43,738 bases of DNA from a virus. Lineage: Duplodnaviria; Caudoviricetes. The translations under genes and the position numbers were made by a program. Below are positions 1-43,738 of the stretch, piece by piece (the first letter of the stretch is position 1; each line of letters opens with the position of its first letter). The notes under the pieces are model-generated. The model was not told where the DNA came from, did no database searches, and was given only the letters and a program-made list of their open reading frames with translations. The DNA lies in the IMG/VR virus record IMGVR_UViG_3300046738_000027, positions 1 through 43,738 of that record; one strand, given 5' to 3'.

Positions 1-34
1 CCCGTCAAGACGTTGTGCGGCCTGGCCTGGAGTC
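1..34. repeat. Terminal direct repeat / circular overlap, left copy
   Basis: 1-34 matches 43705-43738 except one base (T13 vs G43717). Confidence 0.9.
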
Positions 35-273
35 TGGGCTGGTCCACCGTCGTCACCCGGGCCGTGGGCACGATGCCGCACGCCATCCACGGCACGCCCG
101 GGCAGGAGCTCGAATCGTGGGCCGTGCGGATGGTGCGCGGTGGTCAGCGGGCCGTGGCTGTGCGCCGGGGGCCGGGCTGGTCCTCGCTCTGGACCTGGAG
201 TTCTGACCAGCTGCACACGCGGTCATCTACGCTGGCAGAGTTCAAGATCTTGCTGGGCCGGGAGACATCATGA
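1..273 (+). CDS. 3' part of a hypothetical gene that starts at 43510 and crosses the circular junction
   Basis: Frame from ATG 43510 (...PVKTVCGLAWS) continues in frame at position 1 (PVKTLCGLAWSLGW...) to TGA 273. Confidence 0.7.
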   Translation, partial: PVKTLCGLAWSLGWSTVVTRAVGTMPHAIHGTPGQELESWAVRMVRGGQRAVAVRRGPGWSSLWTWSSDQLHTRSSTLAEFKILLGRETS

Positions 274-291
274 TCACTTGTTCGGATTCTT

Positions 292-771
292 GTGAGTAGG
301 GAAGGCCGGGGCCCGCTCGAGCAACCACTGGCCCGGCGCCGCGTTCAGGTGTTGCTGGCCCATGGCGAGGTGAACCAGCGCGAGATCGGTGAGCAGTTCG
401 GCGTGACCCAGCAGGCCGTGAGCGCGTTTGCCCTGAAGTACGCCGAGACCATCGCCCAGATCAGGGACAACGCCGCGGACGAGTTCGCCGGCCTGGCCAT
501 CGCGCAGAAGGCCACGCGCTTGCAGGTGTACGAGGAGCTCCTGGCCGCGGCGATGACCGCGAGTCCCAAGAGCACGGCGTCTGGTCGGGTGGTGATCGAC
601 CCCGTGACCTTGACGCCGGTGTTCGAGATCGACGCCGGCACGGCGGCCAAGATCCTGCGCAACGTGGCCGAGGAGCTGGGCCATCTGCCTACCAGGCTCC
701 AGCTCGGTGGCGAGGTGGGTATCCGGACCAACTACAAGATCGAAGGGGTCACCCCTTCCAATCTCCAGTAG
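292..771 (+). CDS. Probable terminase small subunit (N-terminal HTH)
   Basis: HTH-like NQREIGEQFGVTQQAVSAF; upstream of the terminase large subunit. Confidence 0.6.
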   Translation: MSREGRGPLEQPLARRRVQVLLAHGEVNQREIGEQFGVTQQAVSAFALKYAETIAQIRDNAADEFAGLAIAQKATRLQVYEELLAAAMTASPKSTASGRVVIDPVTLTPVFEIDAGTAAKILRNVAEELGHLPTRLQLGGEVGIRTNYKIEGVTPSNLQ

Positions 772-774
772 TGG

Positions 775-791
775 TCTGCTATAGTAGGGGT
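775..791 (+). promoter_or_regulatory. Conserved extended -10 motif, leaderless
   Basis: TCTGCTATAGTAGGGGT followed directly by ATG 792. Confidence 0.75.
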
Positions 792-926
792 ATGAACAAG
801 TTGCGATACGCGCCGATGTGGGTCATTGCCCTTTGTGAGCAAACGGTCAGGGACTCCATGGGGGCAGCAACGTTACGGACGTATCGGCAATGCGTATCGA
901 GGCGCCGGCTGGCCTGGCAGAAGTGA
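792..926 (+). CDS. 44-aa leaderless small protein
   Basis: MNKLRYAPMW...LAWQK; ATG 6 nt after TATAGT; TGA overlaps the GTG of terL. Confidence 0.55.
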   Translation: MNKLRYAPMWVIALCEQTVRDSMGAATLRTYRQCVSRRRLAWQK

Positions 927-2287
927 CCCAAGAGCTGATCCACTCGTTCAAGGCGCGCGGCGCCGCGCTCGAGGCGATGAACACGCGGGCCCCTGAGGTA
1001 CTCCTCGCGGGGCCCGCGGGCACAGGCAAGAGCCGCGCCGTCCTCGAGAAGCTGCACCTGATCTGCTTGCTCTCGCCCAACGTGCGCTGCCTGATCGTGC
1101 GCAAGACGCTGGAGTCCTTGAAGACATCGGGGCTCAAGACGTGGGAGCGCGACGTGGTGAAGGAAGCCCTGCTGGACGGCACGGTGAACTACTACGGCGG
1201 CAGCGTGCGCGAGCCGGCCCAGTACCGATACAGCAACGGGAGCAGCCTGGCCATGGCCGGCCTGGACAAACCGGGCAAGGTGATGAGCACCGAGTGGGAC
1301 GTCATCTACGTCCAGGAGGCCACCGAGATTGATGAGGATGGCTGGCTTGCGCTGAGTTCCCGGCTGCGCAACGGGGCCATCTCGTTCCAGCAGCTGATCG
1401 CGGACTGCAACCCGGACCACCCCACGCACTGGCTGAAGCTGCGCTGCGAGGCCGGCGCCACGTTGATGCTGCACAGCAGGCACGAGGACAACCCGCGGTA
1501 CTTCACCGAGGACGGGGCCAAGACCCGGGCCGGCCAGGACTACATGGCGCGGCTGGACGCGCTGACCGGTGTCCGGAAACTGCGGTTGCGCGATGGAATC
1601 TGGGCGGCCGCCGAGGGCGTCATCCATGAGGAGTTCGACCCGGCGTTGCACCTGGTGGACCCGTTCGTCATTCCCGCGGACTGGCAGCGCATATGGTCAG
1701 TCGACTTCGGCTACGTGCACCCGTTCGTCTGGCAGGACTGGGCCATCGATCCGGACGGCGCCATGATTCTGGTGCGCGAGATCTACCGCACCCAGACCCT
1801 GGTGGAGGACCACGCGCGCACCATCCGCACGCTGATGGGGGTGGGCCCGATCGACTGGGAGACCGGCCGCGCGCGGGAGTACGACGGGCTACCCGTGACC
1901 GGCTGGGATGCCAAGCGGCCGTACATCATCGTGTGCGATCACGATGCCGAGGACCGGGCCACGCTCGAGCGGCACTTGGGCTGGCCCACCCGTCCGGCCA
2001 GCAAGAACGTGGCCGACGGGATCCAGGCCACCAGCGCGCGCTTCCGGCTGGACGGGCGCGGCCGCCCGCGCATCATGATCTTCAAGCACTCGGTGGTGGG
2101 TGGCCGGGATCAGAACCTGATCGATGCCAAAAAGCCGGCCAGCACCGGCGAGGAAATCCCGGGCTACGTCTGGAACGACAAGGGCAAGGACGAGCCCTTG
2201 AAGGAGAACGACGATGGCGACGACGCCATGCGGTACGCCGTGATGGAGCGCGACGTGCAGCCCCAGCCGCGAGTGAGGTTCATGTGA
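923..2287 (+). CDS. terL: Terminase large subunit (PBSX-like)
   Basis: Walker A GPAGTGKS, Walker B VIYVQE, CNP coupling motif, nuclease VDFG and DDGDDAMRY; start GTG 923 by GTGA overlap (ATG 890 is an alternative). Confidence 0.93.
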   Translation: MTQELIHSFKARGAALEAMNTRAPEVLLAGPAGTGKSRAVLEKLHLICLLSPNVRCLIVRKTLESLKTSGLKTWERDVVKEALLDGTVNYYGGSVREPAQYRYSNGSSLAMAGLDKPGKVMSTEWDVIYVQEATEIDEDGWLALSSRLRNGAISFQQLIADCNPDHPTHWLKLRCEAGATLMLHSRHEDNPRYFTEDGAKTRAGQDYMARLDALTGVRKLRLRDGIWAAAEGVIHEEFDPALHLVDPFVIPADWQRIWSVDFGYVHPFVWQDWAIDPDGAMILVREIYRTQTLVEDHARTIRTLMGVGPIDWETGRAREYDGLPVTGWDAKRPYIIVCDHDAEDRATLERHLGWPTRPASKNVADGIQATSARFRLDGRGRPRIMIFKHSVVGGRDQNLIDAKKPASTGEEIPGYVWNDKGKDEPLKENDDGDDAMRYAVMERDVQPQPRVRFM

Positions 2288-2490
2288 GGGACGGCCAGGG
2301 GTCGCGCGACTACGGGATCCACCTGCTGCCTCGTACACCCTTTGAGCTCTACGGCCCGTGTGGTTGTGGCGCCGAAGTTGGCAAGCCCTGCCTTGATCGG
2401 AGAATGAAGCACATGCCCCAGGCTGAGATGTGGACCGCTCACCAGGAGCGCCAGTATCTGGCGTGGCCCGTTGCCCTGATCCAGCAGTGA
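2284..2490 (+). CDS. Small zinc-finger-like protein
   Basis: CGCGAEVGKPC...HQER; GTGA overlap with the terL stop. Confidence 0.55.
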   Translation: MRDGQGSRDYGIHLLPRTPFELYGPCGCGAEVGKPCLDRRMKHMPQAEMWTAHQERQYLAWPVALIQQ

Positions 2491-2642
2491 GGCGCCAGCA
2501 CCATCATGGCCTGATCATCATCGGCGCGGCGCTGCTGGCGCTGTGCGTGATCCTGCTGCTGATCAACGCCATGGCGCCGGCCCGGCCACCGGCAGCACCG
2601 GCGCCGATCGGCGTGCACACCATCCCGGCACCCACGCCCTGA
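2487..2642 (+). CDS. Small membrane protein
   Basis: One hydrophobic helix (GLIIIGAALLALCVILLLI) and a Pro-rich tail; GTGA overlap. Confidence 0.55.
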   Translation: MRRQHHHGLIIIGAALLALCVILLLINAMAPARPPAAPAPIGVHTIPAPTP

Positions 2643-2658
2643 TCTGCTATAGTTGGGC
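2643..2658 (+). promoter_or_regulatory. Conserved extended -10 motif, leaderless
   Basis: TCTGCTATAGTTGGGC followed by ATG 2659. Confidence 0.75.
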
Positions 2659-3198
2659 ATGACTATCTTCAAGCGCCTGCTCGCGGCGCTCGCCATCGCG
2701 ACCATCGGCCTGGCCCTCGCGGCCGCGCCGGCCACCGCGCGGCCGATCGCCCAGGCCGGCCCCGTCCACGCCAGCGCCTTCCCGAACGGGTGTCCCCAGC
2801 CGGGCGGCCTGTGCCTGTACGAGAACACCAGCTATGACAACAAGTGGCAGACCACGGTCTACAACTTCGACGGTGGCGCGAACTGGCCGCTGAAGGGACC
2901 GTGCTGGAACCTCAGTGGGAGCACGTACGCGCAGGGCACGTACGTGAACAACTCGGCCAGCTCGTACACGGTCACCGAGAACATCGCCTACGAGGGCTAT
3001 TACTGGATCATCAGCGACTGGGTGAGTTGCCAGGGCGCGGGTCCTCAGCTCCTTCGGGCGGCCTGGGCGAACTACTTCGATCCCACCTTCCTGGTGACGC
3101 AGGGCTCAGGCCAGGAGAACTGGAACAACCGGCCCACCAGCGTGCAACTGGTGTGCATCGCGGGCGTGTCCAACGGCAAGTGCAACGGCGCAAGCTGA
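2659..3198 (+). CDS. Secreted protein, peptidase-inhibitor I36 / beta-gamma-crystallin-like
   Basis: Signal peptide MTIFKRLLAALAIA...; GCP..G.LCLYEN..Y, NNSASS and WNNRPTSV motifs typical of actinomycete I36-family proteins. Confidence 0.65.
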   Translation: MTIFKRLLAALAIATIGLALAAAPATARPIAQAGPVHASAFPNGCPQPGGLCLYENTSYDNKWQTTVYNFDGGANWPLKGPCWNLSGSTYAQGTYVNNSASSYTVTENIAYEGYYWIISDWVSCQGAGPQLLRAAWANYFDPTFLVTQGSGQENWNNRPTSVQLVCIAGVSNGKCNGAS

Positions 3199-3212
3199 CC
3201 GACTCGATCACC

Positions 3213-3246
3213 AGGGGCCCGCATCCGCGCTGGATGCGGGCCCTTC
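3213..3246 (+). terminator. Intrinsic terminator
   Basis: 12-bp stem GGGCCCGCATCC/GGATGCGGGCCC after the stop. Confidence 0.75.
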
Positions 3247-3265
3247 TCGTGTACCATCCGGGCCC

Positions 3266-3460
3266 ATGGGGCGCACGATCAAATGGGAACGTCTGGCACT
3301 GCTGCGCACGCCGGTGCTGATGATCCTCGGCCTGATCGCGCTGACCATCGGAGCGTTCCGCTCACCGTGGCCCTGGATCGGCTGGGCCGTGCTCGGGGCG
3401 TGCCTCGTGTTCGTGGCCTATGTGACCGACACCGACGAGCAGGAGGCACCAGCCGGATGA
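3266..3460 (+). CDS. Small two-TM membrane protein
   Basis: Two hydrophobic helices; common just upstream of portal genes. Confidence 0.65.
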   Translation: MGRTIKWERLALLRTPVLMILGLIALTIGAFRSPWPWIGWAVLGACLVFVAYVTDTDEQEAPAG

Positions 3461-3738
3461 GCACCACCGGAAGCCAGACGGCCACCCTTGCCTCGGTAGC
3501 CACGTCCACCAGCACGGCCGTACTGGTGCCGGCGGCCGGCGCGCGCAAGATGGCCACGATCGTCAACGACTCGGCCGGCGTGCTGTTCATCGCGTTCGCC
3601 GCTACGGCCAGTGCGAGCGCCTACACGGTCCGGGTGATCTCGAACGGTTACTACGAATTGCCCCAACCCGTCTACGGTGGTGCCATTTCCGGCATACTGG
3701 ATACGGGCACCGGTAACGCTCGCGTTACGTCATGGTGA
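3457..3738 (+). CDS. Hypothetical, possibly a virion protein
   Basis: ATGA overlap; Thr/Ser/Ala-rich beta-type sequence. Confidence 0.6.
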   Translation: MSTTGSQTATLASVATSTSTAVLVPAAGARKMATIVNDSAGVLFIAFAATASASAYTVRVISNGYYELPQPVYGGAISGILDTGTGNARVTSW

Positions 3739-3742
3739 TCAC

Positions 3743-4300
3743 ATGCCACTGTATGAGCGCGGCGACACCAACTCCCCTTTCGTGATCCCCTCTGATCACA
3801 ACCTGCTGGGCTGGTCGTTCGATCCGGCCAACCTGCAAGCTGGCGTTCTCCAACTCGGGGGCGGCACGCTTCAGGTGGTCAGGTTCAAGGTCATGAACAC
3901 CACCGCCGTCAGCAACCTGATCGTCAACCTGACACTCGGTGGTGCCGTGCTGGTGTCCGGGCGCAATCTGGCCGGCCTCTACTCCGACAGTGGCAACCTG
4001 CTCGGGCAGACCGTGGACCAGACAACCGCGTGGTCCACGGCCGGACTGAAGGTCATGGCACTTCAGTCGCCGGCCACTGTCACCCCGTGGACCTGGTACA
4101 AGATGGGCTGGTTCAACAACGGGCTGACTGCGCCGAGCATGAGCCGCGGACAGAACACCGACAGTGCCGTGCTGAACGCGGGCATGAGCGGGAGTACCTT
4201 GCGCTACTCGACCGCTGATACCGGCCTCACCACCACGCTCCCGGCCACCATCGGCACCCAGACCGCATCGGCCATCGCCTGGTGGGTAGGTGTCTCATGA
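3743..4300 (+). CDS. Hypothetical, possibly a virion or fibre-like protein
   Basis: MPLYERGDTN...; coding-like codon use, beta-rich. Confidence 0.6.
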   Translation: MPLYERGDTNSPFVIPSDHNLLGWSFDPANLQAGVLQLGGGTLQVVRFKVMNTTAVSNLIVNLTLGGAVLVSGRNLAGLYSDSGNLLGQTVDQTTAWSTAGLKVMALQSPATVTPWTWYKMGWFNNGLTAPSMSRGQNTDSAVLNAGMSGSTLRYSTADTGLTTTLPATIGTQTASAIAWWVGVS

Positions 4301-4539
4301 GTGACGAGCAGCACCGAGAAGCCATCGCGGCCGCCGAGGCCAAGGCTAGCCGGCTCCTGCCTGAGGGCTTCCGTGCCACGTACAACCTCGGCAAGCTGGC
4401 CCGCGGCGAGGGTGAGGCCGATCCGGAGTACCTGGCTGAGCAGGCCAAGGCGCCCGAACCGACCGCCCTACGTATGGACATCGAGCCGTCCACCCGTACC
4501 CTGATCAACATGCAGCGTGAGCGCCGGTCCATCGAGTGA
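4297..4539 (+). CDS. Hypothetical protein
   Basis: ATGA and GTGA overlaps with both neighbours. Confidence 0.6.
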   Translation: MSDEQHREAIAAAEAKASRLLPEGFRATYNLGKLARGEGEADPEYLAEQAKAPEPTALRMDIEPSTRTLINMQRERRSIE

Positions 4540-6038
4540 GCAGGTGGACCCGCCCGCTGTCCAGGGCCGCGCGGCGCGAGATCAGCAACCGCGCGCCCGT
4601 CCCGCTGGCCCCGAACGTCCGCACGAACTACTTCGGCTACCAGCCCAGCTCGGACATGCTGGCCTATCTCGATGCGTACGCCACCGATGGTGTCATTCAC
4701 CCCATCGTGGCCCGCCTGGCCGAGAGCACGTCCGAGGCCGAATGGAAACTCTGGACCAAGAGCAACTCGGGCGATGACCAGGATCGCAAGGCCGTCCAAG
4801 CACATGCCGTCCTGGACCTGCTCGCGCACCCCAACGACTTTCAGCCGTTCAGCGAGATCGTGGAGTCCGGCCAGCAGCATGTGGACCTGGTGGGTGAGTG
4901 CTCGATCGTGATGGGATTCGCGGCCGGCCTGCCCGCGGACATGTGGGTGCTGCGCCCGGACCGCATCCAGCCCGTCCCCGACCCCTGGAACTTCCTGGCC
5001 GGCTGGGTCTACACGGCGCCCGGCACCGGCGAGAAGATCCCGCTGGACCCCAAGGAACTGCTGCGCATCCGCCAGCCCTCCCCCGTCGACCCGTACCGCG
5101 GCATGGGCGCCGTCCAAGCCCTGCTGCGCGACCTGGACGCCCAGCGATTCACCAAGGAATGGCAGGCCAACTTCTTCAAGAACAGCGCCATCCCGGGCGG
5201 CATGATCAAGGTGGATCGGCGCCTTGGCGATGACGAGTTCGAGGAGATGAGCAAGCGCTGGGCCAGCCAGCACCAGGGCGTCAGCAAGAGCCACCGGGTA
5301 GCCATCCTCGAGCAGGCCGAGTGGGTGGCCAACGCTTTCACGCTGAAGGACTTGCAGATTGCTGAGCTGGACGGCGTGGGCCGGGACAAGGCACTGGCCG
5401 CGTTTGGGATGCCCAAGTCGATCATCGGCATTGTGGAGGATGTCAACCGCGCGAACGCCGAGGCCGGCGAGTACCTGTTCGCCCGGTGGATGCTCAAGCC
5501 CCGGCTGAACCGCTGGAAGTCGATGCTCAACCGCCAGGTACTCAGCCAGTACGGCAGTGCCAAACGGATGGTTCTCGACTACACGGACCCGGTGCCCGAG
5601 AACAGCGAGCAGGCGCTGGCTGAGCTCAAGACCAAGAGCGGCGTACTGGTGGCCCTGGTAAAGGCCGGCTACGAATCGGCTGAAGTGCTCGAGCTGCTGG
5701 ACTGGCCAGACCTGAAGTACACGGCGCCGCCCCCGCCCACCATCGTGGCGCCGCCCGGGACCGAGCCTGGCAAGCCGGGCGAGAAGCCCAAGCCGGCGCC
5801 TGCCAAGGATGATGACCCCGAGGCCAGCATCGACGGGGCCATGCGCTGGGTGGTCAAGGGCCACCCGGACAGCACGAACACTTGCGAGCCCTGCCTCAAG
5901 AAGATCGGCAAGACGTATCGCAATCGTGAGGCCGCGTACGCGGACTACCCGGGCGGCAAGGGCTACATCAAATGCGTGGGCGCCGAGTTCGGCAACACGT
6001 GCCGGTGCTCAGTGATCAAACGACGAGGTGGCAAATGA
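4536..6038 (+). CDS. HK97-family portal protein with C-terminal Cys-rich extension
   Basis: LRPDRI, DPYRGMG, NFFKNSAIPGG, AFGMP and NRANAE motifs; position after terminase. Confidence 0.92.
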   Translation: MSRWTRPLSRAARREISNRAPVPLAPNVRTNYFGYQPSSDMLAYLDAYATDGVIHPIVARLAESTSEAEWKLWTKSNSGDDQDRKAVQAHAVLDLLAHPNDFQPFSEIVESGQQHVDLVGECSIVMGFAAGLPADMWVLRPDRIQPVPDPWNFLAGWVYTAPGTGEKIPLDPKELLRIRQPSPVDPYRGMGAVQALLRDLDAQRFTKEWQANFFKNSAIPGGMIKVDRRLGDDEFEEMSKRWASQHQGVSKSHRVAILEQAEWVANAFTLKDLQIAELDGVGRDKALAAFGMPKSIIGIVEDVNRANAEAGEYLFARWMLKPRLNRWKSMLNRQVLSQYGSAKRMVLDYTDPVPENSEQALAELKTKSGVLVALVKAGYESAEVLELLDWPDLKYTAPPPPTIVAPPGTEPGKPGEKPKPAPAKDDDPEASIDGAMRWVVKGHPDSTNTCEPCLKKIGKTYRNREAAYADYPGGKGYIKCVGAEFGNTCRCSVIKRRGGK

Positions 6039-6301
6039 GCCAGACCCCCAGCATCGGACGAATCGTGACCGCGGTCGGATTCCTGGCGCGCTCCAACGGC
6101 ACGGACGTGGCACCGGCCATGATCACGCGCACGTGGGGCCAACGCGAGGACGGCACCTGGACCGTGAACGTGACGATCTTCCGGGACAACGCGGCCGAGA
6201 ACTACGCCACCTCGGTCCGGCTATTCGATACCGAGGACGAGGCGAGGGCCTCGCTCCAGCACGAGACCGGCACCGCTGTCCACTGGCCGGCGAGGGTCTG
6301 A
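6035..6301 (+). CDS. Hypothetical phage protein
   Basis: MSQTPSIGRIV...PAMIT; overlaps both neighbours. Confidence 0.65.
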   Translation: MSQTPSIGRIVTAVGFLARSNGTDVAPAMITRTWGQREDGTWTVNVTIFRDNAAENYATSVRLFDTEDEARASLQHETGTAVHWPARV

Positions 6302-7188
6302 TGAACAAGCGCCAGCGCGAGATCCTGGCCCAGCTCCAGCCGGCCGTGGACCTGGCTATCGAGCGGGCCAAGCCCAGCGAGCGCGAGACCCCCGGCCTGG
6401 CCATGCGCGCGCGCCCGAACGCCGAGGCCGCGGCTGAGCTGATGATCTACGGCCGCATCGGCGGCGGGGGCTGGATGTCGGAGGGCATCGGTGCCGCGGA
6501 CGTGGCCGCCCTGCTGCGCGACATCGGGCCCGGCCCGATCAATGTCCGGATCAACTCCGGTGGCGGGGACGTGTTCGATGGCGTGGCCATCCACTCCCTG
6601 CTGGCCCGGCACGCGGGCACGATCACTGTCTACGTGGATGGCCTGGCGGCATCCGCGGCCTCGTTCATCATGCTGGCCGGCGACCGGATCGTCAGCGCGC
6701 GCAACGCGTTCATCATGATCCACGACGCGATGACCTCCACCTACGGCAACGGGGACACCCACCGGGCCTCGGGCGAGCTGCTGGACAAGGTGAGCGCCAA
6801 CGTCGCGGACATGTACGCCGAACGCGCCGGCGAGGACGTGGAGCACTGGCGCAACCTGATGACCGTCAACGGCGAGGACGGCACCTGGTACACCGGCCAG
6901 GAGGCGCTGACCGCGGGCCTGGTGGACGAACTGACCGAGGTGGCCGACGACTCCGAGGTGGCGGACAAGCTGGATGGCTGGTCCGCGCTGCTGCCCGAGC
7001 GGGCCCGGGAGTTCGTGGCCGAGCACGCAGCTGACCCAACCCCCGAGACCGACCTCATCACCGCATCCGAGCGCGAGGCAGCAGAAGCGCTCGCTGCTGC
7101 GAATGAGGCCAACGACTTCCAGCACGCCATGACCATGGCGCACTGGCTGAACACCAATGGCCGCGCGGCCACGAAGGAGAGCGCATGA
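6301..7188 (+). CDS. ClpP-like head maturation protease
   Basis: INSGGGDVFDG, VDGLAASAAS, MIHDA and EAL.AGLVDE motifs. Confidence 0.92.
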   Translation: MNKRQREILAQLQPAVDLAIERAKPSERETPGLAMRARPNAEAAAELMIYGRIGGGGWMSEGIGAADVAALLRDIGPGPINVRINSGGGDVFDGVAIHSLLARHAGTITVYVDGLAASAASFIMLAGDRIVSARNAFIMIHDAMTSTYGNGDTHRASGELLDKVSANVADMYAERAGEDVEHWRNLMTVNGEDGTWYTGQEALTAGLVDELTEVADDSEVADKLDGWSALLPERAREFVAEHAADPTPETDLITASEREAAEALAAANEANDFQHAMTMAHWLNTNGRAATKESA

Positions 7189-8546
7189 GCACCAAGCTGG
7201 CCGTGCCCACCACGGCCGATGACCTCAAGACCGTCCTGCTGGACAAGACCAAGATGAAGACGATCCTGGACGAGGGCTCGCTGCCCGAATTCATGACCAA
7301 CTACGTCAACGAGTTCGGCAAGGTCAACGCCGATGTGGGCGAGCAGGTCCAGATCCAGGTGGAACGGGCCATGGCCTCCTACGCGGCCGAGCGCGGCGTG
7401 GAGCTCAAGAAGGGTGACCGCAAGGCTACCGCCGCGGACATGAAGCGGCAGCGCCAGACGGCCACCTACAAGAGCGGTGAGATCGCCCCCGGCGCGGCGC
7501 TGGACGGCAAGTTCGATGATCTCTGGGACTTCCTGAAGGTCTGCGACGCCAAGACGATCGCGTCCGGCCAGGAGCTCGAGCGGCGCACGCTGATCGAGAA
7601 CGCCATGTCCTCCACCGACCCCGCGTCGGGTGGTTTCCTCATCCCCGAGGAGTTCCGGGCCACGCTGATGCAGGTGGCCTTGGAGAAGGCGCTCGTCCGG
7701 CCGCGGGCCACGGTCATCCCGATGACCTCGCTGCGCATCTCGATGCCGATCGTGGACTCCACGTCCAACGTCTCCAGCGTCTACGGCGGCGTCATCGGCT
7801 ACTGGACCGAAGAAGGCGCGGCGCTCGTCCAGAGCCAGCCCAACTTCGGCCGTGTCGTGCTCGAGGCCAAGAAGCTGACGGCCTACACCGAGGTCCCGAA
7901 CGAGCTGCGCCGTGACTCGGCCATCAGCGTGGAGACCCTGCTGGGCACGATGATGCCTCAGGGCATCGCGTGGTTCGAGGACATCGCGTTCATGTTCGGC
8001 TCGGGCGTGGGTGAGCCGCTGGGCGTGTTCAACGCGCTCAACTCGGCCGTTGTGGCCCAGGCCGCGGTGGGTGGCCAGACCGCGGCCACCATCCAGTGGG
8101 AGAACATCGTCGGGATGTACTCCCGGATGCTGCCCAGCTCGCTGGCCAGCGCGGTGTGGATCGTCTCGCCGGCCGCCCTGCCCGAACTGTTCACGATGGC
8201 GCTGTCCATCGGTACCGGTGGCTCGGCGCTCGGCCCTATTGCCGGCACGATGGGCACCGGTTCGCCCACGCTGTCCCTGCTGGGCCTGCCGATCGTCATC
8301 AGCGAGAAGGTGTCCAACCTGGGCACCGCGGGTGACGTCAACCTGGTGGACTTCAGCCAGTACCTGATCGGCGACCGGATGCAGATGGAAGCCGAGCAGT
8401 CCTCGGACTACCGGTTCGGCAACGACATGATGGCCTACCGGTTCATCGAGCGGGTGGACGGTCGCCCGTGGCTCCAGTCGGCCATCACCCCGCGCAACGG
8501 TGGCCCGACGCTTTCTCCGTACGTGCAGCTCGCGGCCCGTCCGTAA
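7185..8546 (+). CDS. Major capsid protein (HK97 fold)
   Basis: GGFLIPEEF, W..EG, KLTAYTEV..EL..DS, G.G.GEPLG and ERVDG motifs; RBS AAGGAG. Confidence 0.93.
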   Translation: MSTKLAVPTTADDLKTVLLDKTKMKTILDEGSLPEFMTNYVNEFGKVNADVGEQVQIQVERAMASYAAERGVELKKGDRKATAADMKRQRQTATYKSGEIAPGAALDGKFDDLWDFLKVCDAKTIASGQELERRTLIENAMSSTDPASGGFLIPEEFRATLMQVALEKALVRPRATVIPMTSLRISMPIVDSTSNVSSVYGGVIGYWTEEGAALVQSQPNFGRVVLEAKKLTAYTEVPNELRRDSAISVETLLGTMMPQGIAWFEDIAFMFGSGVGEPLGVFNALNSAVVAQAAVGGQTAATIQWENIVGMYSRMLPSSLASAVWIVSPAALPELFTMALSIGTGGSALGPIAGTMGTGSPTLSLLGLPIVISEKVSNLGTAGDVNLVDFSQYLIGDRMQMEAEQSSDYRFGNDMMAYRFIERVDGRPWLQSAITPRNGGPTLSPYVQLAARP

Positions 8547-8668
8547 CCCGTAAGCTGATCATCGCCTGGCAGGGATAGGGGTCCGGACGGCAAATCCGGC
8601 TCTGCTCCCCTGCCAGGCATCCACCCCAGCCGGCAATGATCCCCCGGCCCCTATGAAGGGAAACGATC

Positions 8669-9106
8669 TTGAGTTCCATCCTCGCTCTCGGGCGTACGTA
8701 CAACCTCACCAGTTCGGTGACCACCGGCGCGGCGCGCGTGTCCCTGCGCGACGCCTCGGGCGTCGGTTTCTACATCGTGGGTGCATCGGCGGCCACCACG
8801 GCCACCATCACCGAGGCCACCGCGGCCTCGGGTGGCACCAGCCAGACCCTGGCCGGCACGTTCAGCTACTGGACCCAGGCGGCCGGCACCTCGGTATGGA
8901 CCGCGGGCGTTGGTGGCGTCAACGGCACCTCGATCACGACCGTCGCGAACGCGGCGGCCGCGCTCTACGTGTTCATCCCCCAGGGCGCGCTCTCGGACGG
9001 GTTCAGCTACCTGGCCTGCTCCCACGCCACGGGGACCTCGGTCTACATCATCGGGGACCTGGACGTGCAGCGTAAGGTCACCAACCTTCCGAACGTGCGG
9101 GTCTGA
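8669..9106 (+). CDS. Putative capsid decoration / structural protein
   Basis: Follows the MCP; Ala/Thr/Gly-rich; RBS GAAGGG. Confidence 0.6.
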   Translation: MSSILALGRTYNLTSSVTTGAARVSLRDASGVGFYIVGASAATTATITEATAASGGTSQTLAGTFSYWTQAAGTSVWTAGVGGVNGTSITTVANAAAALYVFIPQGALSDGFSYLACSHATGTSVYIIGDLDVQRKVTNLPNVRV

Positions 9107-9108
9107 CC

Positions 9109-9561
9109 ATGAGCGCTGGACTCGCGGGCAAGCAGATCCTGCTTGCCAACTACGGACCGACCGCTGTGCGTGCCGCGGCCGTCCTGCCGGCCACCGCCAC
9201 CGGCGTTCTGTTCAACGTGGTCGGCGGCAACGTGCTGGTCACCAGCCTGGTGGGTCAGGTGACCACGGTCATGTCGGCCACGGCCACCAACCTCAAACTG
9301 AACATCCTCAACACGGCCACCACCGGCAACGCGGACCTCAGCGCCAACGTGCTGGTGACCTCGCTCGCCGTGGGCACCCTGTTTACGATCCCCACGCTCG
9401 CGGCCGCGGGCACCGTGGGCGTGTTCGGTGCCCAGAACAACGAGTTCGTGATCGGCGCCGGCTCCATCCGGGCCATCACGGACGCCACCAACACCGGCGC
9501 GATGAAGTGGTACGTCAACTACATCTCGCTGGACCCGGGCGCCTACGTGGTGGCCGCGTAA
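9109..9561 (+). CDS. Putative structural protein
   Basis: Ala/Thr/Gly-rich beta-type sequence in the head cluster. Confidence 0.6.
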   Translation: MSAGLAGKQILLANYGPTAVRAAAVLPATATGVLFNVVGGNVLVTSLVGQVTTVMSATATNLKLNILNTATTGNADLSANVLVTSLAVGTLFTIPTLAAAGTVGVFGAQNNEFVIGAGSIRAITDATNTGAMKWYVNYISLDPGAYVVAA

Positions 9562-9583
9562 CCGTTTCGGGTAAGGGGTCGGC

Positions 9584-10066
9584 ATGGAGCATTTGGGTAA
9601 CAAGGTGACGTTCGCGGCGGACGAGGTCGATACCTACGGGGTCGGCCTGGACGGCGCGCTCACGGTCACCCTGAAGCATGATGTCCGTACCGACCCCAGC
9701 CAGAACATGGAGAGTGACATGCCCAAGATTTCCGCTGACGGCATCCCCAGCTACGAGGGCCACGAGGGCGCGGTCCAGTCCGCGTCCGGCCTGCTGTACG
9801 ACGTGGCCACCGACAAGCCCGACCCGATCGGCTCGCTGGACGGACGTGTCGTGGGCGAGGTGGGCCAGCGCGCCGAGGACAAGGACGCCGAGCGCGAGCA
9901 GGACGAGGACCGGTCGGACGACGGCACGGATTCGCGCACCCTGGGCGACGAGGGCGGCAAGCAGGACGACACCGGCCGCGGTCACGTCACCCCGGTCAAC
10001 GCGACCAAGCCGGCCAAGTCGGCCACCCCGCGCAACTCGTTCGGCAAGAACAACACCAGCAACTGA
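9584..10066 (+). CDS. Hypothetical acidic, disordered protein (alternative start 9719, MPKIS)
   Basis: Open frame; GGAG upstream of ATG 9719. Confidence 0.55.
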   Translation: MEHLGNKVTFAADEVDTYGVGLDGALTVTLKHDVRTDPSQNMESDMPKISADGIPSYEGHEGAVQSASGLLYDVATDKPDPIGSLDGRVVGEVGQRAEDKDAEREQDEDRSDDGTDSRTLGDEGGKQDDTGRGHVTPVNATKPAKSATPRNSFGKNNTSN

Positions 10067-10251
10067 TGGCCGGCAACGGGTGGCGCGCGCTTCAGTCGAT
10101 CGTGAACACGGCACGCCGTGAGCGCGAGGAAGATGACGCGCGCGCGCCCATTGCCTGCCCCCATGATGGCGAGCCGCTGAAGACCAATATCAACGGCATC
10201 GCCTTCTGCCCGTACGACGGATGGAAACCGGACGGGCGTACGGGCATATGA
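10066..10251 (+). CDS. Small zinc-ribbon-like protein
   Basis: CPHDGEPL...CPYDGW; TGATG overlap. Confidence 0.6.
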   Translation: MAGNGWRALQSIVNTARREREEDDARAPIACPHDGEPLKTNINGIAFCPYDGWKPDGRTGI

Positions 10252-10254
10252 TCA

Positions 10255-10300
10255 GCCCGGTGGCGTCCTCCGATGGTGGTGGCCCCCAGCGCCACCGGGC
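10255..10300 (+). terminator. Hairpin, possible terminator or processing site
   Basis: 11-bp stem GCCCGGTGGCG/CGCCACCGGGC. Confidence 0.45.
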
Positions 10301-10352
10301 CCATAACTGAAGATGTCCTTCCGGCACCATCGCGCAGAAAGCAGTCGCGAGC

Positions 10353-11402
10353 ATGGCAGAGATCTCGTACTGCACCCGTGAGCAGGTGCAGGACACGCTC
10401 CAGCTCGCTGACTCCACGCGCCTGAACGCCCGGATCGACTCCGCCATCCGGCAGATGTCCCGCGACATCGAGGGACTGTGTCACCGGTTCTTCTACCCGT
10501 GGACCGGCACCAGGACGTTCGATCAGCCCGACGGCCTCTCTCTCTGGCTCTACCAGAACGAGCTCGCCGGCGCGCCCACGCTGATCACGTCCGGCAGCAC
10601 CACGATGGCCGTGGCCGACTACATCCTTCAGCCGGTCGCCGGACCCCCGTACACCTGGATCGACGTGAACCAGGGCGGGACCAACTTCTGGACATCGAAC
10701 CAGACCACCCAGCGCGCCGTGTCCATCACCGGCACGTTCGGCTACCCCACCAGCACGGCCACCGCCACCACGCTGGTGGGCAACATCAACTCCTCGACGT
10801 TCGTGCTGACGATCGCGGACTCCTCCCAGGTGGGCGTGGGTCAGCTCTGCCTGGCCGAGTCGGAACGTTTTGTGGTGCTGGAGAAGGCCCCGATCGTCAC
10901 GGGCGCCACCCTGAACGGTGGGCTGACAGCCAACAAGGCCGAGATCGCGATCACCGTCTCGGACGGCACGCTGATCAAGGCGGGCGAGCGCGTCCGGGTG
11001 GACGGCGAGTGGATGCGGGTCAACGACATCGCGGGCAACGTCCTCTACGTCACCCGGGCCGTGAACGCCACCGTGCTGGCCGCCCACCTGTCCGGTGCCG
11101 CGGTCTATGCGCCGCGCCTGCTGACCGTGGACCGCGGGCAACTCGGCACGGCCGCGGCCGCCCACCTGACCGGTGTGACGATCTCCAACATCCTGCCGCC
11201 CTCGTTCGTCACCGAATGCGCCATCGCCGGCGCCGAGGTGGCCGTGAGCCAGGGGGCGTCCGGCTACGCACGTCCGGTGGGCGCCGGCTCGGGCACCGGT
11301 GGCAACTCCCGGGACGCCGTGGGCGAGGGCCTGGCCGACCTCATGGAACGGCTGTATCAGCGCTACGGGCGCAAGGGCCGCTCGCGCGTGGTGGGCACGT
11401 GA
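10353..11402 (+). CDS. Head-tail adaptor with internal accessory domains
   Basis: YCTREQV...SRDIEGLC.R.F and V.ITG.FGY motifs typical of gp6-like adaptors. Confidence 0.75.
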   Translation: MAEISYCTREQVQDTLQLADSTRLNARIDSAIRQMSRDIEGLCHRFFYPWTGTRTFDQPDGLSLWLYQNELAGAPTLITSGSTTMAVADYILQPVAGPPYTWIDVNQGGTNFWTSNQTTQRAVSITGTFGYPTSTATATTLVGNINSSTFVLTIADSSQVGVGQLCLAESERFVVLEKAPIVTGATLNGGLTANKAEIAITVSDGTLIKAGERVRVDGEWMRVNDIAGNVLYVTRAVNATVLAAHLSGAAVYAPRLLTVDRGQLGTAAAAHLTGVTISNILPPSFVTECAIAGAEVAVSQGASGYARPVGAGSGTGGNSRDAVGEGLADLMERLYQRYGRKGRSRVVGT

Positions 11403-11470
11403 GGCGCCTGGTTGTCCTGCTGGTGCTCGCGGACATCTTCCTCGCCGGTCTCTGGCTGGGCGGTCTCTGA
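11399..11470 (+). CDS. 23-aa hydrophobic peptide
   Basis: VRRLVVLLVLADIFLAGLWLGGL; overlaps at both ends. Confidence 0.4.
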   Translation: MRRLVVLLVLADIFLAGLWLGGL

Positions 11471-11856
11471 TGCCCACCGTTGACGTGCGCTACTCGGGCC
11501 CGTTCTTTGATGCCGCGCGACGCAACATCGTCATCCGCAAGATGTGCGAGCGCATCAACACCGTGCTGACCAACCTCGCGTACAACCGGGTGCACGAGAT
11601 CCTGCGCAAGGATCTGAAGCACCCGACCGGCTTCTACCAGTCCAACATCACCCGGGAGACCAAGGACTCGCGCGGCCGCGTGCACGACAACAGCGTCGTC
11701 TACGGGCCGTGGCTCGAGGGCGTCAGCTCCCGGAACAGGGAGACGCGATTCAAGGGCTACCACGCGTTCCGGCGCGCGAACCAGAGCGTGGAGCGCCGGG
11801 CGGCCAAGCTGTCCGAGCCGATCGTGGCCAAGGCGCTGAAGGAGCTGGGGGGCTGA
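11470..11856 (+). CDS. Neck / tail-completion protein (HK97 gp10-like)
   Basis: HPTGFYQSNI, VYGPWLEG and FKGYH.FRRA motifs; position. Confidence 0.7.
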   Translation: MPTVDVRYSGPFFDAARRNIVIRKMCERINTVLTNLAYNRVHEILRKDLKHPTGFYQSNITRETKDSRGRVHDNSVVYGPWLEGVSSRNRETRFKGYHAFRRANQSVERRAAKLSEPIVAKALKELGG

Positions 11857-11857
11857 C

Positions 11858-12322
11858 ATGGCACTGGAGATCCAGGCGTATATCGATGCGCTCGCATCGC
11901 ACGCGATGAGCTGTGGCTGGCTGGAGAAGGTGAACCAGTACGAGCCGCGCTCGGCCCCGAACACCGGCCTGACCGCGGCCATCTGGTTCCAGAACATCAA
12001 GCCCTTCCCGGGCGGGTCCGGGCTGACCGCCACGTCCGTGCTGATGGTCATGACGGTGCGCATCTACACCAGCGCGATCAAGGAACCGGCCGAACTGGAC
12101 ATGATGGATCCCGTGATGGTCCAGGTCACGGACGCCCTGATCACGGCCTACTCGGGGGATTTCACCCTGGACGGCATGATCCGCAACGTGGACCTGCTGG
12201 GCGAGGCCGGCACCCCGCTCGAGGCCGAGGCCGGCTATCTGGACATCGACCGCACCAAGTTCCGCGTAGTCGACATCACCGTTCCCTTGATCATCAACAA
12301 CGCATTCAGTCAGGTGGCCTGA
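11858..12322 (+). CDS. Putative tail terminator
   Basis: Position before the tail tube; DFTLDG.IR motif. Confidence 0.65.
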   Translation: MALEIQAYIDALASHAMSCGWLEKVNQYEPRSAPNTGLTAAIWFQNIKPFPGGSGLTATSVLMVMTVRIYTSAIKEPAELDMMDPVMVQVTDALITAYSGDFTLDGMIRNVDLLGEAGTPLEAEAGYLDIDRTKFRVVDITVPLIINNAFSQVA

Positions 12323-12326
12323 TCAT

Positions 12327-13067
12327 ATGAAGCAAAGTGGACTCGGTGATCATCTCCTGGTGGACGCGTTCGACCTGTCCGGGGACATCGGCTCGCTGAG
12401 CCGCATCGCGGGCGGCCCGGCGCCGCTCGAGGTGACCGCGATCGACAAGAGCGCGCCCGAGCGCATCGGCGGCCTACGGGACGGTGGCATCGAGTTCCAG
12501 TCCTGGTTCAACCCGGTCGTCCTGGTGGGCGAGCACAAGGTACTGAGCACGCTCCCGTACGGGGACCGGCAAGTCACCTACTGCCGCGGCTACGGGCTCG
12601 GCTCGCCCGCCGCCACGTGCGTGGCCAAGCAGATCAACTATGACCCGGCCCGCGGCGCCGATGGTTCGCTGACCATCGGCATCCAGGCACTGGCCAACGC
12701 CTACGGGCTCGAGTGGGGATTCCAGGCCACGGCCGGGCTCCGCACGGACACGGTGGCCACCTCGCCGGCCACCGGCGTGGACGGGACCGCGGCCACCGCG
12801 TTCGGGCTCCAGGCATACTTGCACGTCATCGCTTTCACCGGGACCTCGGTCACCGTGGCCATCCAGGACTCCGCGGACAATGCCACATTCGCCGCGGTCA
12901 CCGGGGCCACGTTCGTGGCCGCCACCGGAGCCGGCGTGCAGCGCATCGCCACCCTGAACACGGCCACCATCCGGCGTTACGTGCGCGTGGTCACTACGGG
13001 CACGTTCTCCAACGCCCAGTTCCTGGTGAACGTCTCGCGCAACGAGACCGCGGGAGTGGTTTTCTGA
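12327..13067 (+). CDS. Tail tube-like protein with C-terminal accessory domain
   Basis: KQSGL...EVTAIDKSAPERIGGLRDG; paralogous to 13528-13944. Confidence 0.7.
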   Translation: MKQSGLGDHLLVDAFDLSGDIGSLSRIAGGPAPLEVTAIDKSAPERIGGLRDGGIEFQSWFNPVVLVGEHKVLSTLPYGDRQVTYCRGYGLGSPAATCVAKQINYDPARGADGSLTIGIQALANAYGLEWGFQATAGLRTDTVATSPATGVDGTAATAFGLQAYLHVIAFTGTSVTVAIQDSADNATFAAVTGATFVAATGAGVQRIATLNTATIRRYVRVVTTGTFSNAQFLVNVSRNETAGVVF

Positions 13068-13492
13068 TGGGTCGCATCGAGCCTCAGTTGCCGCCGCACA
13101 TGTTCAAGACGTACGCCCTGGTGGCGCCGATCTCCACCCACCGGCGCCCGGCCACGTGCCTGGAGTCCGGATGCCAGGCGTACCGCAACGGATGGGTCAC
13201 GCGCGTGCCCGCGGACGGCGAGGCCGCACTCTACATCCGCACCTCGTGCGGGCGGCGCTTCACCGAGACGAGGGCGGCCAACGGCGAGGCCGAGTTCACG
13301 TTCGGCGCCGGCCAGGCGTGCTTTGCCGCCGACCGGCACTCGGTGAGCCTGGAGCGCGAGCCCCTCTACCTCGTGCGCGGGGGCGACCACCGGGGCAACC
13401 CCTCCGGCGAGCGCCGTGCACATGCACGTGCAGAGGACTGGGTGGACGATTTCGCCGGCCACCAGGACAAGATCCAAGAATCTCGAAACTAG
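13067..13492 (+). CDS. Hypothetical tail-region protein with Cys/His
   Basis: MGRIEPQ...ATCLESGC...CF..DRH; TGATG overlap. Confidence 0.65.
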   Translation: MGRIEPQLPPHMFKTYALVAPISTHRRPATCLESGCQAYRNGWVTRVPADGEAALYIRTSCGRRFTETRAANGEAEFTFGAGQACFAADRHSVSLEREPLYLVRGGDHRGNPSGERRAHARAEDWVDDFAGHQDKIQESRN

Positions 13493-13527
13493 GTCTGAAC
13501 CGGACACAGCTACTCAAATGATCGGAA

Positions 13528-13944
13528 GTGAGTACAATCGCCAAGGAATCCGGCCTCGCGTGGTCCACGCTCAGCGTGGACGACTCGACGGGCACCCCGC
13601 GGGACATCCGTAACGACATCACGAACCTTCAGTTCGCCACGCCGCGCGCCGTCCAGGACGTGACCGGCATCGACAAGTCAGCCATGGAACGCCTGCTCCT
13701 GCTGGCCGACTTCTCGATCACCCTGAACGGCGTCTTCAACGACGCGGCCAACCTCAGCCACACCGTGTTCAAGACGGTGCCCAGCACGTCGGTCATGCGG
13801 ACCACGAGCATCAACGTCAGCGGCCAGACGCTGGCCGGTGAGCTGCTCTATACCGACTACCAGCTCAGCCGTGGCAACGACGGTGCGCTCACCTGGTCTG
13901 CGCCGGGCGTGCTGGCGGACGGCACCGTTCCGACCTGGTCGTAA
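13528..13944 (+). CDS. Tail tube protein
   Basis: KESGL...DVTGIDKSAMERL; directly before the chaperone and TMP. Confidence 0.75.
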   Translation: MSTIAKESGLAWSTLSVDDSTGTPRDIRNDITNLQFATPRAVQDVTGIDKSAMERLLLLADFSITLNGVFNDAANLSHTVFKTVPSTSVMRTTSINVSGQTLAGELLYTDYQLSRGNDGALTWSAPGVLADGTVPTWS

Positions 13945-13963
13945 GCAACACAAGGGGGCCGAT

Positions 13964-14353
13964 ATGGGATATAAGCGCAAGATCTACAAACTGAGGTGGC
14001 CGGAAGGGCACGAGCTCCACGGCCTCGAGATCTCCATGCGTGGCATGAGCATGGACGATCTCGGGACCGTGATCGGCTTGCAGTCCTCGAGTGCGAGCAC
14101 GCCGGGGCCCGAACTGATCGGGCCGCTGATCGACGTGTTCGCGCGCAACGTCCAGGCGTGGAACGTGGAGGACGAGGACGGCAATCCGGTGCCGGTCACC
14201 GAGGCGAACATCCGAGCCGAGGACTCGCGGATGCTGCTTCAGGTGGTGATGTCCTGGGCGGAGAAGGCCACCACCGTGGCGCCCCCTTTGCCACCGACCT
14301 CATCCGCTGGCAATCCGTCCCTGGAGGGCACCATCCCGATGGCCGTCCTGTAG
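13964..14353 (+). CDS. Tail assembly chaperone (G)
   Basis: WNVEDEDGNPVP motif; RBS AAGGGG; upstream of the TMP. Confidence 0.8.
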   Translation: MGYKRKIYKLRWPEGHELHGLEISMRGMSMDDLGTVIGLQSSSASTPGPELIGPLIDVFARNVQAWNVEDEDGNPVPVTEANIRAEDSRMLLQVVMSWAEKATTVAPPLPPTSSAGNPSLEGTIPMAVL

Positions 14354-14511
14354 AGAAACCGGCCGAACTGGACTGGGCCCAGACCGTACTGAAACTCTGC
14401 CGCGACTTCCACTGCCTGCCCAGCCAGCTACTGGACGAGCCGGCCGAACTGCTGAAGCTGCTGCGTATCGAGGACTTGGGAGGGGGCGGGGACGATGGAC
14501 AACGAGATTGA
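14284..14511 (+). CDS. Tail assembly chaperone -1 frameshift extension (G-T)
   Basis: In-frame slippery heptamer C CCT TTG at 14284-14290; -1 frame encodes CRDFHCLPSQL. Confidence 0.75.
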   Translation, partial: PFATDLIRWQSVPGGHHPDGRPVEKPAELDWAQTVLKLCRDFHCLPSQLLDEPAELLKLLRIEDLGGGGDDGQRD

Positions 14512-16744
14512 GATCACCGTTGACGTCGATGACAAGGCCACCGACAAGTTCGAGGGCATCGGCCGGATCGCCGGCCGGCTCGGTGGTGTTGCCTCGTCCG
14601 CGATCAAGGCGCTCGGGGGTGCTCTGGCGAGCGCCGGCCAGGCCGCGGGGGGGTTCGCTGCCCAGATGGCCAGTGGCCTGGCCGCCACTCTCAGCACGGG
14701 TGCGGCCAGCACGGTGGCCACCGGTGGCATGAACCTTCTGGTGGGTGCGCTGATCGCCGTGGCCGGGGCCGCGGCGGCCGCGGTGGCCGGGTTCTTCGCT
14801 CTCGCACCGGCCGTGATGCTGGTGGTGGGTGTGGCCGCGGCGGCAACCACCGCCCTGATCGGCCTGGGCGCGGCGGCGGCCACGCTCGGGCTCGGCCTCG
14901 GGGGGCTCGGGGACGCCTGGTCCGCGTACGGGAAGCAGGCCGGTGGGGGTGGAGGGGCTTCCAAGGCGGCCGGGGACCAGGCGTATCAGGCGGCCCGGCG
15001 CGTCGAACAGGCTGAGTACGGCGTAACTCAGGCCAAGCGGGCGGCCACCCGGGCGAGCGAGGATCTGGCCCGGGCCCGGCGCAACGAAAAAGAGCGCCTG
15101 GAAGATCTGGAGCTGGCCCTGCGCGGGCAGGCCATCGCGCAGAAGGAAGCCCTTCTCGACATTGAGAAGGCCAAGGCTGACATGCGCCGGGCCGAGGCCC
15201 AGGGGGACGCTGAGGCATACGCCCAGGCCGAAGCTGACCTGGAACGCGCGGAGTACCGGTACGACTATGAGACCGAGAAGCTGAAGGATCTCAAGGAAGA
15301 AAAGGCCAAAGCGGACAAAGACGGCATCGAGGGCAGCGAGCAGGTCCAGGACGCCCTTGATCGCCAGCGGGACGCGGCCGAACAGCTCGTCCAGGCCCAG
15401 AAGTCGCTCGCGGACGCCCAGCGCAAGACGGCCACCGCGAGCGCTGGCGGCGCCGGCGGGGTGAACGCGTTCGCGGATGCGATGGCCAAGCTGAGCCCGA
15501 ACGCCCGGAAGTTGATCTATGCGCTGATCGAGCTGAAGGAGCGCTTCCAGGGCCTGAAGCTGGCCGTCCAGGATCGCCTCCTGGCCGGGTTCGATGTGGC
15601 CATCAAGGATCTTGCGGACAAGTGGGCGCCGCGCCTGCTGCCCATCCTCGGCCGGATGGCCGACAAGATCAACGAGGTGGGCAAGGGCCTGCTCAAGGCG
15701 TTCGGCGACTCCACGTTCATCAAGAATGTGGAGGAAGCCTCGGCCGCGTTCGGGGACTTCCTGGTCTCGCTGGGCGACGCCACCGAGGACATCATCGATG
15801 CGATCGGCCGGATCGCCGGCGCCGGTGGTCCCGTGCTCAAAGAACTCGGCAAGATCATCGAGGACATCGCGAACAGTTTCGACGAGTGGATCAAGAAAGC
15901 GGACGAGACCGGCAAACTGGACAGCTTCATGCAGAAGGCGGCCGAGAACCTCCGCCTGATCTATGACATCACCAAGCTGGTCATCCAGATCGCCATCGAG
16001 TTCATCGAGATCCTGTTCCCCGGTTCCGAGAAGGCAGGCGGGGGCCTGCTCGAGACCATCAAGGGCAACCTTCAGTCGATCAAGGACTGGCTGGGCGACG
16101 CCAAGAACAAGAAGCAGATCACGGAATGGATGACCAAATTCGGTGAATTCTTTGAGAAGTTGGTCAAGGAATGGATTCCGGACCTGAAGGATTTCATCAA
16201 GAATGTCGGACAACTGGTGCGGGCCACGAACGGTGCGATCAGCGCCGTCAAGCGATTCGCCCAGGTATTCACCAAGGACATCCCTGAGGGCTACCGCCGC
16301 GCCAAGAATGCCGCGGTGGGCATTTTCGACGGCGTGAAGAACGCTTTCAGGAGCGCCATCAACTGGATCATCGGCAAGTGGAACGATCTCTCGTTCACCA
16401 TCGGTGGCGGGTCGTTCATGGGTGCACCCATCCCCAGCAAGACGTTCGACACCCCGAACATCGGCTACCTTGCCCGCGGCGGCATCACCGGTGGCCTGAC
16501 CATGGTGGGCGAGCGCGGCCGCGAGCTCGTGAAGCTACCCCAGGGCAGCACGGTGATCCCGAACGGCACCACCGAGAACATGATGGCCGGCTCGGGCGGC
16601 GGCGGCGGTCAGCCGATCCTGGTCAATCTGGTGCTGGACGGCACCACCCTGGCCGTGGCCATGATCGATCCCCTGCGCGGGGTGGTCCGGCAAAAGGGCC
16701 GCGGCTCGGTCTCCACCCTGTTCAACCAGGTAGGGGTGGCCTGA
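14495..16744 (+). CDS. Tape measure protein
   Basis: Long Ala/Gly helical and coiled-coil protein; C-terminal A.GG...VGERGRELV.LP.GS.V. Confidence 0.9.
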   Translation: MDNEIEITVDVDDKATDKFEGIGRIAGRLGGVASSAIKALGGALASAGQAAGGFAAQMASGLAATLSTGAASTVATGGMNLLVGALIAVAGAAAAAVAGFFALAPAVMLVVGVAAAATTALIGLGAAAATLGLGLGGLGDAWSAYGKQAGGGGGASKAAGDQAYQAARRVEQAEYGVTQAKRAATRASEDLARARRNEKERLEDLELALRGQAIAQKEALLDIEKAKADMRRAEAQGDAEAYAQAEADLERAEYRYDYETEKLKDLKEEKAKADKDGIEGSEQVQDALDRQRDAAEQLVQAQKSLADAQRKTATASAGGAGGVNAFADAMAKLSPNARKLIYALIELKERFQGLKLAVQDRLLAGFDVAIKDLADKWAPRLLPILGRMADKINEVGKGLLKAFGDSTFIKNVEEASAAFGDFLVSLGDATEDIIDAIGRIAGAGGPVLKELGKIIEDIANSFDEWIKKADETGKLDSFMQKAAENLRLIYDITKLVIQIAIEFIEILFPGSEKAGGGLLETIKGNLQSIKDWLGDAKNKKQITEWMTKFGEFFEKLVKEWIPDLKDFIKNVGQLVRATNGAISAVKRFAQVFTKDIPEGYRRAKNAAVGIFDGVKNAFRSAINWIIGKWNDLSFTIGGGSFMGAPIPSKTFDTPNIGYLARGGITGGLTMVGERGRELVKLPQGSTVIPNGTTENMMAGSGGGGGQPILVNLVLDGTTLAVAMIDPLRGVVRQKGRGSVSTLFNQVGVA

Positions 16745-19620
16745 TGGCCTTCCCAGCCGATCCCCTGGGCATCAAGGGTGAGATGCTGATCAACGGCGCC
16801 TGGACCGACGTGACCACGCGCTTGCGCGAGAACGCGGACGTGCAGATCTCCGGTGGCCGGTCCAGCGAACAGGGCAAGATCACTCCGTCGTCGTGCCGCT
16901 TCACACTGAACAATCGCGACGGGCTCTACTCGAACGACAATCCGCTGAGTGTCTACTACCAGCTCCTGCCCAACAACACGCAGTTTCGGGTGTCGGTCAC
17001 CGAGAGCGGGACTTTCGCTTATCAGCCTAATTACTTCAACACCTACGACGCGGCCAACAACGGCTGGAGCGCGGGATACCTGAGCACGCTGGACAAGGCT
17101 GTGCTGGATGTTGTGGGTGATATCGATCTCCGCATCGAGATCGAACCCGAGCATTGGCAACTCGGTGATGTGGGGATGCACCTGGCCGGCAAGTACCAGG
17201 AGCCTGGCAATCAGCGCTCTTGGGCCTGGGTCATCCTGCCGACCGGCCGAATGCGGCTCTACTGGAGCACGGACGGCACCGAGCAGATCTCGGCCGGCAA
17301 CTACGCGGACTCCACCGTTGCCATCCCGGGCACCGGGCGCATCGCACTGCGCGTGACGCTCGATGTCAACAACGGCGCGGCCGGACGGACGATCATCTTC
17401 TACACGGCTTCCTCCATCCTCGGCTCGTGGACGCAACTCGGGGCCACCGTCATTCAGCCCACCGTCACCAGCATCTTCAGCTCGAGCGCCTCACTGAACG
17501 CGGGCGGCATCCGCGGCAACAACGGCACCTTTCCGTTCTACAAGAACAGCCTCACCCCCAGCTCCATACCGATGATCGGCAGGCTCTACCGGTTCCAGAT
17601 GTACTCAGGTATCGCGGGCACGCTGGTGGCCGACGCCAACCCGAGCGCCCAGGCGGCCGGGACCACCTCATGGTCGGACGGGCTTGGCACGCCGAACACC
17701 TGGTCCCCGCAACTCGCCGCGTCCATCACCGCCTCGAACTATCGGGCGTTCGGTGAGATCTCGGAGATGCCCCAGCGCTGGGACTCGACCGGGCGGGATG
17801 TCTACGTGCCGACCCAGGCAGACGGCATCCTGCGACGGCTGACCCAGGGGGCCAGCCCGTTGCGCTCGCCCATTTACCGCAACCTGTCCCAGCTGATCGG
17901 CGCCGGCCTGCTCGGCTACTGGCCGATGGAGGACGGTTCCCGGGCCACTACCGCGGCGAACGCTGTGCCCGGCCAGCCGGCCGCGTTCATCCGGTCCCTC
18001 TCGCTCGGGGAGGACGACCTGTTCCCGGCCAGCGGTGGCGTGGCCGAGATGACCGATGACAACGGCCTGATCCGGGGAAGCGTGACCAACACGGTCAACG
18101 CGAACCAGGCATTCGGGATTTTCTATCACAAGTATCCCGTGACGCCCCTGGCCGATATCGAGGTCTTCCACCTCTACACCACCGGCACGATCGCCCGCAC
18201 CACGTTCACGGTGGGTGCCGCGTCCTACCGGATCAGTTGCTACGGCCGGGATGGAGCGCTCCTCGGCACCAACCTGGCCTCGTTCGGCTCGGGCGCCGCC
18301 CCCGGCCAGTGGCTCGCCACCCAGATCAGGCTGACCGTCAATGGCACCGGCATAGACGTGGACCTGGGCTGGTACACGATCAGCAACAGCGCCTTCTACG
18401 GCCTGACCACGCTGAACATCGCCACGGCCACGCTGGGGCGGCCGTCCGGGTTCGCCACCGCGGCCGGCGCGGCACTGGGGCGGGTCTCGTTCTCCCAGAT
18501 CGGCATCGGCAACAGCGTGTTCGACTTTGCCAACGCCGACTTCAGCCAGAGCTCCACCGGCTTCAACGGCGAGACCGCGCTGGAACGGTTCCTGCGGATC
18601 ACAGCCGAGGAAGGGCTCCGCGGGCTCGCCATCGGCTGGCCGCCCGACAGTGAGTTGATGGGACCCCAGCCGATCGACACCCTGCCCAACATCCTCGAGG
18701 AGTGCGTGGAGCTGGACGGCGGATTCCTCTACGAGGCCCGCGATCAGGCGGCACTGGTGATGCGAACCCGGCGCTCGCTCTACGCCCAGGAAGCAACCAG
18801 CCTCAGCTACACCAGCAAGCACTTGAGCGGCGAGTTCTTCCCGACCAATGATGATCGCTACACGCGCAACGAGGTCACAGCTCAGCGGCCGTCCGGCTCC
18901 AGCGCCATCGCCACCAAGGAGACCGGGACTAAGAGCATCCTTGCTCCGCCCAACGGCGTCGGGAAGTACGACTCCCAGATTGACACCAACAGCAGTTCGG
19001 ACGCCCGCTTGCCCTACCTCGCACAGCAGGCGGTCTATCTCGGCACCTGGCCGGACCAGCGGGTCCCGTCCATCCAGGTGCAGCTTCAGCGCTCGGTGTT
19101 CGTGGCGGACCCCACGCTGTCCGGGAGCATCAAAAGCCTGAACCCGGGGGACCGGCTGTCTGTGACGAGCACGCCGGCGTGGGTCGGTGGCGGCACCGTG
19201 GACACAATGATCCAGGGCTACGAAGAGACCCTGATGAACCGGGGCTGGGAGTTCTCCTTCACCACCAGCCCGTACGGCGCGTGGCTGGCATACAACGACC
19301 TGACCCTGAGTTCTCAGACCCGCACCCGGCTGGCTGCCACCACCAGCACGCTGAACGCGTCGATCACCTCTGGCGCTCTCTCAATCGCGGTGGCCACGCC
19401 GAGCACCACGGCGCCCTGGGGCAGCACGGCGAGCAAGCCGGGCAACTTCCCGATAGACATCATGATCGGCGGAGAGCGGATGACCGTGAGCGCTATCAGC
19501 GCGTGGGCCGCGGGGGTCCAGACGTTCACGATCTCGGCCAGAGCGGTCAACGGCATCACCAAGGCACACTCGGCCGGCGCCGTGGTCCAGGTGTTCGACA
19601 TCTTCTACGCAGCACTGTGA
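16744..19620 (+). CDS. Large minor tail / baseplate protein with lectin-like insert
   Basis: WTDVT and L.NRDG.YS N-terminus, YWPMEDG, RNEVT; follows the TMP. Confidence 0.8.
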   Translation: MAFPADPLGIKGEMLINGAWTDVTTRLRENADVQISGGRSSEQGKITPSSCRFTLNNRDGLYSNDNPLSVYYQLLPNNTQFRVSVTESGTFAYQPNYFNTYDAANNGWSAGYLSTLDKAVLDVVGDIDLRIEIEPEHWQLGDVGMHLAGKYQEPGNQRSWAWVILPTGRMRLYWSTDGTEQISAGNYADSTVAIPGTGRIALRVTLDVNNGAAGRTIIFYTASSILGSWTQLGATVIQPTVTSIFSSSASLNAGGIRGNNGTFPFYKNSLTPSSIPMIGRLYRFQMYSGIAGTLVADANPSAQAAGTTSWSDGLGTPNTWSPQLAASITASNYRAFGEISEMPQRWDSTGRDVYVPTQADGILRRLTQGASPLRSPIYRNLSQLIGAGLLGYWPMEDGSRATTAANAVPGQPAAFIRSLSLGEDDLFPASGGVAEMTDDNGLIRGSVTNTVNANQAFGIFYHKYPVTPLADIEVFHLYTTGTIARTTFTVGAASYRISCYGRDGALLGTNLASFGSGAAPGQWLATQIRLTVNGTGIDVDLGWYTISNSAFYGLTTLNIATATLGRPSGFATAAGAALGRVSFSQIGIGNSVFDFANADFSQSSTGFNGETALERFLRITAEEGLRGLAIGWPPDSELMGPQPIDTLPNILEECVELDGGFLYEARDQAALVMRTRRSLYAQEATSLSYTSKHLSGEFFPTNDDRYTRNEVTAQRPSGSSAIATKETGTKSILAPPNGVGKYDSQIDTNSSSDARLPYLAQQAVYLGTWPDQRVPSIQVQLQRSVFVADPTLSGSIKSLNPGDRLSVTSTPAWVGGGTVDTMIQGYEETLMNRGWEFSFTTSPYGAWLAYNDLTLSSQTRTRLAATTSTLNASITSGALSIAVATPSTTAPWGSTASKPGNFPIDIMIGGERMTVSAISAWAAGVQTFTISARAVNGITKAHSAGAVVQVFDIFYAAL

Positions 19621-19633
19621 ACAAGGGAGAGAC

Positions 19634-20152
19634 ATGGCCGCGGACGTAGAGGTCGGGGACCCGGTAACCGCCGAGTTGATCAACATCATCCTGGCCGGAT
19701 CGGTGAACAGGCCGGTTACCAAGCTGGTGGCCGCGGCCACCCAGTCCCTGGCGAACGGCACGGACGTGGCACTGATCTTTGCCGCGTCGTCCGAGGTGGT
19801 GGATACCGGTGGCTATCACAACGAGGTCACCAACAACACGCGCATCACGCCCACACGCTCGGGCTGGTTCAAGCTGACCGCCACCGTCTATCTCTCGTCC
19901 TCGGCCGCTTACACGGCGATCTCCATCGGCATCCGGCAGAACGGCGCCACTCTGCTGCCACCGCTGTCCCGCAACATCCCGCCGCTGATCGGTGGCGCAA
20001 GGTCCCAGACCGTGACGATGATCGCCCAGGCCAACGGCACCACGGACTACTTCGAGGCCGTGGCCAACCAGACCTCGGGCGGCGCGCTGAACACCGTGGC
20101 CACCGGCTCGAACGCGTCCACGTTCGAGTGCGAGTTCGACCGCGATCTCTAG
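19634..20152 (+). CDS. Minor tail / fibre protein
   Basis: G..VTA..IN N-terminus; C1q-like NNTRITP..SGW and NGTTDYFE. Confidence 0.7.
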   Translation: MAADVEVGDPVTAELINIILAGSVNRPVTKLVAAATQSLANGTDVALIFAASSEVVDTGGYHNEVTNNTRITPTRSGWFKLTATVYLSSSAAYTAISIGIRQNGATLLPPLSRNIPPLIGGARSQTVTMIAQANGTTDYFEAVANQTSGGALNTVATGSNASTFECEFDRDL

Positions 20153-20167
20153 GGGGTATCCAGAGTC

Positions 20168-20308
20168 ATGCTCATCATTTTCTTGCTGATCGTCGCCATC
20201 GTCCTGTTCGTGATCGCGTCCGTGCCGGTCGCGACGAGCCGGATCAACCTCGAGGCCCTGGGGCTGGCGTTCTTCGCCGCCAGCTTCCTCGTGGCCCACC
20301 TAGACTGA
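20168..20308 (+). CDS. 46-aa two-TM protein
   Basis: MLIIFLLIVAIVLFVIASVP...LGLAFFAASFLVAHLD. Confidence 0.6.
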   Translation: MLIIFLLIVAIVLFVIASVPVATSRINLEALGLAFFAASFLVAHLD

Positions 20309-20313
20309 CCACC

Positions 20314-20457
20314 ATGAGCGTATGTGTCGTGATGGTCGGACCTCGACTGAATGCGATTTACGCCCGGCGCGCCGATGCGGATGCGCACGTGGCAAAGCTG
20401 ATCGAAGTTAACGGTGATCAAATCGCCGTACGTGTCGAAGAGATCGAAATCCGATGA
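20314..20457 (+). CDS. 47-aa hypothetical protein
   Basis: Stop overlaps the endolysin ATG. Confidence 0.5.
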   Translation: MSVCVVMVGPRLNAIYARRADADAHVAKLIEVNGDQIAVRVEEIEIR

Positions 20458-21221
20458 GCGCCTGGGAAGTCGTCCCCTGCCTGCTGACGCTGCGCACGGA
20501 GTTCAACGCCATCGCGCCCGGGCGGGACAAGGGCGCGGACGGCACCATCGGGGACACCGCGCACACCAGTTCCTCCGACCACACCCCGGACGAGGACTCC
20601 GATGTTCTCCGCGATCGCGATGCGGACAGCCGGAACGAGGTCCACGCGCTCGATATCGACGTGGACCTGAGGACGCCCGGGTTGACGCTGGAGATGTGCG
20701 TGATGCGCATCCTGGCTCAGGCCCGCGACGGGGACCGGCGCCTGAGGTACATCATCTTCAACCGCCGTATCTGGGAAGCTGCCAACAACTGGGCCCAGTA
20801 CCCGTATCGCGGGGACGATCCGCACACCAACCACGCGCACTTCTCGGCCAGCTACGTCGCCAGCCAGGAAGCGCGTACCGACTCATGGCACCTGGAGGAT
20901 CTCGTGACACTGTCCGAAACCGAACTGGACCAGATCGAGGCGCGCGCCAAGGCCGGCGCCGCCGCCGCGCTGGACGCCTATGCGCGCGGGCAGCTCACCA
21001 CCGGGGGCGGCTCGCGCGATGGCGGAGTGACCACCATCCTGGCCCGCAGCGGGTTCCTGGCCAACACGTTCGCGCCGGCGCTCGCGGCCGCGGTGGCCGA
21101 ACTCGATCTGGGCGACGTGGACGAGGACGCCCTGGCCGCCAAGATCGCCGCGCTGGTACCGGCCGAACTCGTGGGCAAGGTGGTTCTCGAACTCAAGAGC
21201 CGTGAGACCTCGCCGTCCTGA
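20454..21221 (+). CDS. Endolysin (Zn peptidase, M15-like)
   Basis: DGTIGD.AH...SDH, HALD, YIIFNRRIW and H..H.HFS motifs; lysis position. Confidence 0.75.
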   Translation: MSAWEVVPCLLTLRTEFNAIAPGRDKGADGTIGDTAHTSSSDHTPDEDSDVLRDRDADSRNEVHALDIDVDLRTPGLTLEMCVMRILAQARDGDRRLRYIIFNRRIWEAANNWAQYPYRGDDPHTNHAHFSASYVASQEARTDSWHLEDLVTLSETELDQIEARAKAGAAAALDAYARGQLTTGGGSRDGGVTTILARSGFLANTFAPALAAAVAELDLGDVDEDALAAKIAALVPAELVGKVVLELKSRETSPS

Positions 21222-21283
21222 CCGATCACGTTCCGTCGATCATGGGCGGTAGCCTGAGCCATGCGTAGATTGGCGGAACATGA

Positions 21284-21571
21284 GTGAGCACACGGCCAGG
21301 ATTGCGCGCCGTCCTGCGGGATCTGGCGTCGTTCATCGGGGGCTGGACAGTCATCTTCCAGCAAGCGGGCATCATCTTCGATCCGCCGTCCCAGACCAGC
21401 GAACTGCTGATCCTGGTGGCCGCACTGGCCATCGGAGTGCCGGGCGTGGCGCAGCTCGTGAACATGCGTGGCGGGGGCAACTCTGGCGCATCGCCATCAT
21501 CGCCGGCAGTCTCGGAAGCGCCTCAGCAGTCCTCGCCTGGCGAACCATCAAGGGCTGGTGACAGCGCGTGA
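21284..21571 (+). CDS. Membrane protein, holin-like
   Basis: Two hydrophobic segments after the endolysin. Confidence 0.55.
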   Translation: MSTRPGLRAVLRDLASFIGGWTVIFQQAGIIFDPPSQTSELLILVAALAIGVPGVAQLVNMRGGGNSGASPSSPAVSEAPQQSSPGEPSRAGDSA

Positions 21572-21840
21572 AGACGCCACCCTGGTACGCCTGGGCCGTG
21601 CTGGTGGTCGGCACGGCGGTCAGCATCGCCTTGAATGCTGTGGTCAGCACGCGCGCGGCCGAGCGCGCCGTGATCGCCCAGCAGTCCAGTCAGCGGCAAG
21701 CAGCCGAGGCCGGCCGGCGCGCCACGTGCAACGTGGTGCTGACGCAACTCGCCATCTACGATGCGGTCCCACCCACCACCAGGATCCAGCAGGAAGCTTT
21801 CCGGGCATGGACCGGGATGCAAGGGCTCTACCAGTGCTGA
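21568..21840 (+). CDS. Single-TM protein of the lysis cassette
   Basis: N-terminal TM; two Cys, one of them terminal. Confidence 0.6.
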   Translation: MKTPPWYAWAVLVVGTAVSIALNAVVSTRAAERAVIAQQSSQRQAAEAGRRATCNVVLTQLAIYDAVPPTTRIQQEAFRAWTGMQGLYQC

Positions 21841-21841
21841 C

Positions 21842-21994
21842 TTATTCGACCCAGGAGAGCAGCGTGCGGGGCTGCTCGGCCCAGTAGAGCCGGAAGGACT
21901 CGGCCGCCTGAAGTCCGTCAGCTCCGCCGAACTGGCCGGCCACCCGGACGATCACTCCGTTGAACGTCTGTATCGCGACCATCACCTTGAACAT
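21842..21994 (-). CDS. 50-aa leaderless protein
   Basis: MFKVMVAIQ...; ATG 6 nt after TATAGT. Confidence 0.6.
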   Translation of the reverse strand: MFKVMVAIQTFNGVIVRVAGQFGGADGLQAAESFRLYWAEQPRTLLSWVE

Positions 21995-22011
21995 AGCTCT
22001 ACTATAGCACA
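21995..22011 (-). promoter_or_regulatory. Conserved extended -10 motif, leaderless
   Basis: TGTGCTATAGTAGAGCT-ATG. Confidence 0.75.
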
Positions 22012-22025
22012 CCTGAGGGGGAGCC

Positions 22026-22271
22026 ATGACGTACACATCCGATCCGGCCAAGGCGGCCGGCCCGAACAACGACGGTGGCCAGAGCCTGGCCAAGGAGAGC
22101 AAGGCCGGTCTCGCGGTCTCGTTCGTGGCGTTCGCCGTGATCCAGGGCGTGGTGGACGCGCTGACCAGGCTGGACCTGAACGGGTTGCAGGGCTGGTGGG
22201 TCTCGCTCGCCGGCGCCGGCGTGGCCACCGTGATCGGCCTCGGAACGGCCTGGCTCAAGAAGAACCGCTAG
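22026..22271 (+). CDS. Probable holin
   Basis: Two TMs, basic C-terminus, RBS GAGGGGGAG. Confidence 0.6.
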   Translation: MTYTSDPAKAAGPNNDGGQSLAKESKAGLAVSFVAFAVIQGVVDALTRLDLNGLQGWWVSLAGAGVATVIGLGTAWLKKNR

Positions 22272-22329
22272 ACTGGACACACGGAAGCCCTGGACCTTTA
22301 CGTGGTCCAGGGCTTCCGTGTGTCCAGTC
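22271..22329. terminator. Bidirectional terminator, 26-bp perfect stem
   Basis: GACTGGACACACGGAAGCCCTGGACC and its inverse between convergent genes. Confidence 0.85.
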
Positions 22330-22335
22330 CGGGTC

Positions 22336-22806
22336 TCAGCGCACGCGGACTTTGACGTCCACCTCCACCGATCCACCGCGGCGCGGCCGGCCGGGCGTGC
22401 GAGCGACGGTCCAGATCAGGAACGCGACGCCCAGGGTGGTCAGTGCCACCGCGCCAGGGATCACCGCGAGCGTGGCCAGGGCCCACCAGCCGGTGGCCAC
22501 CAGCAAGCCGAGCAGGCTGGCGGCGCCGGCGCCGATCAGCACTGGCTTGCGCCAGGCCGGCGCGGGCGGCTTGAGTCGGCGCACCACGAGATGCCACTGA
22601 CGCAGCTCCTCGTGCCAGACCTCGAGGTGAAGGATCTTCACCTCGCCACGGCGCTGCATGTTGACCGCGGCCGAACGCAACGCCCATCGCTCGTGGGCGC
22701 CGGCCGTCAGGATCTCGGTGCACAGCTTCTCGTTCCGGACCACCTCGGTCGGCCGCTTCACATAGAGCGCGCCGGGGGCTCGGGGGCGGTCCAGCTCAGC
22801 GCTCAT
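22336..22806 (-). CDS. Membrane protein
   Basis: MSAELDRP...; two C-terminal TMs. Confidence 0.6.
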   Translation of the reverse strand: MSAELDRPRAPGALYVKRPTEVVRNEKLCTEILTAGAHERWALRSAAVNMQRRGEVKILHLEVWHEELRQWHLVVRRLKPPAPAWRKPVLIGAGAASLLGLLVATGWWALATLAVIPGAVALTTLGVAFLIWTVARTPGRPRRGGSVEVDVKVRVR

Positions 22807-23003
22807 CGCTGATCCCACGAGGCCATCGCGTGCCCGGTCAGCGTGCCGGCCTCGTGGTTGCCGTCGTGGTCCGCGAGTCGCGTGCATCGCCAGATCCAGG
22901 ACGCTGCGGTGTCGAATGCGTTCGCCTTGCACGTGGGCTGATCGCCCACGGCCTGATCCGTGACCAGCGGATACGGATGCTCGTGCTTGGTTATCGATTC
23001 CAT
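22803..23003 (-). CDS. Small Cys/His protein
   Basis: C...CTRLADHDGNH metal-binding pattern. Confidence 0.55.
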   Translation of the reverse strand: MESITKHEHPYPLVTDQAVGDQPTCKANAFDTAASWIWRCTRLADHDGNHEAGTLTGHAMASWDQR

Positions 23004-23449
23004 AGGTAGCCCCCAAGGCCAGTAATGATCATGAGTACAACGGCCCCTCGCAGGGCGTAGATCCCGAGCGTGGCCGCCCGGACTTTCATCAGGTGGGCCG
23101 GGCGGGCCTGCTCGCGCTCGAGGCGCTGGATCTTCTGCCCCCGCGGCCCGACCTTGCCGATCCGCGGATTCTTCTGCCAGTTGTAGCGAGGCAGCAGGAG
23201 CAGGATCACCAGCGTCTCCAACGGCAGGAGCACCCAGTCCCAGCCGAGCCACCACGGCAGCTTGATCAGGATGTAGCGCCGGACCATCAGGTCCCGCCAG
23301 CCCTTGTCCGCGTGCTGGCCGTCGCGCAAATCCAGCCGGTTGCTCTTGCCGACATAGCCCCATTCGGTCCCCGGCCGTAGGTGACGCCGGGTCCGGTAGG
23401 CGTAGATGCCTGGCCGGCGCCGGCGTACCTTGCGCGTCCAGCGGGTCAC
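22991..23449 (-). CDS. GIY-YIG domain protein with C-terminal TM
   Basis: GIY...YVGKS...R..QH...E..I....P.YN; C-terminal hydrophobic helix. Confidence 0.7.
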   Translation of the reverse strand: MTRWTRKVRRRRPGIYAYRTRRHLRPGTEWGYVGKSNRLDLRDGQHADKGWRDLMVRRYILIKLPWWLGWDWVLLPLETLVILLLLPRYNWQKNPRIGKVGPRGQKIQRLEREQARPAHLMKVRAATLGIYALRGAVVLMIITGLGGYLWNR

Positions 23450-23526
23450 GAAATCAGCAGAACGGTGAGGAGAGAGATCAGTCCGAGCGCAAAGAAAATC
23501 AGCGCTGCTCTTAGTTCCAGGTCCAT
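23446..23526 (-). CDS. 26-aa single-TM peptide
   Basis: MDLELRAALIFFALGLISLLTVLLIS; upstream GAGGAG; GTGA overlap. Confidence 0.5.
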   Translation of the reverse strand: MDLELRAALIFFALGLISLLTVLLIS

Positions 23527-23528
23527 CC

Positions 23529-23552
23529 TCACCACTCCTCAGTCTGTGTCAT
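23529..23552 (-). CDS. 7-aa leaderless uORF (MTQTEEW)
   Basis: ATG 6 nt after TATAGT. Confidence 0.4.
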   Translation of the reverse strand: MTQTEEW

Positions 23553-23569
23553 AGCTCTACTATAGCAGA
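23553..23569 (-). promoter_or_regulatory. Conserved extended -10 motif
   Basis: TCTGCTATAGTAGAGCT-ATG. Confidence 0.8.
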
Positions 23570-23781
23570 CTGACATCCGGGTTGCCAACGGGCATCTTCT
23601 CCACCCTGATCTCGTACGCGCCCAGGAGGCGCAGCGTCCCGTCCGGGAGCACCTGAGCCAGCCCACCCGTGGGCGAGCCGGCGTACACGCGCACGGCGGC
23701 CGCGGGGATGTCCGTCCAGGCGTAGGCCGGAAGGTTGATAAATTCCCCGATGTCGCTCGCGGGGATGGGGCTGACGGACAC
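23560..23781 (-). CDS. Hypothetical protein
   Basis: RBS AAGGGAG; stop lies inside the promoter motif. Confidence 0.55.
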   Translation of the reverse strand: MSVSPIPASDIGEFINLPAYAWTDIPAAAVRVYAGSPTGGLAQVLPDGTLRLLGAYEIRVEKMPVGNPDVSLL

Positions 23782-23810
23782 GTGATCTCCCTTGATCGGC
23801 AGAGACAGGA

Positions 23811-23843
23811 CCGGCCCGGGGAGACGGTACTCACCCGGGCCGG
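23811..23843 (-). terminator. Hairpin, possible terminator
   Basis: CCGGCCCGGG/CCCGGGCCGG stem. Confidence 0.55.
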
Positions 23844-23866
23844 CCGTTCACTTGCTTGCTTCCTGT

Positions 23867-24031
23867 CTACTCCACGTTTGACACATCTGCAATACGTCGA
23901 TGGGGTGGGATCTCCAAGTCTTCAGGCTCGGTCACCGTGAAGCCATGCAACCTCAGCTCGTCGGCCGCCTCGCGCAACCTCGTCACCGTGCGCGCGTGCC
24001 TCGCTGCGCGCGTATCGCGCTGTTCGGACAT
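23867..24031 (-). CDS. 54-aa hypothetical protein, divergent from the TraB-like gene
   Basis: MSEQRDTRAA...; RBS GAGGGG. Confidence 0.55.
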   Translation of the reverse strand: MSEQRDTRAARHARTVTRLREAADELRLHGFTVTEPEDLEIPPHRRIADVSNVE

Positions 24032-24091
24032 ATGCCATCCCCTCGTGCAACTTGCAGATTTGCGGGCGTCAACGGGCAGTCTAGCCGACGT

Positions 24092-24107
24092 ACAACCTAT
24101 TGGTTGT
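24092..24107. promoter_or_regulatory. Operator-like palindrome
   Basis: ACAACC-TATT-GGTTGT in the divergent intergenic region. Confidence 0.5.
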
Positions 24108-24127
24108 GTGTGAGGTAGGTTGGAAAG

Positions 24128-25834
24128 ATGCCCCTGAAGCCGATCAAGAGTGCCGCCACCTATCCCTGCCCTCCCGGCTTCAACGGGCGCCTGGCCGGTC
24201 TCTACCGGTGGCTTTCCGGCCGGCCGCTGAACGGCCACCGGTACACCAACGCCACCGGCTTCCGCTACGGCACCGTGGCCACGGACATCAGTGGCTACGC
24301 CACGTGGTACCAATTCCTACCTGGCTATAGGAGATTCCTTGTGGCCAGGCTTCCCGTGATGGCCACGCCGGTCATCGTGGCCATGGCCATCGTGTGGCCC
24401 GTGGCCATCCTCGTGGCCACCCAGGTCATCCTCCTGGCCATGGCCAGACCCGTGGCCATGGCCAGGCGTGGCCACCTCTGGCGCCGCGATGTCCTCGAGC
24501 CACTGGCCATGTCCGTGGCCACGGTGGCCAAGATCAAGCACGTGGCTGGCCATGGCCACCGCTGGGTGACCGTGGCCAGAGACTTCCGGGACGTGGCCAC
24601 GGGCCACGCCGTGGCCATCCGCTTCCCGGTCGGCTGGGTGGGCGAGGAGGGCAGCCGTGGCCAGGTGGCCAAAGTAGTGGCCGACCGACTGTCCGCGCCG
24701 GACATGGTGGCCACGTGGTCACTGGCCGGCCGCGCGCCCACGGTCACGTTCACCATGCCGGCCAAGCCACCGGCCAAGGCCTCGCTGGCCGACATGGCCA
24801 TGCCCGAGGACGTGCCGGCCAGCGAGCTCGCGGCCGGGCTGGGCGCGCGCGGTCAGGTGGCCATCGATCTGGCCATGGAGAGCCCGCACGCCCTGATCGC
24901 CGCGGCGTCCGGCGCCGGCAAGAGCGAGCTGCTGGCCTTCCTGGTGGGCCAGCTCATGCGCCGCGGGTATGGCGTGGCCTGCCTGGATGCCAAGTTCACC
25001 AGCCACATGTGGCTGAGGCGCATCCCCGGTGTGCTCTACGCCAGCGAGTCCGAGGAGCTCCACGAGGCGCTCATCTGGCTGGATGCCGAACTGCTGCGCC
25101 GCGCGCGGCTGATCTCCAGCGGTGGGAACCCGGACACCTTGATCCCGCTGGTGGTGGTGCTCGAGGAGATGAACGCGGCCAGCAACCGACTGAGGGCCTA
25201 CTGGCGCAGCATCAAGGGCCAGGGGGACCCGATGATGAGCCCGGCGCTGACCGCGCTGGGCAACCTCTCCAGCATGGGCCGCGAGCTGCGGATGCACATC
25301 CTGATGGCCGGCCAGAGCCTCAGCGCCAAGGCCACCGCGGGAGCCGAGAACCGGGAGAACTTCGGCATTCGCTTGCTGGCTCGCGCCACGGCGAACCAGT
25401 GGCGGATGCTGGCCCCCCAGATCAAGCCGGCGCCGCTGGGCCGCGGGCCGTCCGGCCGGTGGCACCTGGTGGTGGGCGACAGTCTGCGCGAGCTCCAGGC
25501 ACCGTTCATGGACATCAAGCACAAGGAGGCCGAGTTGATCGCCTGGGCGACCGGCGCGGCCCCGATCCCGGACGTGCCGGGGATGATGCTCGGGCTGATG
25601 ACGACGACATGCGAGAACGAGGAAGCGCCCTGGTCAGAGACTGTGTCATCAGTGCCTGGAACGGGCCTCAGTGAGTACGTGGCGACCCGCCCCGGGCTCA
25701 CCCTCACCCAGCTCCAGAACTGGCGCCACCGGCACGCTGAGACGTTCCCCGAGCCGGTGGGCAAGCGAGGCAGGGCCATCCTGTACGACGAGGCCGCGTT
25801 GGACGTGTTCGTGATGAGCAGGGTGGGCGAGTAG
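24128..25834 (+). CDS. FtsK/SpoIIIE-family DNA translocase, TraB-like
   Basis: N-terminal TM region, PHALI..ASGAGKS Walker A, LVVVLEE Walker B, GR...H...AGQ, RENF; C-terminal HTH-like domain. Confidence 0.8.
   Translation: MPLKPIKSAATYPCPPGFNGRLAGLYRWLSGRPLNGHRYTNATGFRYGTVATDISGYATWYQFLPGYRRFLVARLPVMATPVIVAMAIVWPVAILVATQVILLAMARPVAMARRGHLWRRDVLEPLAMSVATVAKIKHVAGHGHRWVTVARDFRDVATGHAVAIRFPVGWVGEEGSRGQVAKVVADRLSAPDMVATWSLAGRAPTVTFTMPAKPPAKASLADMAMPEDVPASELAAGLGARGQVAIDLAMESPHALIAAASGAGKSELLAFLVGQLMRRGYGVACLDAKFTSHMWLRRIPGVLYASESEELHEALIWLDAELLRRARLISSGGNPDTLIPLVVVLEEMNAASNRLRAYWRSIKGQGDPMMSPALTALGNLSSMGRELRMHILMAGQSLSAKATAGAENRENFGIRLLARATANQWRMLAPQIKPAPLGRGPSGRWHLVVGDSLRELQAPFMDIKHKEAELIAWATGAAPIPDVPGMMLGLMTTTCENEEAPWSETVSSVPGTGLSEYVATRPGLTLTQLQNWRHRHAETFPEPVGKRGRAILYDEAALDVFVMSRVGE
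24276..24875. repeat. TGGCCA palindrome array 1, within the TraB-like gene
   Basis: About 26 exact TGGCCA in 600 bp (manual count). Confidence 0.85.
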
Positions 25835-25879
25835 AGTCAATCACGCCTGACACCCTTCCTATTGCTTGGCCGCGGTGGG

Positions 25880-25926
25880 ACGCACGGAAGCCCTGGACTC
25901 TTCGGATGTCCAGGGCTTCCGTGCGT
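25880..25926. terminator. Bidirectional terminator
   Basis: 19-bp stem with TTCG loop; 16-bp arms identical to the 22271 terminator. Confidence 0.85.
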
Positions 25927-25933
25927 GAGGTGG

Positions 25934-26065
25934 TCAGATGTTGCTGGTGTCGATACCCCCGGCGCCGTTGCAGGCAGGGCACGGCTTGTTCCGGTCAGAC
26001 TTGTCCCTGCCGTCTCCCCCGCAGGTCAGGCAGGTCTTCCAGATCTTGATGATGAAGCGGATCAT
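25934..26065 (-). CDS. 43-aa DnaJ-type zinc-finger miniprotein
   Basis: CLTCGGDG...CPACNGAG; RBS GGAGGTG. Confidence 0.7.
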   Translation of the reverse strand: MIRFIIKIWKTCLTCGGDGRDKSDRNKPCPACNGAGGIDTSNI

Positions 26066-26087
26066 GTTTCACCTCCCTGAGGTCGCT

Positions 26088-26104
26088 ACCTCTAGTATAG
26101 CAGA
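26088..26104 (-). promoter_or_regulatory. Conserved extended -10 motif (TATACT variant)
   Basis: TCTGCTATACTAGAGGT. Confidence 0.7.
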
Positions 26105-26112
26105 GAGGAAGG

Positions 26113-27054
26113 TCAGGAGGAAGGGGGTGCGCTGACCGGTCCTAGAACGGCCGAGCGCCACCGGCGCGCCGTGCGCGTGCTGCGCCCGAGGTAGGCCGCC
26201 AGCAAGATGTCCACGTCCTTGCCGGTCAGGCCGCTCGCGATCGGGTCCCAGGCCCGCAGGTAGCCCTCCACGCCCGAGGGCACATCGGCCGGGCCCTTGC
26301 GCTGAGGCAGAGGACCGGGGACCACCGGAACCTGGGTGCCCTGGACGAACCGCTCAGCCTCGTTGGCCAGATCGCGGCCGGCCTCGTCGATGGCCTTCTC
26401 ATAGCCGGCCGTCCACGCGTCCAGCTCACCCTCGGGCCGGGTGGCCACGGGGTCAGCTGCCATGATCGCCATGTCCAGGGCGTCCGGTGACGGTGGCCAG
26501 AACGAGGTGGCCACTTCCGTGGCCGCGGGGTCCGGCTGGCCACGGAAGGCGGCCTCGCTGACGGCCACGTCCTCAGCCGTGGCCACGGGACCTGTCCAGC
26601 CGGCCGGCGTGGCCAAAGCGTCCGTGGCCATCGGCTTGGCCACGTGGCCACGGCGGCCGGCCAGGATCAGCGCGGTGGCCAGGATGGCCAAGGAGTCGAT
26701 GGCCAGTGGCCACATGATGGCCACGTCCTCGGTCTGGCCATGGCCAACGAGCCAGGCGTGGCCATGGGTCCACGAGGCTCGCATGGCCACGCCACCGATG
26801 TAGGCCACGCTGGCCACGCGGATCACCTGGACGGGCCAAGCGCGCCCGACCCACCAGCGCGAGACGAATAGCTCCACCGCGAACACGACGAGACCGGGCA
26901 TGGCCACGGCCGTGACCAGATCGGCAGGCTCGAGCAGGGGCCCGCGGTTGGCCACGGTCTGGAGGATGTTGTACATGATCGAGAGTCCGGCTCCGATGGC
27001 CAGCGCCACGTAGGCGATACCGGCCGTCCAGATCTTGGTCAGGCGATGCATCAT
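26113..27054 (-). CDS. Membrane-anchored HTH protein (DUF2637 / Spd-like)
   Basis: Four N-terminal TMs (SW.H...PLAID motif), disordered linker, C-terminal LAAYLGRSTRTARRW HTH. Confidence 0.7.
   Translation of the reverse strand: MMHRLTKIWTAGIAYVALAIGAGLSIMYNILQTVANRGPLLEPADLVTAVAMPGLVVFAVELFVSRWWVGRAWPVQVIRVASVAYIGGVAMRASWTHGHAWLVGHGQTEDVAIMWPLAIDSLAILATALILAGRRGHVAKPMATDALATPAGWTGPVATAEDVAVSEAAFRGQPDPAATEVATSFWPPSPDALDMAIMAADPVATRPEGELDAWTAGYEKAIDEAGRDLANEAERFVQGTQVPVVPGPLPQRKGPADVPSGVEGYLRAWDPIASGLTGKDVDILLAAYLGRSTRTARRWRSAVLGPVSAPPSS
26364..27002. repeat. TGGCCA palindrome array 2, within the DUF2637-like gene
   Basis: About 23 exact TGGCCA in 640 bp (manual count). Confidence 0.85.
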
Positions 27055-27293
27055 GCGTCCTCTCCGCTGAGGGTCACGGTGGCGTCATCGTCGTGGTAGA
27101 CCTCCATGTGTATCGTGGCGAACTCGACGGCGTCCACCAGTCGGTGGTGATGGATCACCTTGCGCGCCTCGTGCGCCACGAGATTGGGGCCGCGCACGCC
27201 GGCGTCCGTGCACGTCCCGCCGTAGCCCTCGCCATCCTCGGTGATCTCGATCTCGGCCCCAGTGGTCTCGCTCCGGACGATCAGTTTCGCCAT
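27051..27293 (-). CDS. Hypothetical protein
   Basis: MAKLIVRS...; RBS AAGGAGG. Confidence 0.65.
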   Translation of the reverse strand: MAKLIVRSETTGAEIEITEDGEGYGGTCTDAGVRGPNLVAHEARKVIHHHRLVDAVEFATIHMEVYHDDDATVTLSGEDA

Positions 27294-27314
27294 CTGCCTG
27301 CCTCCTTCTCTGTT

Positions 27315-27331
27315 ACCTCTACTATAGCAGA
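27315..27331 (-). promoter_or_regulatory. Conserved extended -10 motif
   Basis: TCTGCTATAGTAGAGGT. Confidence 0.8.
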
Positions 27332-27333
27332 CC

Positions 27334-27361
27334 GGGCGAGGGGCCGGCAAGCCCCTCGCCC
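27334..27361 (-). terminator. Terminator hairpin
   Basis: 11-bp stem GGGCGAGGGGC/GCCCCTCGCCC. Confidence 0.7.
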
Positions 27362-27369
27362 ATGATCCT

Positions 27370-27582
27370 TCAGGCCAGCTCCCAGGAGTCCGCGAACTCG
27401 CCCACGGTGCAGACGTCCACCACGCCCCCGGTGGCTACCACCGTGATCATGTTGCCCTCGATCTTGGTGACCTTGCCGTTCATCCAGGTCTGGATGGTGC
27501 TCCGGTACCACAGGCCGGTCATCGGCCGCTTGTCGTCCGAGATCTGGATGGTCTGGCCGCTGATGTCGTTCCCCTTGTTCAT
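27370..27582 (-). CDS. 70-aa leaderless protein
   Basis: MNKGNDISGQ...; ATG 6 nt after TATAGT. Confidence 0.65.
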   Translation of the reverse strand: MNKGNDISGQTIQISDDKRPMTGLWYRSTIQTWMNGKVTKIEGNMITVVATGGVVDVCTVGEFADSWELA

Positions 27583-27599
27583 AGCTCTACTATAGCAGA
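27583..27599 (-). promoter_or_regulatory. Conserved extended -10 motif, leaderless
   Basis: TCTGCTATAGTAGAGCT-ATG. Confidence 0.8.
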
Positions 27600-27653
27600 C
27601 GTGGGGGAGGGCGCGCAAGCGGCCGGCGACGGTAAATCTTTCCGGGCCCGGGG

Positions 27654-27689
27654 TTGCGCTGGCTTCTCTAGGTCTGCTATAGTAGATGT
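27654..27689 (+). promoter_or_regulatory. Promoter with the conserved motif
   Basis: TTGCGC-18 nt-TATAGT; TCTGCTATAGTAGA at 27673. Confidence 0.8.
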
Positions 27690-27721
27690 ATAAGCAAGAG
27701 GGGCTAGCGGGGGAGACGGAA

Positions 27722-27916
27722 ATGCAGATGTTCGAACTGGTGGAGATCGACCCGGACGCCCCCGAGGATGACAACGAGATCCTGATGAGCCCGAGGCCTG
27801 GGACCTGGGCCCAGATCAAGGCCCACATGGACTCGATCATCGAGGACATGAACGTTGACTTCGACCACGACGGGCCGAGCGCCTGGGCCATGCTCCGCAT
27901 CCAGCCGGCCGCCTGA
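27722..27916 (+). CDS. 64-aa acidic hypothetical protein
   Basis: RBS GGGGAG; own promoter. Confidence 0.65.
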   Translation: MQMFELVEIDPDAPEDDNEILMSPRPGTWAQIKAHMDSIIEDMNVDFDHDGPSAWAMLRIQPAA

Positions 27917-27935
27917 AAGATCTTGAGACAGGGGG

Positions 27936-27971
27936 TTGCGGCCCCCTCGCTTGCTCTGCTATAGTAGATAT
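27936..27971 (+). promoter_or_regulatory. Promoter with the conserved motif
   Basis: TTGCGG-18 nt-TATAGT; TCTGCTATAGTAGA at 27955. Confidence 0.8.
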
Positions 27972-28005
27972 ATAAGCAAGAGGGACCGAGCAAGGGAGAC
28001 AGAAA

Positions 28006-28182
28006 ATGTTCCACAAGATGATCGTCAAGACCCAGACAGTCAACGCGGCCGGCCGGGCCACCAGCTCCACCGAGCACGTCCGCCACATCCCGGCCGCCGA
28101 GGTGGCGGACCGGCGAGAGACGGCCCGGCAGAGCGCGCCGGCCGGGTCCACCCGGACGATCCGGGTGGTCGACGAGCGCTGA
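28006..28182 (+). CDS. 58-aa hypothetical protein
   Basis: MFHKMIVKTQ...; RBS AAGGGAG. Confidence 0.6.
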   Translation: MFHKMIVKTQTVNAAGRATSSTEHVRHIPAAEVADRRETARQSAPAGSTRTIRVVDER

Positions 28183-28188
28183 TCACCC

Positions 28189-28217
28189 GGAGGGCCCCCA
28201 CGGGGGCCCTCCCTTTT
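28189..28217 (+). terminator. Intrinsic terminator
   Basis: GGAGGGCCCCC/GGGGGCCCTCC followed by a T tract. Confidence 0.8.
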
Positions 28218-28287
28218 GCCCTGTTTTTGACACGTTTCAATTCTGCTATAAAGGACGAGCCCCGGATGTCGAGTCCGGGGCCCGCGG

Positions 28288-28554
28288 TCACGCTTTTCCC
28301 TGCTCGTCCTTCCAGATCCACCAGCCCTGGCTTTCGTCCCCGCCCAGCCACTGAGGCGCCGGTGGCGGCACCGTCCGCGGCAGGGGCGGCCGATACCCCC
28401 GGCGCCGGTGGCGACCCGGCTTGGCCGTGCTGTCCAGTCCGGGGCCCGGATCGGTGAAGACCACGGCCCCGTACGTCACCAGTACGTAGACCAGCGCCAG
28501 CAGACCCACCAGCAGCCAGCCCGTCAGGCTGAGCCCGGCCAGGAAGCCCCTCAC
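28288..28554 (-). CDS. Small membrane protein
   Basis: N-terminal TM; GTGA overlap. Confidence 0.55.
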   Translation of the reverse strand: MRGFLAGLSLTGWLLVGLLALVYVLVTYGAVVFTDPGPGLDSTAKPGRHRRRGYRPPLPRTVPPPAPQWLGGDESQGWWIWKDEQGKA

Positions 28555-29249
28555 GCGGGGCCGCGCTCGGGCAGGAAGCCGGGGCCGGCGCGCAGCACGC
28601 CCGCGCGCCGGTTGAGCTGGATGGCCATCATGCCCGGCGTCACGCACTGCCGCGCCACGCCCTCGATCACCCGCTTGCCGGCCAGGGACCAGCACTGATC
28701 CACCAGCACGGAGCAGATTGCCTCTCGGGGGAGACTCTCCCCCTCATGCCATAGCACGGCGCGCTCAGGGTCCAAAAGGCGCATGTTAATCGTGCGGCGC
28801 CGATCAATCCACCGCTCCAGCCGCTCCGCCTTCAGCCCGCGGGACCATGCAGCAAGCGCCACGTAGGAGAGGAAGGAGTAGGGCACCTTCTCCGAGACGA
28901 ACAGGCGCGCGATGGCGGCCGCGTCCTGCGCCTGGCCCGGGTAGTCCTCGGGGAGCCGGAACCAGACGGCACCGTCCGTCCAGTGCTTGGCCGGCGTCAG
29001 CGCGATCTCCTCGGCGCCGCGCGGCATAGCCTGAACGGCGCGAGCGGCGTACTCCGAGACGCCGGTGCCACCCTGCTCGACGCAGACCAACACGTGATCA
29101 GCGCTAAACGGCCCAATCCGGAAGCTTTCTTTACAAAACCACTGTCCGACCTCGACCGGGAAGAACCCCGGCACGATGCCGCCCATCCGCGTGATGCAGA
29201 TGTCCCCCGGCCGGACATCGGCCAGCGACCTGATCTCATCGGCGGTCAT
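28551..29249 (-). CDS. Permuted papain-like (NlpC/P60-related) hydrolase
   Basis: PGD...DHV...QAMP.G...PYS...ICS.LV...VTPG, with His before Cys. Confidence 0.7.
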   Translation of the reverse strand: MTADEIRSLADVRPGDICITRMGGIVPGFFPVEVGQWFCKESFRIGPFSADHVLVCVEQGGTGVSEYAARAVQAMPRGAEEIALTPAKHWTDGAVWFRLPEDYPGQAQDAAAIARLFVSEKVPYSFLSYVALAAWSRGLKAERLERWIDRRRTINMRLLDPERAVLWHEGESLPREAICSVLVDQCWSLAGKRVIEGVARQCVTPGMMAIQLNRRAGVLRAGPGFLPERGPA

Positions 29250-29464
29250 ACCTTCACCCACACCCTTCGCCACTGGCGCCGCGTGTCGCCCGGGAAGACC
29301 TCGCAGTCCTCACAGGTCGCCATGTACGGCACGTCCGGCTCCTCGGCGCCGAACCTGTCCACATCGGCAAGCCGGAACCACGCCGAATGGTTGCAATCGT
29401 CCGCCACGAACAAGGCTTCCGTCCCCGTGCCGGACTGGACCGTGATGTCCTGGTAGCTAGCCAT
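29246..29464 (-). CDS. Hypothetical Cys/His protein
   Basis: CNH...CEDC; overlapping operon organisation. Confidence 0.55.
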   Translation of the reverse strand: MASYQDITVQSGTGTEALFVADDCNHSAWFRLADVDRFGAEEPDVPYMATCEDCEVFPGDTRRQWRRVWVKV

Positions 29465-29813
29465 GGAGGATCTCCCTCAGGCGCGCGGCACCGTGCTCGG
29501 ACCAGCCGTCCTCGAGCTCGCCGTGTTCGCCGATCTTCTCCACCAGCGCGGTCAGCCGGCGCCGCACCGTCGCATCCTGGTGGCGTTCCCTGGCCAGCCG
29601 GGCGAGCGCGGCCGTGACTTGGTTGGCCGCGTCCTGGATGACGCCGGCGATGCGGGACAGGTCTTCCTCGCTGGGCTGGACCGAGGGCCCGTTGGTTCGC
29701 CGGACGCTGACGTACGCGTGCCCTGCCTGATCGACCGTGCTCACCTCTGCCCACTCATAGCCCCCGAACCCCTGAAGGACGGGCGGATCGTCCGAGCCGA
29801 TGATCAATTGCAT
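29457..29813 (-). CDS. Hypothetical protein
   Basis: RBS AGGAGG. Confidence 0.65.
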   Translation of the reverse strand: MQLIIGSDDPPVLQGFGGYEWAEVSTVDQAGHAYVSVRRTNGPSVQPSEEDLSRIAGVIQDAANQVTAALARLARERHQDATVRRRLTALVEKIGEHGELEDGWSEHGAARLREILHG

Positions 29814-29832
29814 GGTGCCTCCTGATACGAGG

Positions 29833-29867
29833 GAGCCCCCGGACCGATGGCGGCGGTCCGGGGGCTC
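29833..29867 (-). terminator. Terminator hairpin
   Basis: GAGCCCCCGGACCG/CGGTCCGGGGGCTC. Confidence 0.75.
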
Positions 29868-29879
29868 GGTCTGGTTGAT

Positions 29880-30428
29880 CTAGTCGAAAGCGCTGTCGTC
29901 CGTGGCCGCCTGGGCGGCCGCCATCTCGGCGGAGATCTCGCGGACCATGTCCGCGTACTTCAGCGAGGTGGCCTTGTCGGCATCCGTCGGGGTCGCGATC
30001 GACCAGGACGGCGAGCGGCCCTTGACGCTGTTGGGCCGCGAGTTGATCCGGCCCCGCAGGGGCTTGAAGGTGTTGGGCTTGTCGCCGGTCACCCGCGGCG
30101 CCAGGCGCGCGGTCAGGCCGCCCTGGCTGTACTGAAAGTTGTTCAGGCGCTGGGGGCCGTCCTGCTCGACCGAGGCCACCAGCATCTCGCGCTGCTCGCC
30201 GTCGACCACCTTGAAGCCGTTCCAGTTCGGACCGTCATCCATGACCAGCGTGACGGTCTCGTACCAGTCGTACGGCTTGGCCCCGGGGCCGGTGCCCTGC
30301 CGCGTGCCGTGCTTGCCGGTCACCCAGATGGCGACCAGGCGGTCCTTCAGGTCTTCCTTGCCCGCGAACTCTTCCTTGGCGTCGTCGAACAGCTCGAGGT
30401 CCTCGGTGGTGCCGGTGCTGTCGGTCAT
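29880..30428 (-). CDS. Putative single-stranded DNA-binding protein
   Basis: Beta-rich core, acidic aromatic C-terminus (TDDSAFD), near an exonuclease gene. Confidence 0.55.
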   Translation of the reverse strand: MTDSTGTTEDLELFDDAKEEFAGKEDLKDRLVAIWVTGKHGTRQGTGPGAKPYDWYETVTLVMDDGPNWNGFKVVDGEQREMLVASVEQDGPQRLNNFQYSQGGLTARLAPRVTGDKPNTFKPLRGRINSRPNSVKGRSPSWSIATPTDADKATSLKYADMVREISAEMAAAQAATDDSAFD

Positions 30429-30470
30429 TCTGTGTCCGTTTCTGCTTGTGCTTCTGCTTGATCTTGAGGT

Positions 30471-30765
30471 GAGGGGCCGGCCCCAGGCTTGCGACGAAGT
30501 TCCGGCCCCTCGGCACCCAAGGGCTTTTGATACGGGAGCCCTTGGGGCACAACCCGTGTCCGCTCTACACGCCTAGGCGATTGACGGACTGCGTGATCGG
30601 GGCCGGGATGGCTAGCTCACCGCGTACGGCTTTCGCCAGTTCCGCCCGGCCCCGTCATGATCGTCTTTCCGATCCGTCATGGGCCCGCTCCGACCCCGTA
30701 CCTTCCGTAAAGCCGGGAGCTCCTGAGGCGGGACTATTCCCTGGCTCCCCGAGGTTTCCGGCTCT
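30471..30765 (-). ncRNA. Structured RNA / long 5' leader with pseudoknot
   Basis: Starts 6 nt after TATACT; three 10-bp stems, GAAA and GAAAGA loops, 5-bp pseudoknot pairing. Confidence 0.6.
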
Positions 30766-30780
30766 AGGTCTAGTATAGCT
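30766..30780 (-). promoter_or_regulatory. Degenerate copy of the promoter motif
   Basis: AGCTATACTAGACCT. Confidence 0.6.
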
Positions 30781-30935
30781 TACCGGGATCGCCTCTGCAA
30801 CTCCCGGACCGTGACCGTGTTCGGCCGCGTGCTGGTGTTGGCGTCATCCAGCTTGGCCCGGCGCTGGCCGGCCTGGATCTCGGTGGCGTTGCGGTTGGTG
30901 ACGGACTCCAGCCGGCCGGCGTTGAACAAGCCCAT
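30780..30935 (-). CDS. 51-aa basic protein between the two structured RNAs
   Basis: MGLFNAGRL...; RBS AAGGAG (alternative GTG 30968 adds CPHC). Confidence 0.55.
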   Translation of the reverse strand: MGLFNAGRLESVTNRNATEIQAGQRRAKLDDANTSTRPNTVTVRELQRRSR

Positions 30936-30969
30936 ATCGATCTCCTTCTCGCAGTGGGGACACTTCACG

Positions 30970-31065
30970 TGCGCGACCGGGATTCGAAACCCGGATTGCC
31001 TACTCAGGCCACAAGGGGTACAGGCCCCTGCGGGTGCCTTTCGGGTTCTCCTTGAACTACCGCGC
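30970..31065 (-). ncRNA. tRNA-like module B (non-canonical)
   Basis: GCGCGG/TCGCGC acceptor, TAGTTC-AAGGA-GAAC D arm, CCGGG-TTTCGAAT-CCCGG T arm, three hairpins in place of the anticodon arm. Confidence 0.7.
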
Positions 31066-31158
31066 TCTCCGGTTACCAGCCGGACCTCACTCCTTGGGGA
31101 ACGATCGCCACATTGGGTTGGTGGCCCGCCGATTCGCCGATCCCGCTGGAGTGAACCG

Positions 31159-31227
31159 TGCGCTGACCGGAATCGAACCGGCCTGACCGGGGGATTAGCC
31201 CTGCCCACACCCAGTGAGCATCAGCGC
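31159..31227 (-). ncRNA. tRNA-like module A (non-canonical)
   Basis: GCGCTGA/TCAGCGC acceptor, GCTC..TGG..GGGC D arm, CCGG-TTCGATT-CCGG T arm, stunted anticodon arm. Confidence 0.7.
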
Positions 31228-31352
31228 GGTACTAGGCAAGATCGGGTCTCAGGGCATCCCCTGCTCACCTGTCGCTTCCCGTGTCCAGGAGGTGGGCCGA
31301 CCTTGCCGTTCCTGTTACCAATCAGTTCCGGGGCTGACCCCCGCTCCCTGAT

Positions 31353-31369
31353 AGATCTACTATAGCAGG
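31353..31369 (-). promoter_or_regulatory. Conserved extended -10 motif driving the ncRNA
   Basis: CCTGCTATAGTAGATCT. Confidence 0.75.
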
Positions 31370-31370
31370 G

Positions 31371-32300
31371 CTAGGGCCGGGGCGCAACCCCGTACGCCGG
31401 CCGGATTCCACCGACCCCGCGGCCCGGGGTCACGCTCTTGCCGCGCGAGCGCAGCGCCACCACCCACGCGGCCACCTCGAGCACCCGGGCGCCATACTCC
31501 AGATCCACCTCATGGATCTGGACCGGGCCCCCATCGCTGGGCATGTGCGCCAGCAGGGCCACCCGCTTGCCCTCACACATGCCGCCCTCGCGGCCCATGA
31601 GGTTGTTGGCCTCGTTGGGCGCCCACTGGCCGCCCGGCCCCTCCGGGCCCTCCCAGACCCAGCCGGCCGAGTCGTATCCGCACTGCTGACCAGCAATCTC
31701 CTGGTACGTCCAGAAGCGCTTCTGCGTCTTCAGGTCCAGGACGCCCACCTGACCGGTGCGGCGGCACATCACCCGGGCATCCAGCCGGCCCATCGTGCCG
31801 CCCCCGATCGGGTGCCAGACAACGCGCTCGGACCAGCCCGGAATGAACTCCAGCTCGTGGCGCTCCATGGCGGCCAGCAGGTCAGCCATCTGGAGCTGCA
31901 TCCGCCGATGGCCCCCGATGCGTCCGGTGTCCAGATACTCCCCGAACACCAGGTGGCGCGCTGTGCCCTTGCGCGCGCCGGCGTCACCCCCGGCCATGGC
32001 CCTGGCCCGCTCGGCGATATCGGCGAACAACTGCGTGGAGAGGTTGTCGTCCGGGATCGCCGCCAGTTCATCGAAAATGAGGCCGTCATGGGCCAGCAGG
32101 CCCAGCAGGGTCATCCGCTCGAGCCAGAGCTGGAGGGCCCGCTGGTCCGAGAAGGCGCTGACCAGGTTGGTCATCCGCATCCAGCCGTTGGGGCTGGCCT
32201 TCTCTCCGGGCGGCGCCGGGAATCGGTAGCGGCCGTTCTCCACCTTGTAGACGGGGGCCGGCTCCACGTCATCGAACAGGTCCAGGTCGGTGGTGGTCAC
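31371..32300 (-). CDS. PD-(D/E)XK exonuclease (RecB/Cas4-like)
   Basis: KGT.RH, E..V, GRLD and VLDLKT motifs. Confidence 0.75.
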   Translation of the reverse strand: MTTTDLDLFDDVEPAPVYKVENGRYRFPAPPGEKASPNGWMRMTNLVSAFSDQRALQLWLERMTLLGLLAHDGLIFDELAAIPDDNLSTQLFADIAERARAMAGGDAGARKGTARHLVFGEYLDTGRIGGHRRMQLQMADLLAAMERHELEFIPGWSERVVWHPIGGGTMGRLDARVMCRRTGQVGVLDLKTQKRFWTYQEIAGQQCGYDSAGWVWEGPEGPGGQWAPNEANNLMGREGGMCEGKRVALLAHMPSDGGPVQIHEVDLEYGARVLEVAAWVVALRSRGKSVTPGRGVGGIRPAYGVAPRP

Positions 32301-32494
32301 GCTGTCTCCACGAACTGACCATGGCCGTAGGACTCGATCCAGGATTCCCCGTCCTCAGCAATAACTGAAATGACCAGACCTCCGTATGTTTCAGAAGGGG
32401 CAATCTCTGCGACCACGCGGATGCCAGGATGGTCACTCTCGGGCGGCGTGGTGAACCATTCGGATTGCCGAATGTGCGCTGCTAATTTCTTCAT
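32297..32494 (-). CDS. Hypothetical protein
   Basis: Overlaps both neighbours; lower GC. Confidence 0.55.
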   Translation of the reverse strand: MKKLAAHIRQSEWFTTPPESDHPGIRVVAEIAPSETYGGLVISVIAEDGESWIESYGHGQFVETA

Positions 32495-32641
32495 CTTGTC
32501 AGCCTCTCGATGCAGCGTGCTCGGGCGGTCAGTGGTGGCCGGCGCCGGATCAGGCGCGCGGCGTTGCGGTAGCGGCGCTCGGCCGCGTGGTCCCCGTTGA
32601 TGCAGGCGCCGCGGGCGGCCGCGATCCAGACGGCCCCGGGG

Positions 32642-32914
32642 TCACTCCTCGGCCGGGAGCGCGCACTCCTCATGGACCCATCCCTTCTCGATGTAGGTGA
32701 TGGCGTCACTCACGTCGATGTCGTCCCAGCACTCGGGGCACAGTGAGCTGTATCCGGCCGTCCTGGTGGGGATCTTGGGCCTGGCGTCATCGAACAGGTC
32801 GCTGTCCGGCGCCGGCGCCGTGGCACGCTTGGTCGCGAGTACGCCCGGCGCCATCCGGCAGGCCGCGCCGTCCTCGTGCACCGTGCCGCACGTCCAGCAG
32901 GTTCGGGCGCTCAC
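32642..32914 (-). CDS. Small zinc-binding protein
   Basis: CWTC..H...C and CPEC...HEEC. Confidence 0.65.
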   Translation of the reverse strand: MSARTCWTCGTVHEDGAACRMAPGVLATKRATAPAPDSDLFDDARPKIPTRTAGYSSLCPECWDDIDVSDAITYIEKGWVHEECALPAEE

Positions 32915-34665
32915 GACGTAGCCTCCTTGATCTTGGCCACCATCGGCTCCAGGGCTCGCGTGGCCAGCACGCTACTGATGCGGTCTGACAGTTTTCCGGC
33001 CTTACCTGACGCCCCGGAAGCCATGATCGCGGCCAGCTCCTTACCCAGGCCGAGTTGACGGGCCCGGCCCTGCATCTCCGCCGACGGCACGCCCTTGCGC
33101 CACGGCCGGTCACGATCGGCCAGTAGGCGACCCAGGCCGCCCCCACGGTCCTCGGCCTCGTCCTCGGCCACGCTCATGGCCAGCTCAAGATCGGGGAGGT
33201 CCTTGTGGAGACGCACCGTGCGCATCCTCCCGGCAGTGATCGCGCCCTCGCGCAAGAACACGCTGGCGCCCTCGCGCAGGAACACGCTGGTGCCCACCAC
33301 GAACACGTACTGGCCATCCTTGCCATACGGCAAATAAGGCGTGCCGTGCTGAGTGGTGCGCCAGACCTTGCTCGAGCGCCGCACCAGCGGATCGAACTCG
33401 GTGGCGTCCACCTGGCCGGTCCAGAAACGGGTCTCGTCAGCGAGCTCAGCGCCGATGTCCCACTGGTCCTCCATGACGGTCAGCGCGCCCTGGGCCTTGC
33501 GGTCCATCGGCCGGTCACTGAGGTCGGCATGGCAGAACAGGTCGGTGGTGGCGTCCTGGACGTAGATGAGGATGCAGTCCTGCTCCTCCACCGGGATGCC
33601 GGGAACTCGGCGCAGGCCGCGGCCGGCCATCTGGATGCCCAAGTTCACGCTCTTGGTGGGCCGGCCGACGATGACGCACGAGGTCTTGGGCGCATCGAAC
33701 CCACGGGTGAGCACCATGGCGTTGACCAAGACCTGGACCTTGCCGTCCGCGTACGCCTCGAGCGCTTCCCGGCGCTGCCATGTCGGCATGTCGCCGTGGA
33801 CCACCTCGGCCCGGACACCCACGTCATGGAAGGCCAGGGAGAGCATCCGGGCCGAGCGCACCAGCGGCATGAACGCGATGGTGGGCCGGTTGCTCGCCAG
33901 CTCCTGCCAGCGCTCCACGATCCTGGCCGGGGCCATGGCCTCGATCAGGAGATCATCCTGGACGCCCAGCGTGAATTCGTTGCCGTGGACTGAGGTCAGC
34001 CGGGCATCGATCTCCAGCCGGTAGCCGATCGGCTGGACGAGGTAGCCGTGGCGCACGCCCCAGGAGATGTCCCGACTGAACGCCACGTCCTGCCAGAGAG
34101 TCCCGAGCCCCTGGCCGTCCCCTCGCTTCAGGGTGGCCGTGAAGCCGAGCGCGGGGACCACTGGGCCCCGATTGATGAACGTCGGGAAGCTGTCCATCGG
34201 ATGCGGAACAGGCGTCGGGAAGCACCCGAAATGCCGCAACACGCCGGACCATTCCGGCGCCGCGTACAGCTCGCACTCGTCCACCAGCACCAGGCCCACG
34301 TCCGTGATGCGGTCCCGGCGCTCCTGGCTGAGCAGGGTCTGGGTGGAGGCGACCACGATGTCCGCCTCGGTCTCGTCACTCTCGGCCTTGACGATGCCGA
34401 CCGTGATCGGGAACTCCGACTGGCCGGCCCAGAAACGGCACCGGGCCGCGAGGTCGCTGACGATCTCGTCGGTGTGGGCGAGCACCAGCACGCGGCCCGA
34501 GAACATCGGGTCCTCGATCGCGCGTACCGCCCGGGCGGCGATGATCATCCCCTTGCCCAGACCGGTGGCCATGACGATGGCCAGGCGGGTTTCCTCGGGG
34601 TGGTCGGCCCGGTGCTGGGCCTCAGCCTCGAGCGCCTGTTCCTGGTAGTCCCTGAGCTGGATCAT
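32911..34665 (-). CDS. SF2 (DEAD/DEAH-like) helicase
   Basis: LRDYQ, ATGLGK, VDE, GFTAT, RGFDAP and QMAGRGLR motifs; ATGA overlap gives start 34665. Confidence 0.88.
   Translation of the reverse strand: MIQLRDYQEQALEAEAQHRADHPEETRLAIVMATGLGKGMIIAARAVRAIEDPMFSGRVLVLAHTDEIVSDLAARCRFWAGQSEFPITVGIVKAESDETEADIVVASTQTLLSQERRDRITDVGLVLVDECELYAAPEWSGVLRHFGCFPTPVPHPMDSFPTFINRGPVVPALGFTATLKRGDGQGLGTLWQDVAFSRDISWGVRHGYLVQPIGYRLEIDARLTSVHGNEFTLGVQDDLLIEAMAPARIVERWQELASNRPTIAFMPLVRSARMLSLAFHDVGVRAEVVHGDMPTWQRREALEAYADGKVQVLVNAMVLTRGFDAPKTSCVIVGRPTKSVNLGIQMAGRGLRRVPGIPVEEQDCILIYVQDATTDLFCHADLSDRPMDRKAQGALTVMEDQWDIGAELADETRFWTGQVDATEFDPLVRRSSKVWRTTQHGTPYLPYGKDGQYVFVVGTSVFLREGASVFLREGAITAGRMRTVRLHKDLPDLELAMSVAEDEAEDRGGGLGRLLADRDRPWRKGVPSAEMQGRARQLGLGKELAAIMASGASGKAGKLSDRISSVLATRALEPMVAKIKEATS
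33242..33289. repeat. 24-bp in-frame tandem duplication
   Basis: Encodes SVFLREGA twice; one mismatch. Confidence 0.85.
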
Positions 34666-34847
34666 CGCGAGTATCCCGTCATGAAGACGTGCTTCTGCTG
34701 GCGACGAACGTGGTAGTAGTGGCCCCTCCGTCTGCCGTAGTTCATGGCTCGCACGGCCCCCCAGCCACCGATCACGACACCAGGGATGTGGCCGTAATGG
34801 TTGACGTACCGGGCCCAGGCTCGGCATTGTTTCTCCTTAATATTCAT
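34662..34847 (-). CDS. 61-aa basic leaderless protein
   Basis: MNIKEKQC...; ATG 6 nt after TATAGT. Confidence 0.6.
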   Translation of the reverse strand: MNIKEKQCRAWARYVNHYGHIPGVVIGGWGAVRAMNYGRRRGHYYHVRRQQKHVFMTGYSR

Positions 34848-34864
34848 CCCCCTACTATAGCAGA
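34848..34864 (-). promoter_or_regulatory. Conserved extended -10 motif, leaderless
   Basis: TCTGCTATAGTAGGGGG-ATG. Confidence 0.75.
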
Positions 34865-35083
34865 TCAGCGGGCCCGGCGGCCTTTCCGGTCCTTGGCAAT
34901 TACGTGCGCCACATGAAAGTGATCCCGCTTGCCATACCGGCACCGGACCACCTGCATCGAGGGGCCGTACGCGCCGCGCGCCACCAGGCGACCGATAACG
35001 GCATCCCCGGCAGCGCGCGACGTCAGCGGGTGCTTGCGCGTGCAATTCCCGCGCCGGCCCACCCCACCACCGGTGAAACTCAC
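34865..35083 (-). CDS. Small basic Cys/His protein
   Basis: C..KH...C.YG...HFHV; GTGA overlap. Confidence 0.5.
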   Translation of the reverse strand: MSFTGGGVGRRGNCTRKHPLTSRAAGDAVIGRLVARGAYGPSMQVVRCRYGKRDHFHVAHVIAKDRKGRRAR

Positions 35084-35217
35084 GGCTCGTGGCCCCAGGT
35101 GAGGTAGTCCGCGGTGGCCTCATCGTCGTTCTTCGGCTGGTAGTGGTTCGCCCGGGTGGCCGCGAACCCGGCGCCGGCAAGCAGGCCCAGGCCGACGAGG
35201 ATCCAGAGCCACATCAC
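35080..35217 (-). CDS. 45-aa membrane peptide
   Basis: MWLWILVGLGLLAGAGFAA... Confidence 0.5.
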   Translation of the reverse strand: MMWLWILVGLGLLAGAGFAATRANHYQPKNDDEATADYLTWGHEP

Positions 35218-35813
35218 GAGGTCACGGCCTTGACCAAATCAGGGGCCAGGGAGCGCAAGGCCATTGCGCGCTCCGCTTCACTGGCCGACTTCATCCAATA
35301 GCGGATAGCCCCGTTGTCCTTGATCGAGAGGAGGTGATCTCGCCTGAGGTCTTTCGATACCGGGAAGATCCATCGGTCCTTTACGTGCTGAACCTGATCC
35401 GTTCCCCAGTTACCCGCGCCTGTCGGCGGGGGACGTAGTCGCTGCCAGGTCGGGGCCCACCGCCAGTTACATGCCCGATAAAGGGATCCCGTGTGCCCCT
35501 GGGAGGGATCGGAATAGCTGACCAAGGTGGTCACGACTCTGGACTTGAGAAGCTTGACCGCGGCCGCGTGCTGCCGGCTCCCCGCGTTCGGCCCGGCCTC
35601 GGGCGTCAGGCACCAGCGAGAGAGCTCCAGCCAGGATCCGTCTGAGGGGAGCCGGCGTGATGTCGGGCGGCGCCAGACTTGAGCGGCCACCACTCGGCCA
35701 TCGTCCACTCCGACGACGATGGCCGAGAAAGCGCCGGATTTGATCGGTCCGAGGTAGTGATGTTTCTCCAGCAGGGGATCGGCCTCGGCCTTGGTGCCGA
35801 TGCGCCACATCAT
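35214..35813 (-). CDS. Mom-like GNAT DNA-modification enzyme
   Basis: HHYLG, LELSRW and VSYSD..QGH.G..YRA.NW motifs. Confidence 0.75.
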   Translation of the reverse strand: MMWRIGTKAEADPLLEKHHYLGPIKSGAFSAIVVGVDDGRVVAAQVWRRPTSRRLPSDGSWLELSRWCLTPEAGPNAGSRQHAAAVKLLKSRVVTTLVSYSDPSQGHTGSLYRACNWRWAPTWQRLRPPPTGAGNWGTDQVQHVKDRWIFPVSKDLRRDHLLSIKDNGAIRYWMKSASEAERAMALRSLAPDLVKAVTS

Positions 35814-36064
35814 CCGGAACTCATCACGGACACGAACACGTCCACCGCGGCGCCCGTGGGCCCGCGGCGGACGATGGCCATCGGCTCGGCCGGCGTGGGC
35901 CGGGTGATCGTGCGCGGGACCTCGCCCAGCATGATTGTCACAGCGACCTGGCCGCCCTTGAGCGCCACCGTCCTGGTGACCGGGTAGAACTTGCCGTTCT
36001 TGATGCTCTTGAGCTGATCCCCCTCCGCCACCAGGTCCCAGCGGATGCGCATGGTGTCAGTCAC
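35810..36064 (-). CDS. Hypothetical protein
   Basis: Operon continuity; start uncertain (36064 or 36052). Confidence 0.55.
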   Translation of the reverse strand: MTDTMRIRWDLVAEGDQLKSIKNGKFYPVTRTVALKGGQVAVTIMLGEVPRTITRPTPAEPMAIVRRGPTGAAVDVFVSVMSSG

Positions 36065-36473
36065 GGCGGAGCTCTTCCAGGAAAGTCGTGTACTGCTCAC
36101 CATCGACGATGTTCATCCATGAGCAGGGCACCTCCACGTACGTCAGCGCGGCCGCCCAGCGGGCCCGTGCGACCGTTCCCGAACTCCGGATGTCCGCAAC
36201 CTCCCGTGGGGTCAACTGACCGAGTTGGGTGACCGTGAGGCCCGTGCGGCCGAACGCGTTCAGCGCCCTCTCCGCGCCGGGCCTGCTCAGCGCCGCCACG
36301 AAACGCTCCCTGGTGGAGGGCTGGTCCGTGGCGGCCACCAGCATCTCCAGCTCCAGGGCCGCCACGGCGCGCTTCAAGTCCGCCATGCGTTCGATGCGCT
36401 CGCGCATCCCCTCAGCCGTGAAGACGCGGCAGGCTGTCTCGATCACGGCCCTCTCGGTGGGCGTGGCGGTCAC
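36057..36473 (-). CDS. Hypothetical protein
   Basis: GTGA overlap. Confidence 0.6.
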   Translation of the reverse strand: MTATPTERAVIETACRVFTAEGMRERIERMADLKRAVAALELEMLVAATDQPSTRERFVAALSRPGAERALNAFGRTGLTVTQLGQLTPREVADIRSSGTVARARWAAALTYVEVPCSWMNIVDGEQYTTFLEELRRD

Positions 36474-36907
36474 AGGATGACCTCGGTAAAGGGGGCGAAG
36501 TTCTCGATGACGGTGAACGGGTCTTTCCCGGGGCCAGCAGCCCATCCCTCGCCCACCCGGAAGTAGGCATCCAGGTCGCTATCGATGATGATCTTGACGT
36601 CGCCCGGGATGTCGTCCACCTTCTCCCAGACCCGAGGCTCGCGGACTCCAGCCATAGTCGGAGGGGCCGACATGCCGCGCTCGATGGCGTGGGCCAGATC
36701 CTGGGCGAGGGCCTGAGCCGTCTGAAGCGCCACGATGTACTCGTTCAGCTCCTCCAGGCCGTAGCTCTGCCCGTCCTGGTCACGGTCCACATGCAGGTCC
36801 GTGACCAGCCGGACGCGAACGCCCTGGAACAAGTCCCCGTCGGGCTCCACGATGATGCTCTCCACGCCGGGGACTCCAGTGATCGTGGAAATCTGAACGG
36901 TTTTCAT
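36470..36907 (-). CDS. Hypothetical protein
   Basis: MKTVQIST...; ATGA overlap. Confidence 0.6.
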   Translation of the reverse strand: MKTVQISTITGVPGVESIIVEPDGDLFQGVRVRLVTDLHVDRDQDGQSYGLEELNEYIVALQTAQALAQDLAHAIERGMSAPPTMAGVREPRVWEKVDDIPGDVKIIIDSDLDAYFRVGEGWAAGPGKDPFTVIENFAPFTEVIL

Positions 36908-37245
36908 GACAGCCAGCCTTTCGGGACCGGTAGGTGATCGGTGTCGGTGGTGCGGTTGGTGTGCCGCCAGCCCGAGTAGGGCACCTCGGGCGGCGTGGCG
37001 GCGATGTACTCCACGGGCTCGCCGCACGCAACGAGCCCGTGACCCTCCACCGGGAGGTTCTTGCCACAGTGGTCGGTGGCCGGCTTCGCCGTACGGGCGC
37101 CCAGGGCTTCCGCCTGAGCCTTGTGGTCCCGTACGGCTTCCGTCAGCTCGGCCTGGGCGAAGCTGTGCGCAGGATGGGACTCCCAGGCCCAGGCGGCGCG
37201 GATGACGCGCTCCTGAGCTGCTGAGATGTCGATGCTCCTGGCCAT
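36904..37245 (-). CDS. Hypothetical protein
   Basis: TGATG overlap; Cys/His-containing C-terminus. Confidence 0.6.
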   Translation of the reverse strand: MARSIDISAAQERVIRAAWAWESHPAHSFAQAELTEAVRDHKAQAEALGARTAKPATDHCGKNLPVEGHGLVACGEPVEYIAATPPEVPYSGWRHTNRTTDTDHLPVPKGWLS

Positions 37246-37490
37246 CAGGCGTTGCCCCAGGTGATCGTGGTGGCGTAGTCCCCACCGATGACGCTCAGGG
37301 CGCCGGCGTCCATGGCCGCATCCCGCAGTGCCTGGAAGTCGATCCCGGCCGGATAGGTGACCTGGCTGGCCGCAGTGCCGAACCCCATCCGGGTGGCGAC
37401 CGTGATACCGGTGACCCCGGGGTAGGTGGCCTTGATCAGGGCCCGGGTGGCCTTGGTGGCCTTGGTGGTCGGGGTCTCGAACTTCGCCAT
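37245..37490 (-). CDS. Hypothetical protein, first gene of the leftward early operon
   Basis: RBS GGGAG; MAKFETP... Confidence 0.65.
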   Translation of the reverse strand: MAKFETPTTKATKATRALIKATYPGVTGITVATRMGFGTAASQVTYPAGIDFQALRDAAMDAGALSVIGGDYATTITWGNA

Positions 37491-37514
37491 CGTCACTCCC
37501 TGGTTCGTCCTGCT

Positions 37515-37583
37515 GATAGATCTACTATAGCAGATGAGGGGGAGGTGTCAAGGCGGAGAAAGGTCTGCTATAGTAGATCTATC
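37515..37583. promoter_or_regulatory. Divergent promoter pair forming a perfect 20-bp inverted repeat
   Basis: GATAGATCTACTATAGCAGA (37515-37534) and TCTGCTATAGTAGATCTATC (37564-37583); leftward -35 TTGACA. Confidence 0.85.
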
Positions 37584-37597
37584 GAAAGGAGAACAAC

Positions 37598-39046
37598 ATG
37601 GTGATCAAGCACGTGGAGGCGCGCTGCCTCAACTGCAAACGGGAGGTGAAGGCCGGCCAGGAGCGATGCGCGTGCGGGGACCCGGTGCGGATCGGGCTGG
37701 CACTGAATCCGGGCCAGGCTGACCCGAGCGCGCTCCAGGCGCGAGTGGATCAGATCATGGGACATCCCCGCCGGGAGACCGGGCCGACCGCACGACCGGA
37801 CGCATTCCAGCTCACCGGCGAGCAGGAGCGCGCCGTGGCCGCGGTCAAGGCGTGGTTCACCGGAGCTACGGGCTGGACGCAGGATGCATCGGCGCCCTTC
37901 CGCTTGTTCGGCCCCGCGGGCACCGGCAAGACCACCATCGTCAAGCACATCCAGACAGCCCTGGGCGTCCAGGCCGTGTTCGGTGCCTACACCGGCAAGG
38001 CGGCCAGCGTGCTCCAGCGCAAGGGCGTCCCGGCCACCACCATCCACAGCGCGATCTACCGGCCCACCGACAACCGGGAGGCGCGAGCCGAGCTGCTGCT
38101 GGCGCGCGACGAGTGGGCCGCCATCACGCTGGCCAAGGCGGGCATCACGTCCGAGCAGGAACAGCACATGTGGCAGGCCGAGGAGCACGCCCTTGCCACC
38201 AGGGTCGAGGAGCTGGAGGCCCAAATCCGGCGCCCGCGGTTCGAGCTGAACCCGGCCAGCGAATGGGCGTACGCCGATCTGATCGTCCTGGACGAGGTCT
38301 CCATGGTGAACACCCGGATGGCCCAGGACATCGAGAGCTTCGGGGTGCCGGTGCTCGTGCTCGGCGACCCCGCGCAGCTCCCCCCGGTGGACGGGGGCGG
38401 CCACTACACCGCGGCCGAGCCGGACTTCCTGCTCACCGAGATCCACCGGCAGGCCCTGGAGTCGCCGGTGCTCGCGCTGGCCACCAGGATCCGCACCGGG
38501 GGTTCCTGGGAGGACGATCTCGTGCCGGTCAGCCTGGCCGAGGCGATGGCGGCCGATCAGATCCTGGTGTGGGCCAACCGGACGCGCTGGAACCTCATCC
38601 TGAAGATCCGCCAGAAGCTGGGCCGGATGCCGGGCTACCCGGTCGCCGGGGACAAGATCATGTGTCTGGCCAACAACCGAGACGCCGGCCTGCTCAACGG
38701 CCAGCAGTACGTGGTGCTGGGCGCCCAGCGAGATGATCTCGGCTTCACCATCCAGGCCCGCGACGACGACGGCCACGAGGTGGAGCTGTCCGCGTTCCAG
38801 GAAGGGTTCCAGGGCCTCGATCAGGAGAAGGACGCCAAACTGAAGCTGAGCGCCTGGAAGGGTTCGCGAGGGCTGTTCACGTTCGCCCAGGCCATCACGG
38901 TCCACAAGGCTCAGGGCTCGGAATGGCCGCACGTGTATGTGGTCGACCGCACGGACCAGATGAAGTCCGACGCCCGGCGCTGGGCCTACACGGCCGTGAC
39001 GCGCGCGTCGGAGAAGGTCACGCTGGCACGGCCGGGAGTACGCTGA
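37598..39046 (+). CDS. RecD/Dda-like SF1B helicase
   Basis: GPAGTGKT, DEVSMV, GDPAQLPPV, HRQ, ITVHKAQGSEW and YTAVTRA motifs. Confidence 0.9.
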   Translation: MVIKHVEARCLNCKREVKAGQERCACGDPVRIGLALNPGQADPSALQARVDQIMGHPRRETGPTARPDAFQLTGEQERAVAAVKAWFTGATGWTQDASAPFRLFGPAGTGKTTIVKHIQTALGVQAVFGAYTGKAASVLQRKGVPATTIHSAIYRPTDNREARAELLLARDEWAAITLAKAGITSEQEQHMWQAEEHALATRVEELEAQIRRPRFELNPASEWAYADLIVLDEVSMVNTRMAQDIESFGVPVLVLGDPAQLPPVDGGGHYTAAEPDFLLTEIHRQALESPVLALATRIRTGGSWEDDLVPVSLAEAMAADQILVWANRTRWNLILKIRQKLGRMPGYPVAGDKIMCLANNRDAGLLNGQQYVVLGAQRDDLGFTIQARDDDGHEVELSAFQEGFQGLDQEKDAKLKLSAWKGSRGLFTFAQAITVHKAQGSEWPHVYVVDRTDQMKSDARRWAYTAVTRASEKVTLARPGVR

Positions 39047-39065
39047 CGCCCCCTGATCAAGGCAA

Positions 39066-39095
39066 ACGCCCCCTGGCCGGCAAGCCAGGGGGCGT
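39066..39095 (+). terminator. Hairpin, possible terminator
   Basis: ACGCCCCCTGGC/GCCAGGGGGCGT. Confidence 0.65.
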
Positions 39096-39115
39096 CCATT
39101 ACGGCATAACTAGAT

Positions 39116-41380
39116 ATGGAGGCATCCGTGCTTGAGGATAACAACATAGTGTGGCCGGCCGCACGGGAGTACGTACAGAACGGCATCTATGTGTATCCCG
39201 TGTACGTCTCGCGCAAGCCGGACGGCAAGAAGAGTGTCCGTCCCGTCGGCCCCTGGCGCGACGGGAGCTCCCGGTCCCTGGCCGACATCGGCGCCTGGCA
39301 GCAGGAGCACTCGAGCGCCGGACTGCTAATCGACACCGGCAAGAGCGGTCTCGTCGTGGTCGACTGCGACGGCCAGGAGGGCATGGCCAACTGGCTGGCC
39401 CTCAATCCGCCCGCACCTCTGGCGCTGGTGAAGACGGCCGGGGGTGGCGAGCACTGGTACTACCGGGCCCACCCGGACCACCCGATCGGAAACGATCAGG
39501 ACGGCAAGGTCGCGCCGTTCGTGGACGTCCGGGGCCTGGGCGGTTTCGTCATCGCGGCCCCGACCACTGACGGCATCGGCCAGTGGTCGCTGATGGGTCA
39601 ATCTCCAGACGGATGGGTCTCGGACGGGTACTGGGTTCCTCAGGTGGTCATCGACCGGATGAGGGCCGTGAAGCCGTCCCCCACAGCGGCCGCCGAGGAA
39701 GACCCGTTCGATGACCCGGCCCGGGAGTTCACCAAGGCCCAGGCCGTGGAGTGGGTCAGGAAGGCCAGGGCGGAGCTCGCCGCCACCACGTCCGGCTTCA
39801 ACGGCGCCATCAACTCGTTCGCCATGGCGTGCGCGCACTTCCCCTGGCTGGTGGACCGCGAGCGCTGCGCCCGGCTGATGATCACCGCGCTCAAGCCGGT
39901 GACCGGCTGGGCGGCGCCGGACGGCAACGATCTCCAGACGATCAACTCGGCCTACTCGGCCACCGAGGCCGGTCGCTCCTGGACCGCGGCCAAGAAGGAG
40001 CCGTCCGCCACGGTGGCCCCGGAGTCCGGCGCGGCCCCCGGGCCTCTCGAGATCCTGCCGCCACCCGGCCAGCCGCTCCAGGTGGCGCGCGAGCTCGCCG
40101 GCCAGATCCCAGCGACGGACGGCCAGCCCCATCGGGCCTGGTGGCGCGATGACTTCTACCGGTGGACAGGCGCGCACTGGGAGGTGGAGGACGTGCCCGA
40201 GGTGGAGCGCTGGCTGTACGGCCAGACCGGCGATGCCGTGTATCTGAGCCCGGCCAAGAAGGAGGGGGAGGAGCCGGTCCGGACGCCGTGGGCGCCCACC
40301 CGGCGCAAGATCGGGGACGTGGCCCACGCGCTCGGGGTCGGGGTGCTCCAGCGCACCGGCGAGGCCGAGCCCGCCCTGGCCGCGGCTAACGGCGTGGTGG
40401 TCGGGCGTGAGCTGCTGCCGCACCGGCCCTCGCGATTCAACCTGTTCTCGCTGCCGTTCGACTACACCCCCGAGGCCGAGGCGCCGGCCTGGCAGGCGTT
40501 CCTTGACCAGGTGCTCCCGGGCGACCGGGAGAGCCAGGATTTCCTCGGGGAGTGGTTCGGTTACGTGCTGGCCGGGCGCACCGATCAGCAGAAGATGGCG
40601 GCCCTGATCGGCAAGAAGCGCTCGGGCAAGGGCACGATCGCGCGCGTGCTCGGGGCCCTGGTGGGCAAGGAGAACGTCTCAGGGCTCAACCTGGGCACCC
40701 TCGGGAGCACGTTCGGGCTGGAGCCCCTGGTGGGCGCGGCGCTGGCCGTGGCCTCGGACGTGCGCTGGCACTCGCGCAACATCGGCGACGCCGTGCAGAT
40801 CCTGCTCGAGGTGTCCGGCGAGGATCACGTCACGGTCCACCGCAAGAACAAGCAGGCCTGGAAGGGCAAGCTGGGCGTCCGCTTCATGCTCATGAGCAAC
40901 GACACGCCGACCTTCAGCGACAAGAGCGGGGCCCTGGTGGACCGCATGCTCTACGTCTCGTTCAAGCAGTCGTTCTTCGGGCGCGAGGACATCAGCCTGA
41001 CCGAGAAGCTGATGGACGAGTTGCCCGGGATCTTCAACTGGGCCCTGGACGGCCTCGAACGTCTGGACGGCCGCGGGCGGTTCACCCAGCCCGAGAGCGG
41101 CAAGGCCGAGGCCGAGAGTACGCGCCGGCTGGCCGACCCGATCGGGGCATTCATCGAGGACTGGTGCGATGTGGCCGATGGCGAGCGCATCTCCCTGGAC
41201 CACCTGTTCCTGAAGTACCAGACGTGGTGCGAGAGCGAGGGCCGGACCAGGGACACAACCACGAAGGAGATCTTCAGCCGGGATCTTCGGGCAAAAGTGG
41301 ACGGACTGACTTCCAAGCGCGTCCGGGAGAACGGCAAGTACGGAACCATGCTGCACGGGATCGGATCGTCCGCGGTCTGA
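39116..41380 (+). CDS. Prim-Pol primase fused to a D5/P4-like SF3 helicase
   Basis: LVVVDCD, TAGGG.H.YY and DVRG.GGFVIA motifs; GKKRSGKG Walker A, MSN; alternative start GTG 39128. Confidence 0.9.
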   Translation: MEASVLEDNNIVWPAAREYVQNGIYVYPVYVSRKPDGKKSVRPVGPWRDGSSRSLADIGAWQQEHSSAGLLIDTGKSGLVVVDCDGQEGMANWLALNPPAPLALVKTAGGGEHWYYRAHPDHPIGNDQDGKVAPFVDVRGLGGFVIAAPTTDGIGQWSLMGQSPDGWVSDGYWVPQVVIDRMRAVKPSPTAAAEEDPFDDPAREFTKAQAVEWVRKARAELAATTSGFNGAINSFAMACAHFPWLVDRERCARLMITALKPVTGWAAPDGNDLQTINSAYSATEAGRSWTAAKKEPSATVAPESGAAPGPLEILPPPGQPLQVARELAGQIPATDGQPHRAWWRDDFYRWTGAHWEVEDVPEVERWLYGQTGDAVYLSPAKKEGEEPVRTPWAPTRRKIGDVAHALGVGVLQRTGEAEPALAAANGVVVGRELLPHRPSRFNLFSLPFDYTPEAEAPAWQAFLDQVLPGDRESQDFLGEWFGYVLAGRTDQQKMAALIGKKRSGKGTIARVLGALVGKENVSGLNLGTLGSTFGLEPLVGAALAVASDVRWHSRNIGDAVQILLEVSGEDHVTVHRKNKQAWKGKLGVRFMLMSNDTPTFSDKSGALVDRMLYVSFKQSFFGREDISLTEKLMDELPGIFNWALDGLERLDGRGRFTQPESGKAEAESTRRLADPIGAFIEDWCDVADGERISLDHLFLKYQTWCESEGRTRDTTTKEIFSRDLRAKVDGLTSKRVRENGKYGTMLHGIGSSAV

Positions 41381-41660
41381 GCTGTTGCAGGGTCAAGGCC
41401 AGGTTGCAGGGTAGTTGCATGATGTCATGCGACTACCATGCAACAGCATTTTCCCTGCTCAACCTATATTTATTACTACTGTTGCAAGGTGTGCAAGGTA
41501 AAACCTATATAGATAAGAGCTAGTGGGGTAAGGGTGTTTAACGCTAGTAGAGACTGCGTTAGCAAGTACCCTGCAACACCCTGCAATAATGCGCCCCATC
41601 TGGCCGCCGAGCTGGGAAAAGACGGTGCGCAGGGTGCCGGGGCCTACCCTGCAACCCTGT
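41381..41660. other. Putative replication origin
   Basis: AT-rich non-coding stretch with about 9 GTTGCA(GGGT)-type repeats in inverted arrangement, directly after the primase gene. Confidence 0.65.
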
Positions 41661-41664
41661 CTCG

Positions 41665-41681
41665 TCTGCTATAGTGGACCT
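41665..41681 (+). promoter_or_regulatory. Conserved extended -10 motif, leaderless
   Basis: TCTGCTATAGTGGACCT-ATG. Confidence 0.75.
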
Positions 41682-42287
41682 ATGACAGTGATTCCCTTCC
41701 CGACCCCCGGTGCGCCCGGGGGCGTCTGCAACGTCTGCAAGCGCGAGACCGGCAACCTCCCGCGCCACCGGCCGGCCTGCGCGCGCCTGCATGGCCGCCC
41801 GGCGCTCGGTATCAACCTCACCCCCGAGGACGAGGCGCTCATCCGGCGCGCGGGCACGCACGCTGCTCATGAGCACACCCTGCCGGCCGCTCAGCGCTGG
41901 CACGGTGGGGTGAACGATCTGGACGTGGCCCGGCTGGTCTTCCAGCTCGAGCGCGGCCTGATGATCGTGCCGTCTCACGGTGGCCGGACCTGGGTTCCGC
42001 TGGAGCCGATGCCGGCCATGCGGATGAGCCTTACGGGCATCGTGAACGAGGCGCTGAGGCTCCAGGTGGTCCGTCACGGCACCGAGCGCACCGGGGCCAG
42101 CGCCTACCGCACGTTCCTGACTCCCGCGGTCACACACGCGCGCTCAGCGGCCGCGCCGGGCCGTCCCGCGTGCGGTCTGCACCGGATGGGGCCGGTGCGC
42201 TGGCGCTTGCTGGACTCCGATGACCTGATGTACGTGGATTGTCAGGGTTGCATGGACCAGGTATCGTCTCGTATAGTACAGATATGA
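41682..42287 (+). CDS. Hypothetical Cys-rich protein
   Basis: CNVC...H...C and H...CG...C..C. Confidence 0.65.
   Translation: MTVIPFPTPGAPGGVCNVCKRETGNLPRHRPACARLHGRPALGINLTPEDEALIRRAGTHAAHEHTLPAAQRWHGGVNDLDVARLVFQLERGLMIVPSHGGRTWVPLEPMPAMRMSLTGIVNEALRLQVVRHGTERTGASAYRTFLTPAVTHARSAAAPGRPACGLHRMGPVRWRLLDSDDLMYVDCQGCMDQVSSRIVQI
42248..42283 (+). promoter_or_regulatory. Leaderless promoter
   Basis: TTGCAT-18 nt-TATAGT-6 nt-ATG. Confidence 0.6.
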
Positions 42288-42607
42288 ATACCTCTACTCA
42301 GGCACAGCCGAACGGTGAAGCGCCAGCCGTTCAGGCGTACTCGTTCGGCCCCCGCATGGCCAAGGCCTGGCAGGATCTTTGGAACCGGCTGGACCGGGTG
42401 AAGTTCATCGAGGCAATCGAGCTGGCAGAGGCGGTAGCCGAACAGCACGACCTGAAGCCTTCCTCCCTCATCAGCCACCTGCATCGCATGGCTTCGGAGG
42501 GTCACTTGGCGCACGAGGTTCGCAGTGTTCAGGTGCCGGTTACCCGGCAGGGGTCCTCGTTCACGGCCAAGCGGAACCGGACGTTCTACAAGATCGCGTC
42601 CCAGTGA
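42284..42607 (+). CDS. Putative winged-helix DNA-binding protein
   Basis: AIELAEAV...KPSSLISHLHRMASEGHL...RTFYKI pattern. Confidence 0.55.
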   Translation: MNTSTQAQPNGEAPAVQAYSFGPRMAKAWQDLWNRLDRVKFIEAIELAEAVAEQHDLKPSSLISHLHRMASEGHLAHEVRSVQVPVTRQGSSFTAKRNRTFYKIASQ

Positions 42608-42825
42608 CCGCCGATGCGGTGGAGTACATCGAGAGCGAGCGCATCCTCAGCAAGGAGGACGGTGATGCACTCCTTGCGATGTCTCAGGGCTGTCCGTATC
42701 TCTTCCTCTGGGTTCACCATGAGGGGGACGGGCTCGGTATCAAGATCGAGACCGGTGGTGGCGTCCATGACTCGGCCATGGTGCGCAAGATTCTCCGGAT
42801 GGCACTGGAAGCGATTCCGGAATGA
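42604..42825 (+). CDS. Hypothetical protein
   Basis: GTGA and ATGA overlaps. Confidence 0.55.
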   Translation: MTADAVEYIESERILSKEDGDALLAMSQGCPYLFLWVHHEGDGLGIKIETGGGVHDSAMVRKILRMALEAIPE

Positions 42826-43280
42826 CCACCCAGACCGTTGCTGAACCGTTCCCGGGCTGGGACCCTCCGCCCGGGATGCAGCGTGTCATCTCCAGCGCCT
42901 GGGCCCGTTTCTACCGGGCCTGCTGGGGCCTCTACCGGCTCAGCCCCGTGGAGTACCGCGCGCTCTACCTGGCCCAGTCCGGCCGGTGCTTCATCTGTCG
43001 CAAGGCCAGGGGCGTCCACCCGGACGATCCCAAAGGCCGCGGTGGACGCCGGCTCGGCGTGGACCACAACCACCTCATCACCGGCCGCGGGGCCGTCCGC
43101 GGCCTGCTATGCACCGGGAGCTTGAGCGCCAATACCTGCAACCGGCTCATTGCGCACTATGACGTGCGGATGCTGGAGCGCGCCGTGGAGCATCTCAAGG
43201 AGGCGCCGGCCCAGGGTCTGCTGAGGTGGCGGGACGAGGCCAAGCCCAGTGATGACGCGATCACCGGGTGGTTGACATGA
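42822..43280 (+). CDS. Endonuclease VII-like protein
   Basis: Q.GRCFIC, VDHNH and VRGLLC...CN motifs. Confidence 0.88.
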   Translation: MTTQTVAEPFPGWDPPPGMQRVISSAWARFYRACWGLYRLSPVEYRALYLAQSGRCFICRKARGVHPDDPKGRGGRRLGVDHNHLITGRGAVRGLLCTGSLSANTCNRLIAHYDVRMLERAVEHLKEAPAQGLLRWRDEAKPSDDAITGWLT

Positions 43281-43513
43281 GGGCGATTCTGAGCCGCTGG
43301 CGTCGAGTGCGCCGAGCGCGTCGAGATTTCGAGGCCGCGCGTCTGGGATTTTTCCGATCCTATGATGAATATCAGGACATGGGCGTAATCATGCGTGGTG
43401 CCGATCCGGGTGAATGGGGCAGGGTCATGACCCCCATTCAAGACCAGACGCACGAGTGGTCCGAGCGGATGCGCCAGACCAGAGCCACGCTCGAACGGCT
43501 GGAACGGCCATGA
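43277..43513 (+). CDS. Hypothetical protein
   Basis: ATGA overlaps at both ends. Confidence 0.55.
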   Translation: MRAILSRWRRVRRARRDFEAARLGFFRSYDEYQDMGVIMRGADPGEWGRVMTPIQDQTHEWSERMRQTRATLERLERP

Positions 43514-43738
43514 TCGATGCCATCACCCTGCTGCGCGCCCGAGAAGCTGGCCTGCCCGCGGCCGAGAGTCACCCCGATCCGCCGCTGGCCTGCTACCCGC
43601 TCAAGGTGGATTGGCTGAACGCCGGTGGGTATGCCCCGGATGTGAAGCGCTTCCCCGAGCCGGCCGTCCCGGCGCATCTCGCCCCGGCCGAGACCTGGCC
43701 CGCCCCCGTCAAGACGGTGTGCGGCCTGGCCTGGAGTC
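43510..43738 (+). CDS. 5' part of the junction-spanning hypothetical gene
   Basis: Open to the window end; continues at position 35. Confidence 0.7.
   Translation, partial: MIDAITLLRAREAGLPAAESHPDPPLACYPLKVDWLNAGGYAPDVKRFPEPAVPAHLAPAETWPAPVKTVCGLAWS
43705..43738. repeat. Terminal direct repeat, right copy
   Basis: 33 of 34 bases identical to 1-34. Confidence 0.9.

Follow-up and report, generated by a model that had tools for sequence, protein, structure and literature searches.

The viral DNA analysed here, a window of 43,738 nucleotides (IMG/VR record IMGVR_UViG_3300046738_000027), is a complete-looking siphophage in which a Tra ATPase of linear-plasmid type is encoded together with a DUF2637 protein and a GIY-YIG-fold protein predicted to act as a membrane-anchored nuclease. 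With roughly even confidence, it is proposed that, while an infection is productive, this module pumps replicated phage dsDNA through the cross-walls of hyphae into neighbouring compartments and that the nuclease provides the linear ends. The identities of the genes, their joint conservation, the repeat arrays that two of them contain, and the lack of recognisable integration, partition or repressor genes are the established part of this account. Neither the nuclease partner nor the maintenance-free lineage was found in the literature. The ~43-kb tailed phages that carry the module form a widespread group.

Terminase, portal, ClpP and capsid genes were identified in the window by Pfam matches, tape measure and major tail genes by PHROGs matches, and the lysin resembles that of the Actinoplanes phage phiAsp2 (38% identity). 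The head, tail and lysis genes claimed in an earlier note on this DNA are thus present, as is the Prim-Pol/D5 replicon it described, which has a Pfam match at 39116-41380. The two window ends overlap by ~35 nt with one mismatch, as would be seen if the map were circular or permuted, so little is likely to be missing; no terminal-protein family was among the general Pfam matches of the window. One DNA sequencing run, mapped to the right end, yielded a single contig that stops at 43716 and does not bear on circularity. None of the module genes (Tra, DUF2637, nuclease) has a PHROGs family. The closest cultured capsid (43.7%) is that of Streptomyces phage Dagobah (PMC7650747). Together with the lysin, this similarity suggests that the host is likely a filamentous soil actinomycete; a host search of GTDB with the lysin returned nothing.

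The tra gene (24128..25834, + strand) encodes a protein that matches FtsK_SpoIIIE (Pfam, E 7e-6). PF01580 was matched by 41 of 47 Tra homologues, and the Walker A (G264-K265-S266) and Walker B (E346-E347) residues are invariant in all 47 when aligned. Two N-terminal hydrophobic segments (77-95 and 94-112) were found by hydropathy and, combined with long helices in the model, predict a membrane anchor over residues 77-112. The AF2 model (pLDDT 85.7), for which the best Foldseek matches are TcpA and the FtsK motor, also contains a predicted C-terminal helix-helix-hairpin-helix module. Its topology is wHTH-like, HTH_17 and MerR_1 each match one of the 47 homologues, and a MerR/excisionase-like wHTH is predicted at about aa 510-566. 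The membrane-anchored FtsK-family ATPase with a C-terminal HTH-like domain that had been read from the sequence alone was confirmed, its anchor and HTH-like domain as predictions.

By sequence comparison, Tra is assigned to the pRL2.11-type family of linear plasmids. Its best plasmid matches show 30–33% identity across 95–96% of its length, the Tra proteins of pRL2, pPR2 and pFRL6 show 31–34% identity over 71–80% of the query, and coverage of at least 80% was reached in 27 of 132 plasmid matches. In a rapidly computed tree, whose outgroup branches are long and which does not include SLP2 TraB, Tra grouped with linear-plasmid Tra proteins and apart from those of pIJ101 and pJV1 (SH-aLRT 99). 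The earlier note had asked whether the ATPase clusters with transfer proteins, and it does group with actinomycete plasmid Tra proteins; close kinship to pIJ101 Tra, SLP2 TraB or pJV1 TraB was not supported, their matches being insignificant (BLAST E 0.27, 3.7 and 3.8). All five plasmid records examined are linear, and in three of them (pRL2, pPR2 and pFRL6) an annotated DUF2637 gene lies beside tra, as in the phage. No published demonstration of transfer by any protein of the pRL2.11 family was found. An ATPase core of this family, 34% identical to the phage Tra, is also encoded by Dagobah; unlike the phage Tra, it is annotated as a 309-aa protein without membrane or HTH part, and no DUF2637 or nuclease homologue was found in the 23 kb of Dagobah examined.

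The DUF2637 gene (26113..27054, - strand; Pfam E 4.8e-5) encodes a conserved N-terminal membrane domain, a variable repeat-encoded linker and a C-terminal HTH, the last seen in the alignment and accompanied by weak HTH Pfam matches in one homologue (L003). Of the four-TM plus HTH protein originally described, the HTH and three clear hydrophobic segments were retained, and the fourth segment falls under the hydropathy threshold used. From these features, the protein is predicted to be a membrane DNA tether. No tblastn match was found among cultured phages or plasmids, and neither hhalign nor the DUF2637 profile revealed kinship to characterised SpdB/SpdB2 proteins. Homology to the pJV1 666-1781 product, which we take to be SpdB2, was undetectable (hhalign probability 0.3), the DUF2637 profile had no match in that protein, in the SLP2 spdB2-like protein or in pIJ101 SpdB, and no homology to the SpdB2-like proteins of phages phiC31 and VWB was detected.

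The several small TM genes noted earlier at 22336-23526 are real, but one of them, at 22991..23449 (- strand), had been overlooked as an anchored GIY-YIG nuclease gene. Its product has a GIY-YIG endonuclease domain and, at the C-terminus, a predicted membrane anchor, and Y16, Y32, G34, R42, H46, E78 and N90 are invariant in 29 of 29 sequences. The invariant Tyr/Tyr-x-Gly, Arg, His, Glu and Asn are presumably the GIY-YIG catalytic residues. The Atlas value was 0.92 and the AF2 pLDDT 92.5, and rows 1–11 of the Foldseek search were UvrC/I-TevI structures, with probabilities up to 0.99 and all E values above 0.03. In VIA, the model aligned with I-TevI over 74 residues (Z 7.6, rmsd 2.0) and with UvrC at Z 7.2, the first unrelated row scoring 3.1. 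On this modelling, the protein carries the GIY-YIG fold and motifs and is predicted to act as a membrane-anchored nuclease. Directly upstream of it lies a 26-codon hydrophobic ORF read from the sequence (23446..23526, - strand). Downstream, the gene at 22336..22806 (- strand) encodes a small product for which hydropathy predicts two TM segments; tblastn found homologues in four of eight whole relatives, and the protein is a possible Spd-like accessory.

Tra, the DUF2637 protein and the nuclease occur together in 26 of 26 phage loci with flanks of at least 2 kb, nine of which were located via DUF2637 or the nuclease and not via Tra. These loci span two Tra clades, the second of which (26–30% identical) occupies the same slot in 10 loci, and tra is inverted relative to its partner genes in most members. 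The module is a conserved feature of the lineage and not a chance capture. In one relative (G010), Tra is absent from the whole record and the nuclease from the 16.6 kb examined; since this phage lacks Tra, at least one relative can do without the module. Among 119 listed Tra homologues, 22 lie on contigs of 40.8–45.2 kb, and none is listed on a longer contig.

Dense, non-polar GG(A/C)CA arrays were found within the tra and DUF2637 genes, and the repeat variant of a genome is common to both (rho 0.93, n=31). In the window, array 1 comprises 26 TGGCCA sites in the 5' part of tra (24276..24875), where synonymous-codon resampling gave 6.9 +/- 2.1 with a maximum of 16 in 5000, and array 2 comprises 23 sites inside the DUF2637 gene (26364..27002), where 6.5 +/- 2.1 and a maximum of 15 in 5000 were obtained. 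The resampling excludes that the arrays merely reflect how many hydrophobic amino acids are encoded. The units are 5–6 nt long, palindromic or present in both orientations (22 vs 19 in tra), and lie in coding sequence; they differ from the clt of TraB systems, and no clt-type locus of direct 8-bp repeats was recognised among them. Polar TraB-type recognition sites read by Tra are disfavoured, the Tra helices of L054 and of L008/L009 being near-identical while their motifs differ; more generally, the C-terminal helix sequence of Tra does not follow repeat type. Reading of the arrays by Tra is likewise disfavoured by a Tra-less locus (L096) whose DUF2637 gene still contains 15 sites. A basic residue at the turn of the DUF2637 HTH was considered as a predictor of motif type, and this rule was broken by L087 and L091. 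Motif labels change 9, 8 and 7 times on the DUF2637, Tra and nuclease trees (shuffled means 14.9, 12.7 and 13.4), counts that pick out no single reader of the arrays.

In the proposed mechanism, the HTH of the DUF2637 protein would bind the GG(A/C)CA arrays and hold phage DNA at the membrane, the anchored GIY-YIG nuclease would cut or debranch replicating DNA to produce free ends, and a Tra hexamer would thread the DNA through a membrane pore into the next compartment. A new lytic round could begin there, and one virion could exploit more of the mycelium. The end-making step would fit the Tra family, which is otherwise seen on linear plasmids. This pump is supported by the FtsK/TcpA fold, the linear-plasmid grouping, the co-occurrence in 26 of 26 loci, the second Tra clade in the same slot, and the lack of maintenance genes. 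Counting against it are the non-polar arrays, which are weak in G001–G003, the lack of detectable homology to pJV1 666-1781, the FtsK-like genes in phages of unicellular Bacillus, and the Tra-less G010. A bolder version, which we entertain tentatively and consider fairly unlikely, is that in an obligately lytic lineage the conjugation pump of linear plasmids has become a device for infection from cell to cell. Here, the nuclease would cut unit-length DNA out of the replication pool, an HTH tether whose code is specific to each genome would capture it, and Tra would inject it through septa as well as into uninfected hyphae in contact, so that neither capsids nor receptors would be needed.

Precedents for phage-borne spread or transfer genes are known. 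SpdB2-type membrane proteins and TraB have been tied to intramycelial spreading, and phage SpdB2 homologues were suggested as possible spreaders of phage DNA, those of phiC31 and VWB being proposed to aid mycelial spread (Thoma et al., 2015, PMC4447253). Both of these phages are temperate, and SpdB2 homologues alone are mentioned for them there. The TraB/SpdB2 systems of pSVH1, pIJ101, pJV1 and pWTY27 (PMC4447253, PMC3583192) share with the phage a membrane FtsK-type ATPase, a multi-TM protein that binds DNA (in the phage, by prediction) and short repeats near or in tra; unlike them, the phage has non-polar repeats in coding sequence and no GntR regulator over cut-off. The pRL2-type pair is closer, and the pRL2 DUF2637 gene likewise holds short repeats. 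It sits on linear plasmids and here inside a tailed phage, and unlike pRL2, pPR2 and pFRL6 the phage adds a membrane GIY-YIG nuclease, has arrays also in tra, and mostly carries tra inverted.

The earlier note had tentatively proposed a phage-plasmid that spreads both as virions and by direct translocation between hyphae; taken as a replicon kept stably extrachromosomal and also conjugating between hyphae of different mycelia, this reading is now regarded as unlikely. Its plasmid-type component stood, in that the Tra and DUF2637 pair is that of linear plasmids; a Prim-Pol/D5 replicase is present, and an imperfect 16-nt palindrome (24092..24107), which precedes the tra start by 36 nt and has counterparts in several relatives, is a possible operator. 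High-copy plasmids can do without partition genes, since the nine genes listed for pIJ101 include no annotated ParA. The Streptomyces plasmid-phage pZL12/phiZL12 is a further precedent, with virion genes and an FtsK-like transfer gene on one replicon. Unlike the phage lineage, however, pZL12 (90 kb) carries ParA, ParB, a recombinase and a GntR regulator; its FtsK gene had no match to the phage Tra at E 1e-5, and no nuclease homologue was found in the 80 kb examined. The plasmid state itself was not upheld. The claimed absence of an integrase held, with no matches for PF00589, PF07508 or PF00239 in the window record and none among 132 window ORF scans against Pfam, and ParB was not among the Pfam matches of the window. 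Across the lineage, tyrosine integrase, resolvase and ParA (PF13614) were each found in 0 of 14 genomes and serine recombinase in 0 of 15. HTH_3 was weak in 4 of 14 genomes and GntR in 3 of 14, both reaching the cut-off in none, so that these profiles, which unusual repressor types could escape, gave no clear repressor. None of the 37 pattern matches from GTDB genomes was a relative, against 39 of 113 from metagenome contigs, and in three relatives (L006, L016 and L017) tra lies directly behind a TATAG promoter-like motif of phage type. Lacking an integrase, a resolvase, ParA, a clear repressor and any GTDB relative, the lineage is doubtful as a stable plasmid.

It is quite improbable that the module is instead a membrane translocase-nuclease machine that destroys host DNA, or superinfecting phage DNA as it enters, by a HerA-NurA-like logic, with the arrays as self marks or loading sites. 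The constant pairing of nuclease and Tra and the failure to find a nuclease homologue in plasmids or in 11 reference loci would suit such a machine, as would HerA-nuclease complexes among the weaker fold matches of Tra and T4 EndoII among those of the nuclease; against this, the best Tra fold matches are TcpA and FtsK rather than HerA, and both the DUF2637 partner and the N-terminal domain have their matches in plasmid transfer loci. Least probable is an intracellular role in which the module would hold replicating phage DNA at the membrane and resolve concatemers so that they can be packaged, without any wall crossing: phages of unicellular Bacillus carry FtsK-like genes, so that an FtsK-like fold alone does not imply wall crossing, Dagobah is annotated with a version lacking the membrane part, and the nuclease has a weak profile match to SLX1 (E 0.23), but the window phage already encodes endonuclease VII and terminase (Pfam), G010 manages without Tra, and the slot is elsewhere filled by another membrane-anchored plasmid-type Tra, which suggests that membrane function matters.

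Help by Spd-like proteins has been suggested for the movement of phages through septate mycelium (PMC4447253), and no test of that idea was found in the literature. The module is compact, with three genes, readily recognised catalytic residues and a delimited cis array, so the pump is testable on a laboratory Streptomyces replicon without phage culture. If it is correct, lytic phages would be able to spread without capsids, and a nuclease-assisted form of Tra-type transfer would exist; furthermore, the variable tether-motif code could yield membrane DNA anchors for engineering. Regulatory elements of the locus were also recorded. A hairpin that separates tra from the DUF2637 operon convergent with it (25878..25926; repeat family D19, inverted repeat I22), with a sister copy at 22271-22329, is likely a bidirectional terminator, and a copy of the promoter-like motif TGCTATAGT, present 13 times genome-wide by motif search, lies upstream of the DUF2637-containing operon (27321..27329, - strand).

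The Tra ATPase gene (24128–25834, +), the DUF2637 gene (26113–27054, −) and a nuclease gene (22991–23449, −) form a module to which we give an even chance of extending lytic infection along the hypha. We infer three steps, namely tethering, end-making and pumping: DUF2637 would hold phage DNA at the membrane through repeat arrays, the nuclease would cut replicating DNA to supply free ends, and Tra would pump the DNA across cross-walls, so that lytic infection spreads along the hypha. Among cultured phages, the capsid is best matched by that of Streptomyces phage Dagobah (43.7%) and the lysin by that of Actinoplanes phage phiAsp2 (38%), so that a filamentous actinomycete host is probable. The 43,738-nt window is 98% complete (CheckV), with a G+C content of 62–71% per kb, and positions 1–35 and 43704–43738 share an overlap of about 35 nt that includes one mismatch, a reading frame appearing to cross the join. 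Pfam matches comprise terminase, portal, ClpP, capsid, SF2 and RecD-like helicases, Prim-Pol/D5 and endonuclease VII; together with tape measure and major tail genes assigned by PHROGs and the phiAsp2-like lysin, they bear out the virion genes read from the sequence in an earlier note. In addition, a Mom-family gene (35214–35813, −; Pfam E 3e-15), absent from eight whole relatives as far as detected, possibly serves DNA modification.

Tra matches FtsK_SpoIIIE in Pfam, and the Walker A and B residues do not vary among the 47 proteins aligned out of 120 matches listed. Its structure model (pLDDT 85.7) is closest in fold to the pCW3 coupling protein TcpA (E 4.5e-14), followed by the FtsK motor (E 5.8e-13). 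Coverage reached at least 80% in 27 of 132 matching plasmid records, all five records inspected were linear, and an annotated DUF2637 gene adjoins tra on pRL2, pPR2 and pFRL6. Furthermore, pIJ101 Tra, SLP2 TraB and pJV1 TraB matched only at BLAST E 0.27–3.8, and in a quick tree with long outgroup branches, SLP2 left out, window Tra joined the linear-plasmid family (SH-aLRT 99). Altogether, these sequence and model comparisons argue that it belongs to the pRL2.11 family of actinomycete linear plasmids, is predicted to work like a Tra, and is not close kin of the characterised TraB proteins compared, contrary to the TraB/Tra kinship suggested earlier. Dagobah encodes a 309-aa ATPase core of this family (L001:2547–3476, annotated hypothetical) that lacks the membrane and HTH parts, both of which are predicted in window Tra. 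A common TGCAAC/TTGCA-type short palindrome lies at 24045–24107 and also precedes tra in L008, L009, L025, L048, L049 and L054, several of these seven sequences having a second palindrome near the tra start; no cognate regulator was identified for the palindromes upstream of tra.

A true conjugative phage-plasmid, spreading as virions and by Streptomyces-type hyphal transfer, is improbable. Tyrosine integrase, resolvase and ParA were each found in 0 of 14 near-complete records and serine recombinase in 0 of 15; the absence of a recognisable integrase noted for the window holds across these records, and the recombinase and ParA search proposed in the earlier note has found none. Only sub-threshold matches were obtained for HTH_3 (4/14) and GntR (3/14). 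By contrast, the record of pZL12, which is cited as a plasmid-phage requiring tra and two adjacent genes (PMC3583192), lists an FtsK gene together with genes for ParA, ParB, a recombinase and a GntR regulator. High-copy upkeep without Par, or an unusual repressor, may operate in the lineage. A promoter-like motif, TGCTATAGT, occurs in 13 copies genome-wide (777, 2645, 22001, 23559, 27321, 27589, 27675, 27957, 31359, 34854, 37524, 37566 and 41667); in several, ATG follows within a few bases, an arrangement that likely yields leaderless transcripts.

The nuclease itself gave no Pfam match, and Atlas groups it with GIY-YIG clusters (0.92). All 29 homologues compared have Y16, Y32, G34, R42, H46, E78 and N90, and the model (pLDDT 92.5) aligns with I-TevI over 74 residues (Z 7.6, rmsd 2.0) and with UvrC at Z 7.2, the families also ranked top by Foldseek, with no E below 0.001. 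A hydrophobic helix, a predicted membrane anchor, forms its C-terminal end. Homologues numbered 332, with zero matches in plasmids, cultured phages or 11 reference loci. No published module of Tra with a membrane GIY-YIG protein was found in literature made up largely of non-subscription papers. Because FtsK-like genes are present in Bacillus phages, the fold alone is a poor guide to transfer. A translocase-nuclease that destroys DNA is still less probable than a phage-plasmid, and an intracellular role in replication or packaging is the least probable reading. SpdB2 homologues noted in phiC31 and VWB are suggested to spread phage DNA (PMC4447253); further sources served as background (PMC3218068, PMC7650747, PMC12282955, PMC10117723).

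The distribution of the module, which we prefer to read as extending lytic infection, was followed in relatives. Tra homologues numbered 192 among 8000 scored candidates; the 119 non-self matches listed were 49–68% identical, with 22 on contigs of 40.8–45.2 kb and none on a longer contig. Pattern scans of viral contigs gave 30 matches, 6 of them relatives; metagenome contigs yielded 39 relatives among 113 matches, and GTDB genomes none among 37. Tra and early genes are common to eight whole relatives, four of which have distant or undetected head genes, and searches seeded with DUF2637 or the nuclease revealed a second Tra clade (26–30% identical) in the same slot of 10 phage loci. All three genes co-occur in 26 of 26 qualifying loci, drawn from 56 phage-type loci by presence of Tra together with either flanks of at least 2 kb on each side or a complementary locus. 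The 30 left out comprise 28 with short flanks, L112, which begins at the nuclease, and L096; among them, the 30% relative L038 has DUF2637, with the nuclease absent from the locus DNA examined. L096, the locus from G010 (35.9 kb), retains DUF2637 (L096:7884–8768) with a GGACA array, but Tra is missing from the entire record and the nuclease from the locus; it is a natural partial-loss variant. The one-strand order DUF2637, tra, nuclease occurs in L003, L005, L012, L019, L021 and L029, and tra is inverted in place in the window's group. The nuclease-tra block is flanked by a pair of strong, related hairpins, each set between convergent genes (22271–22329 and 25878–25926). A gene at 28551–29273 (−), 1.5 kb from DUF2637, is kept in 8/8 whole relatives, and one Atlas set for it has Peptidase_C92 in 12% of members; as a lead, its product could be an envelope hydrolase aiding the module.

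The arrays are non-polar and concentrated in the module, 51 of 94 genomic TGGCCA sites lying within 22300–27100. The 5' part of tra has 26 sites where codon resampling with the protein kept constant predicts 6.9, and the DUF2637 gene has 23 where 6.5 are expected. Of nine whole genomes, six have their two densest 1-kb bins of GG(A/C)CA(C/T) on tra and DUF2637; the signal is weak or partial in G001–G003. Relatives carry TGGCCA, GGACA/TGTCC or a mix, and tra and DUF2637 of one genome share their mix in both Tra clades (Spearman 0.93, n=31, kinship uncorrected). Even in L096, without Tra, 15 sites fall within the 885-nt DUF2637 gene, versus 2.9 per kb elsewhere. In a post hoc count, the DUF2637 HTH has an RR[WY]R helix end in 10/10 TGGCCA-type versus 1/12 GGACA-type genomes. 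This HTH looks the better candidate array reader, as a lead only, since tree-based counts fail to separate the candidates. Among plasmids, clt repeats are described (PMC3583192), and the DUF2637 gene of pRL2 contains internal repeats of its own. Such self-embedding could be a general property of proteins of this type, because plasmid genes upstream of tra (L080:9031–10086 and L084:11880–13088) also hold element-specific short repeats in linker regions.
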